Assembly (NCBI GenBank): GCA_050309685.1
Contig: JBNRMP010000015.1
Coordinates: 1-15,232 of the forward strand
Source of the DNA: Anaerohalosphaeraceae bacterium
GTDB lineage: Bacteria; Planctomycetota; Phycisphaerae; Sedimentisphaerales; Anaerohalosphaeraceae
Length of the DNA: 15,232 nt
Direction: 5' to 3'
Made by a program: the position numbers and the translations under genes. Within the stretch, counting starts at the first letter, position 1. Every line of letters starts with the position of its first letter. Below the pieces are notes generated by a model. The model made no database searches, was not told the DNA's origin, and saw only the letters and a program-made list of their open reading frames with translations. Positions 1 to 15,232 of the stretch are shown one piece after another.

Positions 1-3000
1 CGTATCGTCTGGGAAGATCTGACCGACCATCTCAAGACGTTGTCCAGTGGAACGCAAATTGTCAAAGAGCTCGGCCGGCTGCTCATCGCCGCATAAAAAC
101 TATGAAAAAAGTCAGTCAAGTTGAGAAGCTTACCTGTTTTGTTTTTACTGAAGCTGTTTTCATTGAAGCGGTAGAGGGAAACTTCATATTGTTTGAACAA
201 TTCATTCGGATCTTCTCCGGCAAAAGATACCGTGGCCTGGGCAAAATCGATAGTAAACGTGCCCAGGTCCATATTTTGCCCGTCGGGAAAGTTGAACCTC
301 CCCAGTTCCACCCATCGTTCATGACCCTTCAAACCGGCAATTTCGAAAAAGAGGTATCGTGAGCCGGTCGGGATTCCACGGAAAACAAAACGGCCCGTTT
401 CATCGGTCCTTGCATAGGCCGTAAAGGCGGTTTCCCAGTTGCTCGGACTGCCCTTGATAAGCAGGTTGAGCTTGGGGACCGGTTGATTGTCCCGCAGAAT
501 CTTTCCTGTGACGGATGAAAGGCCGCCGAAATCCAGGCTCACGGCCCGATCCTTTTGCGGCAGAATTGATGTTGTTACCACGCCCAGTTTGTTGTCCGGG
601 TCTTCACGATAGCCGTAGCATAGGATTGGTGGCATCTTTTCAATCCAATAGTAGCCGCGGTGGTCGGTGATCACCTTTGCCAATCGGGCTCGCCCCTGCT
701 TCCAATAACTGTAGTCGCTTTCATCAAGAAAATAAAGCGGAGTATCGGGAAGGGGTAATCCGTTCTCATCATAGACGAATCCTTCAATTATGCCGCCTTT
801 GGAGAGGACGACCTGCACCTGCCTGAGGGCATTTCCCTCTGTGGTGATCTGCCGGGTCAGGAGGGCATAATCGGCGTGCTCAAACACGAGCCAGTGCCCT
901 GAAGAATCCTGCTGAAGATCGTTCAGAGTGAACCGACCCTCGGCGTCTGTAATGGCCGCCGGGCGGGAATCGCCCGGTTCATAGCGGAACCGGACCTTGA
1001 CCTCTGGTACGGGCAGACCCTCCTCATTCACAATCGTTCCCTCAATGATCCCATCGGCTTTTACCGGAGACATGGCAATCAGGGTCGGTTCATCGGCATC
1101 AGGCACCATTTCCGGGCTTGGGGTGTAAAAGTACCCTTCCGCTGTCAGCTCCACCCGGCGGCTTTCAGTTCCATACACTTCACAGGTAAATTCTCCCTGC
1201 GGATCTTCATAGGCGATCTGATTGACGGTGAACTTCTCAATGGGCAGATTCGTTTCCCTGTCGATTACCTTTCCCCTTAACACGGTTTGCTTTCTGGTTG
1301 GAATTTGCAAAACCAAGTTGTCCTGGGGAATCTCAATATTTTGAAATTTCATTTTGATCGGTTCACGATCGATCTCAAACGTATAAAGACCCGGCACCAT
1401 GTTCTTAATTTCAAATTCGGTTTTACCCTTTTCCACGTGAACATCATTACGGTTTCCATCGGCGCTGACAGCCCATATCCAAAATCCCGTAGGCGGGGGG
1501 GATCCCATGTATTGAATCGTTACTTTCTGGGTAACTCGCTGTGAGGGAGAAGCGTAAGGAATTGTGATCGCAATCAACCCTGAATCGGGCGGCAACGGTT
1601 CAAATGTGGACCAGATCCCGCTGAAACCAGTCTCCATAGGAACAAAGATTTCCAGTTTGTACTCGCCGGGCAGAATGTTTTTCAGTTCAAAGTAACCCTC
1701 CTGATCAATCGAAGAATGGGGGACACAATAAACGCTGTGCCACCAGGCAGGTTCAGGAGCGATTTTCCATCCGCCAGCGGGCAGGCCGTCTTCGCAAACC
1801 GCCCGGCCAAAAACAGAGATGCCCGGCTGAAGGATGAAACGAAGCTTCTTTTCCTGAAAATGCCTGTCGAATTTGATTTTCTGAAAGGCGGGCGCATATC
1901 CGTTGCCTGTTACGGTAACCTGATATTCTTCGGGTTTGAGCCCGCCGATGAACGCTTTTCCTTTCTCATTGGTTCGCACATCTCGTTTTGGGCCGCGGCC
2001 CACAATATCGGAAACGTACGCCGCATAGACTGAAAATTCCTTGAGGGGCTGGTTGTACTCGTTGACCACTTCCGCTCGGATCTTGCAGCCCTTTTGGAAT
2101 TGATAATGTCGGAAGGTCTGGGTATCCTTTTTCAACTGAATGGTTTCATTCGTATATCTCCATCTTTCAGGGGTAATATAAACAGGGGATTCAAATTCAA
2201 TTATGTAATCTCCATCCGCCTTAATATTCGCGAACCAGTACATTCCGTTTGGATCTGTTTTAGTATGTTGATAGTCATCATTGGGAGAGCAACTTATAGA
2301 GATCTCCAAATCGGCAATTGGCTCGAGTGTATTGACATCGGTGATGAGGCCGCTCAGGACGCCTCGGGGGGTGAACTGGTAGGGCTCAGGGGCAACGGTG
2401 GGTTGTATAGCGGGCTCCTTGAGCTTTGCGGGCGGCTGGGGTTTTGTTTGTTCTTCCACGGCCGCGATGGTTTTCAACTTTGCTTCGTTGATGATCGGAT
2501 CGACGGGCGCTTCCTGCGCTGGCACGGCAGCCGGCTGGGGCTGGGCGGTTGATTGTGGGCTTGCCGCATCCGTCAGGACCGCCTGCACCGGGGGAAGCGA
2601 CGCCGGTTCGGGGTGACTGAGATAGAACAGCAGGCCGGATGTGCCTAGGATCACGGCCGCAGCCGCGGCGGCAATCTTGAGTCCCACAGCGGTCCCGACC
2701 GATGCCGGCGTGGTCCCTGCCGCTGCCCCGGCAAAACCGGCCGGGCCCGTAGTCGTCGCCTCGGCCACGGCGGCGCTGCCGATGGCGATGGAGCCGACGG
2801 CCAGCATGACGGCTTTTGTGAAGCCGGCGCCCGGTTTGGACTTCTGCAGTCCGCGTTCGACCATGGCCTCGACCTCGGCCCTGAGCATCTGGCGGCCGCG
2901 ATGCAGGCGAACGCGGATCGTGGCCTCCTTTTCATCGAGCAGGTCGGCAACCTGCCGAATGGAGCGGTCCTCGCGATAGAAGAGGACGAGGGGGTCGCGG

Positions 3001-3416
3001 TACATTTCGGGGATCCGCATGAGCGCCTGGCTGATCATCGCTTCTTCCTCCCTGGAGATCAGAATTTCGGACGGCCCCGGCTGAGGGCAGGCAGAACCGG
3101 GGAGATCGTTGAGTCTGTCGGTGCAGGCGAGGGGTTCTCTCTTTTTTCGGCGATGATGATTAAGGATGACGCTGCGGGTGATGCTGCACAGCCACGACTT
3201 GAAGCGGGCGGCGTCCTGGAGCTGCGCCAAGCTGCTCCACGCCCGCACGAAGGCCTCCTGGGCCAGCTCCTCGCTGAGGTCGAGGCGGCCGACGGCGCTG
3301 TAGGTGAGGGAACAGACGAGGGATTTGTAGCGGCCCACCAGCCGCTCGAAGGCGCGGGGGTCGCCCCGGAGGCAGGCGGCGATCAAATCCGCCTCTGTGT
3401 GTCCGTTATCTCTCAT
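1..3416 (-). CDS. Partial CDS (C-terminus lies beyond the window start). It is a single-polypeptide ECF sigma-70 factor fused to a hydrophobic transmembrane segment, a Pro/Gln-rich linker, and at least eight CarboxypepD_reg-like (prealbumin-fold) beta-sandwich repeats.
   Basis: Hand translation of minus-strand frame 2 from the ATG at 3414-3416 to position 1 gives about 1138 codons with no stop. The frame was checked at anchor positions 5, 128, 848, 1508 and 2648. No frame-2 minus-strand ORFs appear in the provided track, which fits an ORF that leaves the window. GGAGG lies 6 nt upstream of the ATG. Residues 1-190 show ECF region 2 (...AFERLVGRYKSLVCSLTYSAV...AQEAFVRAWSSLAQL...FKSWLCSITRSVILNHHRRKKRE) and region 4 (...LVLFYREDRSIRQVADLLDEKEATIRVRLHRGRQMLR). 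About 60 hydrophobic residues follow (AVMLAVGSIAIGSAAV...LKIAAAAAAVILGTSGLLFYL). After that come repeated motifs of the form TDxxGxYxF and GRFxFxxIPxGxY, for example TDPNGMYWFANIKADGDY, TDAEGRFTLNDL and RTDETGRFVFRGIPTGSRY. Confidence 0.8.
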   Translation of the reverse strand, partial: MRDNGHTEADLIAACLRGDPRAFERLVGRYKSLVCSLTYSAVGRLDLSEELAQEAFVRAWSSLAQLQDAARFKSWLCSITRSVILNHHRRKKREPLACTDRLNDLPGSACPQPGPSEILISREEEAMISQALMRIPEMYRDPLVLFYREDRSIRQVADLLDEKEATIRVRLHRGRQMLRAEVEAMVERGLQKSKPGAGFTKAVMLAVGSIAIGSAAVAEATTTGPAGFAGAAAGTTPASVGTAVGLKIAAAAAAVILGTSGLLFYLSHPEPASLPPVQAVLTDAASPQSTAQPQPAAVPAQEAPVDPIINEAKLKTIAAVEEQTKPQPPAKLKEPAIQPTVAPEPYQFTPRGVLSGLITDVNTLEPIADLEISISCSPNDDYQHTKTDPNGMYWFANIKADGDYIIEFESPVYITPERWRYTNETIQLKKDTQTFRHYQFQKGCKIRAEVVNEYNQPLKEFSVYAAYVSDIVGRGPKRDVRTNEKGKAFIGGLKPEEYQVTVTGNGYAPAFQKIKFDRHFQEKKLRFILQPGISVFGRAVCEDGLPAGGWKIAPEPAWWHSVYCVPHSSIDQEGYFELKNILPGEYKLEIFVPMETGFSGIWSTFEPLPPDSGLIAITIPYASPSQRVTQKVTIQYMGSPPPTGFWIWAVSADGNRNDVHVEKGKTEFEIKNMVPGLYTFEIDREPIKMKFQNIEIPQDNLVLQIPTRKQTVLRGKVIDRETNLPIEKFTVNQIAYEDPQGEFTCEVYGTESRRVELTAEGYFYTPSPEMVPDADEPTLIAMSPVKADGIIEGTIVNEEGLPVPEVKVRFRYEPGDSRPAAITDAEGRFTLNDLQQDSSGHWLVFEHADYALLTRQITTEGNALRQVQVVLSKGGIIEGFVYDENGLPLPDTPLYFLDESDYSYWKQGRARLAKVITDHRGYYWIEKMPPILCYGYREDPDNKLGVVTTSILPQKDRAVSLDFGGLSSVTGKILRDNQPVPKLNLLIKGSPSNWETAFTAYARTDETGRFVFRGIPTGSRYLFFEIAGLKGHERWVELGRFNFPDGQNMDLGTFTIDFAQATVSFAGEDPNELFKQYEVSLYRFNENSFSKNKTGKLLNLTDFFHSFYAAMSSRPSSLTICVPLDNVLRWSVRSSQTI

Positions 3417-3423
3417 ATCGGGC

Positions 3424-3439
3424 CTCCTTTCGCATTATA
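3424..3439 (-). promoter_or_regulatory. Shine-Dalgarno GGAGG plus a perfect TATAAT hexamer immediately upstream of the sigma-fusion gene.
   Basis: The minus strand reads ...CCGAAGTATAATGCGAAAGGAGGCCCGATATG. GGAGG is plus 3424-3428 and TATAAT is plus 3434-3439. The -10 box sits only about 18 nt from the ATG, so any leader would be very short. No convincing -35 or ECF-type GGAAC/CGTC pair was found. Confidence 0.3.
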
Positions 3440-3593
3440 CTTCGGAATATGAGAAACCGACAGGGGAGAAAGGTTACAAGGGAGGGAAAAATTTTTGGCG
3501 AAAAGCGGGCTGGAAGGAGCCGTCGGCTTGCGTTGCAAACGCGCTGCCGCACGGTTTGCGATTTAAATAGGCGGCTGTCCCTGTTTTTATACC

Positions 3594-6500
3594 CTACGGT
3601 TTCTTCTTTTTGGCGGCGGGTTTGTCCGGGACGTCGGCGGGAAGGGCCGGCGTTTTGCCGGGCTCGAGCGGCGAGGCGTCGTAGCGCTCCTTGAGGGCGT
3701 TGATGAGCCGCTCGTAGCCGGCGATCATCTCCTCAAAGCGGGCGATGAGCATCCGGCAGTACTCCTTGCGGTCGGCATCGGAGCGGCGGACGGGGGTGAG
3801 CCACATCTCCATGGTCCTGAACTGCTCCTCCATGACGGAGGAGAGCGTGTGGAGGTTCTGCTGCTGAAGGGCGGAGCGGATCTGCTGCTCGGAATCGGTC
3901 TGAAAGCGGATGCTCTCGATCACCTGGTTCATGCGGTCGAGGATTTCGCGGCCGATGGTTTGGACGGGATCGTCGGCTTTCGGGGTTGCCGCCGTTTTGA
4001 GGCCGTCGGCGAGCGCATCCTTGATGGATTCGAGGCCCGCGTTCATGCCGTTGAGCTGGCGGATCAGCTTGCCGATACGGTCCTCGTCGTCGGCGCCGAG
4101 GAGCTTGTTGCGGGCGAAGGTCTTCTTGATGTCGGCCCAGCGCTGCGCCTCGGTCTCGCTCAGGCGGCCGGTGAGCTCGCGGAACTTGAGCAGGCTGGCC
4201 TCCGCGCCGCTCGCGAGGGTCTGGGCGTCCTGTTCGTAGTTGGAGAAGATCAGCGTCCAGAGCTCGCGCTCGTTCATAACCGGCAGGACGCCGGCGGCGA
4301 TGCGGTTCATGTTGCGATACGACCCCTGGAGCAGGAAGGGCGGCTCGGTGCGGTACTCATCGGCCTGGGCGGCGGAGAGGATGTACTGCCGATTGACTTT
4401 CAGCACGACCTCGCGGACGACGAAAAGCTTCTTCATGACGGCGACATATTCTTCGAGCTCGTCGGCCCCGTAGGCGCCCTCGAAATCGATGCCGTCCTTT
4501 TGGCCGGTCTCGGCGAGTTTCATGACGGCATAGACGTCGGCCTGGCTGCGGCGGGCGAGCGATTCGAGGACGGGATTGGAGGTCAGGGCGTTCTCGATGT
4601 AGCTGCTCATGAACGCGTCGTAGTTGTCGCCGACGATGTCGCCGATGTTATAGATGTCGGCGCGGTTGCTGAGCATGTCGGGGATCTTGAACTTTTCGCC
4701 GCTTTCGGTATAGGGGTTGCCGGCCATGACGACGCAGACGCGCTTGCCGCGGAGGTCGTAGGTGCGCGGGCGGCCCTCGTGGATGCCCTCGATTTTGCGC
4801 TGGGCGTCGCACAGCGAGATGAACTTCTGGAGGAACTCGGGGCTCGTGTGCTGGATGTCGTCGATATAGATCATCACGTTGTCGCCCATCTCGAAGGAAA
4901 GGTTGAGCTTTTGGATTTCCTCGCGGGCGGCGGCGTTGGGGGCCTCGGCGGGATCGAGCGAGATGACCCGGCGGCCCAGCGCCGGGCCGTTGATCTTGAC
5001 GAAGGTGAGCCCCAGCCGGTTGGCGACGTACTCCATGAGCGTCGTCTTGCCGTAGCCCGGCGGCGAGATCAGCAGCAGCAGGCCCTGGCGGTCGGTGCGC
5101 TTGGTCTCATCGGCCGTGCCGATCTGTTTGGCGAGGTTGGCGCCGATGAGGGGCAGGTAAACCGTGTCGATGAGCTTATTGCGGACGAAAGTGCTCATGA
5201 CGCGCGGCTGGAACTGGTCGAGGCGGTAGCGCTGGGCGAACTCGTCGATACGCCGCTTCTTGCAGTCGCGGAAGGCGACGAAGCGAGGAACGACGTGCTT
5301 TTCGTGGTGCGTGAGGCGATGGATAAAATTGCAGAGGTTCAGCGTGTACGTGCCCTTCGCGATTGTCGGGTGATCGCTCCGGAGGCCGTCCAGGCGGCGC
5401 TCGACCGACTGTCGGACGATGCGGCGGTCGGCGGCGGGCTCCATGAGGGCGACGGCGGCCTCATGGATGACGCCGGGGTCGGGGTCGAGACCCTCTTTAT
5501 TCTGGTACGAGTGCAGGGCCGCGCAGAGCAGGTCGAAGGCGCCGGCGGGGTCGTCGGCGAGGGCGTCGAGCGAGGTCTGAAGCTGTTTTTCGAAGCCGTT
5601 TTGCGCGAGATGGGCGCGGAAGGAATGGGCCAGGTCGGCGGCGGGGCCGCTGAGAATGAAGGAGTCGCCGAGGGCAAGCTCCTCGAAGAGATATTCGGCG
5701 GCGAACTCGAGTTGGCCGTCAAGCAGGCGGCCGGATTGCCTGGCGAAGACCTCCAGCGGTCCCATGAGCTGGGCCGGGAAGTCCTCGCGGCCGCGGTCGG
5801 CGTCAAAGAGAGTGCGAACAACGCCGGCGCCGCGGATGCGGGCGGCAAGCCGCCCCTTGTCCTGGAGCGGGCAGAACCAGTTCCAGAACAGCCGGGCCGC
5901 CGCGCGAACCTGCGGCGCAAAGCGGAGCAGGTCGATGACGTCGTAGAGATCGCAGAGGGCGTCGAGCAGCCGGACGGCATCGGCGTCGTGGACGCCCTTG
6001 ATGTAGCCCTCCTCGAAACGCGGCCCCATGAAGGTCTGCACGGCGGCGAGCTTGGCTTCGGGGCTCTGCCGCAGCCAGGCGGGACCGCGGACGGCGAACT
6101 GTTCGCGAATGGGTTTGAACATCTGCCAGGCAAGATACTCCGCGCGGCTGACGGCGGGGCTTTCGGAAGGCCGTTCGAGGTTCCACAGGTCGGCAGCGCT
6201 GACGATCTCCTCGTCCTCCAGCGGCTGGAAGAGGCCCGTGCCCGCGAGATGGTAAAACATCCGCCCCTCACGGCAGACGACAGCGCCTTCGAGGGCCTGG
6301 CGGTTGACGGAGAAGCGGTAACTGCCGAGGCGGATGATGCTCTCGCCGTCCTCGTAGAGGGCTTGCCTGTCCTTGAGCTGGCGAACGGCGTCCTGCCGGA
6401 GCGTTTTCAGGCGGCCCTTGACGTCCTCGGCCTTGACCGAGTCGCCCAGGTCGGTCAGTTGGGCAATCGTCTCGCGAATGCGCTCGACCATGCGGTCGGC

Positions 6501-8897
6501 GGAGAAAAAGCCGTTGATCTCATCGACGGTTTTCAGGGCGCGGACGCGGGTCTCGATGCCCTTGAGGATTCGCTCGGCGGCGGTCATCAGGGCGGCGGCC
6601 TTCTGGTTCTGCCGCTCAACGAGGGCGATCTTGCGGGACTCGAAGGCGTTGTAGATCTCCTCGCGCTTGTCGGCAAGGCGGACGATGAACTCGTCGAAAT
6701 CGGCAAAGCGGCCCTCGAGCGTTTCGATCTGGAGTGCGGACTTGGTCAGATACTCCTCGCACTTGGCGGGGCTGTCGCACAGATCGAGGAAGCTGATGAC
6801 GGACTGTTCGAGGAGCTTGAGCTGGGAGGCGAATTCGGCCTGCCCCTCCTCGCGGGCAAGGTCCTTCGTGCGGCCGGTGACGGCGGCCTTGGAGCGGTTG
6901 ACAAGGGCGTAGACCCTCGAGATGTTCTCGACGATGGCGGCGGTCTGCACGGCGTCTTCGATCTTCAGGTTGCTGACGACGTCGGCGAGCAGCTCCAGTT
7001 CGCCGGCGGTCCGGGCGATCTGCTCCAGACGCTCTTTGCACTCGGTAACCTTCTTCAGGTTTTCGACGGCGTCGCCGAGGGCGGCCGCCTTGACCTCGTA
7101 GGGCCGCAGGGCATCGTCGCGCAGGAGAAACTCCACGCACCCGGCGGAGAGCGTGTCGGTGTGTTCGGCGGTTTGCGTTTCGAGGGCGTCGATCTGCTCC
7201 AGGTCAGCGTAGCGCAGGTCACGGAGGGAGATGATGCGGCCGCGAAGGGTCCGCAGCTCCGCCAGGCGGCTGACGTACTGGCTGACCTCGGTGAGCGAGT
7301 GATAGTTGATGGCGGCGATGCTCTTTCGGACCTCGTCCCGAACCTCGGCAATCTGCCGGCGGGTGTTTTCGCGGGTGCGGACGACCTTTTCGTATTCCTC
7401 CATGGCCGCGGCGGCCGCCTTACGGATCTCCTCCAGCTCAGCGGCGAGGTTGTGCGTCTCCTCCTCGCCGATCCAGAAGTAGGAGTCGCGGATGTCCTGG
7501 GCCTTCCGGGAGATATCGAGGTAGAGATTCAGGTAGGAGTCCTCTTTGTCGATGAGCCGGAGCAGTTCGGTGCACTCGGCCATGCAGCGGACGATGCTCT
7601 TGTTGCCGATCTTGTAGAGCGGCGAGTCGCTCCTGGCCTCAACGACATGGTCGGGGTGGCAGAAGGGCGTCTTCCAGACCTGGATGACATGGTGCTTCTG
7701 GGCCTGCCCGTCGGCGCGGAAACAGATGAACGTGCCGTCCGCGAACGAGCAGAAGCCGTTGCAGACCAGCGGAACGGCCATCTCCATCCGGATGATGTTG
7801 TAAAAGAGCAGGACGTAAACGCCCGAATCCCGGTTGTAGAAGATGTAGAAAAAGTCCTCGCCGTTGGGCGAGTCGAGCCGCTTCTCGAAGACCATCTGCT
7901 CCATGTCGGTCTCGAACTGCTTGAGCTGGCCCGACTGGAGGTAGTAGCCCTTGGGAAAGACCAGGCCGTGGCCCTCGGGCAAAAGGACGCAGGCGTCGCG
8001 GATCGAATCGATACGGACGGCCGTCTGCGTTTTTTCATTGTAGAGAATGTAGCGAAACGCCGTCTCCTGGTAGGGTCGGATCTTGAGGAGGATCAGGTTG
8101 GCGATGATCGAGTAGTAGATCTCGGCGTCGCTGAGCGTCTGGTCGGGGTCGTCCACGGGCTCGGCGTAGATGCCTTCGCCGGTCTCGGTGTTGTCCTCGA
8201 TCTTGATGGTCAGGTCGCCGCCGACGGTCTCGACGAAGACGCGGTCTTCGATGGAGATGTGGGGGTGAAGGCCGCTGCGGTGCATGTCCTGCGTGACGCG
8301 GGTCCACTCGAACTGGTGCTGCGGGGGAAAGCAAAACTCGTGGTCGCTGCGGTTGTCGAGGTATTCGAGCTTATTGCCCCGGATGAGCCACTTGAAGGTT
8401 TTGATGTCGTCGATGTTCTTGCCCGTGCGAAAGATCATGAACAGGTGACTGCCGAGCACGGCGAACTTGGCGAAGCGGGTGTGGCGGTAAAACCGGTAGA
8501 GGTTGAAGAAGTCGCCGCGAAACCGCTCATCGTCGATCAGGTCGAGCGGGCAGGGCCGAAAGGCGCCGTCCTCAAACCGGTAAATCGCGAAGACGTCGGC
8601 GGGGGCCGTCTCATTGCGCAGGCCGACGAAGACGTTGTAGCCGAAGATGAAGTGGTTACCGACGGCGATGATGTCGCGGGGAACGCAGTTGTTCTCGGTG
8701 GAGATGCGTTCGCTGGCGAGGAGCCGGTTTTCCACCGCGCCGAAGACCGCCTTGCGGTCGGCGTTGAGCGATTCGAGTTTGCCCCGAAGGGCGTCGGCAT
8801 GGGCGTTGAGCCGCTTGCGGATGACCTCATAGGTCCCGCCCTCAAGCACAACCGGCTCGGCGGAGGCGCCGGGTTTTGACTGATCCTGTCGTTCCAT
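3594..8897 (-). CDS. Giant 1767-aa multidomain protein. It has about 450 aa of N-terminal beta-rich sequence, about 500 aa of coiled coil, a helical region, one AAA+ ATPase module of the MoxR/AAA_5 (dynein-related) type, a C-terminal helical region, and a poly-Lys tail. Its function is unknown.
   Basis: Complete ORF from ATG (8895-8897) to TAG (3594-3596). Walker A LLLLISPPGYGKTTL is at plus 5037-5069, about aa 1277. Walker B VMIYIDDIQH is at plus 4848-4880, about aa 1343. A sensor-1-like RVCVVMAGNPYTESGEKFKIP segment follows. Residues ~480-950 are heptad-like and rich in E, R, K, A and L. The protein ends ...PAAKKKKP. Codon usage is rich in GC at third positions, like the neighbouring genes. 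The antisense 1676-aa frame is low complexity and carries no motifs. Confidence 0.9.
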   Translation of the reverse strand: MERQDQSKPGASAEPVVLEGGTYEVIRKRLNAHADALRGKLESLNADRKAVFGAVENRLLASERISTENNCVPRDIIAVGNHFIFGYNVFVGLRNETAPADVFAIYRFEDGAFRPCPLDLIDDERFRGDFFNLYRFYRHTRFAKFAVLGSHLFMIFRTGKNIDDIKTFKWLIRGNKLEYLDNRSDHEFCFPPQHQFEWTRVTQDMHRSGLHPHISIEDRVFVETVGGDLTIKIEDNTETGEGIYAEPVDDPDQTLSDAEIYYSIIANLILLKIRPYQETAFRYILYNEKTQTAVRIDSIRDACVLLPEGHGLVFPKGYYLQSGQLKQFETDMEQMVFEKRLDSPNGEDFFYIFYNRDSGVYVLLFYNIIRMEMAVPLVCNGFCSFADGTFICFRADGQAQKHHVIQVWKTPFCHPDHVVEARSDSPLYKIGNKSIVRCMAECTELLRLIDKEDSYLNLYLDISRKAQDIRDSYFWIGEEETHNLAAELEEIRKAAAAAMEEYEKVVRTRENTRRQIAEVRDEVRKSIAAINYHSLTEVSQYVSRLAELRTLRGRIISLRDLRYADLEQIDALETQTAEHTDTLSAGCVEFLLRDDALRPYEVKAAALGDAVENLKKVTECKERLEQIARTAGELELLADVVSNLKIEDAVQTAAIVENISRVYALVNRSKAAVTGRTKDLAREEGQAEFASQLKLLEQSVISFLDLCDSPAKCEEYLTKSALQIETLEGRFADFDEFIVRLADKREEIYNAFESRKIALVERQNQKAAALMTAAERILKGIETRVRALKTVDEINGFFSADRMVERIRETIAQLTDLGDSVKAEDVKGRLKTLRQDAVRQLKDRQALYEDGESIIRLGSYRFSVNRQALEGAVVCREGRMFYHLAGTGLFQPLEDEEIVSAADLWNLERPSESPAVSRAEYLAWQMFKPIREQFAVRGPAWLRQSPEAKLAAVQTFMGPRFEEGYIKGVHDADAVRLLDALCDLYDVIDLLRFAPQVRAAARLFWNWFCPLQDKGRLAARIRGAGVVRTLFDADRGREDFPAQLMGPLEVFARQSGRLLDGQLEFAAEYLFEELALGDSFILSGPAADLAHSFRAHLAQNGFEKQLQTSLDALADDPAGAFDLLCAALHSYQNKEGLDPDPGVIHEAAVALMEPAADRRIVRQSVERRLDGLRSDHPTIAKGTYTLNLCNFIHRLTHHEKHVVPRFVAFRDCKKRRIDEFAQRYRLDQFQPRVMSTFVRNKLIDTVYLPLIGANLAKQIGTADETKRTDRQGLLLLISPPGYGKTTLMEYVANRLGLTFVKINGPALGRRVISLDPAEAPNAAAREEIQKLNLSFEMGDNVMIYIDDIQHTSPEFLQKFISLCDAQRKIEGIHEGRPRTYDLRGKRVCVVMAGNPYTESGEKFKIPDMLSNRADIYNIGDIVGDNYDAFMSSYIENALTSNPVLESLARRSQADVYAVMKLAETGQKDGIDFEGAYGADELEEYVAVMKKLFVVREVVLKVNRQYILSAAQADEYRTEPPFLLQGSYRNMNRIAAGVLPVMNERELWTLIFSNYEQDAQTLASGAEASLLKFRELTGRLSETEAQRWADIKKTFARNKLLGADDEDRIGKLIRQLNGMNAGLESIKDALADGLKTAATPKADDPVQTIGREILDRMNQVIESIRFQTDSEQQIRSALQQQNLHTLSSVMEEQFRTMEMWLTPVRRSDADRKEYCRMLIARFEEMIAGYERLINALKERYDASPLEPGKTPALPADVPDKPAAKKKKP

Positions 8898-8910
8898 TAT
8901 CTCTCTGTGA

Positions 8911-8953
8911 TTTTTAAAAAAGGTGCCTGCCGGCAGGCGCGGCCGCCGGCAGG
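8911..8953 (-). terminator. Candidate intrinsic terminator or attenuator on the minus strand, between the flotillin stop codon and the start of the giant gene.
   Basis: A perfect 14-nt palindrome GCCTGCCGGCAGGC lies at 8925-8938. A second arm, GCCGCCGGCAGG (8942-8953), allows a 9-bp stem (CCUGCCGGC / GCCGGCAGG) in the minus-strand RNA. The hairpin is followed by ACC and UUUUUU (plus A-run 8916-8921). Immediately downstream the minus strand reads TAAAAAT, a -10-like element, then CACAGAGAGATA and ATG. Confidence 0.5.
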
Positions 8954-8960
8954 GGCGCGT

Positions 8961-10985
8961 TTATGCCTTCAGCGTTCGGGTGGTCGTATCCTCCAGCGTC
9001 AGGCCCAAACTCTCGGCGGGGTGATCCGCCAGGCCCAGGCCTTTGACCGTCTCAAGGAGGCGACCCAGCAGGTTATGATCCTTCTTGCTCGCCTTGCTCA
9101 TCAGCTTCATGACGAGGGCGGAGATCGTCAGGTTCTTCAAATCCTCGCTGGTCATGCCGAACTGGGAGACGAACTGGCGAATCTTCGCCTTGGTCTCCTC
9201 GTGGCCGCCGTCGAAGAACGTCTGCTTGACATCGGTGAGAATGCGGCTGTTATCGATCATCCGGTCCACGCTCTTGCCGGTGGTGATGGAGTTGACCAGC
9301 CGGTTGAAGAACTCCCCGTCGCCGCCGACGATGTCGATCTTCGCGGACTTGAGCGCCTCGGCGAGAATGAGGGCCTGCTGCTCGGCGATATCCTTCTGGA
9401 TGCCGATCCGGGCCAGCTCGATGTCCTTTTCCTTGTTGAGCTCGAGCTTGAATTCCTCGTGTTCCTTGCCGACGGCGTCGAAGATCTTCATGGCCTCGGC
9501 CTTCTCGCGGATACCCTCGGCCTCGGCATTGAACTTGCGCGACATAACGGTCGCTTCGGCCGTGCCCTGCTTCTCGACGGCCAGGGCCTTGGCCTCCATG
9601 ACCTCCGCTTCGGCCATGCCGGCGACGGCGTGCTCCTTGACCTGGGCGGCGGCAATCGTCTTCTTGGCCTCGGCGTTCTTCTTCGACGCATCCAGGTTGG
9701 CCTGAGCCTCGATCAGCGCCTGCTCGGCGTAGAATTCGGCCGACTTCTTCGACGCCTCGGCGGCCTTGATGTCTTTGACGAGGGCCTGCTCGGCCTGCTC
9801 CTCAGCTCGGATGATCGCGACCTTCTTCTGGCGGTCAGCCCCGGCAAACTCGCGCGTATCCTTGATCCGCTCTTCCTCGGCCACGACGGTCTTTTCGACC
9901 ATGATGCGCTCGCGGATGTTGTTTTGCAGTTCCTTGCGTTTCTCTTCGACGGCCTTGTCCTTCTCGACCTGGGCGATGGTGACGAAACGCTCGCGCTCGG
10001 TGGCCTCAAGCTGACGGTCGCGGGCGACGCGCTCCTGCTCGACGCCGTCGGTCCGCTCCTTGTTGCGGGCGGCGACGATGATCTGACGCTGCTTGTTCTC
10101 CTCGGCGACCTGGATCTCCTCCTCGGCGGCGATGCGGGCCTTCTCGGCCTTCTCGCGTTCGGCCGCCTGGATCTTCTTCGTCTCGGCCTCCTCGCGGGCC
10201 TGGACAGAGGCGACCTCCCGCTTCTGCTTGGCCTCGGCCTCGGCGAGCTGACGGTTGAGTTCGAGGATGGCCTCCTGTGCCTCGACGTTCTGCTGGGTGA
10301 TCGTCTTGTCCTTTTCGCGCTCGCGGGCGTTGGCAAGCTCAAACTGCTCGGCCGTCAGGACGGTGATCTTCTTGATGCCCTCGGCGTCGAGGATGTTGTC
10401 CGGGTTGAGCAGCTTCTTTTCGGTCTGTTCGAGGTAGTCGATGGCGGCGTCCTCGAGGACGTAGCCGTTGAGGTCGGTGCCGATGACCTGGAGAATCTCC
10501 TCCTTGAACTCCACGCGGGAGGTATAGAGCTGGGCGAAATCGAACCGCTTGCCGACGGTCTTGAGGGCCTCGGAGAACTTGGCGTCGAACAGCGTGTACA
10601 GCGCCTGCTCGTCCGACGCCCGCTTGCACCCCAGCGCCTGGGCGACCTTCTTGACGTCCTCCGCCGTATTATTCACCCGCACGAAGAACGCCACCACGAT
10701 GTCCGCCCGCAGGTTGTCCTTGCAGATGAGCCCCTGGGCCCCCCGGCGGTCGATCTCGATCCGCTTGACCGAGATATCCATGTACTCGATGCGGTGGATG
10801 ATCGGCAGGACGATCATGCCCGAGAAGCTGACCCTCGTGCCTCCCATGCCGTTGCGGATCAGCGCCTCGCCCTGCGACACCTTGCGGTAGAAGGACGAGA
10901 TAAACGCCAGGATCAGCAGCGGAAGAACAATAATCAGAATAAACAGAATTCCTGCAATCGCTGCGCCGGGTACTGCTGCTAACAT
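8961..10985 (-). CDS. Flotillin-family SPFH (band-7) protein of the YqiK/FloT type. It has an N-terminal transmembrane helix, an SPFH domain, and a long coiled coil rich in Glu, Ala and Lys.
   Basis: 674 aa. The N-terminus AAVPGAAIAGILFILIIVLPLLILAFISSFY is hydrophobic. The SPFH signature is GEALIRNGMGGTRVSFSGMIVLPIIHRIEYMDISVKRIEI...CKDNLRADIVVAFFVRV...LNPDNILDAEGIKKIT, the same pattern as in E. coli YqiK. About 320 aa of E/A/K/R-rich coiled coil follow (AEAEAKQKREVASVQAREEAETKKIQAAEREKAEKARIAAEEE...). The start ATG (10983-10985) lies 3 nt after the NfeD stop, and a GGAGAC RBS sits inside the NfeD 3' end. Confidence 0.92.
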   Translation of the reverse strand: MLAAVPGAAIAGILFILIIVLPLLILAFISSFYRKVSQGEALIRNGMGGTRVSFSGMIVLPIIHRIEYMDISVKRIEIDRRGAQGLICKDNLRADIVVAFFVRVNNTAEDVKKVAQALGCKRASDEQALYTLFDAKFSEALKTVGKRFDFAQLYTSRVEFKEEILQVIGTDLNGYVLEDAAIDYLEQTEKKLLNPDNILDAEGIKKITVLTAEQFELANAREREKDKTITQQNVEAQEAILELNRQLAEAEAKQKREVASVQAREEAETKKIQAAEREKAEKARIAAEEEIQVAEENKQRQIIVAARNKERTDGVEQERVARDRQLEATERERFVTIAQVEKDKAVEEKRKELQNNIRERIMVEKTVVAEEERIKDTREFAGADRQKKVAIIRAEEQAEQALVKDIKAAEASKKSAEFYAEQALIEAQANLDASKKNAEAKKTIAAAQVKEHAVAGMAEAEVMEAKALAVEKQGTAEATVMSRKFNAEAEGIREKAEAMKIFDAVGKEHEEFKLELNKEKDIELARIGIQKDIAEQQALILAEALKSAKIDIVGGDGEFFNRLVNSITTGKSVDRMIDNSRILTDVKQTFFDGGHEETKAKIRQFVSQFGMTSEDLKNLTISALVMKLMSKASKKDHNLLGRLLETVKGLGLADHPAESLGLTLEDTTTRTLKA

Positions 10986-10988
10986 AAT

Positions 10989-11669
10989 TTAGGTCTCCAT
11001 ATTCAGGGGGGCGATCAGATAGACTCCGCGGGCATCATCCCGGCCGACGATCACGGCTTCATCCCCTTTATGAAAGACGCGGTCGTCGGCGGACATTACG
11101 TTTAACAGGATGGGCGAGCCGTTGGTGGTAATTTCGGCCTGGCCCAGTTTCTTCGATACTTTGGTGGTCGTGACCCGGCAAACCTGCCCGATGAGGGGGC
11201 GGGACGCCTCGATGCTGCCGTCGAGGCCGGTAAACACCCGGGTGATGGGAATGATGACGATTTTGGTGATGCCGCAGGCGATCATAAAGGCGGGCAGGGC
11301 AATCACAAAGGCCAGCGGCAGGGAGTTGTTCGGATTGAAATAATAGTTGCCCAGCACGGCCAGCAGCCAGAGATTCAAAAAGAGAACGCTCAGGACGATC
11401 ATGAACGGAACCCGGCCGAGCGAGAAAAATTCGGCCGCGGCCCGAAACAGCCCCGAAACCCCGGCGCCGTCCGCACCGACATCGATATCCGCGTCCACAT
11501 CCACATCCCCGTCGAGATCGATGCCGACATCGCCGTCCAGGTCCAGGTCAAAGGTATTGAGATCGAGAAGCCCCAGGAGCACGGTGAGCCAGTAGAGCAT
11601 CATCAGAAGCAGCATCAGGGTGAAAAAGAGGTTCACCGGCTCGAAGGCATAGTGGATCAGTTCGACCAT
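10989..11669 (-). CDS. NfeD-like (YqiJ-like) membrane protein. It has N-terminal transmembrane helices, an Asp-rich DxD repeat loop, further transmembrane helices, and a C-terminal OB-fold NfeD domain.
   Basis: 226 aa. The N-terminus is hydrophobic (FFTLMLLLMMLYWLTVLLGLL). An acidic stretch follows: DLNTFDLDLDGDVGIDLDGDVDVDADIDVGADGAG. More transmembrane sequence follows (FMIVLSVLFLNLWLLAVL...AFVIALPAFMIACGITKIVIIPI). The C-terminal beta-rich tail is GQVCRVTTTKVSKKLGQAEITTNGSPILLNVMSADDRVFHKGDEAVIVGRDDARGVYLIAP. AGGAGG lies 8 nt upstream of the ATG. Gene order and stop-start coupling to the flotillin mirror the E. coli yqiJ-yqiK operon. Confidence 0.85.
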   Translation of the reverse strand: MVELIHYAFEPVNLFFTLMLLLMMLYWLTVLLGLLDLNTFDLDLDGDVGIDLDGDVDVDADIDVGADGAGVSGLFRAAAEFFSLGRVPFMIVLSVLFLNLWLLAVLGNYYFNPNNSLPLAFVIALPAFMIACGITKIVIIPITRVFTGLDGSIEASRPLIGQVCRVTTTKVSKKLGQAEITTNGSPILLNVMSADDRVFHKGDEAVIVGRDDARGVYLIAPLNMET

Positions 11670-11801
11670 GGCCGATCCTCCTTGCGACGGAAACTGAGCC
11701 GAATGTCCGGGCTGCGTTTCAAGAGTTCTCCTTTTTCTCCGGGATTGCCTGCATTACCGCTCCTGTTTGTCGTTTGACCTGAGGCAGGGAATCCGCCCGG
11801 C

Positions 11802-11830
11802 AACCTACCCGCTCGACCGCGTTTTGTCAA
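11802..11830 (-). promoter_or_regulatory. Candidate sigma-70 promoter for the nfeD-flotillin operon, with a leader of about 125 nt.
   Basis: The minus strand reads TTGACA (plus 11825-11830), a 17-nt spacer AAACGCGGTCGAGCGGG, then TAGGTT (plus 11802-11807). The -10 hexamer matches the T1, A2 and T6 positions of the consensus. The site lies in the 303-bp gap between the yjbQ stop and the nfeD start. Confidence 0.35.
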
Positions 11831-11972
11831 CAAATTTTCTCGTTTATCCGACTCCATATTCCGGCTCTCTCACCCCTATAGAAAGGCCGGCGAGTCTTTT
11901 TGTTACACTGAACTTTGTGCAAAATCGTTATTTTGTTTTTTGAGTAATTCTCTCACTGATCCTGCGGTTTTT

Positions 11973-12389
11973 TTACTCCGGGTCGGGGCAGAAGTGGAGG
12001 AGGCATCGGCGGGAGCGGGGGCCGTCGAACTCGCAGAAGTAGATGCCCTGCCAGGTCCCCAAAACGAGGCGGCTGTCCTCGATGAGGACCTGTCGGGTGC
12101 AGCCGAACAGCGAGGACTTGACATGGGCGTCGGAATTGCCCTCGCTGTGGCGATAGCCGGGGGCGCCCTGGGGGATGAGCTTATTCAGGGCCAGGAGGAT
12201 GTCATGGATCACATCGGGGTCGGCGTTTTCATTGATGGTGACGGCCGCCGTGGTGTGGGGGATGTGGATGGTGACGACCCCGTTGCGAACGCCGGACTCT
12301 CCCAGGGCGGTCCGGATCGAGTCGGTGATGTCGATCATCTCCTCGCGGCGACGAGTGGATACGGTCAGCGTCTTGCGATGTACCTTCAT
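11973..12389 (-). CDS. yjbQ: YjbQ/UPF0047 family protein (annotated in databases as a secondary thiamine-phosphate synthase).
   Basis: 138 aa. It shows the family hallmarks MKVHRKTLTVSTRRREEMIDITD...GVVTIHIPHTTAAVTINENADPDV...HSEGNSDAHVKSSLFG...LGTWQGIYFCEFDGPR. A strong RBS, AAGGAG, lies 5 nt upstream of the ATG at 12387-12389. Confidence 0.9.
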   Translation of the reverse strand: MKVHRKTLTVSTRRREEMIDITDSIRTALGESGVRNGVVTIHIPHTTAAVTINENADPDVIHDILLALNKLIPQGAPGYRHSEGNSDAHVKSSLFGCTRQVLIEDSRLVLGTWQGIYFCEFDGPRSRRCLLHFCPDPE

Positions 12390-12455
12390 TTTGTCTCCTT
12401 TTTCTCCGAATTATTGTTTGTCCCTTATTGTAGCGAAAAGGGGGAGAAAGGAAAT

Positions 12456-12545
12456 ATGCTTGAATGCTTGGAACTGTGTTTTTTCGATGGAATGATTAAG
12501 GATATTCCGGATATGGGGGATTTGGGCAAATATGTTACAGGTTAA
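12456..12545 (+). other. Speculative small ORF of 29 codons in the divergent intergenic region. It could be a leader or precursor peptide, or a chance frame.
   Basis: GGGGGAGAAAGG lies 5-6 nt upstream of the ATG at 12456. The peptide is MLECLELCFFDGMIKDIPDMGDLGKYVTG. Its codons end in A/T, unlike the GC3-rich host genes. It lies 57 nt upstream of the diiron-protein gene. Confidence 0.2.
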
Positions 12546-12601
12546 TTTTTGAAAGTAGAGAAAGGATCGTCAACAACTCAGATTATTGGGAAGGAGCAAT
12601 T

Positions 12602-13825
12602 ATGGGCTTTGATCCGTTAAAAGAAAAGGGCATCCCCCTGGAAAATCAGTTTCGAAACTGGAGCGAGCTGGACATCCGGCCGTACAACAAAAAGGATGTC
12701 CACCCGTACACCCGTACCCGCATCATCCTGATGAACGGCATCGAGGTCGAGGGGGCGCTGTTCAAGCACCAGTTTGCCCGGCACTCGGACAATATGGAGC
12801 TCAAGCAGGAGTTGGCCGCCACTCGCCGGATTGAGCAGCAGCAGCAGAAAATGATCAACTGGTTCTCGCCGGGCGATGAATCGCCGCTGGAGACGACAAT
12901 CGGCTACGAACAGGTGGCGGTGGACCTGACGGCCTGGCTGGCGCGGACCGAACCCGACCCGCTGGTCAAGGATGCGCTGGATTTCGCCCTGATCGAGGAT
13001 TTCGACCACCTGTACCGGTATGCGAATCTGCTGGAGATGACCGAGGGTAAGCAGGCCCAGTCCATCACTCGCGACCTGACGGAGATCATGCCGGGGCGAC
13101 CGACCGAACGGGAGCATCGCCACCCGTTCGATTCGCCGATCGGGCATGTCAGCCTGCCCGTCGCCGACATCCTGACGCTCATGCATATCCAGACAATCGT
13201 CTCCGCCGAGCAGCAGACGATGAATTACTACATGAACGTGGGCAATCAGTTGGGCACGATGGCAGGGCGGGGGCTCTACCAGGAGATCGCAATGATCGAG
13301 GAACAGCACGTTACCCACTACGAGTCGCTGATGGACCCGAACGCGACCTGGTTTGAGCGGTGTCTGCTGCATGAGTACAACGAGTGCTACATGTATTATT
13401 CCTGCATGCAGTCGGAGGAGGACCCCCGGATCAAACGGTTCTGGCAGGAATGCCTCGACCAGGAGATCACCCATCTGCACATGGCGGCGGCCAATCTCAA
13501 GCGGTACGAGGACAAGGACCCGCGGCAGTTCCTGCCGGAGGAGTTTCCGACGCTGACGGTCTTCCAGTCCAACAAGAACTACATCCGCGATGTGCTGGCG
13601 ACGCAGATCGATCTGACCAAGGCCGACCTGGAATACAAGCCGGTGGACGATCTGCCGCGCGATCACCGGTACTTCAAATTCCAGCGAATCGTCAACGAGG
13701 GCGGCGTGCCCAGTCACCAGGTGATCGAACAGAATATCCGGAAGGCCGGTCGGGACTATCGTCTTGAGACGCAGGGAGAGCACCCGGTTGAGCGTTACCG
13801 CAGCCGCAAGACCGTCGAAGTGTAA
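12602..13825 (+). CDS. Ferritin-like diiron-carboxylate superfamily protein, a putative oxygenase, oxidase or hydroxylase of unknown specificity.
   Basis: 407 aa. AAGGAG lies 6 nt upstream of the ATG. The C-terminal half carries two canonical E...ExxH sets: SAEQQTMNYYM...IEEQHVTHYESL and LHEYNECYMYY...DQEITHLHMAA. The N-terminal half carries a degenerate set: GYEQVAVD...IEDFDHLYRY. The antisense 467-aa frame is low complexity. Confidence 0.8.
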   Translation: MGFDPLKEKGIPLENQFRNWSELDIRPYNKKDVHPYTRTRIILMNGIEVEGALFKHQFARHSDNMELKQELAATRRIEQQQQKMINWFSPGDESPLETTIGYEQVAVDLTAWLARTEPDPLVKDALDFALIEDFDHLYRYANLLEMTEGKQAQSITRDLTEIMPGRPTEREHRHPFDSPIGHVSLPVADILTLMHIQTIVSAEQQTMNYYMNVGNQLGTMAGRGLYQEIAMIEEQHVTHYESLMDPNATWFERCLLHEYNECYMYYSCMQSEEDPRIKRFWQECLDQEITHLHMAAANLKRYEDKDPRQFLPEEFPTLTVFQSNKNYIRDVLATQIDLTKADLEYKPVDDLPRDHRYFKFQRIVNEGGVPSHQVIEQNIRKAGRDYRLETQGEHPVERYRSRKTVEV

Positions 13826-13851
13826 CCGATCGGCTGACAGCAAAGGGCGGC

Positions 13852-14163
13852 ATGCAACTATCCGTGCCGGCAAATTATGGGCTCGCCCGACTGCGGCTGC
13901 CGGCAAAGCCGGCCCGGATGCAGGGGATGATGGCCCCGATGAAGGAGCGGCCGATCCGGATCGACGCGGCGAAGATCCCGGCGGATTTTTTGGAGCGGAT
14001 CGAACGCGCCGGCTGCACACAGCGCGATTGCGCCGACTGCGGAATCTGCGGTCAGGTCGCCGGGGAGGCAGTAACGATTGACAAGGCGTTTCGCGATCAC
14101 GTGCCGGCGGGATATGGTGAAGCGGAAGAATCCATTTTGACGGGACGGCTCTGGGATGTTTAA
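13852..14163 (+). CDS. Small protein of up to 103 aa with a compact Cys knuckle (Cx4CxxCGxCG). It may bind metal (Zn or Fe).
   Basis: It contains the motif GCTQRDCADCGICGQ. Its stop codon TAA (14161-14163) overlaps the ATG (14156-14158) of the downstream methyltransferase (ATGTTTAAG), which indicates translational coupling. The start codon is uncertain. Alternative in-frame ATGs occur about 66-84 nt downstream of 13852. Confidence 0.55.
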   Translation: MQLSVPANYGLARLRLPAKPARMQGMMAPMKERPIRIDAAKIPADFLERIERAGCTQRDCADCGICGQVAGEAVTIDKAFRDHVPAGYGEAEESILTGRLWDV

Positions 14164-14884
14164 GTCACGCGCTACGGAAACGGAATGGCTGGACCGGCCC
14201 GACGGAGATGAGGACCTGGTTCGCCGCAGCCACTCCCTCATGCGGACGGTAAACCGCTGCTTCGGAGGGACGCGCCGGGTCCGCTGTTTTCTCCGCCGGC
14301 AGATTTCCCGCGGACGGCCCCATGAGGAGATTCGTCTGCTGGACATCGGCTCGGGAAGCTGCGATATCCCGATTGCCCTGGCGCTGTGGGCCCGGCGGGA
14401 GGAACTGGCCCTGCGGATAACCTGTGTGGAGCGAGACGCGAGGACGCTGGACGCAGGCCGGGCGGCGGTGGAAAAGACCGGGTGTCCCTCGATCCGGCTT
14501 GTCCATGGAGACATCTTCGTCTGGCAGCCGGAGGAGACGTTCGATGTTGCCGTCGGTTCGATGTTCTTCCATCACCTGACCGATCGGCAGATCGTGCGGC
14601 TGATCCGACGTCTGCGGTCCTTTGTCCGCCGGGGGGTGTTCATCAACGACCTGTGCCGGACCCCGATCACCTACGCGGGCGGGGTCCTGCTAACGGCGGC
14701 GGCTGACCGGGAGGTCCGCCGGGATGCGCTGCTGTCCATCCGCAAGGGATTCCTCCGGGAGGAACTGGTAACGCTGCTGAGCCGGATCGAGAACGCCTCG
14801 GTAAGCGTGGAGAATCACCATTTCGGGCGGATCACCGCCTGGGTCGAATTTCTGGCGGGAGGCATTGATGCGAACGAAAAGTAA
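14156..14884 (+). CDS. Class I SAM-dependent methyltransferase.
   Basis: 242 aa. Motif I is LLDIGSGSCDIPIALA. An acidic residue after beta-2 is present (ITCVERD). Motif II is VHGDIF...FDVAV. Motif III is GVFIND. The N-terminal ...EWLDRPDGDEDLVRRSHSLMRTVNRCFGG segment is typical of Rossmann-fold methyltransferases. Confidence 0.85.
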   Translation: MFKSRATETEWLDRPDGDEDLVRRSHSLMRTVNRCFGGTRRVRCFLRRQISRGRPHEEIRLLDIGSGSCDIPIALALWARREELALRITCVERDARTLDAGRAAVEKTGCPSIRLVHGDIFVWQPEETFDVAVGSMFFHHLTDRQIVRLIRRLRSFVRRGVFINDLCRTPITYAGGVLLTAAADREVRRDALLSIRKGFLREELVTLLSRIENASVSVENHHFGRITAWVEFLAGGIDANEK

Positions 14885-14885
14885 A

Positions 14886-15130
14886 AATCAAAGATAAAAT
14901 AGCAAAATTGAGGACGGCTTCGCCGGGCTGATTTAGTTGGGATACATGCCATTTAACCCGGTCCGGGATAAGAGAAAAGTCAAAAGGTAGAGGTAAAAGG
15001 GCAAAATTGAGGACGGCTTCGCCGGGCTGATTTTGTTGTGATACATGCCATTTGGCCCTGTCGGGGACAAAAAAAGCAAAAATTAAAGGTAAAAGGGCGA
15101 AATTGGGCTGAAAATGCGGTTTTCTGAGGT
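14886..15130. repeat. Tandem intergenic repeat with a unit of about 97-99 bp and 2.3 copies. The third copy is degenerate and lacks 14 nt.
   Basis: Unit 1 begins at 14902 and unit 2 at 15001. The core GCAAAATTGAGGACGGCTTCGCCGGGCTGATTT.GTTG.GATACATGCCATTT..CCC.GTC.GGGA is about 92% identical over roughly 70 nt. Each copy is preceded by GGTAAAAGG. Unit 3 begins at 15097 (GCGAAATTG-GGCTG...). Confidence 0.75.
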
Positions 15131-15150
15131 TTTTATCCGTAAAAATACCT

Positions 15151-15232
15151 ACCTGAAACGACCAAAAACGACCAAAAACGACACGAAAAAGACGCGAAAC
15201 GACATGGTTTCGACACGAAATGACAAGGGGTA
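15151..15232. repeat. Helically phased short direct repeats (CGAC plus an A-tract, period about 10-11 bp, 6 copies) together with a 6-bp inverted repeat. The array is cut by the window edge.
   Basis: CGAC occurs at 15159, 15169, 15179, about 15190, 15200 and 15211, separated by A-rich runs (CGACCAAAAA twice, CGACACGAAAAAG, ACGCGAAA, CGACATGG). The inverted repeat is CGAAAC-gacatg-GTTTCG (15195-15212). A single DnaA-box-like sequence, TTATCCGTA, lies at about 15133-15141. Confidence 0.6.

What the first reader, a model, noticed from the sequence alone, without database searches (positions are those of the whole stretch)
1..3416. A single polypeptide fuses an ECF sigma factor, a transmembrane segment and at least eight CarboxypepD_reg-like extracytoplasmic repeats. 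This looks like a one-component transmembrane sigma/anti-sigma gene.
Seen in sequence: one uninterrupted frame of at least 1138 codons. Residues 1-190 are a complete ECF sigma factor with regions 2 and 4. Without an intervening stop codon the frame continues into a ~60-aa hydrophobic stretch, a Pro/Gln-rich linker, and repeated beta-sandwich units with TDxxGxYxF and GRFxFxxIPxGxY motifs typical of carboxypeptidase-regulatory-like (prealbumin-fold) domains. Established knowledge: ECF sigma factors normally pair with a separately encoded membrane anti-sigma factor. ECF groups with C-terminal extensions, including transmembrane helices, have been noted in classification surveys, mainly in Planctomycetes and Verrucomicrobia, but they are poorly characterised. 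Inference: the large repeat ectodomain probably senses a surface or polysaccharide cue. Release of the sigma domain would then require proteolysis within or near the membrane.
Basis: partly seen in the sequence, partly recalled or inferred. Interest (0 to 1): 0.65.

Follow-up and report, generated by a model that had tools for sequence, protein, structure and literature searches.

The report
Membrane-tethered ECF sigma factor with sensor rod
One gene really does encode an ECF sigma factor joined through a membrane anchor to a long rod of beta-sandwich domains; it belongs to a large, uncharacterised family with no recognisable anti-sigma domain, and this window's copy is cut by an insertion sequence.

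Summary
On the minus strand (ATG at 3416), one frame encodes an ECF sigma factor, a 60-aa uncharged hydrophobic region, a Pro/Gln/Ala linker and eight complete beta-sandwich domains plus part of a ninth.

It is not a lost stop codon. More than 20 homologs at 25-42% identity, and 76 of 76 complete ORFs with this sigma type in reference genomes, are fused to membrane-spanning extensions. A 99.7%-identical contig gives the intact protein: 1329 aa with 11 sandwiches.

- Window nt 1-125 are the end of an IS4/IS701-like element inserted at codon 1098.
- No anti-sigma domain is detectable. An invariant "PGxxFTxAVM" element follows sigma-4 directly.
- A strictly spaced ECF-type promoter, TGT(A/C)AC(C/A)-N13-GGTTTCT, precedes the gene in 11 of 12 orthologs. 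Its -35 box occurs upstream of 65 of 74 distant cousins, which suggests autoregulation.
- The gene is a mosaic. GC3 drops from about 0.8 to about 0.55 at the first sandwich, and the sigma and ectodomain parts have different closest relatives.
- A split two-gene version of the system exists.

Release by regulated proteolysis is the likeliest mechanism, but it is inferred. I rate this a new variant of a known kind, of moderate interest.

The parts
3452..3478 (-). Conserved ECF-type promoter: -35 TGTAACC (3472-3478), 13-nt spacer, -10 region GGTTTCT (3452-3458). It ends 35 nt before the ATG.
   Evidence: It is the only match in the window. The strict pattern gives 12 hits in 1.46 Mb of fetched loci against 0.3 in shuffles, and 10 of those lie upstream of orthologous genes on the coding strand. 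With a relaxed pattern it is present in 11 of 12 orthologs, at 35-49 nt from the ATG in 10 of them and 509 nt in L004. The -35 box TGTCAC occurs upstream of 65 of 74 distant cousins against 2.6 expected. TGTCACA is the experimentally shown ECF41 -35 box.
3423..3430 (-). Shine-Dalgarno sequence AAAGGAGG, 6 nt before the ATG at 3416.
   Evidence: Read directly from the sequence.
124..3416 (-). Coding sequence for codons 1-1098 of the sigma-TM-ectodomain protein. The intact allele has 1329 codons.
   Evidence: Open frame. 99.7% DNA identity to L001 from window nt 124 onward. 1097 of 1098 residues are identical to P0001.
3138..3341 (-). Sigma region 2 (aa 26-93).
   Evidence: Pfam PF04542, 50.9 bits. 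AF2 pLDDT above 90. Foldseek TM-score 0.86-0.90 to sigma-E region 2. Invariant Cys35.
2883..3038 (-). Sigma region 4 (aa 127-178; the helix continues to about aa 192).
   Evidence: Pfam PF08281, 34.3 bits. AF2 pLDDT above 90. TM-score 0.76-0.85 to sigma-E and SigR region 4.
2757..2834 (-). Invariant post-sigma-4 element PGxxFTxAVM plus hydrophobic segment 1 (aa 195-220). It is too weakly hydrophobic to be a confident TM helix.
   Evidence: F199 is invariant and P195, T200 and V203 are at least 90% conserved. The FT motif is present in 78 of 80 reference-genome relatives. Estimated insertion energy is +3.0 to +9.2 in 37 of 37 family members. AF2 predicts a helix at 197-219 with pLDDT about 70-76.
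2619..2681 (-). Predicted transmembrane helix (aa 246-266), preceded by the near-invariant Lys247.
   Evidence: Kyte-Doolittle mean up to 2.0. Estimated insertion energy +0.15 here and -0.9 to +3.5 across the family. It is the better TM candidate in 37 of 37 members.
2367..2618 (-). Pro/Gln/Ala-rich, poorly conserved linker (aa 267-350).
   Evidence: Translation. No Pfam match. Not alignable between homologs.
124..2366 (-). Array of transthyretin/CarboxypepD_reg-like beta-sandwiches: 8 complete domains (about aa 354-1055) and the first half of domain 9 (aa 1059-1098).
   Evidence: PF13620 at E = 2.4e-41. Profile repeats at aa 352-434, 445-525, 534-619, 712-781, 789-871, 875-948 and 968-1028. 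AF2 all-beta model, pLDDT 80. Foldseek matches surface-fibre and pilin beta-sandwich arrays.
2320..2370 (-). Approximate recombination breakpoint. GC3 falls from about 0.7-0.8 to about 0.4 at codons 350-365.
   Evidence: GC3 profile. The closest sigma relative (P0017, 76% identity) has an ectodomain only 22% identical. The closest ectodomain relative (P0002, 42%) has a sigma only 44% identical.
1..125 (+). End of an IS4/IS701-like insertion sequence: the last 31 codons plus stop of the DDE transposase (nt 1-96) and the 20-nt terminal inverted repeat (nt 106-125). It is inserted in codon 1098 of the sigma gene.
   Evidence: No homology to L001. 100% identity over 125 nt to L089, ending exactly at the IS terminus. 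In L089 the element is 1387 bp with 20-nt inverted repeats and a 444-aa DDE_5/DDE_Tnp_1 transposase.

Best explanation
The gene encodes a one-polypeptide transmembrane signalling device. A functional ECF sigma factor (aa 1-192) sits in the cytoplasm. It is tethered directly, without an anti-sigma domain, to the inner membrane by an invariant juxtamembrane element (PGxxFTxAVM) and a single TM helix (aa 246-266). A disordered linker and a rod of 11 transthyretin-like beta-sandwiches follow on the extracytoplasmic side.

The most likely mode of action, which is inferred, is this. While tethered, the sigma factor is held away from productive transcription. A signal at the ectodomain triggers site-1 cleavage and then intramembrane (site-2, RseP-type) cleavage. 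That releases the sigma domain, which then transcribes from TGT(A/C)AC(C/A)-N13-GGTTTCT promoters. One of these promoters is its own, so the consumed sensor is replenished by positive feedback.

The sigma/TM module is an ancient, widespread cassette that has been combined with different extracytoplasmic modules. In this genome the sandwich array was acquired recently by recombination. In the window's strain the gene is additionally disrupted by an IS element inside sandwich 9.

Shown here: domain anatomy, conservation of the fusion, absence of a detectable anti-sigma domain, the conserved promoter, mosaicism and the IS insertion.

Inferred: topology, proteolytic release, autoregulation and the nature of the signal.
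For: - ECF identity.
- Conserved fusion: 26 homologs, all with sigma plus CarboxypepD_reg except P0021. 76 of 76 complete ORFs with this sigma type in GTDB representative genomes are 296-986 aa and carry TM segments. There are 2803 representatives at E <= 1e-30, and nearly all of the best 150 match through the TM region and are long. 37 of 43 mid-length relatives carry CarboxypepD_reg.
- No anti-sigma domain.
- Invariant FT element and K247.
- Segment 2 is the only plausible TM helix.
- Extracytoplasmic location of the array: the split homolog P0021 has a short N-terminal tail, one TM helix and the same array. It is translationally coupled to a separate ECF sigma gene, which is the classic sigma/anti-sigma layout.
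- Promoter: with the ECF41 precedent.
- No conserved partner genes, so the unit is self-contained.
- Precedent for proteolytic release of fused sigma factors: IutY via Prc and RseP, and SCO4117.
- Mosaicism: in line with Pinto et al. 2020.
Against: - Nothing here demonstrates proteolysis, release or signal sensing.
- Topology was not predicted with a dedicated tool. The 15 residues after the TM helix carry on average 1.8 Lys/Arg against 0.65 in the preceding loop, so the positive-inside rule does not clearly favour the N-in orientation.
- Segment 1 could be a second membrane-embedded or re-entrant helix. In multi-TM cousins it may well span the membrane.
- Without an anti-sigma domain, it is unclear why a tethered sigma factor would be inactive.
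- The hydrophobicity scale values were entered from memory.
- The promoter is predicted only, and no other regulon member was found within the window.
- The window's own copy is IS-disrupted and may be non-functional.
Confidence: 0.6

Rival explanations
1. The sigma factor works while still tethered, like ToxR, CadC or TcpP. It is never released. Ligand binding or oligomerisation of the ectodomain switches it on, and RNA polymerase holoenzyme is recruited to promoters at the membrane.
For: There is no anti-sigma domain to keep it off. No protease gene is conserved nearby. The invariant juxtamembrane element could transmit a conformational signal. From general knowledge, membrane-anchored one-component transcription activators exist.
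Against: A sigma factor must travel with core polymerase through promoter escape. The known fused sigma factors (IutY, SCO4117) are reported or proposed to be activated by proteolysis. The Gly/Ala/Ser/Thr-rich, helix-destabilising TM region is typical of site-2 protease substrates (general knowledge). A rigid 11-domain rod with a disordered linker is a poor conduit for conformational signalling.
Confidence: 0.15
2. The conserved FT helix is a built-in minimal anti-sigma element. The hydrophobic helix after sigma-4 folds back on sigma-4 or sigma-2 and blocks binding to core polymerase, so inhibition is intramolecular, as in ECF41 and ECF42 extensions. The membrane and ectodomain part only controls its removal. 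This reading is compatible with proteolytic release.
For: F199, T200 and V203 are as conserved as core sigma residues across several phyla. The segment is too short and too weakly hydrophobic to be a TM helix. AF2 gives it moderate confidence, pLDDT about 70-76. The model's sigma-2/sigma-4 arrangement superposes better on anti-sigma-bound sigma factors (rmsd about 13.6) than on polymerase-bound ones (rmsd about 22-23). Regulatory C-terminal extensions that contact the sigma core are established for ECF41.
Against: No coordinates or contact map were available, so packing could not be checked. The compact model conformation may simply be AlphaFold's default for ECF sigma factors. The conservation could equally reflect membrane insertion or protease recognition.
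Confidence: 0.2
3. The fusion is an artefact or pseudogene: two genes (a sigma factor and a membrane protein) joined by a sequencing error or lost stop codon.
For: A split two-gene version with the same ectodomain exists. The window copy is indeed damaged, but by an IS element at the other end of the gene.
Against: The same continuous frame occurs in an independent 99.7%-identical contig. It also occurs in more than 20 homologs at 25-42% identity from NCBI, JGI, ENA and Logan assemblies. 76 of 76 complete reference-genome ORFs with this sigma type are fused. The junction region contains an invariant motif. The sigma factor in the split system is a different one, only 23% identical.
Confidence: 0.01
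4. Both hydrophobic segments span the membrane as a hairpin, so the sandwich array is cytoplasmic and the protein is not an extracytoplasmic sensor.
For: The two hydrophobic segments are conserved. Lys/Arg residues are more frequent after segment 2 than in the loop before it. In multi-TM cousins a strongly basic loop follows the second hydrophobic segment (sequences).
Against: Segment 1 never reaches a plausible insertion energy, in 0 of 37 members. The homologous array in P0021 follows a single TM helix in a protein with anti-sigma-like gene organisation. Structural relatives of the array are all surface or secreted proteins.
Confidence: 0.05

Closest known systems
IutY of Pseudomonas putida (ECF243), a sigma/anti-sigma hybrid of cell-surface signalling
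   Same: It is one polypeptide with an N-terminal ECF sigma factor, a TM segment and a periplasmic domain. It is activated by regulated proteolysis (Prc, then RseP) that frees the sigma domain.
   Different: IutY keeps a FecR-type anti-sigma domain between the sigma factor and the membrane, and it signals via a TonB-dependent receptor. Here no anti-sigma domain is detectable. The ectodomain is an 11-sandwich rod, and there is no receptor gene nearby.
SCO4117 (ECF52) and the ECF48/ECF53 groups of Actinobacteria
   Same: These are ECF sigma factors with C-terminal extensions containing TM helices, a Pro-rich extracytoplasmic linker and a carbohydrate-binding-type domain. Proteolytic activation has been proposed for them.
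   Different: Those extensions contain a zinc-finger (ZAS-like) anti-sigma domain and are up to about 400 residues long. This one lacks a ZAS domain, has an extension of about 1130 residues, and comes from Planctomycetota (Sedimentisphaerales-like).
ECF263 (Casas-Pastor et al. 2021), an ECF group with a C-terminal extension of five or seven TM helices
   Same: The sigma module's closest relatives in reference genomes are about 540-aa proteins with multi-TM extensions and no Pfam domain. That fits the one-line description of ECF263.
   Different: Group membership could not be tested, because the ECF Hub HMMs and the paper's supplement are not available. This protein has one likely TM helix plus a large ectodomain rather than 5-7 TM helices.
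ECF41 sigma factors (Wecke et al. 2012)
   Same: They have a fused C-terminal regulatory extension instead of an anti-sigma factor, and their bipartite promoter has the same -35 box, TGTCACA.
   Different: The ECF41 extension is a soluble SnoaL-like domain. Its -10 element is CGTC/TGTT at N16, and its targets are neighbouring COE genes. Here the extension is membrane-spanning, the -10 region is GGTTTCT at N13, and the only target seen is the gene itself.
Planctomycete ECF sigma factors with heterogeneous C-terminal extensions (Pinto et al. 2020)
   Same: The sigma core and the extension have different evolutionary histories, and the extension derives from a pre-existing gene. Here that shows as the GC3 step, the incongruent closest relatives and a stand-alone version of the ectodomain protein.
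   Different: That study did not describe this architecture, its invariant juxtamembrane motif or its promoter. No paper in the searchable library combines CarboxypepD_reg with sigma factors.
Split sigma / membrane-protein pair in locus L002 (P0021)
   Same: It has the same 10-11-sandwich ectodomain (28% identity over about 1050 aa) after a single TM helix. The adjacent ECF sigma gene overlaps it by 8 nt. Its promoter has the same geometry: cGTAACC-N13-GGTACAC.
   Different: It is encoded as two polypeptides. Its sigma factor is only 23% identical and lacks the FT motif. The membrane protein has its own 60-aa cytoplasmic tail, which matches no recognisable anti-sigma family.

Membership tests
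ECF (group 4) sigma-70 family sigma factors | [quoted passage not shown] | tested here: met
   PF04542 and PF08281 score above their gathering cutoffs. TIGR02937 scores 79 bits against a cutoff of 42.9. The best PDB match is SigW at E = 7e-21. Fold matches to ECF sigma factors.
ECF (group 4) sigma-70 family sigma factors | A cognate bipartite promoter (-35 with an AAC/CAC core, short GT-containing -10), usually upstream of the sigma gene itself (autoregulation). | tested here: met
   TGT(A/C)AC(C/A)-N13-GGTTTCT is present upstream of 11 of 12 orthologs, with strict spacing. There are 12 hits against 0.3 expected. The -35 box occurs in 65 of 74 cousins. This evidence is in silico only.
ECF (group 4) sigma-70 family sigma factors | Binds core RNA polymerase and initiates transcription. 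| not testable with these tools
   Requires in vitro transcription or reporter assays.
Fused sigma/anti-sigma hybrids (IutY/ECF243 type; ECF48/52/53 type) | An anti-sigma domain (FecR-N or ZAS zinc finger) lies between sigma-4 and the TM helix. | tested here: not met
   There are only about 10 residues between the end of sigma-4 (about aa 190) and the hydrophobic region (aa 199). No anti-sigma Pfam family is found at E <= 1 in the whole protein or in aa 186-352.
Fused sigma/anti-sigma hybrids (IutY/ECF243 type; ECF48/52/53 type) | A TM segment followed by an extracytoplasmic sensory domain in the same polypeptide. | tested here: met
   Hydrophobic region at aa 199-266 and the sandwich array. 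Topology is inferred, not predicted with a dedicated tool.
Fused sigma/anti-sigma hybrids (IutY/ECF243 type; ECF48/52/53 type) | Activation by site-1 and site-2 proteolysis. | not testable with these tools
   No experimental data. The protease genes lie outside the 15-kb window.
ECF263 (ECF classification 2.0) | Assignment by the group-specific HMM of the ECF Hub. | not testable with these tools
   The HMMs and the supplement are not available.
ECF263 (ECF classification 2.0) | A C-terminal extension with five or seven TM helices. | tested here: not met
   This protein has one likely TM helix plus one weak hydrophobic segment. Its cousins of about 540 aa do have multi-TM extensions.
ECF57 (Planctomycetes) | WD40-like repeats in the extension, and two conserved Cys residues proposed to link sigma-2 and sigma-4. 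| tested here: not met
   No WD40 match. The conserved cysteines (C35 invariant, C77 highly conserved) both lie in sigma-2. ECF57 description.
CarboxypepD_reg / transthyretin-like beta-sandwich repeat proteins | Repeated units of about 85-90 aa matching PF13620/PF13715 and folding as seven-stranded sandwiches. | tested here: met
   PF13620 scores 140 bits against a cutoff of 32.3. 7-10 profile repeats per homolog. AF2 all-beta model with 76 strands. Foldseek matches beta-sandwich arrays.
IS4/IS701-like insertion sequence (window nt 1-125) | A DDE transposase flanked by terminal inverted repeats, found in different genomic contexts. | tested here: met
   L089 holds a 1387-bp element with 20-nt inverted repeats and a 444-aa DDE_5/DDE_Tnp_1 transposase. 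The window's identity stops exactly at the repeat's end, and the flanks differ between the window and L089. Only one end lies in the window, so the target-site duplication was not seen.

The most novel reading that the evidence does not exclude
This is the prototype of a widespread class of sigma factors (at least 2800 clusters across several phyla) that dispense with an anti-sigma domain altogether. The sigma factor is wired directly into the membrane through an invariant FT juxtamembrane helix. That helix would act as a minimal built-in inhibitor or as the recognition element for an intramembrane protease. The exchangeable ectodomain, here a rod of 11 sandwiches perhaps about 40 nm long, would report envelope geometry or contact with the outer layers of the enlarged planctomycetal periplasm rather than binding a small ligand. 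Each molecule would be a single-use sensor replenished from its own promoter.
Probability: 0.2. Interest if true: 0.7.

Novelty: new variant of a known kind. Interest (0 to 1): 0.5.

Why it matters
ECF sigma factors are the third major mode of bacterial signal transduction. Almost all mechanistic knowledge comes from systems with a separate anti-sigma factor. This gene belongs to a large, uncharacterised, multi-phylum family in which the sigma factor is itself a membrane protein with no recognisable anti-sigma domain.

This work supplies concrete material for experiments:
- an invariant juxtamembrane motif to mutate;
- a precisely defined candidate promoter for reporter assays;
- natural split and fused versions of the same sensor;
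- clear evidence that sensor ectodomains are swapped between sigma modules.

Together these make the question [quoted passage not shown] directly testable. They also offer a compact one-protein transmembrane sensor and transcription device for synthetic biology.

The finding is not a new category, however. Fused and membrane-anchored ECF sigma factors are already known from surveys and from IutY and SCO4117.

Tried and rejected
- ECF group assignment: the supplementary tables of Casas-Pastor 2021 are not held and Jogler 2012 is not held, so ECF263, ECF57 or ECF01-Gob membership could not be tested.
- NCBIfam subfamily models, including the Rhodopirellula/Verrucomicrobium and Planctomycetaceae-specific sigma families, all score far below their cutoffs. 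No named subfamily applies.
- Anti-sigma domain search found nothing.
- Conserved gene neighbourhood: none beyond local synteny between close relatives. A Na+/H+ exchanger lies downstream in L001 and L003, but on different strands, and is absent elsewhere.
- A sigma-70-type promoter upstream of the gene: none found.
- Further copies of the ECF promoter in the window (regulon members): none, even with 2 mismatches allowed.
- The positive-inside rule gave an inconclusive result.
- PADLOC screening of the neighbouring giant ATPase operon gave only a marginal AAA-domain hit.
- The 'lost stop codon or two genes' artefact was rejected on conservation.
- I first considered the left window edge to be an assembly chimera at an AAGCTT site. 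I rejected that in favour of an IS insertion once the IS terminus was found.

Full report
**1. The observation**

The reading frame lies on the minus strand. It starts at ATG 3416, preceded by AAAGGAGG at 3423-3430 and by an in-frame stop 8 codons upstream. It stays open for 1138 codons to window nt 1.

- Pfam finds Sigma70_r2 (aa 26-93) and Sigma70_r4_2 (aa 127-178) above their gathering cutoffs, and CarboxypepD_reg at E = 2.4e-41.
- NCBIfam's ECF superfamily model TIGR02937 scores 79 bits against a cutoff of 42.9. No named sigma subfamily reaches its cutoff.
- The nearest solved relatives are SigW, AlgU, sigma-E and SigH, and they match only aa 7-190.
- An AlphaFold model of aa 1-285 gives sigma-2 (aa 8-102) and sigma-4 (aa 115-192) at pLDDT above 90. 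The domains superpose on sigma-E region 2 and on sigma-E/SigR region 4 at TM-scores of 0.76-0.90.

**2. The membrane region**

Residues 199-266 carry only two charged residues (K201 and K247). They consist of two hydrophobic segments joined by a Gly/Ala/Ser/Thr loop.

I estimated membrane-insertion energy with the Hessa biological hydrophobicity scale, entering the values from memory.
- Segment 1 (aa 199-220) is a poor TM candidate in every family member: +3.0 to +9.2 kcal/mol, and none of 37 members is at or below 1.5.
- Segment 2 (aa 246-266) is plausible: -0.9 to +3.5, and it is the better candidate in 37 of 37 members.

Segment 1 begins with the motif PGxxFTxAVM. F199 is invariant, and P195, T200, V203 and K247 are at least 90% conserved in two independent alignments. 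The FT motif is also present in 78 of 80 relatives from reference genomes.

Only about 10 residues separate the end of sigma-4 from this element. No anti-sigma family is detected at E <= 1, either in the whole protein or in aa 186-352 alone. The protein is therefore a membrane-tethered sigma factor rather than a sigma/anti-sigma fusion in the IutY or ECF52 sense.

**3. The ectodomain**

A family-specific profile finds seven repeats in the window-encoded part, with gaps large enough for more. I built an AlphaFold model of the full ectodomain (aa 343-1329 of the intact protein) from an alignment of 9 homologs.
- It is all-beta, with 76 strands and a mean pLDDT of 80.
- It parses into 11 sandwiches of about 85-90 residues.
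- The window encodes sandwiches 1-8 completely, plus aa 1059-1098 of the ninth.
- The best structural matches are elongated arrays from surface fibres and adhesins: the GhpA grappling-hook neck, the B. anthracis TIE protein, Gram-positive pilins, SdrD B domains and alpha-2-macroglobulin MG domains.

No enzymatic or recognised ligand-binding domain is present.

**4. Is the fusion real?**

Yes.
- A protein 100% identical over 96% of the query, but 1329 aa long (P0001), exists on an independent Logan contig (L001). That contig is 99.68% identical to the window over 13.3 kb.
- 25 further homologs at 25-42% identity come from NCBI, JGI, ENA and Logan assemblies. Those that carry names are annotated as Planctomycetota, Phycisphaeraceae or Sedimentisphaerales. 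Their lengths are 1250-1390 aa, and all but one carry both the sigma and CarboxypepD_reg domains.
- A scan of one genome per GTDB species found at least 589 loci with this sigma type. The best 80 came from Sedimentisphaerales, many Verrucomicrobiota, Acidobacteria, Cellvibrio, Alteromonadaceae and Myxococcaceae.
- All 76 complete ORFs among those 80 loci are 296-986 aa long (median 540) and have TM segments after the sigma domain.
- An exhaustive profile search found 2803 50%-identity cluster representatives at E <= 1e-30. Nearly all of the best 150 match through the TM region and are long.
- Of 43 relatives of 736-1290 aa, 37 carry CarboxypepD_reg arrays. Others carry Big_1, HEAT, MetallophosN or AhpC-TSA modules. 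More distant cousins have multi-TM extensions with no Pfam family, or M16-peptidase-like domains.

The sigma/FT/TM cassette is therefore obligately fused, and its outer module is exchangeable.

**5. The window's left end is an insertion sequence**

Protein identity to P0001 stops at residue 1098, and DNA identity to L001 stops at window nt 124.
- Window nt 1-125 are 100% identical to a metagenome contig, L089. There they form the end of a 1387-bp element with 20-nt terminal inverted repeats and a 444-aa DDE_5/DDE_Tnp_1 transposase.
- The match ends exactly at the last base of the inverted repeat.
- The flanking DNA differs between the window and L089.

The window's strain therefore carries an IS4/IS701-like insertion inside sandwich 9. 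The last 40 codons of the "open frame" are antisense read-through of the IS. The intact allele is the one in L001.

**6. A conserved promoter**

Upstream regions of orthologs share TGT(A/C)AC(C/A)-N13-(G)GTTTCT with an invariant spacer length. In 10 of the 12 orthologous loci examined it ends 35-49 nt before the ATG. In L004 it lies 509 nt upstream, and none was found in L006.
- A strict pattern has 12 matches in 1.46 Mb of all fetched loci, against 0.3 in shuffles. Ten of the 12 are these upstream sites, on the coding strand.
- In the window it occurs once, at 3452-3478 (minus strand), even when two mismatches are allowed.
- No sigma-70-type promoter is found in that position.
- Upstream regions of 65 of 74 distant cousins contain TGTCAC, against 2.6 expected. 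It is followed at the same spacing by GG(G/T)(T/A)·CT·TAT, and it usually begins 39 nt before the ATG I assigned.
- TGTCACA is the experimentally validated -35 box of ECF41 sigma factors, whose promoter is TGTCACA-N16-CGTC/TGTT.

This is the usual signature of an autoregulated ECF sigma factor. It also argues that the sigma domain is functional. The evidence remains in silico only.

**7. A natural split version**

P0021 has the same sandwich array (28% identity over about 1050 aa), but its N-terminus is a 60-aa tail followed by one TM helix. Its gene overlaps by 8 nt the end of a separate 207-aa ECF sigma gene, which is the classic sigma/anti-sigma layout.
- That sigma factor is only 23% identical to the window's and lacks the FT motif.
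- Its promoter, cGTAACC-N13-GGTACAC, has the same geometry.
- P0021's tail matches no anti-sigma family.

This pair supports two inferences: the array is extracytoplasmic, and it works as the sensor of an ECF pathway.

**8. Mosaic origin**

Neighbouring genes in this genome have GC3 of 0.86-0.88. Within the gene, the sigma part has 0.82, the TM and linker part 0.73, and the ectodomain about 0.56. The step, down to about 0.4, falls at codons 350-365. Orthologs in other genomes lack such a pronounced step.

The closest sigma relative (P0017, 76% identity) has an ectodomain only 22% identical. The closest ectodomain relative (P0002, 42% identity) has a sigma only 44% identical. The ectodomain was therefore replaced fairly recently by recombination near the linker. 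This fits the pattern that Pinto et al. 2020 described for planctomycete ECF extensions.

**9. Mechanism**

No partner gene is conserved next to the gene, so the unit is self-contained.

By analogy with IutY (Prc, then RseP) and SCO4117, the most likely mechanism is regulated proteolysis. Supporting features are the small-residue-rich membrane region and the feedback promoter. Under this model an ectodomain signal leads to cleavage outside and then within the membrane, which releases an active sigma factor that re-induces its own gene.

Two alternatives remain open. The sigma factor could act while tethered, as ToxR does. Or the FT helix could be a built-in inhibitor that is removed or displaced. 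The signal is unknown, and nothing supports polysaccharide binding specifically.

**10. Comparison and verdict**

Fused or membrane-anchored ECF sigma factors are known from IutY, ECF48/52/53, ECF263 and the planctomycete extension clade. The kind is therefore not new.

What I did not find described is the following combination. No paper in the searchable library pairs CarboxypepD_reg with sigma factors.
- no anti-sigma domain;
- an invariant FT juxtamembrane element;
- an 11-sandwich rod;
- a defined family-wide promoter;
- demonstrable module swapping;
- a split counterpart.

I rate it a new variant of a known kind and of moderate interest. The particular copy in this window is disrupted by an IS element.

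Noticed in passing
window 1-125 (+); locus L089 1080-2466: This is the end of a 1387-bp IS4/IS701-like insertion sequence, with a DDE_5/DDE_Tnp_1 transposase and 20-nt terminal inverted repeats. It is inserted in codon 1098 of the sigma gene. The near-identical contig L001 has the intact gene, so the population is polymorphic for this insertion.
   Followed up: yes
window about 124-2370 (-) versus the rest of the window: There is a sharp intragenic codon-usage step: GC3 of about 0.8 in the sigma/TM part and in all neighbouring genes, against about 0.4-0.6 in the ectodomain part. The closest relatives of the two halves are also incongruent, which points to recent replacement of the ectodomain by recombination.
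   Followed up: yes
window 3594-8897 (-), 8961-10985 (-), 10989-11669 (-): A 1767-aa protein (DUF3686 'ATPase involved in DNA repair' + DUF7902 + an AAA domain) lies directly upstream. It is preceded in the same orientation by tightly spaced ORFs of 674 aa and 226 aa that have no Pfam or PADLOC match. This looks like a three-gene operon of unknown function. The only PADLOC hit is a marginal AAA match to mad8 (E = 9e-5).
   Followed up: partly
window 3312-3314 (Cys35) and 3186-3188 (Cys77), minus strand: Cys35 is invariant and Cys77 is highly conserved across the whole sigma family (motifs LVCAITY and WLCSIAR). Both lie in sigma-2. A redox or metal role is conceivable but was not examined.
   Followed up: no
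locus L002 5690-6354 and 6347-10099: This is a split version of the system. A separate 207-aa ECF sigma gene overlaps by 8 nt a gene for a protein with a short tail, one TM helix, a HEAT-like repeat and the same sandwich array. Its promoter, cGTAACC-N13-GGTACAC, lies only about 11 nt before the ATG.
   Followed up: partly
loci L007-L084, upstream of the sigma ORFs: In most Verrucomicrobiota and Acidobacteria cousins the TGTCACC box begins exactly 39 nt before the ATG I assigned. That leaves only about 12 nt between the -10-like ACTTAT and the start codon, so these mRNAs would be leaderless or nearly so, unless the true start codons lie further downstream.
   Followed up: no
loci L007, L038 and L051, and protein P0027: The multi-TM extensions of the cousins contain long runs of Gly-rich hydrophobic repeats (GGFAVGLLTLGGFAVG...) that match no Pfam family. 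Some end in M16-peptidase-like domains.
   Followed up: no
window 3434-3439 (-): A perfect TATAAT hexamer lies between the ECF-type -10 region and the Shine-Dalgarno sequence. No matching -35 was found by the sigma-70 scan, so it may be coincidental or part of an extended -10/discriminator region.
   Followed up: partly

Follow-up and report, generated by a model that had tools for sequence, protein, structure and literature searches.

Ravi et al. (mSystems 2024; PMC11237479) described an operon type in which CesT/Tir-PspA genes are combined with genes for a band-7/flotillin protein, a novel AAA+ ATPase with a beta-propeller and a YqiJ/YuaF protein with three transmembrane (TM) segments. An abbreviated form without CesT/Tir-PspA was included in the same study, and ATP-dependent sub-membrane remodelling was predicted for the system (PMC11237479). 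In Pseudomonas aeruginosa, co-transcription across every junction of the bacABCDEF operon (PA3732-PA3727; PA14_16140-16200) was shown by RT-PCR, all bac operon products were increased 6- to 13-fold in a bacA mutant, and the phenotypes reported for the operon concern biofilm, rhamnolipid and virulence (PMC10948618). Deletion of paFlo3 (bacD) reduced biofilm by only about 20%, with no further phenotype (PMC13086221). In our literature searches, no experiment or structure tying the ATPase physically to the flotillin was found, and those on YqiK/YqiJ and on flotillins with MoxR/AAA+ proteins gave no mechanistic or structural study of the complex.

The window analysed here is the whole stretch of 15,232 nt at the start of contig JBNRMP010000015.1 from an Anaerohalosphaeraceae bacterium. 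According to its ORF list, three co-oriented genes, all on the minus strand and all with ATG starts, encode a YqiJ/YuaF-type short NfeD-like membrane protein (10989-11669, 226 aa), a YqiK-type flotillin (8961-10985, 674 aa) and a giant soluble AAA+ protein (3594-8897, 1767 aa). These are orthologues of P. aeruginosa BacC, BacD/PaFlo3 and BacE (PA3728 / PA14_16190), with BLASTP identities of 25% over 216 aa (E=2e-15), 53% over 470 aa (E=9e-152) and 41% over 1627 aa, respectively. The trio is therefore already known from the literature and the window is one more instance, from a planctomycete. The initial annotation had been aware of no characterised trio of this kind; its description in PMC11237479 and the RT-PCR co-transcription of bacC-bacD-bacE (PMC10948618) supersede that statement.

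The window corresponds to the abbreviated form of the Ravi class (flotillin, YqiJ/YuaF protein and AAA+ ATPase) and differs from it in nothing substantive; structure models recovered both ATPase features, a beta-propeller and one AAA+ module. CesT/Tir-like chaperone and PspA genes, which complete the full form, were found neither in the window nor in contig L090 (18 kb). Compared with the bac operon, whose gene context in P. aeruginosa reads DUF2170-PspA-213aa-688aa-DUF3686-PLD, the window trio has the order and orientation of bacC-bacD-bacE, and BacE shares the DUF3686, DUF7902 and AAA architecture of the window ATPase. In contrast, bacA (DUF2170/CesT-Tir-like), bacB (PspA) and bacF (PLD) have no counterparts in the window, and no sigma-54 promoter resembling the one of bac was found upstream of the cassette. 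The best database hits point to a Phycisphaerae-type planctomycete as the source of the window. Rfam and tRNA scans of the window gave no matches. The upstream YjbQ gene and the downstream ECF-sigma fusion gene were considered as operon members and rejected, as neither is a conserved neighbour. E. coli yqiJ-yqiK and B. subtilis yuaF-floT are homologous to the first two genes and have the same order. However, no ATPase gene follows yqiK in E. coli K-12, where sibD/ibsD are found instead, indicating that the scaffold can work alone.

The gene arrangement had been described in the initial annotation as three consecutive minus-strand genes with a stop-start junction and a 63-nt spacer, and all of these features were found in the sequence at the positions claimed. 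The yqiJ-like gene ends with TAA at 10991-10989, followed by a 3-nt spacer (att) and the flotillin ATG at 10985-10983, so that the junction TAA-att-ATG occupies 10983-10991 of the minus strand. A GGAG ribosome-binding site is located within the last codons of the yqiJ-like gene, 9 nt 5' of the flotillin ATG. At this junction the gap ranged from -8 to +5 nt in 17 related loci, mostly from Planctomycetota, Kiritimatiellota and Bacteroidota. Judged from this sequence, the yqiJ-like and flotillin-like genes are translationally coupled. The interpretation built on these observations, discussed below, was supported in part.

Direct searches of Pfam, NCBIfam, PADLOC and PDB with the flotillin-like and YqiJ-like proteins returned nothing or marginal matches only, and homology was therefore shown through E. 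coli YqiK and YqiJ and through sets of orthologues. The window YqiJ-like protein matched Pfam YqiJ_N at only E=0.011, and its best PDB profile match, the soluble OB domain of YuaF (2k14), was found at only E=0.046. When a profile of 45 orthologues was aligned with E. coli YqiJ using hhalign, a probability of 96.9% and an E-value of 1.8e-10 were obtained over 179 aligned columns. YqiJ_N was detected in 19 of the 45 orthologues and the NfeD C-terminal domain in 4 of them. Besides about three TM-like segments (10-39, 78-111 and 114-147), the protein has a D-rich, acidic loop and, at its C-terminus, an OB-like domain. Its homology to YqiJ and short NfeD proteins extends over the membrane domain and the OB-like domain, and its gene lies directly upstream of the SPFH gene to which it appears coupled.

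The flotillin matched E. coli YqiK from residue 1 over 424 aa with 31% identity (BLASTP E=5e-49), a similarity to a named flotillin that spans the SPFH domain. Together with the YqiJ alignment, this bears out the proposal of a yqiJ/yqiK-type pair in the first two positions of the cassette. In the flotillin, a hydrophobic N-terminal anchor (1-37) is followed by the SPFH domain, a long helical region rich in Ala, Glu and Lys that can be aligned with its counterpart in YqiK, and a C-terminal domain that is conserved. The sole PDB match of the flotillin profile was the QmcA helical region (E=7e-4). No match of the window flotillin to Pfam Band_7 (PF01145), or to any Pfam model even at E<=10, was obtained; Band_7 was detected in only 2 of 40 full-length orthologues (best 2e-12). 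Annotations of orthologues read 'flotillin family protein' or 'SPFH domain-containing protein'. We attribute these misses to the limited sensitivity of the model for the YqiK-type subfamily, and they are not evidence against homology.

The third protein had not been recognised as a member of any named family, but residues 37-474 matched positions 2-448 of the 448 in the Pfam DUF3686 profile at E=4.5e-182, and Pfam DUF7902 (595-678) and AAA were also matched. It has the combination of DUF3686, DUF7902 and a single C-terminal AAA+ module that characterises this family of proteins of about 1600-1900 aa, and the same architecture was present in all 120+120 homologues among the matches listed. The Pfam description of DUF3686 is 'ATPase involved in DNA repair', NCBI names the homologues 'DNA repair ATPase', and JGI labels them 'MoxR-like ATPase'. 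No paper on DUF3686 under that name was found in the literature. In the N-terminal half, a helix (20-52) precedes a predicted beta-propeller (about 58-410) and a helical region that includes DUF7902. The C-terminal half consists of a less conserved stretch (1000-1200), a MoxR-like AAA+ module (about 1240-1600) and a poorly conserved tail ending in KKKKP. The AF2 model of the N-terminal domain (pLDDT 88, pTM 0.86) gave Foldseek matches to beta-propellers only. The initial annotation had assigned to this protein a very long coiled coil; residues about 416-900 are indeed rich in helix-forming residues and poor in Pro and Gly, whereas residues 60-410 form a beta-propeller in the model and not a coiled coil, so that this assignment was partly wrong. 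A crude heptad-periodicity test detected no sustained signal in the ATPase and none in the flotillin helical region either, and so did not discriminate.

Within the AAA+ module, Walker A K1284, Walker B D1346-D1347, sensor-1 N1394 and arginine R1412 were invariant in 39 full-length orthologues. The Walker A lysine, Walker B acidic pair, sensor-1 Asn and arginine finger of AAA+ proteins are all present, with DD rather than DE in Walker B. The claim of a non-protease AAA+ protein was borne out. In the AF2 model of the module (pLDDT 88), a beta-hairpin lies between Walker B and sensor 1, and an 'NP..E..G....IPD.L.NR' motif was noted by eye. The best structural matches of the model belong to the MoxR family (CbbQ, NorQ and RavA), which appears to be the closest fold, with CbbQ 6l1q and NorQ 9qh4-9qh9 at the top of the Foldseek search (E about 1e-6 to 1e-7, target-normalised TM 0.54-0.63) and MCM and RuvB among later PDB matches. 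Sequence similarity to solved proteins was restricted to the Walker A region and was p97/VAT-like there. Unlike these MoxR-family proteins, the window module is part of a 1767-aa protein. MoxR-family ATPases usually function with VWA partners, and no VWA domain was found among the window genes or in the P. aeruginosa operon; the ATPase was therefore classed as MoxR-like in fold only and not as a canonical MoxR system. No TM-like segment was found in the protein. The invariant catalytic residues, the modelled fold and this result indicate that the ATPase is likely to be active and cytoplasmic.

Linkage of the genes was evaluated across genomes, at least 598 species genomes carrying a relative. 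A flotillin-like gene was located directly upstream of the ATPase gene on the same strand in 67 of 69 related loci with enough upstream DNA, and a YqiJ-like gene was present too in 63 of these 67, in the same order as in the window. Gene order was kept across at least 8 phyla and down to 35% identity, and the flotillin-ATPase order was found in all nine plasmid or chromid loci examined (35-55% identity). Further upstream, PspA was encoded in 31 of 63 loci and a CesT/Tir-like chaperone in 30. Pairwise identities of flotillin and ATPase were correlated (Mantel r=0.80, 0 of 2000 permutations), a result that shared species phylogeny alone could explain. The flotillin-ATPase linkage is close to obligate. 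The proposed conserved, co-oriented cassette therefore withstood the neighbourhood test, and the possibility that homologues of the ATPase show no association with flotillin or NfeD genes failed decisively. In two loci (L053 and L083) the ATPase was found without a flotillin gene in the upstream DNA covered. In several lineages unrelated genes are inserted at the flotillin-ATPase junction, indicating that tight stoichiometric coupling is not required.

An abbreviated, PspA-less version of a widespread bacterial envelope module is thus present in the window. On balance we consider it somewhat more probable than not that in this module a soluble ATP-driven ATPase remodels the YqiK/YqiJ scaffold, and PspA where it is present, a function of the kind also predicted in PMC11237479. 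The flotillin and the YqiJ-like protein would build a membrane-attached SPFH scaffold at the cytoplasmic face of the inner membrane; scaffolds of this type have been solved for other SPFH/NfeD pairs. The giant soluble protein may oligomerise through its single MoxR-like AAA+ module, extend to the scaffold through a long helical arm and the beta-propeller, and spend ATP to remodel, assemble or disassemble it. In longer operons its substrates might further include the ESCRT-III-like polymer of the co-encoded PspA, or clients that the scaffold holds. Several observations were counted against such a remodeller: the lack of a VWA partner, the Walker B DD, the weak paFlo3 deletion phenotype (PMC13086221), the genes inserted at the junction, the two loci without flotillin, and E. 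coli K-12 yqiJK without an ATPase.

A more specific arrangement, for which we hold only a tentative and rather doubtful expectation, is that DUF3686 proteins, joined into a ring by their MoxR-like AAA+ modules, use helical arms and beta-propellers to dock at the cytoplasmic dome of a YqiK/YqiJ flotillin cage and carry out the envelope-stress-responsive opening, disassembly or loading of this cage. Such a ring would be a non-proteolytic counterpart of FtsH in HflK/C or of Vps4 on ESCRT-III. The initial annotation had proposed the HflK/HflC-FtsH system as an analogy, in that an SPFH scaffold is paired genetically or physically with an AAA+ machine at the inner membrane. However, FtsH is a membrane-anchored AAA protease of the classical clade, whereas the window ATPase appears soluble, lacks a protease domain and has a MoxR-like predicted fold and a beta-propeller.

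The 63-nt spacer (8898-8960, minus strand) between the flotillin stop at 8963-8961 and the ATPase ATG at 8897-8895 contains a hairpin (8953-8926) with an 11-bp stem and 9 G-C pairs, followed by TTTTTT, which is the strongest terminator-like site of the window. This hairpin was absent from the initial annotation. If it terminated transcription, the ATPase would be silent or independently expressed and functionally uncoupled from the flotillin pair in this strain, a possibility to which we assign a low probability. The T-run ends up only about 20 nt away from the ATPase ATG, leaving no room for a promoter in between, and expression of the ATPase gene by read-through is therefore predicted. The long stem depends on a 16-nt insertion that is polymorphic between strains: in two contigs with 99.8% identity to the window these 16 nt are missing, and the spacer, 47 nt long, contains only the T-run and a palindrome of 12 nt. 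Moreover, the 5.3-kb ATPase ORF is intact and its protein is 100% identical in several independent contigs. A terminator-like hairpin at the same junction was also found in P. fluorescens pQBR103, and the equivalent junction of P. aeruginosa is transcribed through (PMC10948618). Terminator-like hairpins were found in only 9 of 49 related spacers; the closest relatives, with spacers of 27-28 nt, have none. As a conserved regulatory element the terminator was rejected, being polymorphic within the population and absent from the closest relatives. Where present, the structured spacer may lower ATPase output relative to the scaffold proteins.

An anti-phage or abortive-infection system, with the scaffold sensing infection-induced envelope damage and the ATPase acting as effector or sensor, was judged similarly improbable. 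In favour of such a role, the module often occurs on plasmids or megaplasmids (13 plasmid records) and has a link to PspA, a phage-shock protein. In addition, 16 loci have within 10 kb a gene of the PLD family, whose fold is common among defence effectors, and some lineages carry insertions of TA and endonuclease-like genes (AbiEii, DUF559) within the operon. However, no cassette protein matched PADLOC models beyond generic AAA or coiled-coil similarity. Typical defence islands are patchy, whereas P. aeruginosa has the module as a single chromosomal copy throughout the species (3222 member sequences in one cluster at 90% identity). The reported bac phenotypes (PMC10948618) also differ from defence.

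Very unlikely, and already disfavoured, is an ATPase of the SMC/Rad50 kind that serves DNA repair or chromosome partitioning and is encoded beside membrane genes only incidentally: its Pfam and NCBI names, weak PADLOC matches of residues 476-850 to SMC-like LmuB (E=0.016-0.064), a weak RuvB_N match, the RuvB and MCM fold matches and a LexA-family regulator 600 nt upstream of the operon in Hymenobacter point that way, but the RuvB and LmuB similarities are limited to P-loop or helical low-complexity regions, the module is an AAA+ with a MoxR-like modelled fold rather than an ABC/SMC head, domain searches of the ATPase detected no SMC/Rad50/ABC, nuclease, helicase or DNA-binding domain, and the genes that almost always accompany it encode membrane proteins and PspA, with no repair gene among them.

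The NCBI annotation 'DNA repair ATPase' is thus misleading for this flotillin-linked ATPase and is most likely a misnomer. New in this analysis are the connection of that name and of Pfam DUF3686 with both bacE and the PSP-linked operon type of Ravi et al., the quantified linkage to the flotillin gene, and the MoxR-like assignment of the AAA+ fold from its model; the N-terminal domain, modelled as a beta-propeller, is a further useful result. In at least 598 species genomes, that of P. aeruginosa among them, the operon type pairs a flotillin with a giant ATPase dedicated to it. The P. aeruginosa gene, PA3728, is reportedly one of those for which at least three studies of adaptation in cystic fibrosis found mutations. 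If the ATPase does dock as a ring on the flotillin cage, bacterial flotillins would gain a defined energy-dependent partner and their long-debated function would become directly testable.

Three consecutive ORFs on the minus strand make up the cassette: a YqiJ-like gene (10989-11669, 226 aa), a YqiK-type flotillin gene (8961-10985, 674 aa) and the gene of a giant AAA+ ATPase (3594-8897, 1767 aa). The first two meet at TAA(10991-10989)-att-ATG(10985-10983), with a GGAG located within the upstream coding sequence. Residues 37-474 of the giant protein matched Pfam DUF3686 ("ATPase involved in DNA repair", E=4.5e-182); it thus belongs to a named family, which the initial annotation did not recognise. 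Further Pfam matches were DUF7902 (595-678) and AAA/AAA_22/AAA_5 around 1270-1400. Two database searches each yielded over 5000 homologues, under the names "DNA repair ATPase" (NCBI) and "MoxR-like ATPase" (JGI), and the N-domain family comprised 732 clusters at 50% identity. The middle protein gave no match to Pfam, NCBIfam, PADLOC or PDB sequences; its alignment with E. coli YqiK ("flotillin family inner membrane protein", E=5e-49) starts at residue 1 and covers both the SPFH domain and the helical region. For the small protein, a 45-member orthologue profile matched E. coli YqiJ with 96.9% probability; 19 of the 45 orthologues matched Pfam YqiJ_N and 4 the NfeD C-terminal domain, while the top PDB match, the YuaF OB domain, was marginal (E=0.046). 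The YqiK, YqiJ and Pfam AAA matches bear out the labels originally given to the genes (NfeD-like, flotillin and AAA+).

With an alignment of diverse DUF3686 domains as the query, a scan that covered each species by one genome found a relative in at least 598 genomes. The best 80 of these loci, from Planctomycetota, Bacteroidota, Verrucomicrobiota, Kiritimatiellota, Desulfobacterota, Acidobacteriota, Omnitrophota and Sumerlaeia, were taken for linkage counts. Neighbours were counted by tblastn with the window proteins at the 69 loci where 2.3 kb or more of DNA precedes the ATPase gene. A flotillin-like gene was located upstream on the same strand in 67 of the 69, and a YqiJ-like gene preceded it in 63 of those 67, confirming the conserved cassette that had been proposed from the window alone. 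Genes for PspA and a CesT/Tir-like chaperone were found further upstream in 31 and 30, respectively, of the 63 loci with enough further upstream DNA. The flotillin-ATPase order was also kept, at 35-55% identity, in all nine plasmid or chromid loci (Hymenobacter, Pseudomonas fluorescens pQBR103, two Streptomyces, Deinococcus, Vibrio, Proteus, Halomonas and Nonomuraea). No flotillin-like gene was found upstream of the full-length DUF3686 ATPase gene at two loci, L053 (10 kb) and L083 (2.7 kb), and E. coli K-12 carries yqiJK without the ATPase gene. Pairwise identities of the flotillins and the ATPases were correlated (Mantel r=0.80, 0/2000 permutations), which fits inheritance as a unit, although shared phylogeny alone could also give such a correlation.

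Earlier computational and experimental work has already described the cassette. Ravi et al. (mSystems 2024; preprint 2020; PMC11237479) reported an operon with CesT/Tir-PspA, a band-7/flotillin protein, a AAA+ ATPase with a beta-propeller, a 3TM protein typified by YqiJ/YuaF and sometimes a PLD hydrolase. In P. aeruginosa, bacABCDEF was shown by RT-PCR to be one operon (Wallart et al., PMC10948618), and in a bacA mutant all products of the bac operon were up 6- to 13-fold (PMC10948618). The P. aeruginosa "DNA repair ATPase" cluster contained 3222 member sequences, and its gene context read DUF2170 - PspA_IM30 - 213 aa - 688 aa - DUF3686/DUF7902/AAA - PLDc_2. We verified that the bacE product is a DUF3686 protein. 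Identity was 41% between the window ATPase and BacE, 53% between the flotillin and BacD, and 25% between the small protein and BacC. Deletion of paFlo3 (bacD) had only marginal effects (PMC13086221), and PA3728 (bacE) is listed as mutated in three or more studies of adaptation in cystic fibrosis.

In 16 loci (L092:13260-13952; L085, L027, L071, L064, L043, L046 and others) a PLD-family gene (BacF-like, PLDc_2) lay no further than 10 kb from the ATPase gene, downstream in Pseudomonas and Vibrio and upstream, often divergent, in Bacteroidota. On P. fluorescens pQBR103 (L002, 1031-8875) the trio directly followed a complete yjfI-yjfJ(pspA)-rhomboid-DUF2491-DUF350-DUF1190-glutathionylspermidine-synthase-like block. 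This array, all co-oriented, unites two PspA operon classes kept separate by Ravi et al. (PMC11237479).

A 63-nt spacer (8898-8960) separates the flotillin and ATPase genes. It holds a hairpin that ranks first among the terminator-like sites in the window, its 11-bp stem containing 9 G-C pairs and running into T6. This hairpin was absent from the initial annotation. Since the approximately 20 nt between the T-run and the giant-gene ATG leave no place for a promoter, transcription of the giant gene must rely on read-through. The same locus was found on two public contigs (L090 and L091, one from Logan and one from JGI) that were 99.8% identical to the window. The sole gap in the 14.8 kb alignment was a 16-nt indel in this spacer, which measures 47 nt on the two contigs with only a 12-nt palindrome and a T-run; the indel converts that palindrome to the terminator-like stem. 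A comparable hairpin occurred in 9 of 49 related loci (spacers of 10-400 nt) and in none of the closest relatives (spacers of 27-28 nt). Being infrequent, absent from the closest relatives and polymorphic between near-identical contigs, the hairpin does not belong to the conserved parts of the cassette. It is improbable that the terminator uncouples the ATPase from the flotillin pair in the window strain; at most, the hairpin adjusts the ratio of ATPase to scaffold proteins.

The flotillin-ATPase junction of relatives from Bacteroidota and Desulfobacterota carried unrelated inserted ORFs (L034:9341-9898, L033:9563-9937, L069:9203-9952, L020:8715-9383 and others), namely DUF559 endonuclease-like, DUF3592, DUF3784 and AbiEii toxin genes. 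Three further loci (L011, L072 and L030) had 2.4-5.3 kb of additional genes there. The junction seems to tolerate insertions.

The AF2 model of ATPase residues 1-485 (pLDDT 88, pTM 0.86) consisted of a long N-terminal helix, an all-beta domain (58-410) and C-terminal helices. Foldseek returned only beta-propellers (such as WD40, Kelch and Vps18) with low TM scores and at most 12% identity; the domain is a predicted beta-propeller without a close solved relative. The model of residues 1190-1610 (pLDDT 88) was nearest to the MoxR-family proteins CbbQ and NorQ, then to MCM and RuvB, and showed a beta-hairpin lying between Walker B and sensor 1. At the sequence level, similarity to solved proteins (p97/VAT) was confined to the Walker A region. 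Among 39 full-length orthologues this AAA module was the most conserved part, with K1284, D1346-D1347, N1394 and R1412 invariant, and the final 170 residues were poorly conserved. Judging from these residues, the ATPase is probably active. No TM-like segment was detected in the giant ATPase, against a single N-terminal anchor in the flotillin and about three hydrophobic segments in the YqiJ-like protein.

On contig L090, gene calling placed, downstream of the ATPase gene, a minus-strand gene (window 1-3416) whose 1329-aa product is a fusion of ECF sigma-70 regions 2 and 4 with CarboxypepD_reg-like repeats. It is missing from the window ORF listing because it runs off the left end. The GC content was 48-55% over 1-2500 compared to 59-69% in the cassette (8961-11669 and 3594-8897). 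A co-oriented YjbQ-family gene (11973-12389, minus strand, 138 aa) lies 303 nt upstream of the cassette, a position that the related loci do not conserve. A divergent plus-strand gene (12602-13825) encodes a 407-aa protein with only a weak EncB/ferritin-like NCBIfam match (E=0.008) and no Pfam family, and is followed by a class I SAM-dependent methyltransferase gene (14156-14884, plus strand, PRK06202-like, E=1e-41).

The trio forms a conserved, co-oriented module in which one soluble ATPase accompanies two membrane scaffold proteins, and co-transcription has been shown experimentally in one species. We lean slightly towards the ATPase as an energy-dependent remodeller, which would act on the flotillin/YqiJ scaffold and also on PspA where this is co-encoded; the logic would resemble that of Vps4 and ESCRT-III, or of FtsH and HflK/C. 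An anti-phage defence system would suit the carriage on plasmids, the linkage to PLD genes and the insertion of TA genes, but PADLOC was negative and in P. aeruginosa the operon has the character of a core gene set, making a defence role unlikely. A true function in DNA repair, suggested by the family name, is very improbable, as no DNA-related domains were detected and the gene context is wrong. The window itself represents a new member, from a planctomycete, of an operon type already known.

Follow-up and report, generated by a model that had tools for sequence, protein, structure and literature searches.

A DUF3686-family AAA+ ATPase encoded behind flotillin-like and YqiJ-like genes: a candidate for remodelling membrane scaffolds

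Introduction

Bacterial flotillins and PspA/Vipp1 are thought to act without a dedicated ATPase, and how their scaffolds are taken down is an open question. The window studied here, a 15,232-nt stretch of a contig from an Anaerohalosphaeraceae bacterium (Planctomycetota), carries a very large ATPase gene directly behind genes for a flotillin-like and a YqiJ-like membrane protein. The family of this ATPase is listed as 'DNA repair ATPase' by NCBI and as 'ATPase involved in DNA repair' by Pfam. The locus raises the question of what kind of ATPase this is, and what work it might do beside a flotillin.

Results

The ATPase belongs to a large and widely distributed family

The open reading frame at 3594-8897, originally predicted from the sequence alone to encode 1767 residues, is a real gene with a Pfam DUF3686 match and more than 5,300 homologs. 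The DUF3686 match (606 bits against a cut-off of 25, E = 4.5e-182) aligns residues 37-474 with model positions 2-448 of 448, while DUF7902 (78.8 bits against a cut-off of 26, E = 3.6e-22) is matched by residues 595-678, inside the long helical region; AAA, AAA_22 and AAA_5 are matched as well. We rejected two long plus-strand frames, 3849-8879 and 8907-10982, as genes: both are codon-aligned mirror frames, and the near absence of TTA, CTA and TCA codons keeps them open. Neither the Rfam nor the tRNA scan of the window returned a match.

Homologs of the ATPase number more than 5,312, with 1,288 representatives after clustering at 50% identity. Using the patterns SPPGYGKTT and MAGNPYTE, we recovered at least 585 species loci, distributed over Planctomycetota, Bacteroidota, Verrucomicrobiota, Desulfobacterota, Kiritimatiellota, Clostridia and Fibrobacterota, and the family as a whole spans at least seven phyla. 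The same protein, residue for residue (P0001), is found on further metagenome contigs, and the nearest genome-derived relatives are about 60% identical. The family motifs SPPGYGKTT, DDIQH, MAGNPYTE and QGSYR are invariant columns, and all four are found in the window protein. One relative of 1040 aa (P0309) lacks the AAA module and stands alone, without partner genes. Our literature search found no experiment on any DUF3686 family member, and nothing relevant under the family name or under flotillin combined with MoxR.

Table 1. Coordinates of the features discussed, in positions of the window; residue numbers refer to the ATPase.
Feature	Residues (aa)	Position	Strand	Basis
DUF3686-family AAA+ ATPase gene, 1767 aa		3594..8897, stop codon included	minus	ORF list, translation, Pfam
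Conserved N-terminal helix, before the beta domain	20-52	8742..8840	minus	AF2 helix 20-52
Beta-rich, divergent beta-propeller-like domain, ~27 strands, Pfam DUF3686 core	58-409	7671..8726	minus
Helical heptad-like region, 11 predicted helices	426-846	6360..7622	minus
DUF7902, within the helical region	595-678	6864-7115	minus	Pfam
Small conserved beta domain	854-892	6222..6338	minus	AF2 strands 854-892
Poorly conserved helical middle domain	918-1152	5442..6146	minus	AF2 helices
AAA+ alpha/beta core	1274-1419	4641..5078	minus
Walker A, ISPPGYGKTTL	1277-1287	5037-5069	minus
Walker B (DD), IYIDDIQH	1343-1350	4848-4871	minus
Predicted pre-sensor-1 beta-hairpin	1368-1381	4755-4796	minus	AF2 model
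Sensor 1, GNPY		4710-4721	minus
Candidate arginine finger, R1412	1412	4662-4664	minus
Helical lid / C-domain of the ATPase	1420-1600	4098..4640	minus	AF2 helices, pLDDT 80-96
Clade-specific C-terminal extension: low-confidence helices and disordered basic tail	1607-1741 and 1742-1767	3597..4079	minus	pLDDT 34-67
Flotillin/YqiK-like gene, 674 aa, upstream partner		8961..10985	minus	Homology, TM segment
YqiJ/YuaF (NfeD-like) membrane protein gene, 226 aa, three TM helices, first gene of the row		10989..11669	minus	Three hydrophobic segments
GC-rich hairpin then T-run, in the 63-nt gap between the flotillin-like and ATPase genes		8926..8953	minus	Terminator scan

The ATPase gene closes a conserved flotillin/YqiJ gene row

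The gene context, which the original prediction had missed, is the decisive evidence at this locus. The row reads YqiJ-like, flotillin-like, ATPase, all on the minus strand (Table 1). In loci from other species, a flotillin-like gene lies directly upstream of the ATPase gene on the same strand in 60 of 63 cases, with the flotillin gene absent from the other three, and a YqiJ-like gene is also present in 56 of the 63.

The flotillin-like protein comprises one N-terminal TM helix, an SPFH-like domain, a long E/A/K-rich helical region and a conserved C-terminal domain. It matched nothing in Pfam, NCBIfam or PADLOC, Band_7 was matched by only one of 20 of its homologs, and a profile of these homologs searched against the PDB retrieved QmcA only, weakly. 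We identify it as an SPFH protein because over residues 8-189 it shares 46% identity (E = 3e-52) with a 184-aa paralog in locus L003 that matches Pfam Band_7, and because it goes by 'YqiK' or 'flotillin family protein' in the sources. By analogy with YqiK and FloA, the SPFH domain should face the cytoplasm. The 226-aa protein shows a weak Pfam YqiJ_N match (E = 0.011).

The hairpin in the flotillin-ATPase gap has an 11-bp stem with nine GC pairs, followed by a T-run (CACCTTTTTT), and a fold energy of -25.4 kcal/mol (z = -2.3). A strong hairpin occupies this gap in many relatives too, and the element at 8926-8953 may act as an attenuator.

PspA genes form a variable addition to the row. They adjoin it in 22 of 80 loci in a scan of species genomes; L003 and L004 hold three PspA genes each, with one immediately following the ATPase gene, and in Agaribacterium a CesT/Tir-like DUF2170-PspA pair lies beside the row. 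About three quarters of the loci, the window among them, lack a PspA gene over a distance of about 10 kb; neither the window, in any frame, nor the 18-kb contig L001 gave a match to a PspA profile.

A predicted beta-propeller-like head and segmented helical rod precede the ATPase module

AlphaFold models of the ATPase (pLDDT ~82) give a layout of N-terminal helix, beta-propeller-like domain, helical region, small beta domain, helical domain, one AAA+ module and a variable C-terminal extension. There is no transmembrane segment (the top Kyte-Doolittle 19-residue mean is 1.57), as had been predicted for the N-terminal 450 aa. The N-terminus of the protein is cytoplasmic. The conserved residues of the N-terminal helix include R29, L37, L44, N45 and R48. 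The beta-rich character claimed for the N-terminus is borne out by the modelled beta domain (aa 58-409), and the three strand-like blocks quoted for it are present at residues 220-235, 349-369 and 388-408. Profile-profile search detected no blade repeats in this domain.

A coiled coil had been proposed for residues ~480-950. The heptad-like stretch quoted in its support is present (aa 489-525), but the true extent of the region is about 426-846, and the single long stalk does not hold: the model breaks the region into 11 helices, none longer than 58 residues, and has no continuous coil. The region measures 367-370 aa in all 45 aligned members and, with spectrin-like matches, resembles tandem spectrin repeats. 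It is followed by a small beta domain with invariant residues G858, F862, V864, N865, H883 and T887, and by a middle domain (aa 918-1152) of low conservation (mean majority-residue fraction 0.37), in which we found no heptad-like segments with a heptad score that is a crude home-made measure rather than COILS or DeepCoil.

A single AAA+ module with a non-canonical Walker B motif

The Walker A motif lies exactly where it had been placed, at 5037-5069. The Walker B motif is likewise present, although the interval originally given for it, 4848-4880, covers NVMIYIDDIQH and the motif itself occupies only 4848-4871. The two are separated by 63 residues (K1283 to D1346), in agreement with the predicted spacing of about 60, and the segment containing GNPY is found at residues 1389-1416. 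Between Walker B and strand 4, the model places two strands (aa 1368-1373 and 1376-1381) that form the predicted pre-sensor-1 hairpin. Across phyla the AAA core shows 79% majority identity, with the Walker A lysine, the DD Walker B and the sensor-1 asparagine invariant in the module. Walker B reads DD instead of the canonical hhhhDE in 224 of 227 full-length homologs, a substitution that may slow hydrolysis or may make the module a nucleotide switch.

The lid, 166-171 aa long across the family, has the invariant residues R1516, P1519, F1521, Q1524, G1525, S1526, Y1527 and R1528, the last five of which form a Q-G-S-Y-R motif (aa 1524-1528) that is a candidate sensor 2 (R1528). Beyond residue 1586, family members continue for 35 to 259 aa. 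The protein does end in AAKKKKP, as quoted, yet a role for the poly-lysine tail as a functional element across the family is not supported: the tail is confined to the clade of the window protein and is no family trait, and the last 20 residues carry a median net charge of +4 in the close Planctomycetota clade, against 0 outside it. Relative to the rest of the family, the window copy and its clade have a longer C-terminal helical extension and this basic tail.

With respect to class, Pfam AAA_5 is matched weakly (26.9 bits against a cut-off of 22) over model positions 2-127 of 139, and it is matched by all 16 family members tested (best E = 3.4e-9). The classic-type Pfam AAA model scores similarly but over a shorter stretch, the first 73 of 131 positions. 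In PDB sequence searches, the whole protein and a profile of the AAA region aligned with nothing beyond the Walker A zone of p97, Rix7 and NVL, and a profile from Walker B to the arginine finger gave no significant match there; because these searches are not decisive, sequence alone does not settle the AAA+ clade. In structural comparison, the nearest structures to the module are dynein, CbbQ, midasin and NorQ. Judged on the predicted fold, the protein's one AAA+ module is of the MoxR/dynein/midasin structural type. Strand 2 and helix 2 are joined by an 18-residue loop (GPALGRRVISLDPAEAPN) that is predicted as coil and short helices, with no helix-2 beta-hairpin evident, and that lacks the aromatic pore-loop motif of the threading type. 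The profile matches agree with the original assignment to one AAA+ module rather than an ABC or SMC ATPase, no SMC, ABC or RecN family being matched in Pfam or NCBIfam. We found neither a protease nor a nuclease or helicase domain in the 1767 residues, which fits the remodelling role proposed from the outset over that of a protease or helicase.

Discussion

The ATPase most likely powers the remodelling of a flotillin membrane scaffold, sometimes together with PspA, a reading that we hold with middling confidence and that draws on gene order. A soluble cytoplasmic ATPase composed of a beta-propeller, a helical rod and an AAA+ module would be co-transcribed with the flotillin and its YqiJ/NfeD partner. 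Its AAA+ modules would assemble as a ring, like those of CbbQ, NorQ and RavA, since a conserved trans-acting arginine (candidate R1412) implies one. The propeller, carried on a spectrin-like rod of fixed length, would dock onto the cytoplasmic flotillin/YqiJ assembly, and ATP turnover would pass through the rigid rod to drive assembly, disassembly or recycling of the flotillin scaffold. PspA polymers might be recycled too where their genes are in the operon. The outcome would be energy-dependent turnover for a membrane-maintenance system that is otherwise ATP-independent.

Scaffold disassembly has an obvious candidate in a large AAA+ protein that is found in hundreds of species and whose gene almost always follows those of flotillin and YqiJ, and this candidate role is directly testable in cultured Bacteroidota. 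In its boldest form, which we offer only tentatively, the proposal would make the DUF3686 family the energy source that bacterial membrane-scaffold systems are missing: a ring-forming MoxR/dynein-type ATPase whose propeller, on a spectrin-like lever of fixed length, disassembles or recycles cytoplasmic flotillin cages and, in loci that encode them, PspA (ESCRT-III) polymers, as a functional but non-homologous bacterial counterpart of Vps4.

Two other accounts of the substrate have to be weighed. The first takes the ATPase for a Vps4 analogue whose main substrate is PspA/IM30, the bacterial ESCRT-III, with polymers being disassembled and flotillin acting merely as a membrane recruiter. The PspA genes directly adjoining the row in 22 of 80 loci, the triplets in L003 and L004 and the DUF2170-PspA pair of Agaribacterium favor this account, and bacterial ESCRT-III systems do lack a Vps4-type ATPase (PMC7619361); according to reviews, bacteria have no Vps4 and how PspA polymers get recycled is unknown (PMC11237479, PMC7619361). 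Against it, PspA is absent from the neighbourhood in about three quarters of the loci whereas flotillin is present in 60 of 63, there is no MIT domain, and the alignment to Pfam AAA is confined to the first 73 positions. We consider this account unlikely.

The second, which we find equally improbable, has the ATPase extract, unfold or release damaged membrane proteins from a flotillin-NfeD holdase, as ClpB does with small heat-shock proteins. In Staphylococcus aureus, FloA-NfeD is an ATP-independent holdase for unfolded proteins (PMC11222466), to which a linked ATPase would add a release or refolding step. The strand 2-helix 2 loop without a threading-type aromatic motif speaks against such processing, as does the lack of any conserved protease or co-chaperone gene at the locus (in the annotated loci L001-L004 and L086). 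Moreover, the nearest structural relatives, CbbQ, NorQ, dynein and midasin, remodel folded partners and are not polypeptide threaders.

An anti-phage or conflict system, with the SPFH protein as membrane effector and the NTPase as sensor, is very unlikely. Its hints are a weak similarity between the AAA region and mad8 in PADLOC (E = 9e-5), weak STAND-type Pfam matches in a few members, a DD Walker B as in STAND NTPases, and defence-like genes (AbiJ_NTD4, a deaminase) near the Agaribacterium locus. However, the gene order is stable and conservation across phyla is high, unlike in fast-evolving defence islands, and no effector nuclease or toxin is conserved at the locus. The flotillin-like and YqiJ-like partners have no PADLOC match, and the defence-system and STAND readings were set aside.

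That the protein is a DNA repair ATPase is hardly credible, as only the inherited Pfam and NCBI names speak for it, while the domain searches gave no nuclease, helicase, DNA-binding, SMC, RecN or ABC domain, the conserved neighbouring genes encode membrane proteins and are not repair genes, the literature search found no paper with the family name, and Walker A and B lie 63 residues apart in one AAA+ fold, both C-terminal of the helical region, unlike in SMC, RecN or Rad50, where a coiled coil splits them. The database name is unsupported here, and it misleads annotation.

Comparison with known systems

The MoxR family (CbbQ, NorQ, RavA) and the AAA_5 modules of dynein and midasin resemble the window ATPase in the near-full-length AAA_5 alignment and the predicted hairpin between Walker B and sensor 1. 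The window ATPase differs in having some 1,270 residues of propeller, rod and helical domains before the module, a DD rather than a DE Walker B, and no evident helix-2 beta-hairpin in the model. MoxR proper typically has a VWA partner gene, whereas none is found among the Pfam-annotated genes of the DUF3686 loci L001-L004 and L086.

FtsH-HflK/C joins an SPFH membrane scaffold to an AAA+ ATPase, and SPFH assemblies can thus work with AAA+ machines. FtsH, however, is an AAA protease of the classic clade, anchored in the membrane and surrounded by a periplasmic cage, while the window ATPase is soluble and has neither a protease domain nor a TM helix; its flotillin-like partner, in turn, has the one-TM, YqiK-type layout.

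The likeness to Vps4-ESCRT-III lies in the genetic link of an AAA+ ATPase to PspA, a member of the ESCRT-III superfamily, in a subset of loci. An N-terminal MIT domain and a classic AAA fold with a second region of homology are both absent from the window ATPase, and the DUF3686 family falls in another AAA+ structural group; its linkage to PspA is facultative, whereas that to flotillin is near-obligate.

The closest match is a published one. By sequence analysis alone, Ravi et al. (2024, mSystems, PMC11237479) described YqiJ/YuaF-flotillin(-CesT/Tir-PspA) operons with a 'Betapropeller+Coiled-coil+AAA-ATPase' protein, and proposed roles in sub-membrane dynamics. Their paper does not use the Pfam name, but from the architecture, the operon and same-order loci in Flavobacteriaceae we infer that their ATPase is DUF3686. 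The window operon fits their 'abbreviated' form, in which PspA is lacking, and its family membership is not thereby excluded. The idea of scaffold remodelling has accordingly been published already, and the window protein is a new member of a known family whose architecture and context are on record: it shares the three-part architecture and the gene order, with nothing essential differing, and adds structural detail to that system rather than a system of a new kind.

Gene identity and sequence motifs

The minus-strand frame encoding the 1767-residue ATPase is a real gene, and other metagenome contigs encode an identical protein. It matches Pfam DUF3686 (E = 4.5e-182) and DUF7902 (E = 3.6e-22), with weak matches to AAA, AAA_22 and AAA_5. 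Two plus-strand ORFs, 3849-8879 (1676 aa) and 8907-10982 (691 aa), were rejected as artefacts that mirror, codon by codon, the ATPase and flotillin-like genes. The near-absence of TTA, CTA and TCA codons keeps such antisense frames open: the 1768 codons of the ATPase gene include 0, 0 and 1 of them (GC3 = 0.88).

Every string quoted in the original prediction occurs once in the protein, at the position claimed, including Walker A (ISPPGYGKTTL, aa 1277-1287, 5037-5069), the GNPY segment (aa 1389-1416), three beta-like blocks, a heptad-like stretch (aa 489-525) and the AAKKKKP end. Walker B (IYIDDIQH) spans aa 1343-1350, or 4848-4871; the end formerly placed at 4880 takes in NVMIYIDDIQH. The proposed lack of a transmembrane (TM) segment agrees with a 19-residue hydrophobicity maximum of 1.57, below the TM-like level.

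Features of the ATPase locus, the ATPase protein and two related loci
Feature	Position	Strand	Basis or context
YjbQ (UPF0047) gene	11973-12389	-	window annotation
YqiJ-like gene, 226 aa, three TM	10989-11669	-	ORF and hydrophobicity
Flotillin-like gene, 674 aa	8961-10985	-	ORF and comparison with relatives
Terminator-like hairpin CACCTTTTTT, 11-bp stem (9 GC pairs) then T-run	8926-8953	-	63-nt gap between flotillin-like and ATPase genes
ATPase gene, 1767 residues	3594-8897	-	ORF list and translation
Conserved helix	aa 20-52		AlphaFold2 model
Beta-rich domain, ~27 strands	aa 58-409		AlphaFold2 model
Helical region, 11 helices, each <=58 residues	aa 426-846		AlphaFold2 model
Small beta domain	aa 854-892		AlphaFold2 model
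Helical domain, weakly conserved	aa 918-1152		AlphaFold2 model
Few strands and long helix	ahead of AAA+ core		AlphaFold2 model
AAA+ core	aa 1274-1419		AlphaFold2 model
Conserved helical lid	up to ~aa 1600		AlphaFold2 model
Low-confidence helices	aa 1607-1741		AlphaFold2 model
Disordered basic tail	after aa 1741		AlphaFold2 model
Short TM and Band_7 paralog, 184-190 aa	L003 5331-5885, L004 5229-5801		between YqiJ-like and long flotillin-like genes

Architecture of the ATPase

A 61-sequence alignment served to build two AlphaFold2 models, one of aa 1-1190 (pLDDT 82.1, pTM 0.49) and one of aa 850-1767 (pLDDT 82.9, pTM 0.71). The structural neighbours support a MoxR/dynein-type ATPase module. The AAA_5 profile aligns over positions 2-127 of 139 and the classic AAA profile over only the first 73 of 131, both matching 16/16 family members, while PDB sequence matches were confined to the Walker A zone, with none for the second half of the core. 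In the model, a two-strand hairpin (aa 1368-1381) lies between Walker B and sensor 1, and no helix-2 hairpin is evident. Invariant family residues include K1284 of the GKT, D1346, D1347 and the sensor-1 residue N1394, together with R1412, which closes helix 4 and is a candidate arginine finger, and the lid motif Q1524-G-S-Y-R1528, a candidate sensor 2. Walker B carries DD in 224/227 homologs, whereas MoxR proteins carry DE, and the VWA partner gene of MoxR proper is missing at the annotated loci. The single MoxR/AAA_5-like module originally proposed is thus sustained as a structural resemblance and not as strict MoxR membership.

The original prediction also placed this module on a single coiled-coil stalk of about 70 nm. 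Heptad-like sequence is indeed present (aa 477-531, 614-642, 723-827 and 1650-1679 by a crude home-made heptad score), with a different extent, but the modelled region is broken into many helices, which argues against one long stalk. So does its constant length: 45 relatives were aligned, some only 30% identical, and each keeps 367-370 residues (sd 0.6) between invariant W475 and invariant D843. With near-zero indels over 369 residues, the region behaves as a precisely packed rod. A spectrin-like repeat is ~5 nm long, and the predicted geometry of 3-4 such repeats would give only roughly 15-20 nm. The longest Foldseek alignments of the aa 1-1190 model were to clathrin heavy chain, IFT-A and a nuclear-pore protein, membrane-coat proteins with a propeller followed by a helical solenoid; at TM-scores of only ~0.1, this modelled resemblance concerns overall layout and is not evidence of homology.

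Length beyond aa 1586 ranges from 35 to 259 residues across the family. The poly-lysine tail noted earlier is real in this protein but confined to the close Planctomycetota clade, where the net charge of the last 20 residues has a median of +4 (51% at +4 or more), against 0 (7%) in the remaining family.

Distribution and gene neighbourhood

More than 5,312 homologs emerged from a word-indexed search. The best genome-derived ones share ~60% identity with the window protein and belong to Phycisphaerae (Sedimentisphaerales, Anaerohalosphaeraceae); their database names are 'DNA repair ATPase' or 'MoxR-like ATPase'. An exhaustive search with aa 1-1000 gave 1,288 representatives of 50%-identity clusters, with the full-length architecture (~1600-1900 aa) maintained down to 28% identity. 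Scanning one genome per species located the family at at least 585 loci in Planctomycetota, Bacteroidota, Verrucomicrobiota, Desulfobacterota, Kiritimatiellota, Clostridia and Fibrobacterota. One 1040-aa relative (P0309, L085 9001-12123) has DUF3686 and DUF7902 without the AAA module; its gene is solitary in a neighbourhood of secreted-protein genes that lacks flotillin-like and YqiJ-like ones. The protein may represent either a truncated remnant or a distinct subfamily that has no ATPase.

In the window, the minus-strand order is YjbQ, YqiJ-like, the 674-aa protein, the ATPase and an ECF-sigma fusion gene. The 674-aa protein, which sources name 'YqiK' and whose homologs they name 'flotillin family protein', has a single N-terminal TM helix and no direct Pfam match; over residues 8-189 it shares 46% identity (E = 3e-52) with a Band_7-matching protein of L003, 184 aa long. 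The window proteins were used to search the ORFs called in 80 loci of other species. Of these loci, 63 include 3.5 kb or more upstream of the ATPase gene; in 60 of the 63 a flotillin-like gene immediately precedes it in the same orientation, and 56 also have a YqiJ-like gene ahead of the flotillin-like one. By iterated search, PspA/IM30 genes adjoin this row in 22/80 loci, upstream of the YqiJ-like gene in Bacteroidota and directly downstream of the ATPase gene in Phycisphaerae; in Agaribacterium a DUF2170 (YjfI)-PspA pair adjoins it. The genetic link to flotillin and YqiJ is near-obligate and that to PspA facultative. Two complete Planctomycetota genomes (L003, L004) show the order PspA-PspA-YqiJ-Band_7-flotillin-ATPase-PspA, whereas the window operon lacks the short Band_7 paralog and the three PspA genes; no PspA gene was found in any frame of the window.

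The strong hairpin preceding the ATPase gene (-25.4 kcal/mol, z = -2.3) may be an attenuator setting a low ATPase-to-flotillin ratio. In L001 and L002, contigs that are otherwise identical to the window, it is 15 nt shorter. Stable hairpins occupy this gap in many relatives (e.g. L003, L004, L020, L022, L058, L065, L072, L081), with a U-run in a few.

The downstream gene, on the minus strand at 1-3416, is cut by the left end of the window and is complete in L001 (11474-15463). Its 1329-aa product joins ECF sigma-70 regions 2 and 4 to a very long C-terminal extension that carries CarboxypepD_reg-like repeats, an unusual architecture for a sigma factor, and GC content drops within the gene from ~0.65 to 0.50. 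Divergent to YjbQ/UPF0047, 12602-13825 (plus strand) encodes a 407-aa protein with no Pfam match, whose paired E..H motifs (e.g. EEQHVTHYESL, DQEITHLHM) suggest a ferritin-like di-iron protein.

Proposed function and comparison with known systems

The analysis establishes the architecture and structural type of the ATPase. The original observation holds once the coiled coil is corrected in both extent and nature; its interpretation, which left gene context unused, is partly supported. We infer that the AAA+ modules assemble as a ring, like CbbQ, NorQ and RavA, that the propeller-like beta-rich domain on its rigid fixed-length rod would bind a cytoplasmic flotillin/YqiJ assembly, and that nucleotide turnover would remodel this scaffold through assembly, disassembly or recycling; PspA polymers may also be acted on where co-encoded.

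A PspA-specific Vps4 analogue is weakened by the roughly three quarters of loci without an adjacent PspA gene, and a client-extracting unfoldase by the absence of an aromatic pore loop of the threading type. A DNA repair role has only its inherited database name in its favour, and this name finds no support here, since Pfam and NCBIfam searches found no DNA-related domain, the P-loop does not resemble those of SMC or ABC proteins (the alternative against which the original prediction was to be checked) and the conserved neighbours are membrane proteins. For a defence system there is only a weak mad8 match of the AAA region.

Scaffold remodelling is attractive because S. aureus flotillin-NfeD is an ATP-independent holdase (PMC11222466) and Vps4 is missing from bacterial ESCRT-III systems (PMC7619361). 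The idea has already been published for this ATPase family, which is known from sequence analysis; our literature search found no experimental work on DUF3686. This analysis adds structural neighbours of MoxR/dynein type, the DD in Walker B, a spectrin-like rod of fixed length, the contrast between 60/63 flotillin synteny and PspA in about a quarter of loci, and the clade-specific basic tail. The recycling of flotillin and PspA scaffolds in bacteria is a question for which this family makes a good experimental target. Ravi et al. 2024 described an operon combining, among others, CesT/Tir-PspA with a three-TM YqiJ/YuaF protein, and found abbreviated operons without PspA to be more widespread (PMC11237479); the window operon is of this abbreviated, PspA-less form.
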